Origin: a virus
Strand: one strand, 5' to 3'
Length of the DNA stretch: 41,503 bases
Virus record (IMG/VR): IMGVR_UViG_3300029811_000005
Location: 1-41,503 of that record
The notes beneath the pieces were generated by a model. It ran no database searches. It was not told where the DNA came from and saw only the letters and a list, made by a program, of their open reading frames with translations. A program made the position numbers and the translations under genes. Positions 1 to 41,503 of this stretch are shown piece by piece. The first letter of the stretch is position 1. Every line of letters starts with the position of its first letter.

Positions 1-141
1 ATCCGTGAACTCCACGCCTCTTTTTATATTGAAGCTCCATTGCATATTGTTAGGATTGACAGTGTCTTTTACTGGCTCTTTTACATAGAGGAGCTTTAAT
101 TTGTGTTCGCTTATGCTTATATATAAAATAGCCCGCTTGGA
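1..141. repeat. Terminal direct repeat, copy 1 (exact duplicate of 41363-41503)
   Basis: Read directly. The first 141 nt (atccgtgaactccacgcc...gcccgcttgga) recur exactly as the last 141 nt. The repeat lies inside an open reading frame, so it looks like a circular-assembly overlap rather than a biological end. Confidence 0.95.
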
Positions 142-1020
142 GCTGAACGCTCCACCATAAGCCAAGTCTCTCTCAATATACTTCTTCACCCCTTTAACAA
201 AGATGGTAGAACCAGGCGGTTTCTGTAATCCGATAACAGCTACCCCGTTCTTCTTCTTGCGGAATATGCCCTCTATCTCATCACCTACCCTTAAAGTCTC
301 AGAGCCAACATCCATATAATCAATAACGCTAATATGGTTTTCGTTAATTACATCGGCAAAGTTGTCATATCTCTGATAAGTCTTGAATGGAGGTGGGTTG
401 GGTATATCAATCCCAAAGTTATCAAACTTCCTCTTTAACTGCTCTCTGCCAGTCTCCGAATTAAAAAGGTCAACCAGAAAGTCATACATATTCAGTATTA
501 CCACATTAAGCAGAAACGCCGTCTTCCCTTGATTCTTACCACCTGCCACAATTACGATTGACTTCGGATATATCTTGGCATATTCTTCTAGCCCAAAAGG
601 GAACTTCAATTTCACGGGCGCATCGCTTGCCGCTTGCCAATCCACCTCCTCTGTTTCAGTCTCTAGTTTCCTATACCAGCCAGCCCCTTTCTGTGGAACT
701 CTCTTGATAACACCACCATCAACAAGCCTACCTAAAGCCTGATTACAGGTTTTTTTTGACATTCTTGTAGACAAATGTAGATACGAGTAGACATTAGTAG
801 ACGAAATGTCGCCGTTTGTAGACATCAAATACTCCGCTGTTTCCTCTGCTATGTTTCTAGTTGGGTCAGCTTTGAAGATAAGCTCGGTTCTCGCTAAAGC
901 CTGCTCAATATCCTTGATGAAGCCGTTACCCATAGCTAAAGCCTTCACGAAATCCTTCACTTCACCTATGCTATATCCAAGAGCTTTCTGCCCCTTCACA
1001 AACTTCTTTAAATCAAACAT
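1..1020 (-). CDS. P-loop (RecA/DnaB-like) ATPase with N-terminal winged-helix-like segment; putative replicative helicase/initiator. N-terminal 340 codons; the ORF runs off the window start and continues at 41362.
   Basis: ATG at 1020-1018 with an in-frame stop immediately upstream (1021-1023). I checked every triplet down to nt 1 and found no stop. Walker-A-like VAGGKNQGKTAF followed by a hydrophobic-D strand (ISVIDYMD). It is absent from the ORF track because it has no stop inside this end of the window. Confidence 0.6.
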   Translation of the reverse strand, partial: MFDLKKFVKGQKALGYSIGEVKDFVKALAMGNGFIKDIEQALARTELIFKADPTRNIAEETAEYLMSTNGDISSTNVYSYLHLSTRMSKKTCNQALGRLVDGGVIKRVPQKGAGWYRKLETETEEVDWQAASDAPVKLKFPFGLEEYAKIYPKSIVIVAGGKNQGKTAFLLNVVILNMYDFLVDLFNSETGREQLKRKFDNFGIDIPNPPPFKTYQRYDNFADVINENHISVIDYMDVGSETLRVGDEIEGIFRKKKNGVAVIGLQKPPGSTIFVKGVKKYIERDLAYGGAFSSKRAILYISISEHKLKLLYVKEPVKDTVNPNNMQWSFNIKRGVEFTD

Positions 1021-1103
1021 CTACATCTTTCTTATATATATAAAGATAAAGAATCCCCCCACCCCCCAATAAGAGACTGTTTTGTATATACCAACCTAGT
1101 CTC

Positions 1104-1283
1104 TTAACCACCCTTACTCTCTTTAAGAATCTTTAATAGTTCTCTAAAAGACTGGTCTATATCTTTGAGAGCATCCCGAATATCCATTATGGCTATTCTT
1201 TGAGTGTCATCTTCTAACAACTCATTTAAAGAAGTATCAACCTGATAAGCCTCTCGGTCTTGGTCTTGTGTGCCAACAATCAT
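1104..1283 (-). CDS. Hypothetical small acidic protein (59 aa; MIVGTQDQDREAYQVD...)
   Basis: ATG at 1283 preceded by AGGAGGG. I checked all triplets and the frame is open to TAA at 1106-1104. It falls below the 60-aa cut-off of the ORF track. Confidence 0.5.
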   Translation of the reverse strand: MIVGTQDQDREAYQVDTSLNELLEDDTQRIAIMDIRDALKDIDQSFRELLKILKESKGG

Positions 1284-1348
1284 CTATACCCTCCTATACA
1301 AAAAGAGAGGTCCACCCCCTTTCTGATAAACCTCGGATTTAATGCTAC

Positions 1349-2116
1349 TCACTCAGGCATCTCCTGCCTTACTGTGTATCCTAGTAGCGGTTTTAGATTG
1401 TCTTTCACAAAGATAGGGATTCGGTATCTATCAAAGAGGTAAACCAAATTATCAACCCATTTCTTTTCGGGTGGCTTATAAGGTTTTGTTTGTGCTCCGA
1501 GAATAGCCCAGTCTAATCCAGCTATGGGTTTCTCAAAGAAAGCTATTCTACCGAGTATTGGCTCAAAGCTAATATACTTTACTTTAGCCTGTATTTGGTC
1601 AAGGTAAATCATAGCTCTTTGATACATTTCCCCATCGGTAGCAGTCACGCCCACCCAGCAATTCTCAGGGAAGGGTGAAAACTTAGGCAAGTTCTGTGGC
1701 TGCTTGGTGAGGAGATAGAAGCGACATTTAGGATAGCACTTTATATATTCAAAGACTTTTTCTTGCCATTCTTTAGGAATCCAGTCGCCGAATAATTCGC
1801 CCATATCACAAACAAAGATACCTCTTGATGCTTGCCACCTTAAATCTAGCCACCTATTAGCCCAGAAACGAGGATAGAAGGGATCGCAGAGAGCCTCCTT
1901 AACATCTAGGGCAGATTTAAGCGATTCTGCTGGTGGAGAGAGTTTGAGTTTAATAGCTACATTGTCATTAGCCAAATACCTCTGCTTCAACCGCCCATTA
2001 GCCAGCTTCCTTGCGTAACAGTAAGGGCAACCGTTTAAGCAACCTGTGATAGGATTCCAAGTATAGCCCTGTGTGCCATCGGGATTCTTTACCCACTCAA
2101 TTAAGGTTTTTTGCAT
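1349..2116 (-). CDS. Phage Gp37/Gp68 (DUF5131) family protein with radical-SAM-like Cys triad
   Basis: N-terminus MQKTLIEWV..TWNPITGCLNGCPYCYA is typical of DUF5131 and contains C-x3-C-x2-C. The track start at 2155 is TTG. ATG at 2116 has a GGGGGA SD and overlaps the upstream stop by 1 nt (TAATG). Confidence 0.7.
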   Translation of the reverse strand: MQKTLIEWVKNPDGTQGYTWNPITGCLNGCPYCYARKLANGRLKQRYLANDNVAIKLKLSPPAESLKSALDVKEALCDPFYPRFWANRWLDLRWQASRGIFVCDMGELFGDWIPKEWQEKVFEYIKCYPKCRFYLLTKQPQNLPKFSPFPENCWVGVTATDGEMYQRAMIYLDQIQAKVKYISFEPILGRIAFFEKPIAGLDWAILGAQTKPYKPPEKKWVDNLVYLFDRYRIPIFVKDNLKPLLGYTVRQEMPE

Positions 2117-2364
2117 TACTCTATCCCCCACTCTTTGAGCTTGGCTTGCCAACAATCAGGACAATCTCTTTTCTTATAGTGTTTTGTATGCTTGGTTATT
2201 CCGTGTGGGCAAGGTTCCTCTCCCCAATCCACCACTTCCTTTCTGCCTTTTTGTTCCCCCGCATTATGAGCGTTAATAATAAGCTCCCTCACCTGATTAA
2301 GTATCTTCATTATCGGTCTTACTTGGCTTGTTGTTTTCACTTCCATAGTGCTGTAATCATCCAT
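2116..2364 (-). CDS. Hypothetical protein with C-terminal Cys/His cluster (CPHG...CPDC)
   Basis: ORF track 2116-2367. ATG at 2364 overlaps the upstream TGA (ATGA-type junction). SD is AGAGGTGA. Confidence 0.6.
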   Translation of the reverse strand: MDDYSTMEVKTTSQVRPIMKILNQVRELIINAHNAGEQKGRKEVVDWGEEPCPHGITKHTKHYKKRDCPDCWQAKLKEWGIE

Positions 2365-3050
2365 CACTTCACCTCTTTATCCATTACCTCAATAAGATGG
2401 TTCGCCTGGTCTTTGGTTAGCTCAGCGATTTTCTCTACATTCCAGCCCCATTCTCTAATAAGCTGTTTACTCCGTCTAGGTAGTTTCTCTTGAAGTTCCT
2501 TTAGCCTTTCCTTTTGCTCAGTGGTGATTGAACTATGTTGAGTTAATCGGATTGAACCCTCTGGCACTGACGATTCAATTTCCTCTCCCTTCACAGGAGA
2601 GGGTTTATCCTCAGTATCTTTTACTGCGGTTGCAGTAGGTTTTACTTCATTGTGGAGCCAGTTATAAAACTCAGTTGCTTGGCTAGGAATGTCCTTGACT
2701 GGTATAATCCCGGCTACCGCTAGGTCTTTGGCATAAGATAGGGCAAAACTTCGGCGGCTTAGTTCTAATTCCTCCGGGGATTTGCCTCGATAACCACCAC
2801 CTTGCCCTTGTGCCTTCACCGATTGCCCATTCACGAAGATGTCTATGACTTTGCGGTTAGTCCAGCTTTCCCCTTCTTTTGTTTCAACCTCAGCGTCTAT
2901 CTCTGTGTTCAGTTTGATATAAGGGAAGAGTGATTTAGAAAATACGCTGTATTTCTTACCGTCGGCATAGAACTCCTGCAAAGGTATGTTCTTATCACCG
3001 ATTGTTCTTGGTTCTAGGACTCCTGTGATTGTTAGCTTCTCTCTAGCCAT
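2364..3050 (-). CDS. Hypothetical early protein (228 aa); function unassigned (ssDNA binding is speculation only)
   Basis: ORF track 2364-3053 (TTG). ATG at 3050 has a GAGAGGTGA SD 6 nt upstream. It has a Gly-rich linker (QGQGGGYRGK) and a basic/acidic C-terminus. The speculation rests on position only; I recognise no motif. Confidence 0.55.
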   Translation of the reverse strand: MAREKLTITGVLEPRTIGDKNIPLQEFYADGKKYSVFSKSLFPYIKLNTEIDAEVETKEGESWTNRKVIDIFVNGQSVKAQGQGGGYRGKSPEELELSRRSFALSYAKDLAVAGIIPVKDIPSQATEFYNWLHNEVKPTATAVKDTEDKPSPVKGEEIESSVPEGSIRLTQHSSITTEQKERLKELQEKLPRRSKQLIREWGWNVEKIAELTKDQANHLIEVMDKEVK

Positions 3051-3056
3051 CAATCA

Positions 3057-3263
3057 TCACCTCTCAAAATCACTCCAGTCCAAGTTTGCTCTACCATCTT
3101 CTTGCCCCGCTCCAAAGCCATCAGCAAAGCCTATGTCGTAGCACACGCTCATAATATGATGGATGTTCTTTGTCTTTAACCATCTTACATCGGTGACTTC
3201 CTCAATCCGCTGGATATTCTTAACCATTTTCTTTTCTATGGCTTCATCCATTGCTGTTGCCAT
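3057..3263 (-). CDS. Hypothetical protein (68 aa)
   Basis: ORF track; AAGGAGGT SD upstream of the ATG. Confidence 0.6.
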   Translation of the reverse strand: MATAMDEAIEKKMVKNIQRIEEVTDVRWLKTKNIHHIMSVCYDIGFADGFGAGQEDGRANLDWSDFER

Positions 3264-3286
3264 CCTTTACCTCCTTTCTAACTGCC

Positions 3287-3472
3287 TTACCATTGCCCAA
3301 GGCGAAGTCGCTCCTCTAATATAGTGCGTGCTTCTTCTAAGATGTCTTTATTTATCTCTGCTTCGAGTGTCTCAAAAAAGTAACTAACCCAAGAGGCTCG
3401 CTGGTCAGGGTCTAGTGAGCAAATTCCTGCCACTGCCTCGTTAAGAGATTCCGCTAATTCTCTATAAGTCAT
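3287..3472 (-). CDS. Hypothetical acidic protein (61 aa from MTYRELAE...)
   Basis: ORF track 3287-3505, but AAGGAGG sits 8 nt before the internal ATG at 3472. Confidence 0.55.
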   Translation of the reverse strand: MTYRELAESLNEAVAGICSLDPDQRASWVSYFFETLEAEINKDILEEARTILEERLRLGQW

Positions 3473-3567
3473 TGATATTTCCTCCTTAATTGCCCCATCA
3501 GGCATCCGATAGTCCTACCGCCTGCTAATAGTGCCAGGCTACGAAGTGCCTCTAGTATCTGTGCCAT
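3469..3567 (-). CDS. Possible 32-aa ORF (MAQILEALRSLALLAGG...)
   Basis: Its TGA overlaps the ATG at 3472 (ATGA). No clear SD. Below the track threshold. Confidence 0.3.
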   Translation of the reverse strand: MAQILEALRSLALLAGGRTIGCLMGQLRRKYQ

Positions 3568-3580
3568 ATTGCCGCACACT

Positions 3581-3859
3581 CTAAGCAACAACACTGGCTA
3601 CCTCTTTGCTGGGTTCTACAACACCCATTTCCCTTGCTGTCTTAGCCTTTGCTGCTGCCTCGATGATAGCCCAAGCGAGATTTGCCATTGCTTCGGGGGT
3701 CATAGAATACAAAGTGAAATCTCCACCTTCCTTGTAGCCGTTGATGCTCACGCTAGCCTGACCATCAAAGTCAAACCCTAGCGAATACTCGTTTGGTTCT
3801 CGCCCCTCAATGACCTTTACCTTGATTTCCTTCCCTAGCATATTCTGTACTGTTTCCAT
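3581..3859 (-). CDS. Hypothetical protein (92 aa)
   Basis: ORF track; AAGGAGGG SD 4 nt before the ATG. Confidence 0.65.
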   Translation of the reverse strand: METVQNMLGKEIKVKVIEGREPNEYSLGFDFDGQASVSINGYKEGGDFTLYSMTPEAMANLAWAIIEAAAKAKTAREMGVVEPSKEVASVVA

Positions 3860-3993
3860 TTTCCCTCCTTTTAGCTGGTTAGTAGTCTGAGAGGGCTGTT
3901 TCAGCTCGGCTCCTAATCTACTACTTGATTGCCTTCAGCCCTGTCGTTACCTTCAGGGTAGCCAGCCTTTTTAAATTCAAATTGGCCTCGACC

Positions 3994-4830
3994 TTAGCCA
4001 TTGGTCACCTTCATTAGTTGCGCTGGACTGTATTTCTCGTGCTTTCGCTTAATATCCTCTATTGCCAGGGAGGTATATTTCTCGGTTGTCTTGATGTTTG
4101 AATGTCCTAAAATAAGCTGGAGAGACCTTAAATCACCGCCCATTGCTACCCATTGTCTACCGAAGGTATGCCTTAATCTGTGTGGTCCTAGTTTCGGCCC
4201 CACGATCCCTATTCTTATCAAGGCACGGCTTACTATCCGATAAACTCCGCTTCGAGTTAGCTTCCCTTTATGCCCGTGGAATACAAAACCGTCTTTATGG
4301 TTAAGCTGTCTGAGTAATAAATCGGCAACAAACTCACTGATTGGAATTACCCGCTGCCCTGTCTTCCCTGTTACAGTGATGCAGTTGATGCTGAGTTTTA
4401 TATCCTGGAATCTGAGATTGGCGGCTTCCGATGCCCTGATCCCCGTATCAAGTAACAGGCAGAGTAGGGTGGAATCCCGCTGGTTAGAAGTGAATAAATC
4501 CAGCAAGCTAATCTCGTTGACTTCTAAGGTGGGCATAATCTTAGGTTTGAGTTTAGGGGGTGAAACATTACTCATAGGATTGGTTACCCCATACCGTTTT
4601 TCGTGGAAGTTATAAAATGCCCGATAAGTGCGGAAGTAAGAATGCTTTGTTTCCTGCGTGCCATCAATAAACGCAATAATTGCCTCTATGGCGGCAGGAT
4701 TCGTGATGAGCTTGTCGGAAAACTCCAACAAACGAGATAGTTGTTGTTGATACTGCTGAACCGTGCTAACCGCCAAACCACCCAATTGACGATTAGTCAC
4801 GAACATCTGAATTGCCTCCAGTGTTTTCAT
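3994..4830 (-). CDS. int: Tyrosine recombinase / phage integrase (XerC/D-like)
   Basis: Catalytic signature read in the translation: ..DTGIRASEAANL.. (Arg), HRLRHTFG (H-x-x-R), LGHSNIKTTEKYTS (His...Tyr nucleophile). An N-terminal SAM-like core-binding domain is also present. Confidence 0.9.
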   Translation of the reverse strand: MKTLEAIQMFVTNRQLGGLAVSTVQQYQQQLSRLLEFSDKLITNPAAIEAIIAFIDGTQETKHSYFRTYRAFYNFHEKRYGVTNPMSNVSPPKLKPKIMPTLEVNEISLLDLFTSNQRDSTLLCLLLDTGIRASEAANLRFQDIKLSINCITVTGKTGQRVIPISEFVADLLLRQLNHKDGFVFHGHKGKLTRSGVYRIVSRALIRIGIVGPKLGPHRLRHTFGRQWVAMGGDLRSLQLILGHSNIKTTEKYTSLAIEDIKRKHEKYSPAQLMKVTNG

Positions 4831-5503
4831 TAGAATACCCCTCCTTCGGGGTAAATTGTAGAACGGATGTGTTAGAAGTATCTAGGCGATTTTGTCGTTT
4901 AAACTCAATCACCCAAACCCAAGGATTAGCCTCCCAGCCATAGCCTCTCTTGGCATTGAGGGAATCCCAGTATTCGGCAAAGTGGATGATTCCACCATAA
5001 TAGCTGTGGTTTTTGGTATCACACGCAGAACAACCTTGTTCGTATCCTGCTAAAGCAAAGCCTTCCTTTTCAGCATCGGGTAGTGTTATCACCTGCAACC
5101 TCTCAACCCCCAACCCAGTAATCTCAAGCCATATCTCTGCCTCTGCTTTCTTCCAGATAAACTTCCCCTGCTTACTTCTTCTTACCCAAAGCCTTAAGCC
5201 TACTTGACCGTAGGGGCATTGTTTAACTAACCGTTTGAAGAAATCATCCTCACCTTCCCAATTTTGATACAGTCTTTTCCAGAACCAACCGTAAGAAGGG
5301 TGTTCAGAAGTAGCATTCCAAGCACCTTTGAATGGCTGTGGCTTAATAACACGCCTTGTCTGTGTCTTCCTGCCATCAAGAATAGCTTGAATAGATTCAG
5401 AAGAGAAGATTATCGGGCGTTCTTTGAAGAGAACCTGATTAAAAGTCAGGTGCTCTTCGCAAACTGAGCTAACGGCCCGGTTTTTACTTTTTGAGTGATT
5501 CAA
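4793..5503 (-). CDS. ASCH/PUA-like domain protein
   Basis: IQAILDGRKTQTRRV motif near the N-terminus is typical of ASCH domains. TTG start with an AGGGAG SD 7 nt upstream. Confidence 0.6.
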   Translation of the reverse strand: MNHSKSKNRAVSSVCEEHLTFNQVLFKERPIIFSSESIQAILDGRKTQTRRVIKPQPFKGAWNATSEHPSYGWFWKRLYQNWEGEDDFFKRLVKQCPYGQVGLRLWVRRSKQGKFIWKKAEAEIWLEITGLGVERLQVITLPDAEKEGFALAGYEQGCSACDTKNHSYYGGIIHFAEYWDSLNAKRGYGWEANPWVWVIEFKRQNRLDTSNTSVLQFTPKEGYSNENTGGNSDVRD

Positions 5504-5693
5504 GCGAAGACTCCCTTACCAAAAGTTTACCGTATCTCCTATCAACCTGCAACTTCCCCACCTTGATGTCATAATAAACTGCCTTTTCCGACTTGTCAAG
5601 GAGTTTAGCTACCTGCTTTACCGTTAGAAGTTTTCCACCATCTTCACTACGCTTGGTTAAGAATTTTGTCCAAATGTCTTTGATTTTTCTCAT
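5484..5693 (-). CDS. Small helix-turn-helix DNA-binding protein (Xis/AlpA/Cro-like), first gene of the leftward operon
   Basis: LLTVKQVAKLLDKSEKAVYYDIKVGKL is an HTH pattern. The ATG lies 6 nt after a -10 hexamer, which suggests a leaderless transcript. Confidence 0.65.
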   Translation of the reverse strand: MRKIKDIWTKFLTKRSEDGGKLLTVKQVAKLLDKSEKAVYYDIKVGKLQVDRRYGKLLVRESSLESLKK

Positions 5694-5699
5694 AGCTAA

Positions 5700-5728
5700 A
5701 TTCTAAAACTTTTAGAAAACTTTGTCAA
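5700..5728 (-). promoter_or_regulatory. Leftward sigma70-like promoter: TTGACA (5728-5723), 17-nt spacer, TAGAAT (5705-5700)
   Basis: Hexamers read on the minus strand. Only 6 nt (ttagct) separate the -10 from the ATG at 5693, so the predicted transcript is leaderless. Confidence 0.6.
5701..5717. promoter_or_regulatory. Perfect 17-bp palindrome TTCTAAAA-c-TTTTAGAA; candidate operator
   Basis: Read directly. It overlaps the -10 and spacer of the leftward promoter. Confidence 0.55.
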
Positions 5729-5743
5729 GTGCCAGCTATAAAC

Positions 5744-5773
5744 TTGACATTTTTAATGGGGGTATGTTAGAAT
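5744..5773 (+). promoter_or_regulatory. Rightward sigma70-like promoter: TTGACA (5744-5749), 18-nt spacer, TAGAAT (5768-5773)
   Basis: It uses the same two hexamers as the leftward promoter, arranged back to back 15 nt apart. Confidence 0.6.
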
Positions 5774-5791
5774 TTTCTCAAGCACCTTAAA

Positions 5792-5806
5792 AATTGAATA
5801 GGGAAG
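5792..5806. repeat. Left arm of a 15-bp perfect inverted repeat (AATTGAATAGGGAAG)
   Basis: Its reverse complement occurs at 6242-6256. It lies in the predicted 5' UTR of the + strand gene. Confidence 0.85.
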
Positions 5807-5823
5807 GCAAAGGATGGTAACAG

Positions 5824-6231
5824 ATGACTGAACATACTCGGGAAGACGAGGCAAACAATGAGGCGAATAATCGCCAAGTTCAGCCTCAGTTATTAACCAA
5901 GACAGGTGAGGTAAAGCGTAGTTTTGACTTTCTAATTACCACTCCAGGGATGCTAAGGAAGGGAGTAGCAAGGCATGGGGATGGACTCCGAGGCTTTGTT
6001 GATTACAACTTAAAGCTCTTTAGGAGTGATGATAGAAAGTGGGCGTTATACCTTGAATGGGTAGACTTGGATGGTGATGGGCACAGGATTGTATTACCCC
6101 ATGAAGTAGTGAATGGGATGTTGCAAAGAGCGAACTCAATCATTGCACAGTCAAGGAAAGAGCGAGCTCAACGGGGTGCTGAAACCCGAAGGCGAAAGCA
6201 GAATCAAACGCTGGAGTCAAAGGTAGAGTAA
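5824..6231 (+). CDS. Hypothetical protein (135 aa), the only rightward gene of the switch region; candidate immunity/regulatory protein
   Basis: ORF track, own promoter. It has a basic C-terminus (RKERAQRGAETRRRKQ). I recognise no HTH, so the function is inferred from position only. Confidence 0.6.
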   Translation: MTEHTREDEANNEANNRQVQPQLLTKTGEVKRSFDFLITTPGMLRKGVARHGDGLRGFVDYNLKLFRSDDRKWALYLEWVDLDGDGHRIVLPHEVVNGMLQRANSIIAQSRKERAQRGAETRRRKQNQTLESKVE

Positions 6232-6241
6232 ATAAATCTGT

Positions 6242-6256
6242 CTTCCCTATTCAATT
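6242..6256. repeat. Right arm of the 15-bp inverted repeat (CTTCCCTATTCAATT)
   Basis: Exact reverse complement of 5792-5806, starting 11 nt after the stop codon. Confidence 0.85.
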
Positions 6257-6257
6257 C

Positions 6258-6290
6258 TTTTCGGCAAGTTTTCGGCAGTTTCTCGGCATA
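6258..6290 (+). repeat. Three tandem 11-bp units containing TCGGCA (6261, 6272, 6283); a fourth copy is inverted at 6312-6318 (TTGCCGA)
   Basis: Read directly: ttttcggcaag ttttcggcagt ttctcggcata. The 11-bp phasing equals one helical turn. Confidence 0.8.
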
Positions 6291-6423
6291 TAAACAAAGA
6301 AAAAGCCCCCGTTGCCGAGGGCTAAATTGCTCAAAATATCGGTTATATACTCCATCCTTGATACTTTACTAGTGGAGAGGGCTAAACGCCCTAATTTTAA
6401 CGAATTCTAAGGGGAAGTTGGCA

Positions 6424-6708
6424 TTATAATTCTACCTTAGATGTTCTACCCTGCTTGGCGTCGGCTAATCCTCTCTGGATTGATGCCATTGCCTCGTTCT
6501 CAGGCACTTCGCTCTTGTAAGGGTCAGGCAGTTTCTTCTTGCGTGGAGCGGGTGTATCCATTTTGCGGATTCCCTCTAACAAACAACCACGACACAGAAC
6601 AATCTGCATCCCTGAGAATAATTTGTATATCGCTACCTTTCTATCCAGCTTCTTACAGTAATCACAGAGTCCTTTATTGCGAGTATAAAGTTCTGTTTCG
6701 TTTCTCAT
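6424..6708 (-). CDS. Hypothetical Zn-ribbon-like protein (CDYC...CRGC), last gene of the late operon
   Basis: ORF track. The start overlaps the upstream stop (TAATG). Confidence 0.6.
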   Translation of the reverse strand: MRNETELYTRNKGLCDYCKKLDRKVAIYKLFSGMQIVLCRGCLLEGIRKMDTPAPRKKKLPDPYKSEVPENEAMASIQRGLADAKQGRTSKVEL

Positions 6709-6872
6709 TAGCTTGTCATACCTATTACAAATAAGATAATCCCTAGCAACGCCATAATCACCCAGATTTTTGTGTCCATATGGCGTAGCCTATTATTGAC
6801 CATTTCCTTAAACTCCCGCCGATAATCGTCAAATTCCTCTATCGTTAAATATTTTCTAGGACGTCCTCTCAT
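6708..6872 (-). CDS. Small tail-anchored membrane protein (54 aa; MRGRPRKY...IWVIMALLGIILFVIGMTS)
   Basis: The internal ATG at 6872 overlaps the TGA of the upstream gene (ATGA). One C-terminal hydrophobic helix. Possible lysis accessory (inference only). Confidence 0.5.
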   Translation of the reverse strand: MRGRPRKYLTIEEFDDYRREFKEMVNNRLRHMDTKIWVIMALLGIILFVIGMTS

Positions 6873-9634
6873 TTTGCCTCCAAGCAGATACAATCTATTT
6901 TCCACTCTTCTTGTAACTTCCCGATAACTACAGGCTGTTCTCTCAGCCCAACAGCGTCAAACAAAACGGTTCGTTCAACACCGTCTAATCCTGTTAAAGT
7001 CAATGGAGTTAAGCTCTCATCAAGCGTTTCTAAGTCCTTAATCTGTTGTGCTACGGTCTTATTAGAGAATCCACCAGAGCGGTTTACTCCGCTAACTCCT
7101 ACCTTCAAGCTCATTTCAATCAACCTTACCTTGCCCGCTATCCTTGAAATCAATTGTATGCCCCCGCCTTCACCGTATAGTATCGGGGTGTAATCATCGT
7201 CAGTAGAAGATAGGACAAACTTGAACCGTATTCTTTCGCTCGCCTTCTTAATAGGCATTACATCTATTATCTCTTCGGGGTAGTTACCGCTTATGACATC
7301 TTGGTTGGTGCATCTTTTGAGTAGTGTCCAGTTGGCACTAGTATCACAATCCCCGTCTCCCTTTAGCTGATAATAGACCGCAATCTCGCCGTCAGTTCTT
7401 ACCTTGCTCGTTACCTGTAACTCTTGAAAGTATTTGTTAAGGTTAGAGAAGGCGGTTCTATACCAGGGCGTGATGAAATCCCCTGGTGATTCTATCTCAT
7501 AGCCCACTTCGCTTGTCGGGTCGGCATAAGAGGTGGGGATTTGAATGTCTTTAAGATAGTATGTAGCGTCTCCTCCAAACTTGAGTTCAAGGAAATAAAG
7601 GGTTCTAGTAGTTGCTGTGGGATTATAAACTCGCACTCTTGCTTTCGTTACATCCTTCGTAGCACCTAGAGAATGGCTATGCCAGCCAGTTGCCTCCCAA
7701 GTATCTTGGTAGACATCATTCCAAGCACTGTCGTAATAAGCATCTATGTCTATTATTACCCCTAAATCTTTGAAATAATCTGCCCCATAATAAGAAATCC
7801 TACTAACAGACAGACTAGCGTGTGTTAATTCCAAATAATCACACCAACTATAAGCGGTTAGAAGAGCACTAGCAGAAGTGCCGACATCATCATCGTAAGC
7901 GTTTGTCTTATTATCCCAGCCACTTTCAGTATCAATAAATCCAGTAGGTGAGGTTTTGTCTGATAACAGATAATCCCCTATATATAATTTCTTACTCCCA
8001 ATAGCATTAGAAATAAGCATCGTTGATATTTCTTCTGCTGAATCTGTGCCGTCCCAGATAGGATGCCATCTCCAGTCTGTTGAACCGTCTATGGTCTCCC
8101 ACCTTCCAGAGAGGATAATACATCTCGCTGAGGTTTCAATGGCGATATATAAATAGTCTCCGTCACCAGCTAGAGCGGTAATCTTACCGTCGTATCTAGT
8201 GTCTCCGATAGCGAACCTCACGGGGGATAGTGCCTCCACCGTGCCGTTAGTAATATCGTATTCGTAAAGAGCGTTTACTCCAGAAGGTATGTATAATTTG
8301 TCCTTCCAGAAGTAGATGGGATAATCAATGTCCTTATTAGCTTCAACCTTCAATCCTTCTATTAAAGGTATGACGGAACTACCCGAGAGATAATAAAGCT
8401 GGTCTTCCTTGCGGGCAAATACGGTATCAGGGTGGTCAACCAGTCCTGTAATCTCGTAATAACTACCTGCTACCTTATAAGATGTGCTAAAGGCAGTTCC
8501 AGCGTTGATAGGATTATCGCTGTCCGTCATCGTATTCGTTGAATCGGTAATCCAGAATTGCCCGTCACCTACATTAGCCATATATTTAGCATTGGCTACT
8601 GTTGATATGGTGAAAGTTACAGCATCGTCTGTATACCAGAATTTGGCATCATACCCCTGTGCGATAAATAACCTCTGATAAGTCGGGTTAGTTCCGCCTG
8701 TTGCAGAGGGATTCTGATATACGCATAAATCCGTAATAGCTGCTGGAAACTCCATTATCACGCCTAAACCAGTAGAATCGTGCTTGAATAATAAGTCGCC
8801 ATAGGCATAGTAAACAGCACCTTCAAACTCTGCCATCGCTGTGCATTTAGCTAGAGTCCCGCTGTCTGTTGAGACTTTAATATCGTCAACATATAAGTAG
8901 TTATCACCAGTTAAATCGGTATAGGCTTTTATTCTTATTCTTGTAGCATCAGCGGCAAGAGTGACTTCCTTAGAAATTAAAGCGTAGCTAGTGCTGTTTA
9001 TGTCATCACTCCAGGTAGTGTTTCCGTCCTTGTCCTCAATGCCAATCTTGGCTAAACCAGTAGCAGTAGTGACTTTGCAGCGTGCCGATACTGTGAAAGT
9101 CTGGCTCTTGTTTGTAGCAGTAAAGGCTAAATCCTGGTATATTGAACCATCAGCCCCGTTATGCTGCATCTTAACGGCATAATCACCGTCATAAGCATCA
9201 TCGCCTGTTGCCTTTGCTACCGTTCCACCAGTAGTCCATCCCGTAGGAGTGTTGGCATCATCCCAGTCCTCAAAGTGGGAGTTCGTTATCTTCCTGTATA
9301 AATTAGAGGAAACATTCGTATCCGTATTCTTACCGCTTAATATAACCTTCCCTTTGAACCTTGCGTCTGTGTTGATCGCCCGATAATACTTAGTGGCATC
9401 GTCATACATTAAATCTTGTAAGCCACCTCTCCAATCCAACTGCTGAGTTACTATCTGCCTTTGCGGGGAATAATTCACATAAGACGCTTCCCCTGTAATC
9501 ATAGAAGCAGGAAGTAAGGAAATATCCGATACCCGCCACATCTTCTTGCCGTCTGATTCAGCGAGCTGATAACCGTAAGGAATGCCATCCTTTACAAAGG
9601 TTACGTCAAACGGGCTTGGTGAATTCCATCTCAT
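6869..9634 (-). CDS. Large distal tail / receptor-binding-type protein (921 aa) with a CBM4/9-like beta-sandwich segment and propeller-like repeats
   Basis: The track start at 9649 is TTG. ATG at 9634 overlaps the upstream TGA and has a GGGGGA SD. The segment NSHFEDWDDANTPTGWTTGG...YAVKM...IYQD resembles carbohydrate-binding modules. Recurrent LYY/LYE/LYI strands follow. Confidence 0.6.
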   Translation of the reverse strand: MRWNSPSPFDVTFVKDGIPYGYQLAESDGKKMWRVSDISLLPASMITGEASYVNYSPQRQIVTQQLDWRGGLQDLMYDDATKYYRAINTDARFKGKVILSGKNTDTNVSSNLYRKITNSHFEDWDDANTPTGWTTGGTVAKATGDDAYDGDYAVKMQHNGADGSIYQDLAFTATNKSQTFTVSARCKVTTATGLAKIGIEDKDGNTTWSDDINSTSYALISKEVTLAADATRIRIKAYTDLTGDNYLYVDDIKVSTDSGTLAKCTAMAEFEGAVYYAYGDLLFKHDSTGLGVIMEFPAAITDLCVYQNPSATGGTNPTYQRLFIAQGYDAKFWYTDDAVTFTISTVANAKYMANVGDGQFWITDSTNTMTDSDNPINAGTAFSTSYKVAGSYYEITGLVDHPDTVFARKEDQLYYLSGSSVIPLIEGLKVEANKDIDYPIYFWKDKLYIPSGVNALYEYDITNGTVEALSPVRFAIGDTRYDGKITALAGDGDYLYIAIETSARCIILSGRWETIDGSTDWRWHPIWDGTDSAEEISTMLISNAIGSKKLYIGDYLLSDKTSPTGFIDTESGWDNKTNAYDDDVGTSASALLTAYSWCDYLELTHASLSVSRISYYGADYFKDLGVIIDIDAYYDSAWNDVYQDTWEATGWHSHSLGATKDVTKARVRVYNPTATTRTLYFLELKFGGDATYYLKDIQIPTSYADPTSEVGYEIESPGDFITPWYRTAFSNLNKYFQELQVTSKVRTDGEIAVYYQLKGDGDCDTSANWTLLKRCTNQDVISGNYPEEIIDVMPIKKASERIRFKFVLSSTDDDYTPILYGEGGGIQLISRIAGKVRLIEMSLKVGVSGVNRSGGFSNKTVAQQIKDLETLDESLTPLTLTGLDGVERTVLFDAVGLREQPVVIGKLQEEWKIDCICLEAK

Positions 9635-9804
9635 CTTCGTTTCCCCCAAACTGCCTTCGGTAATTTAACCTCTCTAGGCCACGATGCTTTAATTTTTGTC
9701 TCATACTCCTCAAGCGTTATACCGTCTTTCTCTAGCTCTTTCAGGAGTTCGTCCTTATCCTTCTTTTTTAGCTTTGGGTAATCTTGGGCACTGTATAGTT
9801 TCAT
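9631..9804 (-). CDS. Hypothetical small protein (57 aa, Lys/Glu-rich)
   Basis: The internal ATG at 9804 overlaps the upstream TGA (ATGA). Confidence 0.5.
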   Translation of the reverse strand: MKLYSAQDYPKLKKKDKDELLKELEKDGITLEEYETKIKASWPREVKLPKAVWGKRR

Positions 9805-10850
9805 ACCGACCAGCTCCAATCAATCGGAATTTTATCAACCATTGGTGGCATAAACCTGTGTCTTATCCGATACCAGTAATCCCACTCCCATTTATCGGCT
9901 TGTGCCTTAAAGTCAGCGACTTCTGAAGAGTCAATAGTAGCAATCACCTTTCTATAGAGATTAGCAGCCCCCTTCAAGGCGATAATCTCAGCTTGCTCGT
10001 CTGTGTTTAACTCAGTAATGGAAACATCGGTAGTGAAAGCCACTAATTGTGATTGCCCCACACAAAGTATCAATTCGGTATCCTTGACATTAGCGTAGAA
10101 TTTAAGAATATCCCCAGTGATGACGCTGTAATTCAATGTTCTACTAGGAAATAAATTCTTGGCAATAAGATACTTATCATCAGCAGTCCAATACTTGTTA
10201 GTGCCAACAGAGCAGTCAGCTATAGCGGCTGTTACTGTTGTGGAATCATTATCGGTTATGGTTGCATAGCACCCGTCTGTGGTGTTATAAACAATATGCC
10301 CGATAAGTTCATCATCATCCCAATTTTGACTGCTATCGGTTAATTTAGTAGCCTCAGTAGCCCCAGTATGGTCTCCAGAATAACAGTCATGGATATACAA
10401 CTGCTGTGGTATCCCGCTGAAAGTATCTCCTATAATGCTTGTTAATAAATACTCTTGGTCTGTGCTGCCCTGCCCTAATAGAACCCCCGTTATCCTGTCG
10501 TAGAAGTAAGGGTAAGAATCCACTAAGGCACGGTTTATTGCAGCCAGTTTATCGGCAATAGAGAAGCGAGACAATGTATAAGCCTTGCTTGTTGCTACCT
10601 GTGCTGCAAAGGCTTCATATACGGTCAAAGTCCCGCTTGGTGATAGAAATGTCTTTACCTTCTTTTCTTCTAAGGCGACCGTCATATAGAGATACCAGTC
10701 TTGAAACCAGTCATCGGGGTATCTAGCTAAAGAAGCATCAATCGCTGTCTTCATATCGGTAGCACCATCAGCCGATGTAGTGCCACTGATAGCATTATCG
10801 CCTATTAGCTCGTCTAGTTTAGTCCGCACAACTAATAAAGTCTTACTCAT
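9801..10850 (-). CDS. Hypothetical virion (tail-associated) protein, 349 aa
   Basis: ORF track. It lies inside the tail gene block, and its start overlaps the upstream stop (TAATG). Confidence 0.55.
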   Translation of the reverse strand: MSKTLLVVRTKLDELIGDNAISGTTSADGATDMKTAIDASLARYPDDWFQDWYLYMTVALEEKKVKTFLSPSGTLTVYEAFAAQVATSKAYTLSRFSIADKLAAINRALVDSYPYFYDRITGVLLGQGSTDQEYLLTSIIGDTFSGIPQQLYIHDCYSGDHTGATEATKLTDSSQNWDDDELIGHIVYNTTDGCYATITDNDSTTVTAAIADCSVGTNKYWTADDKYLIAKNLFPSRTLNYSVITGDILKFYANVKDTELILCVGQSQLVAFTTDVSITELNTDEQAEIIALKGAANLYRKVIATIDSSEVADFKAQADKWEWDYWYRIRHRFMPPMVDKIPIDWSWSV

Positions 10851-11137
10851 TAAGTCACCTCTTCTACTATTTCAAAGATATATTCAGGCACATCAGTGTA
10901 AGAATCCTTTGCTAGAAAGGCGTGAGCTGTGTATTTGCCTAATACCGCTGTTGCCTCCGATGTGTAATCATAGGTATAAACACCTGGTGAGCTGTATCCC
11001 ATAGGTTGTTCATCCTCCACAAGTTGGCCGCTTGGGTCTTTTATGCTGATATTGTGAGTGGTAACATTGGTCAGCACACCTTCTACCCAGAATCTCACCC
11101 TTATTGGCACTGTTGCAGTTCTTCTGTATTTATCCAT
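10850..11137 (-). CDS. Hypothetical small beta-rich virion protein, 95 aa
   Basis: ORF track. It overlaps the end of the fibre gene by 8 nt. Confidence 0.5.
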   Translation of the reverse strand: MDKYRRTATVPIRVRFWVEGVLTNVTTHNISIKDPSGQLVEDEQPMGYSSPGVYTYDYTSEATAVLGKYTAHAFLAKDSYTDVPEYIFEIVEEVT

Positions 11138-14100
11138 CTCTTCTCCCTATCTCTGATTTATAAGTAGGACTTTTGTCCAGTTTTGACTTATATTGAGGAT
11201 TCCTTGACAACTCGGATTCGTAAGGTGTATGAGCGTCAAGGATTGATTTGGCGTTTATTCTTGTTATTAGTCTCCCGATAACTGTGGCTACTCCAGCAAC
11301 AAGCCCTGCTAACCTCTTTAGAATCTTGGTTGCTCCTGTAACCGTTGCCACGCCCGCCGATATTCCCGCTATCTTCTTACTGACTGGTAGATTACCCGCT
11401 ACCGTAGCAACCCCATAGATTACGCCTGCAAGATACTGAATATATCCTACAAATAATGTCCCACTAACCGTTGCTATTCCAGAGATAGTTCCTGCCAATT
11501 TATGAGTGACTTTTGTTGTCCCTGTTACAGAAGCTATCCCTGTGACAGCCCCCGCTATTTCACGGGTAACTTTAACAATTCCTGATACGGTGGCTAGTCC
11601 GCTTATAGCCCCAGCCAAGTATTTAATCCTCGTATAGGTTAAGTTGGCGACTACCGATGCAACACCAGCGGAGATTCCCGCCAGTTCCTTCAGAATCTTT
11701 ACCGCTCCTGATACTTCAGCGATTCCAGCTATCGTTCCTGCTACCCTACGAGTGGCTTTAACAGCCCCCGATACAGCGGCTATGCCCGCTATTATCCCTG
11801 CTAGATACTGAATACCAGCTGCTGTGTATCCAATAGTAAGTTTGGGCTGAAGGTCTGTATCATCAGTATATTCTTTGGAGTGGAACCACGAAGCAGCATA
11901 GTCCTCGTCCCCAGTAACTGTTTCATCTTCATACTTTAGTAAGAATTCAGCAGGGATTGTGTTATTATAAGCATCCTGCACAATTGCAAGAACATTCCAG
12001 GACATCCAACCGTAATCCGCAGGAACGACTATACTGTCTCCTGCAGGACTTGAGGTTACATAGTCTCCTCCGAATGCTGTCCAATCGGTAGTTCCCTTGT
12101 AATCATACCAATCAACCTCTAACTCTACCCAATCTGTATGGGTTTGTTTATATACCCAGATTGTCTTGCCTACTGGGTCATGAAACTGTCCAAAATAATA
12201 GTAAAGCTGCAAACTTGCTGAGGTTATTGTAGCATCAGCAGGAAGTTCTGATATATCAAATTCAAGGAGCGACCTCGTTACACTATTTATATAATCATAA
12301 CACTCTATCCAAACATAATTGCCAAAGTTAGAGTTGGGAGAGCCGTGAGAGATGTAGGCATCCTTTACAGTAGGCTGAACTACCAAAATGCGTGGTGTGG
12401 CTTTAGTTAAATCACCAACAACCGCTGCAATGCCCGCTACGGCTCCTGCTATCTTCTTACTAACGGGAAGATTACCAGTAACCGAGCATACGCCGCTGAC
12501 TATTCCTGCTAAATCCTTAATACCTGCTATACTTAAAGTGCCGACTACGGTCGCTACCCCGCTAGCTGTGCCTTTAATATATTCAATAAGCCCTGTGGTT
12601 AAAGAGCCTGAAACAGTAGCTATGCCAGTAACTACGCCTGCTAATGGGTGGATGCGGATTATCTTACCTGCTACAGTCGCTATACCCGCTATAACGCCAG
12701 CTAACTTTCTTGGTGGTTGGTATTCAATATGGAGTTTAGGTGCATAAGAAGGACCTAATGTGCCATCATAAGAACTTCCGCCTCGGCGACCATCGTAAAT
12801 GTGCGCACTTCTATCATCAAAGTCTTCCCAGAAGATAACTATGTCATTCCCAGACTCCCAGCCTTCCCTATTAACAATCTCTTGAATGACTGACTTGAAA
12901 TCAATACTATCATACCAATTACCTGCTACCTCAATGGGTATATTGTCCCAGTCTACTCTAGCAGTTGTCCTGTTTGCCCAACGAGCATCAAAGGCTACTT
13001 TATCATTAGTAAAGGTTGGAGCATCATCAATATCCTCAGCACTTATTCTTGTTCGAGAAACTTCATCACCACCAGCACCATAGTTCCCCTTAGCATATAC
13101 AGAGAAGTATGATTGAATAATGATTGCACCTGGAGGAGCTGTGATATTAGTATAGCGTGCACCAGTGCCATACATAGTTGCAGCCGTAGGAGTAGAACCG
13201 CCAGCCTCAAAGTAGGTGGGAGCTGTCTCAAAGGTATCTGCCCCAAGTCTTCTCTGCACATCATCACTACTCGCAGAAACTTGCCTATCAATTATTACAC
13301 TTCTTTTAAGAAGTCCTGCTACTGAAGCTACTCCATTAATAGCTCCTGCTATTTTCTTGAGAATACTAGCATCGCCAGTTATAGACGCTACGCCATTGAT
13401 AATCCCAGCTATCTTTTTGCTGACCTTTATAGCCCCTTCGACTCCTATTCCGCTTCCAGTGCCATAAAGACTGATAGTATAACCAGCATATAAAGTATAG
13501 GTTGCTTGGTCATTAGGGTCTATATGTTCACCTGCTGTATCCATACAACCTGCACCGCCAGTAGTAGTTCTCTCTAAAAGTGCTGTTCCCGATGATGTAT
13601 AACAACCAAGATAGTCGCCAGCCTCTGTAGCTAAGGAAAGACCAGTAAATGTTCGCTTAGCACCAGCGGCAACATCTCCTAGCACCACGCTATCTCGGCA
13701 TTTGTAGTCATTTCCAGATATAAGATAAAATGTTCCTACCCTGAAGCCAGTTATATTACTTGCAGCCCAAACTTCAATAGTATCTATTATCCCACTAGTA
13801 TTAGCAGGATTCTCTAAGTTAAAGCCTGTCCACCAAGCTTCCCAAGTTGCTGGTCTCTCTATTGCTGGAGCACCAATCTCTAATGCTGAAATACCACAAA
13901 CACTTAACCCTTTTAATAACCATTCGCCTGTTAGTGCTCCTGAAACCGCTGCCACACCAGCAGAAACCCCTACTAGATATTCAATGCCTGCTTCTTCCTG
14001 CAAGTCAAGGTTCTCAATATCAAACTCAGCGAAGTGTTGAGCTTGGCTTGCGTCCCAAGTATTGCAGGCAAAGACATACCGAAACTTATAGTCTGCGTGT

Positions 14101-14585
14101 AATTCTAATGTTAAAGTATCGTCTAAGTTTGTCCTGTCGCTATCAAGATAAATCTTGCAGGTAAGAGTGTTAGTAGGAGTGCTAATCTTTTTAAGGGTCA
14201 GGTAATATGGAGTGTTGTAAGCCGAATCGTATGAATCATTATAGCCATCTCCCAGATAGTCGTCATAGATTCTAAGATATACCAGCGTCTCGGTCCAAGA
14301 TATTGAATGGACTCGTATATTCGTCTTATCGGCAGTGCGTAATCCGCAAGCATCATCAAGGTCATTACTCAGCATCCAGGAGATTGCGTGTCTTGCCCAA
14401 TCCCCTGATACTGCGTTTATATCTATCTTGTGTTCAAAATCACCAAAGTGGTCAACACCTTCATCCCAATAGCGGTAGGCATCCTCATTCATCCAGGCAT
14501 CAAAGTCAATATGATTCGTGCCTACTAAATCTATATGGTTATTAGGGTCAACCTCTGTGGAAGTAGTGAAGTCTTTTACAGCCAA
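11130..14585 (-). CDS. Modular tail fibre-like protein (1151 aa) with a DNRLRE-type domain and four blocks of 20-22-aa (L/I)AGxIxG(I/V)AxVxG repeats
   Basis: ORF track. The DNRLRE-like stretch is VKDAYISHGSPNSNFGNY...RSLLEFDISELPADATITSASLQLYY (about aa 740-800). Repeat blocks lie at aa 200-220, 388-427, 627-727 and 925-1107. The C-terminus has a 3x P-x-Y-K/E-S decapeptide. Confidence 0.75.
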   Translation of the reverse strand: MAVKDFTTSTEVDPNNHIDLVGTNHIDFDAWMNEDAYRYWDEGVDHFGDFEHKIDINAVSGDWARHAISWMLSNDLDDACGLRTADKTNIRVHSISWTETLVYLRIYDDYLGDGYNDSYDSAYNTPYYLTLKKISTPTNTLTCKIYLDSDRTNLDDTLTLELHADYKFRYVFACNTWDASQAQHFAEFDIENLDLQEEAGIEYLVGVSAGVAAVSGALTGEWLLKGLSVCGISALEIGAPAIERPATWEAWWTGFNLENPANTSGIIDTIEVWAASNITGFRVGTFYLISGNDYKCRDSVVLGDVAAGAKRTFTGLSLATEAGDYLGCYTSSGTALLERTTTGGAGCMDTAGEHIDPNDQATYTLYAGYTISLYGTGSGIGVEGAIKVSKKIAGIINGVASITGDASILKKIAGAINGVASVAGLLKRSVIIDRQVSASSDDVQRRLGADTFETAPTYFEAGGSTPTAATMYGTGARYTNITAPPGAIIIQSYFSVYAKGNYGAGGDEVSRTRISAEDIDDAPTFTNDKVAFDARWANRTTARVDWDNIPIEVAGNWYDSIDFKSVIQEIVNREGWESGNDIVIFWEDFDDRSAHIYDGRRGGSSYDGTLGPSYAPKLHIEYQPPRKLAGVIAGIATVAGKIIRIHPLAGVVTGIATVSGSLTTGLIEYIKGTASGVATVVGTLSIAGIKDLAGIVSGVCSVTGNLPVSKKIAGAVAGIAAVVGDLTKATPRILVVQPTVKDAYISHGSPNSNFGNYVWIECYDYINSVTRSLLEFDISELPADATITSASLQLYYYFGQFHDPVGKTIWVYKQTHTDWVELEVDWYDYKGTTDWTAFGGDYVTSSPAGDSIVVPADYGWMSWNVLAIVQDAYNNTIPAEFLLKYEDETVTGDEDYAASWFHSKEYTDDTDLQPKLTIGYTAAGIQYLAGIIAGIAAVSGAVKATRRVAGTIAGIAEVSGAVKILKELAGISAGVASVVANLTYTRIKYLAGAISGLATVSGIVKVTREIAGAVTGIASVTGTTKVTHKLAGTISGIATVSGTLFVGYIQYLAGVIYGVATVAGNLPVSKKIAGISAGVATVTGATKILKRLAGLVAGVATVIGRLITRINAKSILDAHTPYESELSRNPQYKSKLDKSPTYKSEIGRRDG
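11265..11813 (-). repeat. Coding tandem repeat, 9 units of 60/66 nt (aa 925-1107 of the fibre)
   Basis: The (L/I/V)AG tripeptide recurs at aa 928, 948, 968, 990, 1010, 1030, 1052, 1072 and 1092. Confidence 0.8.
12405..12707 (-). repeat. Coding tandem repeat, about 5 units (aa 627-727 of the fibre)
   Basis: Same repeat family: RKLAGVIAGIATVAG / PLAGVVTGIATVSG / DLAGIVSGVCSVTG / KKIAGAVAGIAAVVG. Confidence 0.75.
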
Positions 14586-14915
14586 TTACTCCTCCACTAT
14601 GTTATCTACATCAACAGTCCAGTTGGTTGATTGCTTCAGGAGCTCTCTGTTAGCGAGCAATGGGGCGATAATCTTATTCTCGAACTCCTCAAAAAGCCGA
14701 GTAAAGTCATCCCATTGGTCTTTGGCTAACTGAGGCTTGTAGGGATACCGATTCTTTACTTTCTGAGGGAATTTATCCCATTGACTTTGAGTAAGCCCCA
14801 CCTTATACCACCTGCCCATACCGTTATGAATCAGTCTTAATAGCTCTTGAGCACGATAGCAGTATTCCGTTCGCCTTCTTGGACTATCACAATCTACTGG
14901 AAACCTTAATGCCAT
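14586..14915 (-). CDS. Hypothetical protein, 109 aa (possible fibre assembly factor, by position only)
   Basis: ORF track. GAAGGAGGA SD. Its stop abuts the fibre start. Confidence 0.55.
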   Translation of the reverse strand: MALRFPVDCDSPRRRTEYCYRAQELLRLIHNGMGRWYKVGLTQSQWDKFPQKVKNRYPYKPQLAKDQWDDFTRLFEEFENKIIAPLLANRELLKQSTNWTVDVDNIVEE

Positions 14916-15141
14916 AATCCTCCTTCAAAAGGGTAGTTCTCCTCTCCCCGTGCGGGAAGAAAACCAGTTCAGTTATAGGGAATCTTACCTCGTCATCTGG
15001 AGAGGGAGTTGCGCCGTTTATGATAACAGCCTTATTTATAAGCCATCTTCTAATCTGGCTATTAGACGCTCTCCCTGTTTTCTCCCTCTCAACAGAATCA
15101 GGCAGAAACTCCAGCCCCTTGAGAAACTGAAACGCTGTCAT
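14887..15141 (-). CDS. Hypothetical protein, 84 aa, with weak S4-like segment (SQIRRWLINKAVIING)
   Basis: ORF track. The start shares 1 nt with the upstream stop (TGATG). The S4 resemblance is by eye only. Confidence 0.5.
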   Translation of the reverse strand: MTAFQFLKGLEFLPDSVEREKTGRASNSQIRRWLINKAVIINGATPSPDDEVRFPITELVFFPHGERRTTLLKEDYGIKVSSRL

Positions 15142-15551
15142 CAGTCTTCCGTGACATCTAAATCGCCGACTGCAAATTTGGCAGTATCACCCGAGTCTAT
15201 GGTCTTGTTGGTTGTCAATTCAGCCCAGTAGAGCAAGTTACCAGCAGTCAGGTTGTCAAAGATACCAAAAGCACATATTGTGCCCCAGGATGCTGTAGCT
15301 TCCACAAAGGTTATCTCTGCACCGTTAGCCTTAGCACCCGCAGCTGCAGCAGGCCAGTTGGTGTCATTGTTGACAACTACCTTTCGAGCATAAGAACCAA
15401 CCTCCGTATTACACTCTGTTCCACCCCCAGCATCGCTTGGGTCTGCTGTGTATAAAGCTACATACACATTAGTTGGTGCTGTATAAGCAGCGTTGCCTAA
15501 TACGTGGTCTAATACCTCCAACTCCAAGAAATCACTTTTTGAACCAGCCAT
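15141..15551 (-). CDS. Conserved-looking hypothetical virion protein, 136 aa
   Basis: ORF track. Ala/Gly/Thr-rich beta-type composition, in the structural block. Confidence 0.55.
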   Translation of the reverse strand: MAGSKSDFLELEVLDHVLGNAAYTAPTNVYVALYTADPSDAGGGTECNTEVGSYARKVVVNNDTNWPAAAAGAKANGAEITFVEATASWGTICAFGIFDNLTAGNLLYWAELTTNKTIDSGDTAKFAVGDLDVTED

Positions 15552-15613
15552 TTGTTTTACCTCCCGTGTTTATTTTTATATTTACAGTGAATAATTCACT
15601 GGTTGCTTCCTTT

Positions 15614-16888
15614 TCATCCGTCTCTAATCTTTATTGAAAACCATTCGTTCCAAGGCAGGAACCCTGCTTCTTTGAGATAATCGTCAAACTTCTCGCTGTG
15701 GTCGTAATGCTGTGGTATTTTGTGCTTAAAGTCGTTTGAGTGATAAAACCCTGTGCCCAGCTTTGCCTGCTTCCCTATATCAAGAAGGAAACTCCGTAAG
15801 TCCTCAATATGCTCTAGCACGGAAACCGCCATAATATAGTCGAACTTGCTATAGTCTGGCTTTCTGGTTGTAAAGGTTACATTCTTTAGTTTATGTTTCT
15901 TTTTTACAAAATTGGCGAAGTCTATCGCACACTTGTTTATGTCATAGCCGACAACTTTATTACCCTTCTTTGCTAATTTCATAGCTATCGCACCTACGCC
16001 ACAGCCGATGTCAACAATCCTCTTGTCTTTTAGTTTGCTCACTGGCATAAACCGCACATTCATATATGACGGTGCCATAATGCAGTCAATATCATCTAAA
16101 ACATAATCTTCATTATGTCTATAAAAGTCCTCTGGCTTGCCCTTCCATTCTGTGAAAGCCTTTGCTGTTGTACGAGAAGCACCCCTAACCTCTTTCGTTA
16201 TGTCTCTGCCAAAATACTCACGAGCATCCTCTAGGATTGTAGGAGCTACCGAATCCGTGTTCTTTATGGCTTCCTGTGCCCAGAAGATTTGCTTTTTCTC
16301 GTGTCCTAGCTGTATCTTAGTATCTACATAAACCTTCTGCCCGCTTGCCCTTACTTTATTACAGAAATCATAGTCCTCGGAGAGATATATTCTTTTCTTA
16401 ATATCCGCTCCGCTCTCAAAGAACGGATAGCACTCAAACGCACCGCCCTTATGAAGTAGTGGAAGATTCAGCTTGTCCCTCATTATCTCAAGAGCTTTCC
16501 TTGAAATACCCACAAAGCCCGTTGCTAGATAATCAATGTCCTCGATTCCCCCACCAATATGTAGTGGTCTATTAACATTATGGCTTGATAGAAACCCCGC
16601 TCCACTAACGGCATATAACCCTCCAACTACGCCGTAGCCTTCTTTTAACGCAGCAAGCAGATTGTCCAGATTAGCTTCAGTGAAGAAAATATCGCCATCA
16701 AGGAATATCATATACGGCTCATTCCTTCTTGCAAGGAAGTCATAACAGGCAACACTCCTCGCCCTTCCTATCGTATCGCCAAACATCAGCTTCCACTCAA
16801 AGTCATACTTCTTGTATAGTTTATTAACGCAGGAGATAGTCACTGCTGAAACAGAACCTAATTCAGTTGTATAGATTACAAAATCCAT
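15614..16888 (-). CDS. Bifunctional glycosyltransferase (GT-A/GT2-like, N-terminal) and class I SAM-dependent methyltransferase (C-terminal) fusion
   Basis: GT part: FLDGDIFF (DxD) and YLSEDYDFCNK. MTase part: IVDIGCGVGAIAMKLAKKGNKVVGYDI (motif I/II) and IMAVSVLEHI. Confidence 0.75.
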   Translation of the reverse strand: MDFVIYTTELGSVSAVTISCVNKLYKKYDFEWKLMFGDTIGRARSVACYDFLARRNEPYMIFLDGDIFFTEANLDNLLAALKEGYGVVGGLYAVSGAGFLSSHNVNRPLHIGGGIEDIDYLATGFVGISRKALEIMRDKLNLPLLHKGGAFECYPFFESGADIKKRIYLSEDYDFCNKVRASGQKVYVDTKIQLGHEKKQIFWAQEAIKNTDSVAPTILEDAREYFGRDITKEVRGASRTTAKAFTEWKGKPEDFYRHNEDYVLDDIDCIMAPSYMNVRFMPVSKLKDKRIVDIGCGVGAIAMKLAKKGNKVVGYDINKCAIDFANFVKKKHKLKNVTFTTRKPDYSKFDYIMAVSVLEHIEDLRSFLLDIGKQAKLGTGFYHSNDFKHKIPQHYDHSEKFDDYLKEAGFLPWNEWFSIKIRDG

Positions 16889-17037
16889 TATCTAAGACTT
16901 GGGTTAAAGCTAAAACTAAAAGTAGATAGTTTCTTCTCTACCTTCTTACTACCGCATTGTGGGCATCTCTTGTCCCATCGTTGAGACAAAACCTCAAACT
17001 TTAACTTGCAATCTTTGCAGATGTATTCAGCTAGCAT
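16888..17037 (-). CDS. FmdB-like zinc-ribbon miniprotein (49 aa; MLAEYICKDCKLKFEVL...CPQCGSKKV)
   Basis: I translated it by eye. The ATG at 17037 directly follows the upstream stop, and its TAA overlaps the ATG of the GT-MTase gene (TAATG). Below the track threshold. Confidence 0.6.
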   Translation of the reverse strand: MLAEYICKDCKLKFEVLSQRWDKRCPQCGSKKVEKKLSTFSFSFNPSLR

Positions 17038-17289
17038 TTAATAGTATTTCTTCTCTCCTCGTTGCTTTCTTCGCCTGAAGTCAGCGTAGTCTTTTAGTTT
17101 CTCGGCGGTTTTCTTCTTTTCTTCAGGCGTTTTCTTGATGTTCGGCTTTGCCCTTAATTGCTCTCTGGTCTTTTCTTCCTGTGTTTGGATAATATCGTGT
17201 AGTTGAGACTTATCCATCTTGTCAGCATCAGGGATAAAAACCTTCATCTCTTTGCCGTTTTCTTTTATATTCAATACTTTTGTAGTCAT
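17038..17289 (-). CDS. Hypothetical highly basic Lys-rich protein, 83 aa
   Basis: ORF track. Confidence 0.55.
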   Translation of the reverse strand: MTTKVLNIKENGKEMKVFIPDADKMDKSQLHDIIQTQEEKTREQLRAKPNIKKTPEEKKKTAEKLKDYADFRRRKQRGEKKYY

Positions 17290-17334
17290 AGTTAAATAGT
17301 GGGCGATGATTAGAGGCTCACCGCCGAAAGCCTG

Positions 17335-18111
17335 CTACTCTAGCTGTAGCATGAAGTAAACACTACCGTAGTTAGATGTGTTACACATAACTCCGTAGCC
17401 TGCTCTTTGTGGTGAAGTTGTGACAGCACCCGAAGTCTCAGTGGAAGTAATCCCACCAGTATTACCAAAGTACACATCTTTGTCGTTTGCACCAGAACCA
17501 GGCCAGGTAGCGATATAGTGTCCAACACAAAGCCCTTGTGTTTGTCCCCAGAAGTAGTAACCGTTAGTTATTACGGATACCTTCCGAAAACAAACAAAGG
17601 TCTCGTAAGTCGAGGCTTCAGCCTGTGCATTTACACAATTACCGTACGGGCTAGGTAAAGCATCAACAGCACCATCCGTTATAGCTACCGTTAGGGGAGC
17701 ATCCAATGTGATGCTAAGAGTTGCGCTTGTACCAACAGTAGAGCTTACAATCCTACGAGTCTGTCTCTCTGCCGTAGAACCACCATAAAAGTGTGCTACT
17801 CCGCCCTCATAGAAGTTTACAGGTCTTGCAGAAGCAGTATTGGTGTCCTTTATGGTTATGACAAAGTCTCCTATAGCAGCAGTATCGCCGCTAATGTCCA
17901 CAGTAGCCATATCACCATCTGCGTCGTCGGCTGCGAAGTTGGCATTGGCAACTGCATACTCAATAGTTCCTGATATAGCTGCACCCGCCTTACACAGTCG
18001 GTATATACTACCAAACTCGTCCATAGCAGGAGTGCCTATCATACAAGGCTTGTTCTCGTACTGTTTGTAGATTGACTCAGGACTCAATCTAGCAATAATT
18101 GGAAAACCCAT
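17335..18111 (-). CDS. Hypothetical capsid-associated protein (258 aa); possible decoration/auxiliary head protein
   Basis: ORF track. It lies downstream of the major capsid gene (one 57-aa candidate ORF, 18112-18285, lies between). Ser/Thr-rich C-terminal part (GGITSTETSGAVTTSPQ). Confidence 0.5.
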   Translation of the reverse strand: MGFPIIARLSPESIYKQYENKPCMIGTPAMDEFGSIYRLCKAGAAISGTIEYAVANANFAADDADGDMATVDISGDTAAIGDFVITIKDTNTASARPVNFYEGGVAHFYGGSTAERQTRRIVSSTVGTSATLSITLDAPLTVAITDGAVDALPSPYGNCVNAQAEASTYETFVCFRKVSVITNGYYFWGQTQGLCVGHYIATWPGSGANDKDVYFGNTGGITSTETSGAVTTSPQRAGYGVMCNTSNYGSVYFMLQLE

Positions 18112-18285
18112 TCATTTTCCTCCTGTTTTCGTTATTTTCCAACCTCGCCTTTGATAGCGAGATTTTGAATAAGGGTCACAAGGCAACCGTAGCTTTCGAC
18201 CATCAGGTAGTAAATACCAAGCCCACGGCTGACTGTCACGCAAGTCCATTTCCCATTCTATTTCGTGATACTGACCTTTATTCAT
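18112..18285 (-). CDS. Hypothetical 57-aa protein (MNKGQYHEIEWEMDLRDSQPWAWYLLPDGRK...)
   Basis: I checked all triplets and the frame is open. Its TGA is immediately followed by the ATG at 18111. Weak SD. It fills the apparent 180-nt gap after the capsid gene. Confidence 0.45.
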   Translation of the reverse strand: MNKGQYHEIEWEMDLRDSQPWAWYLLPDGRKLRLPCDPYSKSRYQRRGWKITKTGGK

Positions 18286-18293
18286 TGTTTTCT

Positions 18294-19190
18294 TTATGTA
18301 GCAACTGTGGTAGCGATAGTTCCAACTAACGCCACTGGTGCACCGTAACTGTCATCCAGCTCAAAAGCACCATAGTCGCTTGTCAACACAACTTCCCAAC
18401 CTCTGTTAGAGATGTCTTTTTCTCTCTCAACCAGAGGTGCTTGACTCTCCACAAATGCCAGAGCACTCTTGGAGAAAACTCCACCAATACCACAAGTTTG
18501 ACTATCGTGTGTTGCGAGAGTGATGTTGCCATCCTCAAAGATAGACATCCCGTTGATGTTCATCCTGAAGAAGTGCCGCAACATATCCGCAGGGTAGTCA
18601 AGGTCTTGTAATACAGTAGTAGCACCCACGCCAGCAGCAGCCTTAGCTGTTACCGCAACCGAGTATGGATGTGCAACAAGGCTTATCGGGGCTGGGCATT
18701 TCGCTGCCTTTGCCCAAGCAACAGCCGCAGTAGCGGTTACTAAGTCGAATGTCAAGGCATCATCTGAATAGGCGTTATCACTGATGTTTAGCCCGCCATG
18801 TAAGCCAGCTAACAAAGCCAGTAAGTCTTCGTCTATCTTGCGTTGCAAAGCATCGCCCATCTGTCGCCCTACAATTCGGAATACATCCTCGTTCTCTTGG
18901 CGAAGCAGTTTATAGGTTAAAATAACCTTTAACCCAACTTCGCTGGTAGTGAGGTCTGTAGTCGTCATGCCAATGTCCTCGCTCTCAACCAAGTCAACGC
19001 CATCCGTCAGGTCGTGAGCTGTCATCTGTGCAACTTTAGGCACGGTGATTTGTTTTTCACCCTGCTTGAGCCTGAATAGCTCAACAAGGTTTCTCATGAC
19101 AGCGTTGTGCTCAAGTGTATAGCGACACTGTGCTATGACAATCCTTTGTGCATCATCCAGATTGCCAGTAGTTGCAGTCTGAATTGCCAT
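18294..19190 (-). CDS. Major capsid protein (HK97-fold type)
   Basis: 298 aa directly after a scaffold-like gene. The N-terminal and P-domain-like pattern (LDDAQRIV...ITVPK...LTDGVDL...) is typical of HK97-like capsids. Call made by eye. Confidence 0.7.
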   Translation of the reverse strand: MAIQTATTGNLDDAQRIVIAQCRYTLEHNAVMRNLVELFRLKQGEKQITVPKVAQMTAHDLTDGVDLVESEDIGMTTTDLTTSEVGLKVILTYKLLRQENEDVFRIVGRQMGDALQRKIDEDLLALLAGLHGGLNISDNAYSDDALTFDLVTATAAVAWAKAAKCPAPISLVAHPYSVAVTAKAAAGVGATTVLQDLDYPADMLRHFFRMNINGMSIFEDGNITLATHDSQTCGIGGVFSKSALAFVESQAPLVEREKDISNRGWEVVLTSDYGAFELDDSYGAPVALVGTIATTVAT

Positions 19191-19209
19191 CTATTTTGTT
19201 CTCCTGTAT

Positions 19210-19965
19210 TTATTTTCGTTCTTTTAGAGCCTTCGTGTATTCTGCTGTAGAAATTAAGCCGTCTGCATACCGTTGCTCAATCTCGGCGAAAGTCCTACCT
19301 GCAGCACTAGGCCCACCAGTCTCAGATTTTGTTAATCCATAGTCATGCTTGAGAGTGTGTTGCAAGCGTTCCTCGGCTTCCTTGTCCCGCTGTGTTTTAA
19401 CTTCCTTGCGTAGTATCTTTAACACCTCACTGGGGTTTTCAAGATTCCACACCTTCTTCACAACAGGATGTTCTTTGTCCCAGCCCATATCCTCGATTAT
19501 TGACTGTGCTACCACAGCAGCTCTTAATTCTTCAGGGTCGCCAACGGGAGTTTCACTTACAGGCTTTGTCTCCACCTGCTTCTTAGATTCCTCCCGCTTT
19601 TGCCTGAGTTCATCAAGATGACTTCTTCTGGTTGGCGGAGGTTGCTCAATACCCTGCCCGCTTCTCATCTCTTCGAGATAATCAGCCTGCATAGCTTGAT
19701 ATTCCTCAATACCATCCAATCTGATAGTCAGTGAATCAAGGACTTCAGCACGCTTGCCTAAGTCTCGCTCTTTCTCAATTACGCTGGATTCTCTTCTTTG
19801 ACTTTCTTTGTAGAGGTTGTCGTATCGCTCTTTTTCTCTAGCGATTTGAGTTTGCAAATCCTCTATCGAAGGCTGAGTTTCTTCCTTTACTTCTTCAATT
19901 AGTGGAGTTTCCTCAACTACTAAATCAGTAGGTTGTTCCTCAGTCGCTTCTTCTTTATTTGCCAT
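19210..19965 (-). CDS. Scaffolding protein (acidic, coiled-coil)
   Basis: 251 aa, Glu/Lys/Arg-rich with heptad-like stretches, immediately upstream of the capsid gene. GGAGAGGAGG SD. Confidence 0.6.
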   Translation of the reverse strand: MANKEEATEEQPTDLVVEETPLIEEVKEETQPSIEDLQTQIAREKERYDNLYKESQRRESSVIEKERDLGKRAEVLDSLTIRLDGIEEYQAMQADYLEEMRSGQGIEQPPPTRRSHLDELRQKREESKKQVETKPVSETPVGDPEELRAAVVAQSIIEDMGWDKEHPVVKKVWNLENPSEVLKILRKEVKTQRDKEAEERLQHTLKHDYGLTKSETGGPSAAGRTFAEIEQRYADGLISTAEYTKALKERK

Positions 19966-19982
19966 TTTGTTAAACCTCCTCT

Positions 19983-20013
19983 CCAGGTTTGTGAGTTAAT
20001 CCTCACTTCCTGG
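19983..20013 (-). promoter_or_regulatory. 5' UTR hairpin CCAGG-aa-GTGAG-gattaa-CTCAC-aaa-CCTGG just before the scaffold SD
   Basis: Read directly on the minus strand. It could be an mRNA-stabilising or processing hairpin (inference). Confidence 0.5.
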
Positions 20014-20045
20014 AATATAAGAAACCGCCCATCGACCAAGGCGGT
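20013..20045 (-). terminator. Intrinsic-terminator-like hairpin ACCGCC-10 nt-GGCGGT followed by TTTCTTATATT
   Basis: Read directly. It lies about 50 nt upstream of the scaffold start codon, so it could be an attenuator or the terminator of the upstream unit. Confidence 0.45.
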
Positions 20046-20199
20046 AATCTTAATTAAATTATTAAAACCCCCTATAATTTCGTTGACAGTGGCACTTACG
20101 GGGGTTAGGACTACTTCTGATATATGTGTTAAGTTTTAACCCTTGGTTTTGATACCCTTATTAGCTTTGGATTATAACTATTTTCTTTCAAAATCAGGG

Positions 20200-20228
20200 T
20201 TGACATCAATGTTTAATTAAGCCAATAT
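20200..20228 (+). promoter_or_regulatory. Weak + strand promoter-like site: TTGACA (20200-20205), 17-nt spacer, CAATAT (20223-20228)
   Basis: Perfect -35 and a mediocre -10. The predicted start (about 20234-20236) coincides with the first G of the hairpin RNA candidate. Confidence 0.35.
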
Positions 20229-20233
20229 ACGGC

Positions 20234-20303
20234 GGGGTGCATATCTATCGGATTCAGCCTCTGCTGGGGGGTAGATGTATGTTAATCGTTGGATATGTGC
20301 CCC
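20234..20303 (+). ncRNA. Candidate 70-nt hairpin RNA closed by a 12-bp stem (GGGGTGCATATC / GATATGTGCCCC)
   Basis: The stem contains two G-U wobbles that pair only in + strand RNA (they would be A-C on the other strand). An inner CAGC-ctct-GCTG hairpin is present. It is followed by TAATTT. It does not fold as a tRNA cloverleaf. Confidence 0.35.
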
Positions 20304-20307
20304 TAAT

Positions 20308-20336
20308 TTGACAAAAGATTGAAATGTGGTTATGGT
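20308..20336 (+). promoter_or_regulatory. + strand promoter-like site: TTGACA (20308-20313), 17-nt spacer, TATGGT (20331-20336)
   Basis: Read directly. The ATG at 20343 lies 6 nt after the -10, so the transcript may be leaderless. Confidence 0.45.
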
Positions 20337-20342
20337 TAAAAT

Positions 20343-20507
20343 ATGGTGAGGTTAAAAAACGCCATTAAAGCGAATCCCGTAGGTTGGGGATTATTGATTT
20401 TCTTCATCACCTTTATTATACTGTCGTACATCTGGGTATGTGTTATCCCCCATGAACCAATAGCGTTTCTTCCTGATAAACCTGATTTTTGGTATCCCCG
20501 ATTCTAA
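20343..20507 (+). CDS. Possible 54-aa single-pass membrane protein (MVRLKNAIKANPVGWGLLIFFITFIILSYIWVCVIP...)
   Basis: I translated it by eye. It has a hydrophobic core of about 22 aa. It converges on and overlaps the stop of the 1197-aa gene by 4 nt. No SD. Below the track threshold. Confidence 0.35.
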   Translation: MVRLKNAIKANPVGWGLLIFFITFIILSYIWVCVIPHEPIAFLPDKPDFWYPRF

Positions 20508-23500
20508 AGTTTATGCTCCGCCTTCCATTTAGCAGAAGCCCTTATGTGCCACTTCTCATAGGCTTCATTCAAATCAGAGAAATTCTCTAACAGGTATTTA
20601 TGCTTCTTGGACATTCTATATTTCCCTTCTTCGGTAACTTCGTATAAATCGCTCCAACTTTGCCCAAATACTTGCTGGGCGTATGTGTCTCTTAATTCAT
20701 AAAAAGGTTCTCTTTCGTATGTTCGTAAGCCAGCTTCCTCAAAGAGCAGTATTTCAAGTGGTCTACTTGGCATCTCCTCGCCAGGTGCAGGCACCATCTC
20801 CTGTAACGCTATTGGCATCATATGTTCAACAAACAACCAATGTGCCCAATCTTCAGGCGTTTCAAATGGTTGCCCTAAATAATCCCTTCTAGTAATAGCT
20901 TCAGTCATTAACCCCGTTAGTGGGCTTGCCCTGTTATACATAAACTTGATGAAAGGATTGTCTTTACGGCTTAAACTAATAAAATCTTGCCTCTTATCTG
21001 GTCCATCTTCAATAACACTCGTAACTACATCGGCATTGAATCGCAGGAAAGAATAATAGAATCCACCTAATCCAACATTTCTGTTGCCAACCTGGATTGT
21101 CATAAAACCTGGATACCTAGGGTCAAACTGAACCTCTTGCCCTAAAGCCTTGGCAGTAGCGGCATACATAATCGCACCACCAGCAGCCAATTGTCCTAAA
21201 CTTCGTCGTGCTTCAGCCCCAACAACCCCCTTGCTACATAGATTGCCGACATACGCCATACAAGACCTGGTATATCTTGGTGCAAAGAACATCCAGCTAG
21301 TCTCCATCGCTCTCTGGGTAGAACCTAACCCTAATGCCTTAGTCTCCATAACCCCTGTCATTCGGTTAACATAAGTTGATAATTTCTCAACCTCGCCAGC
21401 TCGTGCGAAAATAGGTTCTAGTCCTTTAGCAAGTTCAGTTCTGGCTGCATCACCCCAGAATGTAAAGAACCTCTCAAAAGGAGAGTAAACCTTCGCTATT
21501 GGCTTCCCCACTATTGGAATCTTGGCTATCTGTGGCAACGCCTCATAATACTCAAAAGTTCCCTTCAGGATTTCAGGGTGTCGCATTCGTATTGCCATAT
21601 TATCAGCCTTGGCGAAATATCTATTGGCATTATTCGGATGAAACAGAACATCAAAAGCCATAACTGATGTTTTAGCCCACTTAGCAGGGTATCTCCCTAA
21701 CATAGGAAGCCCCTGAATAAACATCGGCGAGAAGTCCATAGCAGCAACAAGAGTCCTTAGAGTAGAAGCTACACTCTGAGTTGCTTTCCAGATTACATTA
21801 GGCTGCTTGAAACTAAACTCGTCCAATACCTCTGCTACTTCTTGTGGGAATAATCTTCCCCGAAATAGCGGATGCCTAGTGCCTGATTCAAACTTACCTA
21901 GTATATTACTACGGGCAGCCTTCAATGCTGCACTGTATTGTTTATCAAACCCATTGGCAATCGCCTTAGCAGGAGTAATCTCAGAATTTAATAATTTTGT
22001 TAACCGCCCAGCTTCTACCTTTCTTTCTTGTCCAGATAGTTCAAGAAGGTGCGTTATATCATCGCTATATTGTGGCACTTTAGCTTTAATGGCTTTAAGG
22101 GATACGGTAGGGATTTTCTCTCCACGCCCAACACGATTTATTAGGTTTTTAGCATATTCCAATCCCCTGACATTAAGCCTTGCTAAGTCTCGCCCCACAA
22201 CTAATTCAGTTGGAATAACATCAGTAGGTAGCCTTCCTAATATCTTCACATTGTCTTGAAATTCCTTCGTTGCTATAAGCTCGTTTGCGTGGCGAAGGAA
22301 AGCCTTGATGTTATCAATCGGGTCTCTTGTATAAATAACATTATTATCTATTGCTTCAAGTTGAGTTAAATAATGCCTCGGTTTCTCAAACCTCACTCTA
22401 GGATACTTAACTGCTTCCCCACTAGCCTCTCTTACCATCCTGGGGAAATATCCAGCACCCTTCTCATAGAACTTTTGGTCTACCTTGATGCCCCTTTTAG
22501 TTAAATTCTTGATAGCTGATTCCCTGATATGCCCCCAAGCCTCCGTAAGTCGCTTGGCGGGTTCGCTTAAATTCCACTTATAGGGATGTTCAAGAACATC
22601 AACAATGGCTCTGCTTGCGTTCTCATATCCCTTATTCGGGGCAAAGGCGTGCTGTATCCCTTTCGCATCTATGTTAAATAACTTAACAGCATTACCATCG
22701 GGAATATCTGCACGGAGAGTTGATTCAACGATACCCTCAACTCCAGGGCTTCTACGTGCAGTCCTGTCCAAATAAATAGCAACTGCCTCTTGTGCCTTCC
22801 TTGCCTCTAGTGTTTCTCTTGGAGTTATTGAAGGATTTATTAACCTAACGGCAGCCTTGCCACCAGGAACTCTAGCCACAGCATCAGCCATTTTCCTTTC
22901 CCAGTTTCTAGGGAAAAGCCTCTTGATTGTCTTTTCAGTAGATTCAATATTAAATATCTGATTGTAAAAGTGTTTATCTACCTTAGTAGTAACTACCTTT
23001 TCTGCAACCTCGGCTACCTTCCCAGCTTTAACCGCTTCAACTGTTTTCCCAGCTACTCTCGCTGCCCTCAGTGCTCTAAGTGCTTTTATCCCCTTTATAA
23101 TCGGTGGGCCTGGCACTAAGAACCATATAGGGTTGGAAATCTCAGCTACTAATTTCTGCGTTTCCGATAAATTAGCATAGGCAGTTGCTAATCCTTCGCT
23201 TGCCCCAAGTTCCTGTTGCGTAGCAGTAGTTCTAGTGCTCCAAGCAAAGTTTTGCATATTTGCATAAGCATCTAAGAACTTTTCTTCTTCAGGCGACTTT
23301 TCGCCCTTTGCGGAAATATACAAGGCGTTCATCCACATAGACCAAGGAATATCACCTGACCACTTCCAGAACCAATGGCGGTCTCCGCCTAATGTAGATG
23401 ATGGTAAAATCCCTAATTCTCTTTGACGCTCAATACTTGCTAAAACATCGGGGGGTGCTTCAAACTGTGTGCTTAATTCCTTTGTTATCTGAGGAGTATA

Positions 23501-24097
23501 TAACCAGGGCAATTCTTTGGCTGCCTCTGGTAATGGAACTTCCTCTGTTGGCAATGGTGGTAACATATTGTGTTTAGTTATCCAGTCCATCTCAGTCTGC
23601 AATGCCTTAGCCGCTTGAAAATTATTAGAACGCATCGCCTGCTCCATCTGCCGTTTCTTTAATTCCTTTTGAATATAAAGTTCATTCTCATTCGCTGGCT
23701 TATCAGGCGAAATAACCCCAGCTTCCATAAGATACTCTATGGCTTTACTCCGCATTTCTTGTTGTTGGGCTACAAACTGCTGATTAGCCCAACTAAATTT
23801 GGAGTCAACCTGAGCCTTGACATTACTCGGAGTAACGGGTATTCCATAACTTTCCAGTTGTTTAGCAGCCTTCCTACGAGCGGCGTGATAAAGATTATCC
23901 TTTAGCATCTCTATCCGTGCCTCTTTCTGGGCCATCAGTTCCTGCTGCTTCCGTTGGGCTTCCGCCTCAGCCTTTAACTTAGCTTCTAACTCGGCACGTT
24001 CAGTAGCCCTGCGCCCTTCAGCGAGAGCAGAAGCCGCTCCAGTGGCAGCGGAGCCTGCCGACCTATTTAGCCACGAGGTCATCTCCCACCACTTCAC
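20504..24097 (-). CDS. Large virion-associated protein (1197 aa); candidate minor-head/internal (ejection) protein
   Basis: ORF track. GTG start with an AGGAG SD 9 nt upstream. N-terminal Ala/Glu/Lys coiled coil. It sits between the portal block and the scaffold. I recognise no catalytic motif. Confidence 0.6.
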   Translation of the reverse strand: MKWWEMTSWLNRSAGSAATGAASALAEGRRATERAELEAKLKAEAEAQRKQQELMAQKEARIEMLKDNLYHAARRKAAKQLESYGIPVTPSNVKAQVDSKFSWANQQFVAQQQEMRSKAIEYLMEAGVISPDKPANENELYIQKELKKRQMEQAMRSNNFQAAKALQTEMDWITKHNMLPPLPTEEVPLPEAAKELPWLYTPQITKELSTQFEAPPDVLASIERQRELGILPSSTLGGDRHWFWKWSGDIPWSMWMNALYISAKGEKSPEEEKFLDAYANMQNFAWSTRTTATQQELGASEGLATAYANLSETQKLVAEISNPIWFLVPGPPIIKGIKALRALRAARVAGKTVEAVKAGKVAEVAEKVVTTKVDKHFYNQIFNIESTEKTIKRLFPRNWERKMADAVARVPGGKAAVRLINPSITPRETLEARKAQEAVAIYLDRTARRSPGVEGIVESTLRADIPDGNAVKLFNIDAKGIQHAFAPNKGYENASRAIVDVLEHPYKWNLSEPAKRLTEAWGHIRESAIKNLTKRGIKVDQKFYEKGAGYFPRMVREASGEAVKYPRVRFEKPRHYLTQLEAIDNNVIYTRDPIDNIKAFLRHANELIATKEFQDNVKILGRLPTDVIPTELVVGRDLARLNVRGLEYAKNLINRVGRGEKIPTVSLKAIKAKVPQYSDDITHLLELSGQERKVEAGRLTKLLNSEITPAKAIANGFDKQYSAALKAARSNILGKFESGTRHPLFRGRLFPQEVAEVLDEFSFKQPNVIWKATQSVASTLRTLVAAMDFSPMFIQGLPMLGRYPAKWAKTSVMAFDVLFHPNNANRYFAKADNMAIRMRHPEILKGTFEYYEALPQIAKIPIVGKPIAKVYSPFERFFTFWGDAARTELAKGLEPIFARAGEVEKLSTYVNRMTGVMETKALGLGSTQRAMETSWMFFAPRYTRSCMAYVGNLCSKGVVGAEARRSLGQLAAGGAIMYAATAKALGQEVQFDPRYPGFMTIQVGNRNVGLGGFYYSFLRFNADVVTSVIEDGPDKRQDFISLSRKDNPFIKFMYNRASPLTGLMTEAITRRDYLGQPFETPEDWAHWLFVEHMMPIALQEMVPAPGEEMPSRPLEILLFEEAGLRTYEREPFYELRDTYAQQVFGQSWSDLYEVTEEGKYRMSKKHKYLLENFSDLNEAYEKWHIRASAKWKAEHKL

Positions 24098-24219
24098 TTC
24101 TTCACACTCCTACAATAGTCTTCTAATTGAGATTCAGTCATTGTGCTTGCCAACTTCGCAGCCTGCTTGGAATACCATTTTGGCGTTTTCTTTCTTTTAA
24201 TTTGTAAGGCAATACACAT
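24094..24219 (-). CDS. Possible 41-aa ORF (MCIALQIKRKKTPKWYSKQAAKLAS...)
   Basis: Its TGA overlaps the GTG start of the 1197-aa gene (GTGA). Weak SD. Confidence 0.25.
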   Translation of the reverse strand: MCIALQIKRKKTPKWYSKQAAKLASTMTESQLEDYCRSVKK

Positions 24220-24238
24220 CAACCTGCGTTGTCTCTCA

Positions 24239-24847
24239 TTAACTGATGGGATAAGTCACCTCCTCTAATTCCAGAGCTTCCTTAAGTTGTGCATTTTCTA
24301 ATTCCAATTCCTTAATTCGTTTATCTTTACCATCATAATAACCTTGTTGATAGCCGTCTTTGTAACCCTTTGAATGTTCCTTAGAATGTTCGCCTACTGA
24401 ACCCGCCAGCTCTAAGTTTTCCTCACGGTTATCGTCTTTGATTCCATTTTTATGATGCACAATCTCCCAAACTTGCAAGCATCTACCGAGGTATTTTGCC
24501 ATTACTAACCGATGCTCCAATATGCAACCATCACAAGTTGCCATTGAGTAAAAGAAATTATCTGAAGGAGTCCAAATTGTAATATACCCATCTTTTGTTG
24601 TCCTTCTTCCACCTTTCCAAAGATGATGTTTCCTTCCTGTATGTGCTTTTGACATTTTTAACCTGGTTTCGTCACTAGGGATTCTATTCAAATGCCCACA
24701 CCTGCGACAATATTTATTTAGCACTTCATCATTTCTAATCCGAACCCATCGTTCTTTTCCACACTCTTGACAAGCAACCCACATACGCCTACTTCGGTCT
24801 CTATAAGCTAAATCTTGTCCTCTTCGGATTTCCCCTATTGCTGGCAT
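24239..24847 (-). CDS. HNH endonuclease (homing-type) with N-terminal Zn-ribbon
   Basis: CQECG...CRRCGH, then GGRRTTKDGYI...EHRLVMAKYLGR...VHHKNGIKDDNREENLEL (HNH core). AAGGAGGA SD. Confidence 0.85.
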   Translation of the reverse strand: MPAIGEIRRGQDLAYRDRSRRMWVACQECGKERWVRIRNDEVLNKYCRRCGHLNRIPSDETRLKMSKAHTGRKHHLWKGGRRTTKDGYITIWTPSDNFFYSMATCDGCILEHRLVMAKYLGRCLQVWEIVHHKNGIKDDNREENLELAGSVGEHSKEHSKGYKDGYQQGYYDGKDKRIKELELENAQLKEALELEEVTYPIS

Positions 24848-24856
24848 ATATCCTCC

Positions 24857-25405
24857 TTACCTCTGCCAAGCGGCACCATATTGTGCTTTCGGTGCAGCCT
24901 TTGTCGGCCATAAACCTTGCGTTGTTGACATATAGTCCTGTACCCAGCCTGGCATCTTATAAGCTATCGTTTGTAAGTATTCCTTCTCTGATTCTGGTTT
25001 GCCCGCTTTCGTGTAAGCCATATAATACATAAGCTGGTCTAGTTGCTCTGTGGTTAGATTTGCCTGTGCTGATAAAGGTCTAAGTTCTTTTGTTTCACCA
25101 GGGGCAATTTCATACCCCTTTTCACTCATCCAGGCAGGTGTTGGGGCTATCTTGGTAACATTAAAAGGCCAATCCCAATACCTTCGTCCTTCCTCTGGGC
25201 GTTCTTGCCAACTCTTATATAATCGTCTTTGCCTGGATGATAATCCCGCATACCAATCACGCATAATATCCTCATACGCCGTGCCTTCCCACATACCAAC
25301 AGTGAATTTGCCATATAGCCATTTGGCAATCCAATCTGAAGGATTCTCAAACATATAATCTTCTAAGGCTTCCTTCCAGGCTTGTTGTTCTTCTGCTGCT
25401 GCCAT
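24857..25405 (-). CDS. Hypothetical Trp/Tyr-rich head-associated protein, 182 aa
   Basis: ORF track. Position in the portal-proximal block. Confidence 0.55.
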   Translation of the reverse strand: MAAAEEQQAWKEALEDYMFENPSDWIAKWLYGKFTVGMWEGTAYEDIMRDWYAGLSSRQRRLYKSWQERPEEGRRYWDWPFNVTKIAPTPAWMSEKGYEIAPGETKELRPLSAQANLTTEQLDQLMYYMAYTKAGKPESEKEYLQTIAYKMPGWVQDYMSTTQGLWPTKAAPKAQYGAAWQR

Positions 25406-25416
25406 TTACTTACTCC

Positions 25417-26214
25417 TCACCATTTCGGTGTTGTCATTCCCTGAGTAGCCTGCACCCAGGAGGGTAAAGTTCCTGGGGGTGTTTCAGGCATACTACCCAT
25501 CCATTGAGGTGTCCGCCTTGCTTTTGCGGCTCTTAGATTCTCTATCGCCCTTTCCCATAGAGTTCTAACTCGTTCATCCATACCACCGTATGTAATACCC
25601 AGGTTAGGTATATACAAGTTACTCAATATACGGTCTGCATAATCAGGGTCTTTATCGTATAAATAATCGGCATACTCTGGGTTATTAGCTATATACTCAT
25701 ACGAACTAACCAACCCGCCTGCTTCCAAATACGGAGGGATGTGTGCTTTGCCTGCTGCTACACCACCGCTGGGATAGGTCATATAAGGGCTTCGCTCTGC
25801 CCTTCTAGCCCATTCTGTTTGCAAGGCGAGGATGCTCTTTTCAGCGTGCTCTGGCTTAGTTCTACCGCTGGCTATCATATTCTGTATTTCAGATGCATAA
25901 TAATCAGATACTCCAGGGTGCTCCACATAGTTCCACGCTGGTTTCGGCGTTACATTCAATGTCTGAGCGTAGCTCTTAATAAATGCCCCTTTCGCAGCCT
26001 CCGTTTGCTGTGCTGTCGCCCCTTTGTATCCTCCAGTAGCAATCTGTTTTAATAACCTCGCTATCAAATTACCCAAAAGAGCTTTTTGTTGTGTAGGTTT
26101 TTTGGTAGTTGTTGCACCACCAGCAGTATACATACCACTTAGTGTTCCTTTGCCTGTTACTGCTGTCGCTCCGCCTTTAATGAATCCTGGTGTTTGGTCT
26201 CCTGTGTATGCCAT
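25417..26214 (-). CDS. Hypothetical head-associated protein, 265 aa
   Basis: ORF track. Confidence 0.55.
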   Translation of the reverse strand: MAYTGDQTPGFIKGGATAVTGKGTLSGMYTAGGATTTKKPTQQKALLGNLIARLLKQIATGGYKGATAQQTEAAKGAFIKSYAQTLNVTPKPAWNYVEHPGVSDYYASEIQNMIASGRTKPEHAEKSILALQTEWARRAERSPYMTYPSGGVAAGKAHIPPYLEAGGLVSSYEYIANNPEYADYLYDKDPDYADRILSNLYIPNLGITYGGMDERVRTLWERAIENLRAAKARRTPQWMGSMPETPPGTLPSWVQATQGMTTPKW

Positions 26215-26444
26215 TAACCCTCCTGCATCCTTCGCATATATTCGTTCACCGCTTCTGGCCCGTAAGTCTGTATCAGTTCAACCACCTTATCAGGGGTTAA
26301 TTTATTGAACTCCTCTCGTTGCTCTTTTGGAGTAGCTTTAACTTTCCCATAGGGCATCTTGCCTTTTTCTTTAAGTATCGCACTAGCCCGAAGTCTATAT
26401 CCTGACGCTATTTCTAATGCTCTTGTCGCTGGATTATCCATCAT
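26214..26444 (-). CDS. Hypothetical protein, 76 aa
   Basis: ORF track. Both junctions overlap by 1 nt. Confidence 0.55.
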   Translation of the reverse strand: MMDNPATRALEIASGYRLRASAILKEKGKMPYGKVKATPKEQREEFNKLTPDKVVELIQTYGPEAVNEYMRRMQEG

Positions 26445-28180
26445 TATTCCAAAGATACTTGCCCAGTTTCAGCCTCTTGTGGAAATTCTGCTTGCTCCAT
26501 CCCTGGCATCCCCCGCTGTAGCCTGGTCACTGACGCAGCCCCCGTAGTTCCTGGCACCCCCCCAATCCCACCAGCAGTTCCTGCTTTACGACTCAATAAC
26601 AGTTCCTTTGCCTTCTCCGCCCCTAACCTTTCAGCGGCATCTATAGCCACTTCCATTGATATAGCAGGGTCAAATATCCCAGTTTCAGCTAACTTCTGTG
26701 CTATTTCCTCGTCTGCTTCCTCGTTGGTCATATCGTGATACATTATTAAACATCTTTTAAGACTTATACTCCCTTGCCCGCTATTCCATAAGTTATTGCC
26801 CAACGACTTCCTCATATCGGCGGCTTCGGGAGGCTCTGCTAACAGATGAACCTCATTATCATAATGCCCCTTGATTACGGCAGGGTTTATGTATTCCCCC
26901 TCGTATGTAGCGATTTTATACTTCAAGATATGCTCAACTACTCTTGCCCCCATACCCATTAGAACAGATAATCCGTCCTCAAAGTTCTTGAAGGCATCCT
27001 TATAGCGAGGCTTGGCTGTGCTTAACTGAACTACATTTCCGTACCCGCTGTATGTGCCAGGAGAGCGATTCCCGCCAAGAATAGGAGGAGGTTCTGCTAA
27101 AGCACTTAACATAGCAGCGTGCTGATATAAAGCTGGAGGAGGACTTTCGCCTTGATGAATTATAACCTCTATCTCACTAGGCACTGCGTGAGCCTCTAAA
27201 GGCGACATATCAAAACCTGCGCCTTTCTCACCATATAACTTCGCTATCAACTCCATGTCACCTTTAAGTTCAATCCACGTCCATGCCCATTTAGAGTTAA
27301 TAGCATCTATCTGTGATAGATTCCTTGTCTGCATCCTAATCATCCCCTTTTTGGAATGAATAATACTGCGGTATTGATACTCAGGCTTCCCTGCATAACT
27401 GCTACTTCCTAATCCTGAAGGGATATGAACATAAGGGCAGAAACCCAACCAATTTACTTGCACTGCAGGAGTAAGAATTGGCTCGTTCTCAATCAAAAAA
27501 CATCTCGATTTAGCACTACAATAAGAAGTCCACTTAACCGTATCAGTGGATTTCTTACCTTCGGGACTCCATTTCCATCCATTCCGCTCGCACACGTCCT
27601 CGGCTTCCGATACCGTCATCTCGTAAAATTCAATAACCTCTTTAGGGATTAGCCCTCTGTGTGCTGGCGAGCAATAGACATTTATAGGGTTGGGGCAGGT
27701 CACTATCAAAGGGAATAGTGAAGCCCTCTTTTCCTCGAATTCCTCTAACTCATCCCCTTTCAATTTTGTAGTTCCCTCGCCATAAAAAGTATCATCCACA
27801 GCTAGCTTGAAGAAGCTCTCACCGTATTTCAATAATTGTTTAGCATTGTCTTTAATCTCGAAAATCATACGGTTTATCCAGTAATTCTCGAATCTCTCAA
27901 TCTGAATCGCTTGGTCTTTGGCTACATCGCTCGTGTTTCTAGGAGGAACGATAACTTTAGGATTGTCCAATGTATAGTGCATAATGCCAAAGTCCACCCA
28001 ATCACGAGCGGTAGAAGGTGTCATCTGGGCATAACCTAACTTCTTGGGGATACCAGCGTCATACACTAGCTCGTAATAGTCATCGTCTTCCTTCTGGATT
28101 TTATGCAAGGATTGATAATGCTCTATCCACGCTTCCCTCTTTATAATTATATCTTCTACTGTAATCTGCTTATCTTCCAT
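26444..28180 (-). CDS. Portal protein
   Basis: 578 aa immediately downstream of terL. The size, order and Gly-rich flexible C-terminus are typical of portals. Call made by position and by eye. Confidence 0.7.
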   Translation of the reverse strand: MEDKQITVEDIIIKREAWIEHYQSLHKIQKEDDDYYELVYDAGIPKKLGYAQMTPSTARDWVDFGIMHYTLDNPKVIVPPRNTSDVAKDQAIQIERFENYWINRMIFEIKDNAKQLLKYGESFFKLAVDDTFYGEGTTKLKGDELEEFEEKRASLFPLIVTCPNPINVYCSPAHRGLIPKEVIEFYEMTVSEAEDVCERNGWKWSPEGKKSTDTVKWTSYCSAKSRCFLIENEPILTPAVQVNWLGFCPYVHIPSGLGSSSYAGKPEYQYRSIIHSKKGMIRMQTRNLSQIDAINSKWAWTWIELKGDMELIAKLYGEKGAGFDMSPLEAHAVPSEIEVIIHQGESPPPALYQHAAMLSALAEPPPILGGNRSPGTYSGYGNVVQLSTAKPRYKDAFKNFEDGLSVLMGMGARVVEHILKYKIATYEGEYINPAVIKGHYDNEVHLLAEPPEAADMRKSLGNNLWNSGQGSISLKRCLIMYHDMTNEEADEEIAQKLAETGIFDPAISMEVAIDAAERLGAEKAKELLLSRKAGTAGGIGGVPGTTGAASVTRLQRGMPGMEQAEFPQEAETGQVSLE

Positions 28181-28192
28181 AGTCTCCTCTTA

Positions 28193-29659
28193 TTATGTCC
28201 TGATATAGGTTTCTAGTGCAGGCGTGCCTGTTAGTTTAATTCTTGGCAGTTCCCTAATCATTGGCGATTCTTTTAACATCTGATTCCCAATCATTAAAGC
28301 TAGAACCAAATCATCGTGGCTGCCTTTCGCCGCTTCTGCCTTCCCTTCCTTCCAATAGAAGTTCATCAGTTCTAAAATCTGTGGCTTGTATTTGGTGATT
28401 AGCTTACCGTTATCAATAGCCAATGAAAGGTCTATCAACGCTTCCTGCCTACTAAAGCCGCTGGTTGTCCAGCCTAGTTTCTTTACATTCCCTTTCTTAT
28501 CCTTGGTAGAATACAGCCTCGGATAGCCCAGCTCAGACAGCTTGTTCAACGTGGCGACTCCGAGGCTGTTATTCTCTATTCCTGCAAGTGGGAAGAAGTA
28601 TTCTTCGCCTAACTTATATATCTCGTAAGCAAATATGTCTGTCTTTAACTGATTTGAATGAATTACAGCACATACCTCCGCCTGCATCCCCTCCCTACCG
28701 ATAATATTCAATACGCTGTAATCCAAGCCAACGCCTTCACCAACATCCCCCGCCGCAACATACCTTACCCCTACTACTGGCGGGTGGATTATATACACAT
28801 ACCCCCTTCTTGTCTCCTCTGGCTCGATAGACTTCTCTAGTAATCTCCGCAACACCTCCCCATTGAATACGCTCTTACCAGTTAACGGAGATAACGCTTC
28901 CTCTAACGAATTAGGGTATTCCTGCTTTAATAGATAATCGGGGTAATCGGCTTTCTGACGTGCATACCAAATAGCGTCTCTTTCAGGTCTTATACTCCAG
29001 GGATAGAATAGATAGACAAAGTTATTCTCTTTAGCCCGTGCGCCTCTTAGAACTTCCTTGAAGAAGCTATCAACTTTCGTCTTATCACTTGTGGAAACTC
29101 CAATAAACTTACCGCCAGCGTCTATCGTAGGTTTTAAACTGGCGAAGTTCTGCTCTTGAATCTCTACATCCCACTTATCCCATTCGTCACAGATGACAAT
29201 GGTCGCAGCCTCTCCTATACCTGCCGTTCCTGTGCAAGGGAGAGTGCTTATCTTAGAGCCTAATGGGTTAAACCCGATACAACTTACGCTGTCGTAAGAT
29301 AATGTTTGCTGCATCCAATCAGGGAGATTGTTGTAGATAAATTTACACTTGCTTAATAACTCCCACGCCTCTCTCTCACCCTTGCTTATTAAAAGAACGT
29401 TCGCATGCGGTCTCGTCAATGCTACCCATAAGGCGTAGCAAGCTAACAGCCAACTTACCCCTATCTGCCGTGCTTTTAAGATAACTATTAGAGGATTATC
29501 CTCAAATGTCCTTAATATCTCTATCAAGTGAGGCCATAGCTCAAACTTTATCCTTCCCTTTAGAGGGTCTCGGATATAAACATACTCTAAGAACTCTAAC
29601 GGGTTGGCGGCAATCTCTATTAACTTTCTCGCTCCTGCTTTATTGTCTCCTATCTCCAT
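28193..29659 (-). CDS. terL: Terminase large subunit
   Basis: Walker A-like VILKARQIGVSW, Walker B IVICDEWD, and a C-terminal nuclease-like part with acidic residues (AAGDVGEG..., GSHDDLV). Confidence 0.85.
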   Translation of the reverse strand: MEIGDNKAGARKLIEIAANPLEFLEYVYIRDPLKGRIKFELWPHLIEILRTFEDNPLIVILKARQIGVSWLLACYALWVALTRPHANVLLISKGEREAWELLSKCKFIYNNLPDWMQQTLSYDSVSCIGFNPLGSKISTLPCTGTAGIGEAATIVICDEWDKWDVEIQEQNFASLKPTIDAGGKFIGVSTSDKTKVDSFFKEVLRGARAKENNFVYLFYPWSIRPERDAIWYARQKADYPDYLLKQEYPNSLEEALSPLTGKSVFNGEVLRRLLEKSIEPEETRRGYVYIIHPPVVGVRYVAAGDVGEGVGLDYSVLNIIGREGMQAEVCAVIHSNQLKTDIFAYEIYKLGEEYFFPLAGIENNSLGVATLNKLSELGYPRLYSTKDKKGNVKKLGWTTSGFSRQEALIDLSLAIDNGKLITKYKPQILELMNFYWKEGKAEAAKGSHDDLVLALMIGNQMLKESPMIRELPRIKLTGTPALETYIRT

Positions 29660-29746
29660 TGATTAACACATATATAACCGCAATAAGTAGCACCACGCCA
29701 ACAACTAATGTAAAATGAAATAAACCGTATTGTGGCACGCTACAAC

Positions 29747-29983
29747 TTACTCCCAAGGAACTTCGTTATCCCATTCAGTAGTGACACTATCTTCAGGTCT
29801 TGTTATCGTATCAGGGCTGCCCCGATAAACTAGATAGGCGTAATGCGATATAATCTTCCTGAAAGTATCAGGAGACATACGTATCCTTGATTCGGGGCTG
29901 ATAAATACGATACAATCCCCCTGCTTGACCGTTACTTCGTCAAAGGTCATTCCCCTCTGTTCCACGCTAGTATCCTCTCCCAT
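29747..29983 (-). CDS. Hypothetical protein, 78 aa
   Basis: ORF track. GGAGGG SD. Confidence 0.55.
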   Translation of the reverse strand: MGEDTSVEQRGMTFDEVTVKQGDCIVFISPESRIRMSPDTFRKIISHYAYLVYRGSPDTITRPEDSVTTEWDNEVPWE

Positions 29984-30235
29984 ATTCCCTCCAAGAATTC
30001 GCTTATTGCTTGCTTTAATTTCTTCATTAAATAGGGCTTACTGGCTCATTTTAATCAATCTATCTATAGCCTCCATCCTCCCTGGAGTCGGTCTTCTGCG
30101 ATGCCATCACGACACCCATAAACCCTAAGATTGTAACCAGTAAGTCCACTGGCTCAATTCCCCAGTCCTGCCGTGCACTCGCTCTTAGCTTTCGCAATCG
30201 TCCTTATACACAGCCGTTTCTCTGAGTTTAGCCAG

Positions 30236-30379
30236 TTAATTTAGAAATATTAAATGCTCTGCTTCTAATTGAGTATCAACTATACTAGTATAATCAACGA
30301 TTATGTCTGCGATGGTATCTACATCCATATCGTATTTATCGGCAATTTCGTGAAACGCATCGTGGATGATTTTTACCAT
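30236..30379 (-). CDS. Hypothetical acidic protein (47 aa from MVKIIHDAF...)
   Basis: ORF track 30236-30466, but its first 21 codons overlap the preceding gene. The ATG at 30379 avoids the overlap. The start is uncertain. Confidence 0.4.
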   Translation of the reverse strand: MVKIIHDAFHEIADKYDMDVDTIADIIVDYTSIVDTQLEAEHLIFLN

Positions 30380-30402
30380 TGGGTCACTACTGCTAACTTC
30401 TT

Positions 30403-30663
30403 TTATGCCGTCACCTCCAATAGTTCGCCTACCATCTCGAAATCGGGACCGTTTACCCCATACCACACTTTCCCCGCTAATCCTTTCCGCCTTAAATCCT
30501 CGCTTATATACTCCAGCATCGCCCTCTTCTTCGGATTAACTAAAGCTCTTAATATGGCGGGGTATTCCGTCATACCCTCCGTCATACCTTTCTTTGCCCT
30601 GTAACGCTTTGAGGCTTCCTTTTCAGCTTGCCGTTGCTTCTCTTTGTCCTTATACATATACAC
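30403..30663 (-). CDS. Hypothetical basic protein, 86 aa
   Basis: ORF track. Confidence 0.55.
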   Translation of the reverse strand: MYMYKDKEKQRQAEKEASKRYRAKKGMTEGMTEYPAILRALVNPKKRAMLEYISEDLRRKGLAGKVWYGVNGPDFEMVGELLEVTA

Positions 30664-30901
30664 CCTTTAATCTAAAGGCATTTTGAACTATCCTACCAGC
30701 GGCAGCCGCATAGTCTTTCGTTTCAAGATTGGCTAATGTTATTAGAACTTCAGCAACCCATTTCCTATCAGGACTTCTTATTTCAATAGGATAAGCACCA
30801 ATTACCTCGCCATTTATAACCGTGTTCTTAAATCGCTTAACTTTAGCTGTGTAATTAGGCAGTGTAGCTAACATCTGGTTTTTGAATAACTCAACCTTCA
30901 C
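30650..30901 (-). CDS. Hypothetical protein, 83 aa
   Basis: ORF track. GTG start with an AGGAGGTG SD 7 nt upstream. Confidence 0.6.
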   Translation of the reverse strand: MKVELFKNQMLATLPNYTAKVKRFKNTVINGEVIGAYPIEIRSPDRKWVAEVLITLANLETKDYAAAAGRIVQNAFRLKGVYV

Positions 30902-31214
30902 TATTTATCACCTCCTTAAACTCTAAAATTATATTGCGTATTTTCTAACCACTACCTCATAATTCATCGAAGGGCACCCCCTTTGGGTTTTCATCTGGGT
31001 AATTCCTTATTCAATGCCTGATTTCTGGTCAAAAGCAAGGCGATACCGAGCTAAGTTGAAGGTTTACTTGTGCTTGTTGGTTATCGTGCCACTACATTGA
31101 TATTTAAAGGGGAAGTGTAGCTATGTTGTAACGCCTTAGCGGGCTTGTAATACCTTAATGTTATACCCTCGGTTCGCAAAAGTGTAGTTATACGAACCAA
31201 GAATGCAAAGCTAA

Positions 31215-31523
31215 TCATTCCTGATTATTAGAACTACCGTTCTCTAGCTGCTTTATCTCCTGGAACTCCTCGTATGCCTTCCTGTATATCAATGCTACCT
31301 GGTCGGCACTTAGCTCACCTCGCACCTTGATGTCTAGCTGGTCCTTACTCTTACCCATTAGACGGTTGGCCAGGTCTACTAGACAGGCTGAATCACCTTG
31401 TACTGCCTTGTTTATGTACGCTGTGACTATCTCCTGTGCTCTATCCTCTACTAGCTTCTCACAAGCTCTTAGAATCTTCTTTATACCTACGGAACGTCCG
31501 CTTCTACCTGCTTTACCTGCCAT
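31215..31523 (-). CDS. Small basic DNA-binding-type protein; candidate terminase small subunit
   Basis: The N-terminus MAGKAGRSGRSVG resembles several small terminases. It is the first gene of the packaging-direction block. No SD. Assignment is tentative. Confidence 0.4.
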   Translation of the reverse strand: MAGKAGRSGRSVGIKKILRACEKLVEDRAQEIVTAYINKAVQGDSACLVDLANRLMGKSKDQLDIKVRGELSADQVALIYRKAYEEFQEIKQLENGSSNNQE

Positions 31524-31699
31524 ATTATATCTTGTTTATAGTCGTTAAAATCATCGTGTTGTGTCTAGGTTAGCTAAAGATAACCCTCTGTTAATACATC
31601 ATAGATACTACGGATTACTAAGAAAGCAGACTGAATAATAAGAGGCTTAGAGTATCAATCAGGGATAAGAAGAAGGTATTGATGTAGGCGGGCGATTTT

Positions 31700-31727
31700 A
31701 AGGCATAGCATCACCCTAGTATGCCTT
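31700..31727. promoter_or_regulatory. Perfect 8-bp inverted repeat AAGGCATA-12 nt-TATGCCTT in the divergent intergenic region
   Basis: Read directly. No U-tract on either strand, so it is more likely a protein-binding site or RNA hairpin than a terminator. Confidence 0.4.
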
Positions 31728-31843
31728 CCACTCTATCACGAGTATAAAACAATGTCAAATAAATGCGAACAAAAAACTTTATTTCGTGCCTCTTTCCGCC
31801 TTGTTTCCTTACATTTAGCTTCAAGTTTAGAACATCAGTTGTA

Positions 31844-31873
31844 TTGACAGTGTGTATGCGTGCGTGGTAGTGT
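31844..31873 (+). promoter_or_regulatory. Promoter of the + strand cassette: TTGACA (31844-31849), 18-nt spacer, TAGTGT (31868-31873)
   Basis: Read directly. It is followed by a GGAGGTGA SD and the ATG at 31903. Confidence 0.5.
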
Positions 31874-31902
31874 TACAGCATCAAACGAAAGGAGGTGAAA
31901 GG

Positions 31903-32067
31903 ATGAAAACAAGGAAATTAACGGAGAACGAATTGGAGTTATGCATTAGGGCCAGCAGAATACTAGGCACGCCTATCAAGCCAGGAACAAATATCACGGC
32001 CCTATCATATATCCTAGACGGTAAAAGCAATGAGTTGGAGAAATTATTAAAGGAGGTAAATAAATGA
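31903..32067 (+). CDS. Hypothetical 54-aa protein (MKTRKLTENELELC...)
   Basis: ORF track 31852-32067. The internal ATG at 31903 has a strong SD (GGAGGTGA, 31891-31898). Confidence 0.6.
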   Translation: MKTRKLTENELELCIRASRILGTPIKPGTNITALSYILDGKSNELEKLLKEVNK

Positions 32068-32333
32068 ACCCTGAATGGTATGAGCAATTAGACCCGACTT
32101 GCCTAACTGAAGCAGAATGGATAGAGGGAAGTATGGGAAGACCACCATTGAGCGATGCTGAATGTATCTCCAGAGCTACCCGTATTGATAATGACTTTGC
32201 AAGGCATAAGTTTAGACCTGGCGAGCATTACGATAGATACCTAACAAAGCTACTTGATAAATACGAAATAGTCTTGCGAGAGTATTATTGGGGATGTAAA
32301 TTAAAGAAGACCGCTGGCTCTGCGGTAAAATGA
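32064..32333 (+). CDS. Hypothetical 89-aa protein
   Basis: ORF track. ATGA overlap with the preceding gene. Confidence 0.6.
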   Translation: MNPEWYEQLDPTCLTEAEWIEGSMGRPPLSDAECISRATRIDNDFARHKFRPGEHYDRYLTKLLDKYEIVLREYYWGCKLKKTAGSAVK

Positions 32334-32359
32334 GCCTAACTTGTTAAAGGAGGATTGAA

Positions 32360-32617
32360 ATGAGACAGATATTAGCAAGGCATCACCACTGGGTAGAAGG
32401 GGCTACCATAACTGAAAGCTACGATACCAATGATGATACTATTAGGCGTTTTACAGCCACAATAAGAGGCTGGCGCAACTTCCTAATATATGAGGGCAAA
32501 GTCCAAAGACACACAGTAGAAGCTGTTAAAAACAGAGTGCAAACAGTCAGGGACAGCATAGATATGGGCAATGAAAGTATCTTCTACCGTAGCGTGGCAT
32601 TAAACGGGAAAGGTTAA
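32360..32617 (+). CDS. Hypothetical 85-aa protein
   Basis: ORF track. Preceded by the repeated junction TGAGCCTAA...TAAAGGAGGATTGAA. Confidence 0.6.
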   Translation: MRQILARHHHWVEGATITESYDTNDDTIRRFTATIRGWRNFLIYEGKVQRHTVEAVKNRVQTVRDSIDMGNESIFYRSVALNGKG

Positions 32618-32652
32618 TGAGCCTAAGAGTAAACTAAAGGAGGATTGAAGGA

Positions 32653-32760
32653 ATGAGGATGCCATTACAACCAAACAAGGGCGATAAGAGACGACAAATT
32701 AGATTAGATAAATTCGTCACTCGTTTAGCCAAGAAATTAAAATTAGGAGGCAAGCAATGA
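32653..32760 (+). CDS. Hypothetical 35-aa basic peptide (MRMPLQPNKGDKRRQIRLDKF...)
   Basis: It has the same repeated junction and SD as the previous gene. I translated it by eye. Confidence 0.45.
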   Translation: MRMPLQPNKGDKRRQIRLDKFVTRLAKKLKLGGKQ

Positions 32761-32873
32761 ATAACTGGCAGCAATGCCCACGCTGCAAATCAAAGAATGT
32801 TGTCTATACAAAGGGAGCCAAAGGATACTGGTGTAGGCGATGTGGCTTTGAATGGAAGGCAGAGAATAAATAA
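32757..32873 (+). CDS. 38-aa zinc-ribbon miniprotein (CPRC...CRRC)
   Basis: ATGA overlap with the previous ORF. Two CxxC pairs 14 residues apart. Confidence 0.5.
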   Translation: MNNWQQCPRCKSKNVVYTKGAKGYWCRRCGFEWKAENK

Positions 32874-32877
32874 GTTG

Positions 32878-33048
32878 TTAAGGTGCTTTGTGTTCATCTA
32901 CACAATGTTCCTCGGTTATCTGTTGTGCTTCCAGATAAATCAATTCTAGAATAGTCGGCAGTAACTTCACCTTCCCAACCTCAATCAACGCAATGGAAAC
33001 ATCGCATAAATTCTTTAGAGTCTTCATTCGTTCCTTTAATTCGTCCAT
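32878..33048 (-). CDS. Hypothetical 56-aa protein (MDELKERMKTLKNLCDV...)
   Basis: I translated it by eye. The ATG directly follows the stop of the ORF at 33049-33144. It converges on the + strand cassette. Confidence 0.45.
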   Translation of the reverse strand: MDELKERMKTLKNLCDVSIALIEVGKVKLLPTILELIYLEAQQITEEHCVDEHKAP

Positions 33049-33144
33049 CTATTTATGCCGTCTCCATCGATTCCATAGCCAATGCACAACTAAACAATAT
33101 ACAGCGCAAATCTGTGCCTCAATTAAAAGCTCAAGCCAGTCCAT
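33049..33144 (-). CDS. Possible 31-aa hydrophobic peptide (MDWLELLIEAQICAVYCLVVHWLWNRWRRHK)
   Basis: The ATG immediately follows the TAG of the phosphoesterase gene. Very short. Confidence 0.3.
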   Translation of the reverse strand: MDWLELLIEAQICAVYCLVVHWLWNRWRRHK

Positions 33145-34158
33145 CTAGCTCCTCACCGCTCTTAGATAAACCACCGCTTCCCTTAAATCCTTGAAGGCTA
33201 CCAACCTATCTTCGTTGGGATACAGAATCACCGTAGGATTAGCCACATGAGCACCAAAGAAGCCATGTTGCTGGGCGAAATCATCGTAGACCCCGTATGT
33301 CCCCGTTCTTATAGCCACACACTCGCTCTCGTTATAGCGATATTGTTCTATCGCTGCTATGTGTTGATGCTCAACAACTACCACCCTCGTTATAGGGAAA
33401 TTTAATCTTTGGTTTTGTTTAGGGCTATGAGTTAAATTAAAACTAGAGCCGAATCTTCCTTTGTGTAACCTCAGTATCGGATAGAGCATATTGCCTACTT
33501 TGAGATTCACAATGCCACCGTGCTTTGTATAAACTAGCTTTAATCTATTAGCTAGTTCTTTGTCCCAGTCCTCGCCCTCTGCTAAGGCAGTCCAGTAGTT
33601 ATGATTGCCAGTCCCGATACAGAGAATCTTCTCTTTAAGTTTCTTTAACGTCAGGACATACAACCCCTTCTGCACCGAGATGGGCACTTGGTTATGTGAG
33701 CTACCCACCTTCCCTGCTTCAATGATATTCTGGTAAGCATCACCACCAATATAGGCTTGTAACCCAAGTTCAGTTTCTATAAGCTCCATATCAGCCTGAA
33801 AGGAATCATAATCGCAACCAAACATCCCCAAATGCCAATCGGCGGTGAAGGTAATTGCTATTGGTAACTGTGTGTCTATCTTCAGGCTTATCTCGGTTGG
33901 TGCGTATTGATGAAGAGCCACCAAATTGTCCATACTCTTGATGACTTCAAGATGCTCTTCCCAGGATGCCTTCTTGCTTGGATATTGAGGTAGCGGTGGT
34001 GGTTTTACCCTACACGCACACCGAAAGTCCTTGCCTAGCTGATAACTCACCTCAAACCGCTGGCATAGCTCCATCTTCCCTAGATGAGTGGCGGCATCCC
34101 ATTCCTCAGCCCACTTTTTAGCTTCTTCAGTTCCTAATTCTGGTAGTTTTCGCTTCAT
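33145..34158 (-). CDS. Calcineurin-like metallophosphoesterase
   Basis: Ordered motifs FTADWHLG (DxH), IGGDAYQN (GD) and GTGNHNYW (GNH), plus a later LRLHKG. The track start at 34170 is GTG. ATG at 34158 is used here. Confidence 0.75.
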   Translation of the reverse strand: MKRKLPELGTEEAKKWAEEWDAATHLGKMELCQRFEVSYQLGKDFRCACRVKPPPLPQYPSKKASWEEHLEVIKSMDNLVALHQYAPTEISLKIDTQLPIAITFTADWHLGMFGCDYDSFQADMELIETELGLQAYIGGDAYQNIIEAGKVGSSHNQVPISVQKGLYVLTLKKLKEKILCIGTGNHNYWTALAEGEDWDKELANRLKLVYTKHGGIVNLKVGNMLYPILRLHKGRFGSSFNLTHSPKQNQRLNFPITRVVVVEHQHIAAIEQYRYNESECVAIRTGTYGVYDDFAQQHGFFGAHVANPTVILYPNEDRLVAFKDLREAVVYLRAVRS

Positions 34159-34348
34159 AATAAGAAGCACCCCGCCAGAGCAAAGGAGTTAATCTCTAAC
34201 GGGATGCAAATATAGATAAAGCCTAGCTCAGACTTCCGCTGTTACGCTGTCCACGCCTATGGTCACACTATCAACTTCTATCGTAATATCATCGTAGTCC
34301 ATAATCTTAAACATAATTTGTATACAATAGAATACTTTTTGTGTTCAT

Positions 34349-34392
34349 AAAAAGAAGGGGCAACTGTAGGAGCGACCCACAGTCCCCCCTTC
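34349..34392 (-). terminator. Strong intrinsic terminator T3: GAAGGGG-gg-ACTGTGGG-tcgct-CCTACAGT-tg-CCCCTTC + TTTTT
   Basis: Read directly on the minus strand. About 15 paired positions followed by five U. Confidence 0.75.
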
Positions 34393-34601
34393 CATCGTTG
34401 GCTAGTAGACAGTCCAGGTTGCGGTCCTGTTGCTTACTACTGCTTCTCTGCCCTCACTTAGGACGCACCTAAGGTTTTAACGGGTAGCCAGAAGCCAGCA
34501 TTACTTGGGAATACGGCTGCCGTTCTATCCCAAACTTGGCTGGCTAAAGAGCGGGGATTGAAAGCCGAAGCTACACGACATTACTGCCGTATTACCCGCT
34601 C

Positions 34602-34644
34602 ATAAAAAACAGCCCTGGCCAGACTATCCATGAATAGCCTGGCC
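34602..34644 (-). terminator. Terminator-like element T2: 11-bp hairpin GGCCAGGCTAT/ATAGTCTGGCC, then GGGCTG + TTTTTT
   Basis: Read directly. GGGCTG (34615-34610) can also pair with CAGCCC (34681-34676), which places the U6 tract right after a stem. Confidence 0.5.
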
Positions 34645-34710
34645 ATCCTACCAGCGAACCAATAGGAGAAATCAAGGGCTGTCGGTCCAGGGTTACTCGC
34701 CCCGGGGATG

Positions 34711-34740
34711 AAATAAAAACAGCCCAGATAATTCTGGACC
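34711..34740 (-). terminator. Terminator-like element T1: GGTCCAG-aattat-CTGGGCT + GTTTTTATTT
   Basis: 7-bp stem including 2 G-U pairs. It competes with the perfect 8-bp pairing CGGTCCAG(34741-34734)/CTGGACCG(34690-34683). Confidence 0.45.
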
Positions 34741-34776
34741 GATTCGGGGCATAACTTAACCACCCTATTGTCAAAT

Positions 34777-34805
34777 ACTTTATCACAGCCTAGAATCATT
34801 GTCAA
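34777..34805 (-). promoter_or_regulatory. sigma70-like promoter: TTGACA (34805-34800), 17-nt spacer, TAAAGT (34782-34777)
   Basis: It starts right after the stop codon of the regulator gene. ATTTGACAAT is duplicated (34807-34798 and 34776-34767). Confidence 0.5.
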
Positions 34806-34806
34806 A

Positions 34807-35274
34807 TCAATCCCGATTTTTAAGCCAACTTTTATAGTCAGTCCGCTTCCTTTGCTTGCCTGAAATATACTTAACCGCTAGCCTACATCTACGATATACC
34901 GCTTGTCTCTCTAAACTAAACAAACGACACAAGTCCCTCACCTCAACACGGTTAGCGTATCTTGCTATTATTAACTCTCCGTCGCTACAAGCCTTTAACC
35001 TAGCATCCAGTTCGTTGAATATCGCCAGGACTTTATCTTGATAGTAAATCTTATTGAGTGTCCGCTCGGATGCTGGCGGTGATGAACCCATACCCCCGCC
35101 GTTTATCTTGGCTATGCTGGTGTCTTTTAGTAATTCATAATCATTGTTTTCTAGGATACTACCGTCAGGGCTAATCCAATTCCCATCACAGATAATAGAC
35201 AAATGCTTTAATAAGAAGAGTATCTGGTCTTTTTTATAGGAGATTGATTGTGGTGCATACCAACTATTATTCAA
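34807..35274 (-). CDS. Sigma-70 region-4-like / ArpU-RinA-type phage transcriptional regulator
   Basis: The C-terminal ELIIARYANRVEVRDLCRLFSLERQAVYRRCRLAVKYISG matches the sigma region 4 HTH pattern. The size (155 aa) fits ArpU/RinA-type late activators. Confidence 0.55.
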   Translation of the reverse strand: MNNSWYAPQSISYKKDQILFLLKHLSIICDGNWISPDGSILENNDYELLKDTSIAKINGGGMGSSPPASERTLNKIYYQDKVLAIFNELDARLKACSDGELIIARYANRVEVRDLCRLFSLERQAVYRRCRLAVKYISGKQRKRTDYKSWLKNRD

Positions 35275-35278
35275 TGTC

Positions 35279-35479
35279 TTAAATTACCCGCCTCTTCTTT
35301 AACTGCTTATAGGCTTCGTTTAATTCCGCTTTCCAATCAGCGTGAAATTCGCAATTCCCCAGCCCGATATGTGCCATACGGTAGATAAACTCCAACCTGT
35401 CGTCCTTCGGCTCGTCCAAAAGCAAACTCCCCTCGATTACTTTGAGTGCCTTCTTTTCAATAGTTAATACTTCCTTCAT
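35279..35479 (-). CDS. Hypothetical protein, 66 aa
   Basis: ORF track. AGGGGGG SD. Confidence 0.6.
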   Translation of the reverse strand: MKEVLTIEKKALKVIEGSLLLDEPKDDRLEFIYRMAHIGLGNCEFHADWKAELNEAYKQLKKRRVI

Positions 35480-35489
35480 CTATGCCCCC

Positions 35490-36236
35490 CTAAAATTCCA
35501 TTACAGATTGCGAACATCTTTTAGCAGCGATTTCACAGTATCTCTCCTCTATCTCTATGCCGATGCACCGCCTTTGAAGTTTCTTTGCAACTACTGCGGT
35601 TGTCCCAGAACCGAGGAAGAAATCTAAGATAATTTGATTTTGCGTAGTCGTAGCTTGTATCATCGGCTCTAATACCGCAATGGGCTTTTGCCATTTGTGG
35701 CCAACCTTTTCGTCTGTATAGGCGGGGCTTGTAATCGCTGGGATAGCCCAAACATCCTTTCTTAATGCACCTAAAGGATTAGGCATCCACGCCTTGCCAT
35801 TCTTGTAAACAGGTGTTTTCAGTCTTTCTTTAGATTTATATTCTACTCTGACAGAATCACAATCAAAGCTAACTAACCGACCCTTTGAATAAAAGAGTAT
35901 TGGGTCATAACTAATACCGAACCGCCTCCTCTCACGAACCATTGTATTGTCATAATGCCAGATTATTGTGTTTAGCCAAGTAAGCCCTTGCGTTTTCAAT
36001 TCAAGCATAAATATATCGATAGTTGCCTGTCCGCAAAAAGTAAATAAACCACAGCCATCTTTAAGTTTCGCTACAACCAAAGACCAAATTGACCAATCCA
36101 TAATATCATTAGTATCATTGGTTACTTGATACGGCGGGTCAGTCAATACCAAATCCACCTTCGGCAATTCAGGCAATATCTCCCTACAATCCCCGTGATA
36201 GATTGTTACCCACTTATCCTGATAATAAGGCTTCAC
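35490..36236 (-). CDS. DNA methyltransferase (N6-adenine/N4-cytosine, beta class)
   Basis: LVLTDPPYQV (motif IV) near the N-terminus and ILDFFLGSGTTAVVAKKLQRRCIGIEI (motif I) near the C-terminus. GTG start overlapping the upstream TGA (GTGA). Confidence 0.85.
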   Translation of the reverse strand: MKPYYQDKWVTIYHGDCREILPELPKVDLVLTDPPYQVTNDTNDIMDWSIWSLVVAKLKDGCGLFTFCGQATIDIFMLELKTQGLTWLNTIIWHYDNTMVRERRRFGISYDPILFYSKGRLVSFDCDSVRVEYKSKERLKTPVYKNGKAWMPNPLGALRKDVWAIPAITSPAYTDEKVGHKWQKPIAVLEPMIQATTTQNQIILDFFLGSGTTAVVAKKLQRRCIGIEIEERYCEIAAKRCSQSVMEF

Positions 36237-36445
36237 TTTGTTTCATAACCCACAACACCTAAAGATTCACAAAACTTATGCCAAAAGACACTGTTCAAAA
36301 TCCACCCTGTTGTAGTTTCAGGTGAACTAAGTTTGAGTTGTATATCCAACCACGCTACCAGCTTCTTTTGTGCTGCAAGAGCTGTTGTCTCATGGTCGCC
36401 TGCCAAACTTATTATTTCATCCTCGGTCAGTTGCCATTCATTCAT
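36233..36445 (-). CDS. Hypothetical protein, 70 aa (QLTEDEII...AAQKKLVAWLD family)
   Basis: ORF track. Confidence 0.55.
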   Translation of the reverse strand: MNEWQLTEDEIISLAGDHETTALAAQKKLVAWLDIQLKLSSPETTTGWILNSVFWHKFCESLGVVGYETK

Positions 36446-36577
36446 CTATGCCCCCTTCTCGCTACGAATTACTTTATAGATAGGATTTCCATTTTCATCT
36501 CTAGCCCCACACTTTTGGCTAGAATAACAAGCTAAAGCGTGGCATACACCCTTTTTGTCAAATGAACATTTCTTCAT
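36446..36577 (-). CDS. Cys-rich 43-aa miniprotein (MKKCSFDKKGVCHALACYSSQKCGARD...)
   Basis: AGGAGGG SD 4 nt upstream. Its TAG is immediately followed by the next ATG. Below the track threshold. Confidence 0.5.
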   Translation of the reverse strand: MKKCSFDKKGVCHALACYSSQKCGARDENGNPIYKVIRSEKGA

Positions 36578-36586
36578 TTAGCCCTC

Positions 36587-36808
36587 CTAAAACCATAAAT
36601 TTATAATCAGCCAGCCTAAACACGCCATGAACACGCCAAAGAATATAAACCCTAGTATCTTCCCTTGCTCATAATAATGCCTCTCCCCTTCTATCTCTTT
36701 TATCAGCGGCGGGTGTTTCTGAAAAAAGAAGAAGCCTTGCGAGATGCCTATTAAGTAGGCGTGAACCTCCTCGCTTGTGCTGAATAATTCTTTAAGCGGT
36801 ATTCTCAT
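36587..36808 (-). CDS. Small membrane protein, 73 aa (C-terminal TM ILGFIFFGVFMACLGWLIINLWF)
   Basis: ORF track; hydrophobic C-terminus. Confidence 0.55.
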   Translation of the reverse strand: MRIPLKELFSTSEEVHAYLIGISQGFFFFQKHPPLIKEIEGERHYYEQGKILGFIFFGVFMACLGWLIINLWF

Positions 36809-36986
36809 AGCTTCTCGTATATATTGTTGGCTTATAAGCAGAACATTCTTTATTTTCCTTGTGGCATTTTAGAGTTCCCCGTCTATTCCTCTCACAATTA
36901 CCTCCCCACAAAGGATTAAAAAACCTACACATCGGAATTACTGTGGTTTCTCTATCAACTTTCGTTGCAGTTATCTCGCCTAACAT
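36792..36986 (-). CDS. Cys-rich hypothetical protein, 64 aa
   Basis: ORF track. Several Cys/His residues (MCRFF...GNCERN...LKCHKENKECSAY). Confidence 0.5.
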   Translation of the reverse strand: MLGEITATKVDRETTVIPMCRFFNPLWGGNCERNRRGTLKCHKENKECSAYKPTIYTRSYENTA

Positions 36987-37013
36987 TTCACCCCCTTAAA
37001 AAGCTCTTTAATT

Positions 37014-37214
37014 CTAATCATCGTCTGGTATGAAAACCCACTTACCGCTACAGGATTCACCCTCTGGCGTGGCTAACCAATCTTGGTGTTTTTGTGAAGA
37101 GAGGTATTCCAGTATCGCATCAGCACCAAGCTCATACACCTCGTAATCACCCGCCCAAAATATTGAATTTCTATCAGGGTGGGGATTATTCCAATCATCA
37201 GGTCTATAACTCAT
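37014..37214 (-). CDS. Hypothetical protein, 66 aa (DDWNNPHP...ELGADAILEYL...GKWVFIPDDD)
   Basis: ORF track. GGAGG SD. Confidence 0.6.
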   Translation of the reverse strand: MSYRPDDWNNPHPDRNSIFWAGDYEVYELGADAILEYLSSQKHQDWLATPEGESCSGKWVFIPDDD

Positions 37215-37274
37215 TTCGCCTCCGTCTCGGTATTATTTACTGCTTCCAATAGATGCTTTTTTACTTCGCTCCAA

Positions 37275-37643
37275 TTAAGCAATCGCCACGAACTGCCCTT
37301 TACCATTTCTTTGCCTTCTTATTGCATGTTCTCTCATATGTGGTGAATAATTAGCATAAATAGCCAAATTTTCAGGTCGATTATCATCTTTTATTCCATT
37401 AATATGATGCACATTTTCATTCTTGGTTAAATATCTACCTAGCTTTTTCTCCAAAACAAGCCTATGTTCCATAACATAACCATCACCATCACAGTATGGA
37501 TGCCCTGGTTTATAAACTCTTACATATCTAGCCTTTGTCAACCGCCTGCCACCCCTCCAACTAGGGTTTAATTTACCTCGTTTGCTCTCTCCCATCTTTG
37601 CTTTAGTTTCTTCCGTATGATGAAAGCCTACTGGTATACTCAT
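37275..37643 (-). CDS. HNH endonuclease, paralog of 24239-24847
   Basis: GGRRLTKARYV...MEHRLVLEKKLGRYL...VHHINGIKDDNRPENL. The internal ATG at 37643 overlaps the upstream TGA (ATGA). Confidence 0.85.
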   Translation of the reverse strand: MSIPVGFHHTEETKAKMGESKRGKLNPSWRGGRRLTKARYVRVYKPGHPYCDGDGYVMEHRLVLEKKLGRYLTKNENVHHINGIKDDNRPENLAIYANYSPHMREHAIRRQRNGKGQFVAIA

Positions 37644-38026
37644 CTTAATGTTGCCTTCAATTTCCTCTTTACTTCTTCCCAAGATTTATTATCCTTGCCG
37701 TCCATCCAAGCTGACCACCAGATTTCAACACCGTCACTGTTGATAGCAGCCTCTATCTCCTCACGGCAAACCTTAAAATATCTCCAGTAATCATCAGCGG
37801 TTTTGTCCTCTTTCCTTTGATAATGCCACTTAAACCGCTCAGGGTTTTTACTGTCTTCCATTAGCTCCTGTATTACCCTGAATCCCAGTCTCCTGTAAGT
37901 CCAGTCAAACCAGGTCGTTAACGGCTCGCCAGCGCCCGCTATCTCTCTTGCAAATAAAGACGGCAATGTATAAATATCAGCCACCATCTCTTCCCTTTCT
38001 ATCTCTTTGAAATGCTTATGCTTCAT
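37640..38026 (-). CDS. Hypothetical Trp-rich protein, 128 aa
   Basis: ORF track. Confidence 0.55.
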   Translation of the reverse strand: MKHKHFKEIEREEMVADIYTLPSLFAREIAGAGEPLTTWFDWTYRRLGFRVIQELMEDSKNPERFKWHYQRKEDKTADDYWRYFKVCREEIEAAINSDGVEIWWSAWMDGKDNKSWEEVKRKLKATLR

Positions 38027-38053
38027 TGAACTCCATTACCATCTGCCGATTTC

Positions 38054-38551
38054 TTAACGGTCATTCAAAAAACTTTCTCCAATTTTTTGACATACACTGA
38101 TAACTCCGCAATCATTCTGGGGGGCTATTGAAACGGCAACCCAGATTTCAAGTAGTTTTAATTGCGGGACATGGGGAAGCCAAGGTGCATTAAATAATAA
38201 AATACCCTGAATCCTCAGGATTCTACGCAACTCGCATATTAGTTTCATTCTCATATGACGTGCTATCCCCCAAGGTGGGTCACAAATAACTGTATCCGCT
38301 ACTCCCGTTTTAATCGGCAAATTATACATATCTGCCTTAATCATAGCGGGCATAAATTGGTCAATCGTAACATCCCCAAGAGTAGACGAACCTGAACAAA
38401 CATGAACCACAAACCCCTTGGCTGCTTGCTTTAAAAATTCTTCAACTTCGCTAGGCCAAGCCCATGACTTAATAAATACTCGTCTCCCTATCCTACGGCT
38501 TATATGAGGGTCTTTTATTTCCATCCACCTCTCCAATAAGGCTTCACTCAA
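38054..38551 (-). CDS. Small DPPW-motif methyltransferase-like protein (MT-A70-like catalytic motif)
   Basis: VVHVCSGSSTLGD (SAM-binding-like), then TVICDPPWGI (DPPW). The track start is TTG. An alternative ATG at 38524 has a GGAG SD. Confidence 0.55.
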   Translation of the reverse strand: MSEALLERWMEIKDPHISRRIGRRVFIKSWAWPSEVEEFLKQAAKGFVVHVCSGSSTLGDVTIDQFMPAMIKADMYNLPIKTGVADTVICDPPWGIARHMRMKLICELRRILRIQGILLFNAPWLPHVPQLKLLEIWVAVSIAPQNDCGVISVCQKIGESFLNDR

Positions 38552-38569
38552 TCACCTCTAGTAACTGCC

Positions 38570-38719
38570 TCATAAAGGCTCTCTTTTGCTATGCCAGCAG
38601 TATCTACAACTCCAATATAGCCACCAACCATATTCTCCATTATATCTTCGCACGTTATACCAACCCTTCTTACCGCACTTGGGGCACTTGTGGAATTCCA
38701 CTTGTCCTTTCTTTAACAT
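38570..38719 (-). CDS. 49-aa zinc-ribbon miniprotein (CPKCG...CRYC)
   Basis: AGAGGTGA SD 10 nt upstream of the ATG at 38719. I translated it by eye. Below the track threshold. Confidence 0.5.
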   Translation of the reverse strand: MLKKGQVEFHKCPKCGKKGWYNVRRYNGEYGWWLYWSCRYCWHSKREPL

Positions 38720-38725
38720 CTCTAT

Positions 38726-39271
38726 TTAATCACCTCTGGTAAATCCTCTAGCTTCTGTTTCTTTTATCCTTGCCTTGAGGCTCTCTATAAACTCCTCTAA
38801 TTCCAGCGGTTTGAATTGCTTAACCTGCCTTGCCTCGATCTCTATCTCCTCGTCACTACCCTCGCCGTATAGCTTGATAATTTGCCGCCGATATTCAAGC
38901 GTATTCCCTCGGAGATTGATGTTGCAGTTGTAGCATTGTGCGTGGCAACCTCTCTCATTAAAGAGATTAGCCCCGTGCCTGCCTGGTATAAAGTGTCCAG
39001 CCTGTAAAAGTTTGATATGGTAACGTCGGGAACAGGTTATGCACAGCCCAAACGATGAACAGCCAGTAGTCCTAAGACAATCACGCAGACGGATATACTT
39101 GCTGAATAATACCCACGCCACCTTTTTTAATTGACTTACCGTCTTACGCTTTGGTTTCTTTTGGACTACCTTGTAACGATAGGCAAACCGCCTGGAACCA
39201 GCAGTATTAATAAGCTCTATACTCCCCGTTAAGTTTGCGTTATGCGCTTTAGCTGTTATCTCTTTCTCCAT
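38726..39271 (-). CDS. ninG: NinG/Rap-like recombination endonuclease
   Basis: The pattern WVLFSKYIRLRD...CITC...LQAGHFIPGRH...FNERGCHAQCYNCN...GN..EY is typical of lambda NinG family proteins. Confidence 0.7.
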   Translation of the reverse strand: MEKEITAKAHNANLTGSIELINTAGSRRFAYRYKVVQKKPKRKTVSQLKKVAWVLFSKYIRLRDCLRTTGCSSFGLCITCSRRYHIKLLQAGHFIPGRHGANLFNERGCHAQCYNCNINLRGNTLEYRRQIIKLYGEGSDEEIEIEARQVKQFKPLELEEFIESLKARIKETEARGFTRGD

Positions 39272-39318
39272 TTACCACCTGTCATTTTGTTTACTCCTCG
39301 GCTATTGTTGCCTGCGCA

Positions 39319-39600
39319 CTAAACATCGTGGTTATCTTCTTCATTTACCACTTCTTTTGCATAATCCAACATCCCAGGTAATTCCTTAAAGTCACCATAG
39401 GCAACTGTTTGGTCATCTTCATCCCTTATAGTGATTTGCTTATATTCGCCATTCGGTAACTTAATGACAAAGCATATCTTGGTACGCCACAGTGTAAGGT
39501 CATCTCGTTGCTTTACAAATTCACGACAAGCTACTTCAAGATTGTTAACAGTGGTTCCACCACCTATTTGTATTTCAACCACTTTAGCTTTAGCCATCAT
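39319..39600 (-). CDS. Hypothetical protein, 93 aa
   Basis: ORF track. Confidence 0.55.
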   Translation of the reverse strand: MMAKAKVVEIQIGGGTTVNNLEVACREFVKQRDDLTLWRTKICFVIKLPNGEYKQITIRDEDDQTVAYGDFKELPGMLDYAKEVVNEEDNHDV

Positions 39601-39609
39601 TCACCTCCT

Positions 39610-39783
39610 TCATTTACCTTTTGTGCTATCAAACTTACTTCCCTTGTAAGTATCCTCTCGCAAACTATCAAGTTCCTTCTCTAACTGCCGTTTCTTTCGC
39701 TCATATTCTACCCAAGGCATACCGCCGTCTCTATGCTGGATTTCCAATATCCTTAAATCACGCTCTAGTTCTTCTTTAGTCAT
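39610..39783 (-). CDS. Hypothetical charged coiled-coil protein, 57 aa
   Basis: The internal ATG at 39783 overlaps the upstream TGA (ATGA). Confidence 0.5.
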   Translation of the reverse strand: MTKEELERDLRILEIQHRDGGMPWVEYERKKRQLEKELDSLREDTYKGSKFDSTKGK

Positions 39784-39983
39784 TTCTTCCACTTTTCCAC
39801 CTCACGACTTACCCCGAACCCGATGAGGTAAGTAGTTGATACGCCGATGAACCAGTCGGGCGGTTGTATCTTTACCCCATAAATCGCCAGTGCCAGCATA
39901 TAAATAACCACGCAAGCTATTAATGCCGCACCGAACATTACCGCTAGCACTTGCCGAGTCCACGCCTTCGGGTCGTTTGTCAT
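39780..39983 (-). CDS. Two-TM small membrane protein, 67 aa
   Basis: The internal ATG at 39983 overlaps the upstream TGA (ATGA). Hydrophobic stretches VLAVMFGAALIACVVIYMLALAIYGV and WFIGVSTTYLIGFGV. Confidence 0.55.
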   Translation of the reverse strand: MTNDPKAWTRQVLAVMFGAALIACVVIYMLALAIYGVKIQPPDWFIGVSTTYLIGFGVSREVEKWKK

Positions 39984-40354
39984 TTTGTTATCTCCTTCAC
40001 TGGTCTCCAGCCTTTCTGCCACATATCAGCCTCAACTCCTGTCATAGGGATTTCTACTTTACCCTTAAACACACACCGCTCGGCAACTATGGAGAGAACT
40101 TCCAGGAGAGTTGTTTGTAGCTCACTAAAAATCTCTACACTACGGTTAAAGTCGGGTAAATCCTTCCTCTCCCAATCCACGATTTGCTTGGTGAGTTGCC
40201 CAAGTGCCTCTTGTATCTTCTCCCTCAATTCCTGCTCTTTAGATACTGTCATTTCTTCAGCTTCAGCCTTGTGTTCAGCCGCACAACCTTCAAGCTCTAA
40301 CCGTTTACCTTCTTCTATAGCTTGTTGCCTATGAATAAACTCTTGCTCTGTCAC
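39980..40354 (-). CDS. Hypothetical acidic coiled-coil protein, 124 aa
   Basis: ORF track. ATGA junction upstream. Confidence 0.55.
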   Translation of the reverse strand: MTEQEFIHRQQAIEEGKRLELEGCAAEHKAEAEEMTVSKEQELREKIQEALGQLTKQIVDWERKDLPDFNRSVEIFSELQTTLLEVLSIVAERCVFKGKVEIPMTGVEADMWQKGWRPVKEITK

Positions 40355-40737
40355 TTGCCCTCCTCTGGCATCTCGCCACGTTTTAAGATTTCAACTTCCT
40401 CGTTTAAAATGCACCAACCATCGGTTCTCCCGCAAGATTCCAGCCATTTCCCTACTGCCTTCAAAGTTTCTTTATGTTCAGCATCGCCTCGCTTACGAAA
40501 AGCGACATCAAGCTCATAAGCATTCACCCCAAGCAGTTCTGCTAATCTCTCAAAGCTAATCTTATTATGGGCATAGTCATTGATAGCTTTCCCTACTGTC
40601 TTTAAGGTGGCTTTTTGAGATTCATCGGCTACTCGTTCTACTCCATGCTTAATGCCTAGAACAATCTTAGAATCGGGGTGATAATCACTACCCATGTATG
40701 CCTTGTTTAATTCTTCCTCTGTCAATAACCTACTCAT
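40351..40737 (-). CDS. Hypothetical protein, 128 aa, with internal duplication (ATLKTVGKAI / ETLKAVGKWL) and an HTH-like segment
   Basis: ORF track. ISFERLAELLGVNAYELDVAFRKRG looks HTH-like. Confidence 0.55.
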   Translation of the reverse strand: MSRLLTEEELNKAYMGSDYHPDSKIVLGIKHGVERVADESQKATLKTVGKAINDYAHNKISFERLAELLGVNAYELDVAFRKRGDAEHKETLKAVGKWLESCGRTDGWCILNEEVEILKRGEMPEEGK

Positions 40738-40746
40738 TTAAGCCTC

Positions 40747-40932
40747 CTAACATTGACTTCCCTCTTCCTTAATAATCTTTTCCCGTAGTTCATATAGGGT
40801 GTCGTACTCATCCCAATTACTCTTATTAGCAATCACTTTTTTCTCTGCTTCATCCATAGCTTTCTCAATAACCTCTACTTTCTTCCACATTGCCCTGTTT
40901 TTCTTTATAAAGTCCATCTCCCCACTACTCAT
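40747..40932 (-). CDS. Hypothetical protein, 61 aa
   Basis: ORF track 40747-40965. The internal ATG at 40932 has a GAGAGGT SD 7 nt upstream. Confidence 0.5.
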   Translation of the reverse strand: MSSGEMDFIKKNRAMWKKVEVIEKAMDEAEKKVIANKSNWDEYDTLYELREKIIKEEGSQC

Positions 40933-40936
40933 TTCA

Positions 40937-41308
40937 CTAACCTCTCTTTGAGGAAGGCTTGCCACTCTTGAAATATGTTTTGATATGGTCTACTAGGCTT
41001 TTAGTAAGACCAAACGAGTCAGTACGAACTCCATATTTAGCATCAAACTCGGCATAAGGTAATCTCTCCCAATCCTCCACGAACTCCACCACTTCCTTTA
41101 TCCCTTCCTGTTTGCCTTTGTCTTCCCCTGCCTTGAATGCAATATCCCCGGTAATTTTAGCCTGGTCTTTTAATAGATGCTCTTTGCATTGGTCGCATAT
41201 TTCCCTTGAAACATCCTCTTTATATGTCAATGCCTCTCGGACTTGCTCTTTAGTCATTACTGTGTCTTCCCATTTTTTAGCTTCCATCATTTGCCCTCCT
41301 CTATTCAT
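40937..41308 (-). CDS. Hypothetical protein, about 116-123 aa (…AFKAGEDKGKQEGIKEVVEFVEDWE…)
   Basis: ORF track. Alternative starts at 41290/41287 sit behind GAGGAGGG. Confidence 0.55.
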   Translation of the reverse strand: MNRGGQMMEAKKWEDTVMTKEQVREALTYKEDVSREICDQCKEHLLKDQAKITGDIAFKAGEDKGKQEGIKEVVEFVEDWERLPYAEFDAKYGVRTDSFGLTKSLVDHIKTYFKSGKPSSKRG

Positions 41309-41311
41309 CGC

Positions 41312-41503
41312 TTAAAATAACTCCTCTTCTTCATCGTGGCTGCCAGAATCAATCAGCTTTATATCCGTGAACTCCACGCCTCTTTTTATATTGAAGCTCC
41401 ATTGCATATTGTTAGGATTGACAGTGTCTTTTACTGGCTCTTTTACATAGAGGAGCTTTAATTTGTGTTCGCTTATGCTTATATATAAAATAGCCCGCTT
41501 GGA
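41312..41503 (-). CDS. C-terminal end of the same ATPase gene (41363-41503 duplicates 1-141); ends ...IKLIDSGSHDEEEELF*
   Basis: The frame is continuous across the circular junction (17 codons 41362-41312, stop TAA at 41314-41312). The joined protein is 356 aa. Confidence 0.6.
   Translation of the reverse strand, partial: SKRAILYISISEHKLKLLYVKEPVKDTVNPNNMQWSFNIKRGVEFTDIKLIDSGSHDEEEELF
41363..41503. repeat. Terminal direct repeat, copy 2 (exact duplicate of 1-141)
   Basis: Same as copy 1. The unique genome length is therefore 41,362 bp. Confidence 0.95.

Follow-up and report, generated by a model that had tools for sequence, protein, structure and literature searches.

The closest described counterpart of the locus studied here is the lambdoid Q/PR'/tR' switch, in which a strong constitutive promoter lies at once behind the regulator gene, the initially transcribed region carries promoter-like elements, an intrinsic terminator follows tens of nucleotides downstream, late or packaging genes lie beyond it, and the whole arrangement stands after NinG-type genes in the genome. 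The product terminated at tR' is the 6S RNA, or StxS in Stx phages. The lambdoid late promoters have sigma-dependent promoter-proximal pauses with -10-like elements, and that of phage 82 also has a -35-like element (PMC3326312). A second comparison is offered by structured RNAs at the head of long operons, whose stem-loops carry specific conserved bases. HK022 put, two stem-loops of ~70 nt, acts without a protein (PMC9378689), whereas conAn is a large antiterminating RNA that follows, and is co-transcribed with, its protein gene (PMC8191782). In addition, the DUF3800-associated, drum, and skipping-rope motifs of Weinberg et al. 2017 are compact, conserved, and elaborate RNAs of phages or prophages that often lie by terminators and frequently contain UAA triplets (PMC5737381). 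Fremin et al. 2023 catalogued candidate structured RNAs in viral metagenomes, leaving 8,495 candidates unnamed; these include short covarying motifs (~65 nt) from IMG/VR intergenic regions, some of them upstream of terminase or capsid genes (PMC10690425).

We analyzed a viral DNA of 41,503 nt (IMG/VR record IMGVR_UViG_3300029811_000005; "the window" below is this whole stretch), in which the predicted anatomy of a unit on the minus strand parallels the lambdoid arrangement (Table 1). Judged from sequence, its anatomy fits the lambda Q/PR'/tR' logic. It differs from the lambdoid switch in that the regulator has no detectable Q-family kinship, with a sigma-region-4-like helix-turn-helix as its only recognizable part; in that the first terminator, T1, lies much nearer the start (about +30 to +60, compared with +194 in lambda); and in that many members carry extra conserved structured RNA modules and further predicted terminators. 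The explanation that we favor, and consider reasonably probable, is that an uncultured temperate phage here controls a transcription unit by antitermination, that the region comprises the control elements and the untranslated leader of this unit, and that its modules form a cis-acting mosaic.

Table 1. Features of the minus-strand unit, in order of transcription (window coordinates; z, fold energy relative to shuffled sequences).
Feature	Coordinates	Strand	Remarks
Regulator gene	34807..35274	-	155 aa, ORF
Sigma-70 promoter (predicted)	34777..34805	-	10/12 consensus matches plus TG
Start-site element	34762..34774	-	conserved in 11 loci and L060
T1, predicted intrinsic terminator	34708..34741	-	terminator scan; fold -13.6 kcal/mol, z -3.1
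Module D	34602..34705	-	nine sequences, five viral lineages; z -4.4
Three-way junction (53 nt)	34549..34601	-	covariation and covariance model; z -4.4
Module E (53-nt hairpin)	34493..34545	-	comparison; fold z -4.2
Module F	34399..34490	-	branched element CUGGCUA...UAGCCA; near base-for-base match in L042
T3, predicted strong intrinsic terminator	34349..34392	-	-31 kcal/mol, z -7.2, then U5
Conserved 24-aa ORF	34228..34302	-	MDYDDITIEVDSVTIGVDSVTAEV
Start-region hairpin	34167..34207	-	just upstream of ATG 34156-34158
Metallophosphoesterase gene	33145-34158	-	PHROG 7339, E 8e-34

The sequences and coordinates given in an earlier note on this DNA are all exact on the minus strand, namely TTGACA at 34805-34800, TAAAGT at 34782-34777, every stem arm, CAGCCC, both ATTTGACAAT copies, both GGGCTGTTTTT(T)AT copies, and the regulator stop codon at 34807-34809. 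The TTGACAAT repeat occurs in two copies. We agree with that note in placing the unit on the minus strand and in reading it as essentially non-coding. Its description as the longest non-coding stretch of the genome is approximately right: if ORFs of 50 aa or more are counted, 34171-34580 is the largest internal gap, and with a cut-off of 75 aa or more 34171-34806 ranks second. The stretch is mostly rather than wholly non-coding, since the 24-aa ORF is kept in relatives. It is scarcely credible that the region encodes a 74-aa (34581-34805) or 64-aa (34592-34786) protein. These ORFs exist, and in several relatives the corresponding DNA was assigned short ORFs by gene callers, but the TTG start of the 74-aa ORF falls inside the -35 hexamer and the ORF has no family match. 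Among relatives, we found indels whose length is not divisible by three (CCCTGGACCGAC versus CCCTGGCCGAC), inserted hairpins of 5 to 60 nt, and compensatory substitutions within stems; in four relatives the DNA is missing altogether. We also considered a leader peptide from AUGCCCC and rejected it, as it is not conserved and meets a stop after 2 codons in L008 and after 12 in L048.

The 441 nt from 34340 to 34780 fold at -183.4 kcal/mol, compared with -146.7 ± 5.8 kcal/mol for dinucleotide shuffles (z -6.33), and none of 100 shuffles folded equally well. Folded separately, the pieces gave the z values in Table 1, and 34396-34492 (z -0.4) was the sole unremarkable one. The module folds taken separately agree with the comparative structures. 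G-U pairs of the three-way junction and of module D occur only on the minus strand, which sets the orientation of the RNA. The G-U pairs and the compensatory changes point to RNA on this strand, and on these grounds we rejected a cos, pac, or other DNA-level site. The Rfam search proposed in the earlier note returned no ROOL, GOLLD, HEARO, riboswitch, or ribozyme match, either at the gathering score or at E <= 10; the covariance models likewise placed no OLE, hammerhead, twister, or known aptamer class in the window, and the window modules match nothing in Rfam 15. Over the window and 40 or more related loci, gathering and permissive thresholds together gave only tRNAs and one DUF3800-V RNA (in L042), and ARAGORN reported neither tRNA nor tmRNA. 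No DNA similarity was found among 50,697 phage records, no close relatives by the two flanking proteins and no exact core pattern in scans of viral contigs, and no paper in a full-text literature search with the core sequences. The terminase is <30% identical to that of any isolate.

Taken by itself, the promoter match is at chance level, with 7 promoter-like sites found and 6.4 expected. The predicted promoter becomes credible through its conservation in 11 loci (the window, L001, L003-L006, L008, L042, L045, L048, and L057), each of which carries the cassette of promoter, second TTGACA at the start site, and T1. Its -35 hexamer starts 2 nt past the regulator stop codon and is followed by a 17-nt spacer and an extended -10, TG-A-TAAAGT, with the TG at 34784-34785. 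The same promoter architecture, and with it the cassette, is also present in L060 and L061. The proposed order of regulator gene, strong promoter, and early terminator is kept in relatives and in distant phages with a homologous regulator; the regulator precedes the promoter in all related loci, and in some of them other ORFs intervene.

At the start site, a -35-like TTGACA (34769-34774) is followed after 1 nt by a -10-like TAGGGT (34762-34767). The TTGACA is present in 11/11 loci, of which five (the window, L001, L004, L008, and L057) also have a clear -10-like hexamer, either TAGGGT or TATACA. The variants among the 11 loci are TTGACA-(0-1 nt)-TAGGGT, -AGTGGG (TAGTGG at zero spacing), -TATACA, or -CAGAGG, and L060 has TTGACA-A-TGGGCA. 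By analogy with the lambdoid late promoters, the element is a candidate sigma-dependent pause or regulator-loading site. A second promoter starting from the second TTGACA was rejected, since no -10 lies downstream of it. T1 itself has a 9-bp stem, an AUUA loop, and a U-tract, and a hairpin with a U-tract stands at its position in every related locus, in differing sequences. T1 would be the analogue of tR', and its transcript would be ~55-60 nt long.

The regulator gene lies downstream of NinG and methylase genes, which is the position of lambda Q. Homology to Q-lambda, Q21, and Q82 is undetectable, and no Q family was returned from Pfam (E <= 10) and no Q chain from the PDB profile search or Foldseek; the match to PHROG 79, "Q-like antiterminator", reaches only E 4e-4 and runs across the helix-turn-helix region. 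The N-terminal domain has no recognizable fold, and the C-terminal domain is a sigma-region-4-like helix-turn-helix. Pfam gave nothing at threshold for the regulator, with weak matches to HTH_28, HTH_7, Sigma70_r4_2, and DUF1492. Among 14 family members, DUF1492 matches two (best E 0.021) and Sigma70_r4_2 one (E 0.13), in both cases below the Pfam threshold. The structure model (pLDDT 65) was closest in fold to sigma-E region 4 and UPF0122, with E > 0.8 throughout; the C-terminal domain of this model aligns with sigma-E region 4 with a TM score of 0.70 over 56 residues (E 2.7), and neither the PDB profile search nor the fold searches gave a significant match. Of the earlier designation as an ArpU/sigma-like protein, these results bear out the sigma-region-4-like C-terminal domain and leave the ArpU assignment unconfirmed. 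The family comprises 55 unannotated clusters without a Pfam domain, found only in metagenomes. Homologous regulators are present in L048 (hhalign 93%) and L038, and those accompanying the cassette are homologous at an identity of only 22-28%. Rather than as an antiterminator, the protein could act as an activator or as a sigma-like factor.

In the mechanism that we propose, host RNA polymerase would start constitutively at the near-consensus promoter directly behind the regulator stop codon and would then meet the start-site element, where sigma-dependent pausing and loading are likely to take place. If the regulator is absent, the polymerase would stop at T1, ~55-60 nt downstream. If it is present, the polymerase would be able to pass T1, the terminator-like hairpin in D, and T3 in turn, and would continue into the small conserved ORF and the metallophosphoesterase gene, or, in other phages, into terS-terL-portal. 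Placing the control at T1 is the economical reading, because a promoter so near consensus should need no activator. It is the conserved anatomy that suggests this switch, whose promoter, pause, and terminators are all predicted. In L038, L057, L060, and L061 the leader runs straight into the terminase genes; in the window, read-through as far as the packaging genes is doubtful, because an opposite-strand cassette (32064-32617) lies between the unit and the terminase gene. If the switch works in this way, a lambda-style late antitermination would be run by an unannotated regulator family. A classic problem of gene regulation would then have been solved independently, in a system that is simple to study, with a single protein, promoter, and terminator.

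Sequence comparison shows the ~370 nt between T1 and T3 to be a mosaic, in which D, the three-way junction, E, and F are autonomous RNA modules that can be exchanged one by one. This replaces the earlier idea of one large structured RNA fold: four close relatives (L001, L003, L004, and L005) pass from T1 directly into the downstream gene's leader with all modules missing, in L042 the three-way junction is missing, D, E, and F are present, and a DUF3800-V RNA follows T1, L038 has T1 and then the three-way junction alone, and L057 has T1, D, and E. That structured RNA is present is nevertheless borne out by compensatory changes in several stems. We count the covariation in the three-way junction, D, and E as support for the module structures, which are maintained by selection, the structure of F itself being unproven. 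The modules are common to phages of very different base composition and occur in at least three settings, namely in the late leader, 3' of capsid genes, and as arms of another conserved RNA. From their positions, we would guess that they work in cis, either influencing the processing or stability of the read-through transcript or giving proteins a handle to bind. In addition, the invariant junction and loop bases suggest an activity more specific than simple stability. The modules are the more unusual part of the locus, being short RNAs with invariant loop or junction bases, covarying stems, and an interchangeable use. Such portability is, to our knowledge, uncommon among bacterial RNA motifs, and it points to a general, reusable function.

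Alternatively, the stretch from T1 to T3 might be a stand-alone non-coding RNA gene, an "RNA moron" in the late leader, that acts in trans as a decoy, an anti-defence RNA, or a regulator once termination at T3 or processing has set it free. Its place in the leader would simply secure strong, timed expression. We regard this reading as rather unlikely. A terminator bounds the stretch on each side, T3 being very strong, and the modules are optional and horizontally shuffled, like accessory genes. The late leader is also an insertion hot spot, with HNH genes in L007 and L059. L042 carries its DUF3800-V RNA (46.2 bits, against a gathering score of 37.4) at a position equivalent to that of the window's leader modules, and this class is elaborate, often located before terminators, and unlikely to be cis-regulatory (PMC5737381). 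However, the interval between T1 and D is too short to hold a promoter of its own, which leaves read-through of T1 as the only way to make the RNA; D in L045-type loci ends 15 nt ahead of the Shine-Dalgarno site and the three-way junction in L038 ends ~30 nt ahead of the terS start, which are typical 5'-UTR positions; and stand-alone three-way junctions have no terminator behind them. The window modules resemble the DUF3800-associated, drum, and skipping-rope RNAs in the traits given above but match none of their Rfam models, and no DUF3800 protein gene was found among the 43 window ORFs (80 aa or more) scanned against Pfam. The shared position with a DUF3800-associated RNA may help explain that class. 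The window modules further resemble the catalogued viral motifs, whose description includes neither a late-leader mosaic nor a regulator linkage (PMC10690425).

Module D begins with the P1 hairpin (34687-34705), whose 7-nt loop CGAGUAA (34693-34699) is invariant, followed by a linker A and CC. The second hairpin, P2, pairs GACAGCCC with GGGCUGUU (34676-34683 with 34608-34615) around a Y-shaped 60-nt insert and ends in a UUUUAU tail; P2 and the tail together are terminator-like (T2). At the position of D, L061 has a plain terminator with the same UUUCUAUUUC tail. P1 shows compensatory changes across lineages, and its 3' half, GCUGUY, is present in 9/9 sequences though the search pattern left it free. 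Because large hairpin inserts defeated MAFFT alignment of D and E across lineages, pairs were counted by script or by eye, and the comparison of D consists of pair counts. In its minimal 42-nt form (L057), D is reduced to two adjacent stem-loops with the invariant loop and linker bases, and in five lineages it is found where a long operon begins.

These traits make D the prime candidate for a different reading, that one or more modules are cis-acting RNA antiterminators, binding the polymerase like HK022 put or assisted by the regulator like conAn, and make read-through processive across downstream terminators. put likewise consists of two stem-loops and acts alone (PMC9378689), conAn has a protein gene followed by its RNA (PMC8191782), and our modules are repeatedly found just behind a terminator and ahead of long gene runs. 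In contrast to put and conAn, the modules here follow the first terminator, and they are dispensable, since four close relatives have the regulator, the promoter, and T1 without them; no sequence or structural match to either RNA was established. Placed behind T1, D cannot act on T1, and its second hairpin is itself terminator-like. We therefore consider this reading unlikely.

The earlier note had also seen mutually exclusive pairings here, GGTCCAG pairing either locally or with CTGGACC and CAGCCC with either GGGCTG copy, from which an attenuator or riboswitch-like leader would follow. The complementarities exist in the window, the GTCCAG/CTGGAC pair recurs in L008, and three hairpins precede U-tracts. 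However, the GGTCCAG/CTGGACC pairing is confined to these two loci and is absent from L006, L042, L045-type loci, and L057, which have the same modules, and the GGGCTG copies belong to two independent hairpins rather than serving as alternative partners. The partner of the T1 5' arm lies downstream of T1 and would be transcribed too late to compete. Furthermore, the modules occur independently of each other and of T1, no riboswitch model matches, and the three-way junction is also found after capsid genes and inside other RNAs, a misfit for an expression platform. Such a leader is very improbable. Nor does comparison support the long-range stem CGGTCCAG/CTGGACCG that headed the earlier list; two separate folds are conserved at this site, the local hairpin of T1 and hairpin P1 of D.

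The three-way junction has the form GAGCGGG-UAAU-[ACGGCA GUAA UGUCGU]-GU-[AGC UUCG GCU]-UUCAAUC-CCCGCUC. It was recovered in 28 distinct metagenomic or viral sequences. In a 25-sequence alignment covariation is strong: 94% of the cells are paired, double changes occur in nine pairs, and 0/500 shuffles attained the score of the alignment. Its covariance model finds a single copy in the window (80 bits, E 3e-16). About 12 junction bases are invariant in the recovered sequences, partly by construction, because the scan pattern fixed them; the invariance of the third stem was partly imposed in the same way. The tetraloops are stable and look like mere caps. The junction is a clean optional insert, missing in L042 between the same neighboring modules. 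It is intergenic in 26/28 distinct sequences, co-oriented with the neighboring genes, and often located 15-60 nt from a stop codon or Shine-Dalgarno site; in five loci, by inspection, it stands directly 3' of an HK97-like major capsid gene. It is likewise built as a peripheral arm into motif B, a second conserved RNA, where it occupies either of two positions. A degenerate pattern run over 185,579 species genomes gave one chance match, in a Bacteroidales coding region, and the junction was thus not seen in sequenced isolates or species representatives. The junction has no Rfam match, and no protein family common to its loci was found among fragments that were too short.

Another reading would have polycistronic transcripts cut at gene boundaries by way of the junction, which might be a small element for catalysis or processing, either a ribozyme that cleaves itself or a specific RNase target. 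Its compactness, its ~12 unvarying bases (partly pattern-imposed), its covarying stems, and its cap-like tetraloops would suit this role, as would its co-oriented placement at gene boundaries, including the sites directly 3' of major capsid genes. Such boundaries are a kind of position occupied by small ribozymes in phages. However, it resembles no known ribozyme class, self-cleavage within motif B would destroy the host RNA, the invariance of its junction and third stem is in part an effect of the search pattern, and comparable phage-associated motifs did not self-cleave when tested by others (PMC5737381). On balance we find catalysis improbable. A broader possibility, which we hold only tentatively, is that the three-way junction, D, and motif B are undescribed phage RNA classes with a specific biochemical job, to which their unvarying loop and junction bases would point, and that they work beside a new sigma-region-4-like family in the role of Q. 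They would be portable parts plugged into late leaders, gene boundaries, and other RNAs, and the candidate jobs are those of a processing ribozyme, an RNase or protein handle marking transcript boundaries, or an RNA-polymerase-binding element.

Within the favored reading, of a leader built as a cis-acting mosaic, the remaining elements lead to the downstream gene. Module E, present in the window, L006, L008, L042, and L057, has the stem AGCCAGC/GCUGGCU, an internal loop CAAG / UAAU, and a variable inner hairpin. In L057 the outer stem has changed to GGGGAGC/GCUCCCC through three compensated pairs, and the inner hairpin covaries. In module F, a CTTAGG/CCTAAG hairpin is an insertion into a CCC-GAAA-GGG hairpin and is missing from the copy in L042; the structure of F is unproven, with a z of -0.4 against shuffles and without covariation support. 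T3 closes the structured stretch, and in L008 and L042 the corresponding stretch also finishes with a terminator-like hairpin. Small ORFs homologous to the 24-aa ORF occupy the same place in L042 (METETYDAITIPVDSITTPIDSITGEV), L060 (MDDILIEVDYEY...), L061, and L045. The hairpin ahead of the metallophosphoesterase gene is predicted to sequester the start region of that gene, with an anti-Shine-Dalgarno-like CUCCUUU in its loop. The 83-nt segment that encloses it (34150-34232) folds at -31.1 kcal/mol (z -4.5), and the hairpin, with its loop and CUUCUUAUUAUG tail, is the same in L001, L003, L004, L005, and L042.

Comparison of the sequences downstream of the regulator gene across relatives revealed an anatomy conserved in all of them, as read from sequence. 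It comprises, in order, a predicted promoter (-35 TTGACA, 17-nt spacer and extended -10, TGnTAnnnT), a second TTGACA that lies 2-4 nt past the -10 and spans the expected start site, and the hairpin and U-tract of T1, the first predicted terminator of the leader. In five loci, the hexamer 0-1 nt past the second TTGACA clearly resembles a -10 (TAGGGT, TATACA); the other loci have a weaker version (AGTGGG, or TAGTGG at zero spacing; CAGAGG). The same arrangement is found in the more distant contigs L045, L048 and L053, where the regulator is a 154-156-aa homologue of the window's (hhalign 93%, E 3e-7), and in the distant L038 and L060. L061 shares the promoter and T1 but lacks the second TTGACA; in L057, the start-site element and T1 are present, but upstream of them neither a promoter nor a same-strand regulator gene is recognisable. 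In L038, L057, L060 and L061, terS, terL and portal genes follow the leader. A near-consensus promoter should need no activator; therefore, the conserved terminator ~35-65 nt downstream would be the natural control point. At lambdoid late promoters, promoter-like elements in the initially transcribed DNA induce sigma-dependent pauses at +16 to +25 and provide the Q-loading site, and the phage 82 late promoter has a -35-like element as well (PMC3326312). The initially transcribed DNA here likewise contains promoter-like elements. Because lambdoid late promoters carry just such elements, the analogy to lambda Q/PR'/tR' logic drawn in the earlier note is supported, for anatomy only.

The regulator (155 aa) is not recognisable as a Q protein in sequence, profile and fold searches. 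No Q family in Pfam matched it, even at E <= 10, nor did any Q chain in a PDB profile search, and the only fold matches of its AlphaFold model (pLDDT 65), each at E > 0.8, were helix-turn-helix domains of sigma region 4 and UPF0122. Its sole link to Q is PHROG 79 'Q-like' (E 4e-4). A profile search placed it in a family of ~55 clusters, found in metagenomes only (window 34807-35274, P0015-P0055), with lengths of 137-190 aa plus one 93-aa fragment; all lack a Pfam domain and carry no source name other than 'hypothetical protein'. Members share an N-terminal motif, W-x-x-P...Q-I-x-F-L-L...G-x-W, and a C-terminal helix-turn-helix ending Y-x-x-G...R-K...Y/F-x-x-W. Thirteen homologues at 61-69% identity are all of metagenome origin, and in the fetched homologue contigs the regulator gene lies 3' of the genes for NinG and methylases, at the position that Q holds in lambda. 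The window itself comes from an uncultured temperate phage and encodes an integrase, NinG, DNA methylases, HNH endonucleases, a capsid protein and a large terminase. Its DNA matched none of 50,697 phage records, and its terminase shares <30% identity with any isolate terminase.

The region past T1 is a mosaic of modular, optional pieces, not a single fold. T1 is joined straight to the leader of the metallophosphoesterase gene in four close relatives (L001, L003, L004, L005); the window, L006, L008 and L042 have 450-700 additional nt at that point, made of separable pieces (Table). The hexamers, repeats and stem arms described earlier at 34349-34806 (-) are all exact, and 34340-34780 folds at -183.4 kcal/mol versus -146.7 +/- 5.8 for shuffles (z -6.33). 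Folded one by one, the pieces reach z -3.1 to -7.2, except 34396-34492 at z -0.4, leaving module F, common to the window and L042 only, with no structural support. The stretch is the largest internal ORF-free gap in the window at a 50-aa threshold, but it is not, as had been proposed, entirely non-coding, since a conserved 24-aa ORF is present. In L042, L045, L060 and L061, related ORFs of 22-31 aa (MDDILIEVDYEY..EWENFTGE) lie ahead of the first late gene. The 64- and 74-aa ORFs over the stretch were rejected as genes because their frames are disrupted by single-base indels and variable inserts. Substitutions within stems are compensatory and the DNA is wholly missing from four relatives, which also argues against protein coding.

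Features located in the late leader of the window
Feature	Coordinates	Strand	Basis or occurrence
Module D	34602-34705	-	Comparison of nine sequences
Three-way junction	34549-34601	-	Degenerate-pattern search, covariance model
Module E	34493-34545	-	Recurs in L006, L008, L042, L057; outer stem compensated
T3, strong predicted terminator	34349-34392	-	Fold
Conserved 24-aa micro-ORF MDYDDITIEVDSVTIGVDSVTAEV	34228-34302	-	
Conserved 14-bp hairpin	34167-34207	-	Also in L001, L003, L004, L005, L042

RNA structure is real in D, the three-way junction and E. The first hairpin of D (6-7 bp, invariant loop CGAGUAA) is followed by a short linker with a CY end and then by another hairpin, GACAGCCC.../...GGGCUGUY. 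The U-rich tail after it reads UUUUAU in the window and UCUAU in most relatives. A pattern specifying only the 5' part, run on viral contigs, matched the unrelated L045, L048, L053, L059, high-GC L056 and L057; the 3' half GCUGUY, not specified by the pattern, is present in 9/9 sequences. Compensatory changes in the first hairpin convert G-C to U-A, and another pair is A-U, G-C or G-U; the second hairpin accommodates inserts of 4 to ~60 nt. Because a plain terminator in L061 has the same UUUCUAUUUC tail at the position where D ends, this second hairpin is probably a terminator, T2.

The three-way junction is near-identical in the window, L006 and L008, and is cleanly missing in L042 between the same neighbouring modules. 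A degenerate pattern located it in 26 metagenome and 5 viral contigs; in 185,579 species genomes, it gave only a chance hit. Among 25 distinct aligned sequences, 94% of cells are paired and nine pairs show double changes, with shuffles and slid registers all far below the observed pairing. Most junction bases (UAAU, GU, UUCAAU) were fixed by the pattern, as were the loop class of the first hairpin (GNRA-type) and the three base pairs in the stem of the second, so part of the invariance of these features is by construction; no constraint was placed on the GGG/CCC closure, on stem complementarity or on the mostly UUCG loop. A covariance model found one copy per locus. Of 28 distinct sequences, 26 have the motif between genes, and its orientation is that of its neighbours. 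In five loci, the junction stands alone 15-20 nt past major capsid genes that by inspection are HK97-like; it also precedes portal-like, helicase-like (both by inspection) and other genes, sits between T1 and terS in L038, and in 13 loci forms an arm of motif B, a second conserved RNA.

Motif B has a core of ~95 nt, GGGGYGAAAAC-[hairpin UGGC AGYGGAGAA GCCA]-AYAAACCRAUGGCGA-[variable arm]-GUGGAA(U)AGACACCURCCCC, with covariation in the outer stem and first hairpin and the three-way-junction arm at either of two positions. It occurs in L012 (215-345), L015, L016, L017, L020, L021, L022, L025, L026, L030, L031, L034 and L035, directly 5' of the Shine-Dalgarno sequence and start codon of diverse phage genes and at some loci just past a terminator, and is not present in Rfam. 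A third shared RNA piece, GCAACCAYUAACCCACUGGUAUUAGGC...GGAAUG...GUAAGUCCUGC, adjoins the three-way junction in two unrelated contigs (L026 ~170-270, L032 ~400-480, RNA orientation).

We propose that initiation at the late promoter would be constitutive, followed by a pause and termination at T1, and that with the regulator, polymerase would read through T1, T2 and T3 and continue into the small ORF and downstream genes. On the read-through transcript, the modules might then have a cis-acting role in processing or stability, or serve as handles for proteins. Alternatively, the strong predicted terminator T3 could release an RNA that acts in trans, or the structured modules could themselves antiterminate, like put or conAn RNA (PMC9378689, PMC8191782). 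A processing ribozyme is another candidate. None of the modules and other pieces described above matched Rfam 15. The attenuator or riboswitch suggested in the earlier note is not borne out: the competing pairings occur in the window and L008 only, other carriers of the same modules lack them, and the supposed competitor of T1 is located downstream of T1. The leader modules are absent from Rfam and from searchable literature text, and may be part of the catalogue of Fremin et al. 2023, which has thousands of unnamed candidates. Directly past T1 in the late leader of L042 (873-971) lies a Rfam DUF3800-V RNA (46.2 bits, gathering score 37.4). The DUF3800-V set comprises elaborate RNAs, some phage-associated, for which its authors had no functional hypothesis (PMC5737381); this match puts an unexplained DUF3800-associated motif at a defined regulatory position.

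How far the window transcript reaches is uncertain, because an opposite-strand cassette (32064-32617, +), with ORFs of 89 and 85 aa convergent to the unit, separates it from the terminase gene; read-through from the late promoter would run antisense to this cassette. An opposite-strand cassette also occupies this place in relatives; in L003, L004 and L005, it includes a Phage_P22_Y8K6-family gene. Just 5' of the metallophosphoesterase start codon, the 14-bp hairpin has (A)CUCCUUU in its loop, resembling the 16S rRNA 3' end, and in its 3' arm the likely ribosome-binding purines, followed by CUUCUUAUUAUG; by sequence, it looks like a translational control element. In L059 (60-420), two copies of the initially transcribed segment CAGAGGGAACACTTATGCCCTAA, ~320 nt apart, flank an opposite-strand tRNA gene (48.5 bits), which looks like a late-leader insertion that duplicated its target. 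The late leader looks like an insertion hot spot: homing-type HNH endonuclease genes occupy this position in L007 (1772-2287) and L059 (855-1454), and an ORF-like stretch on the other strand is inserted there in L060 (~10650-10920).
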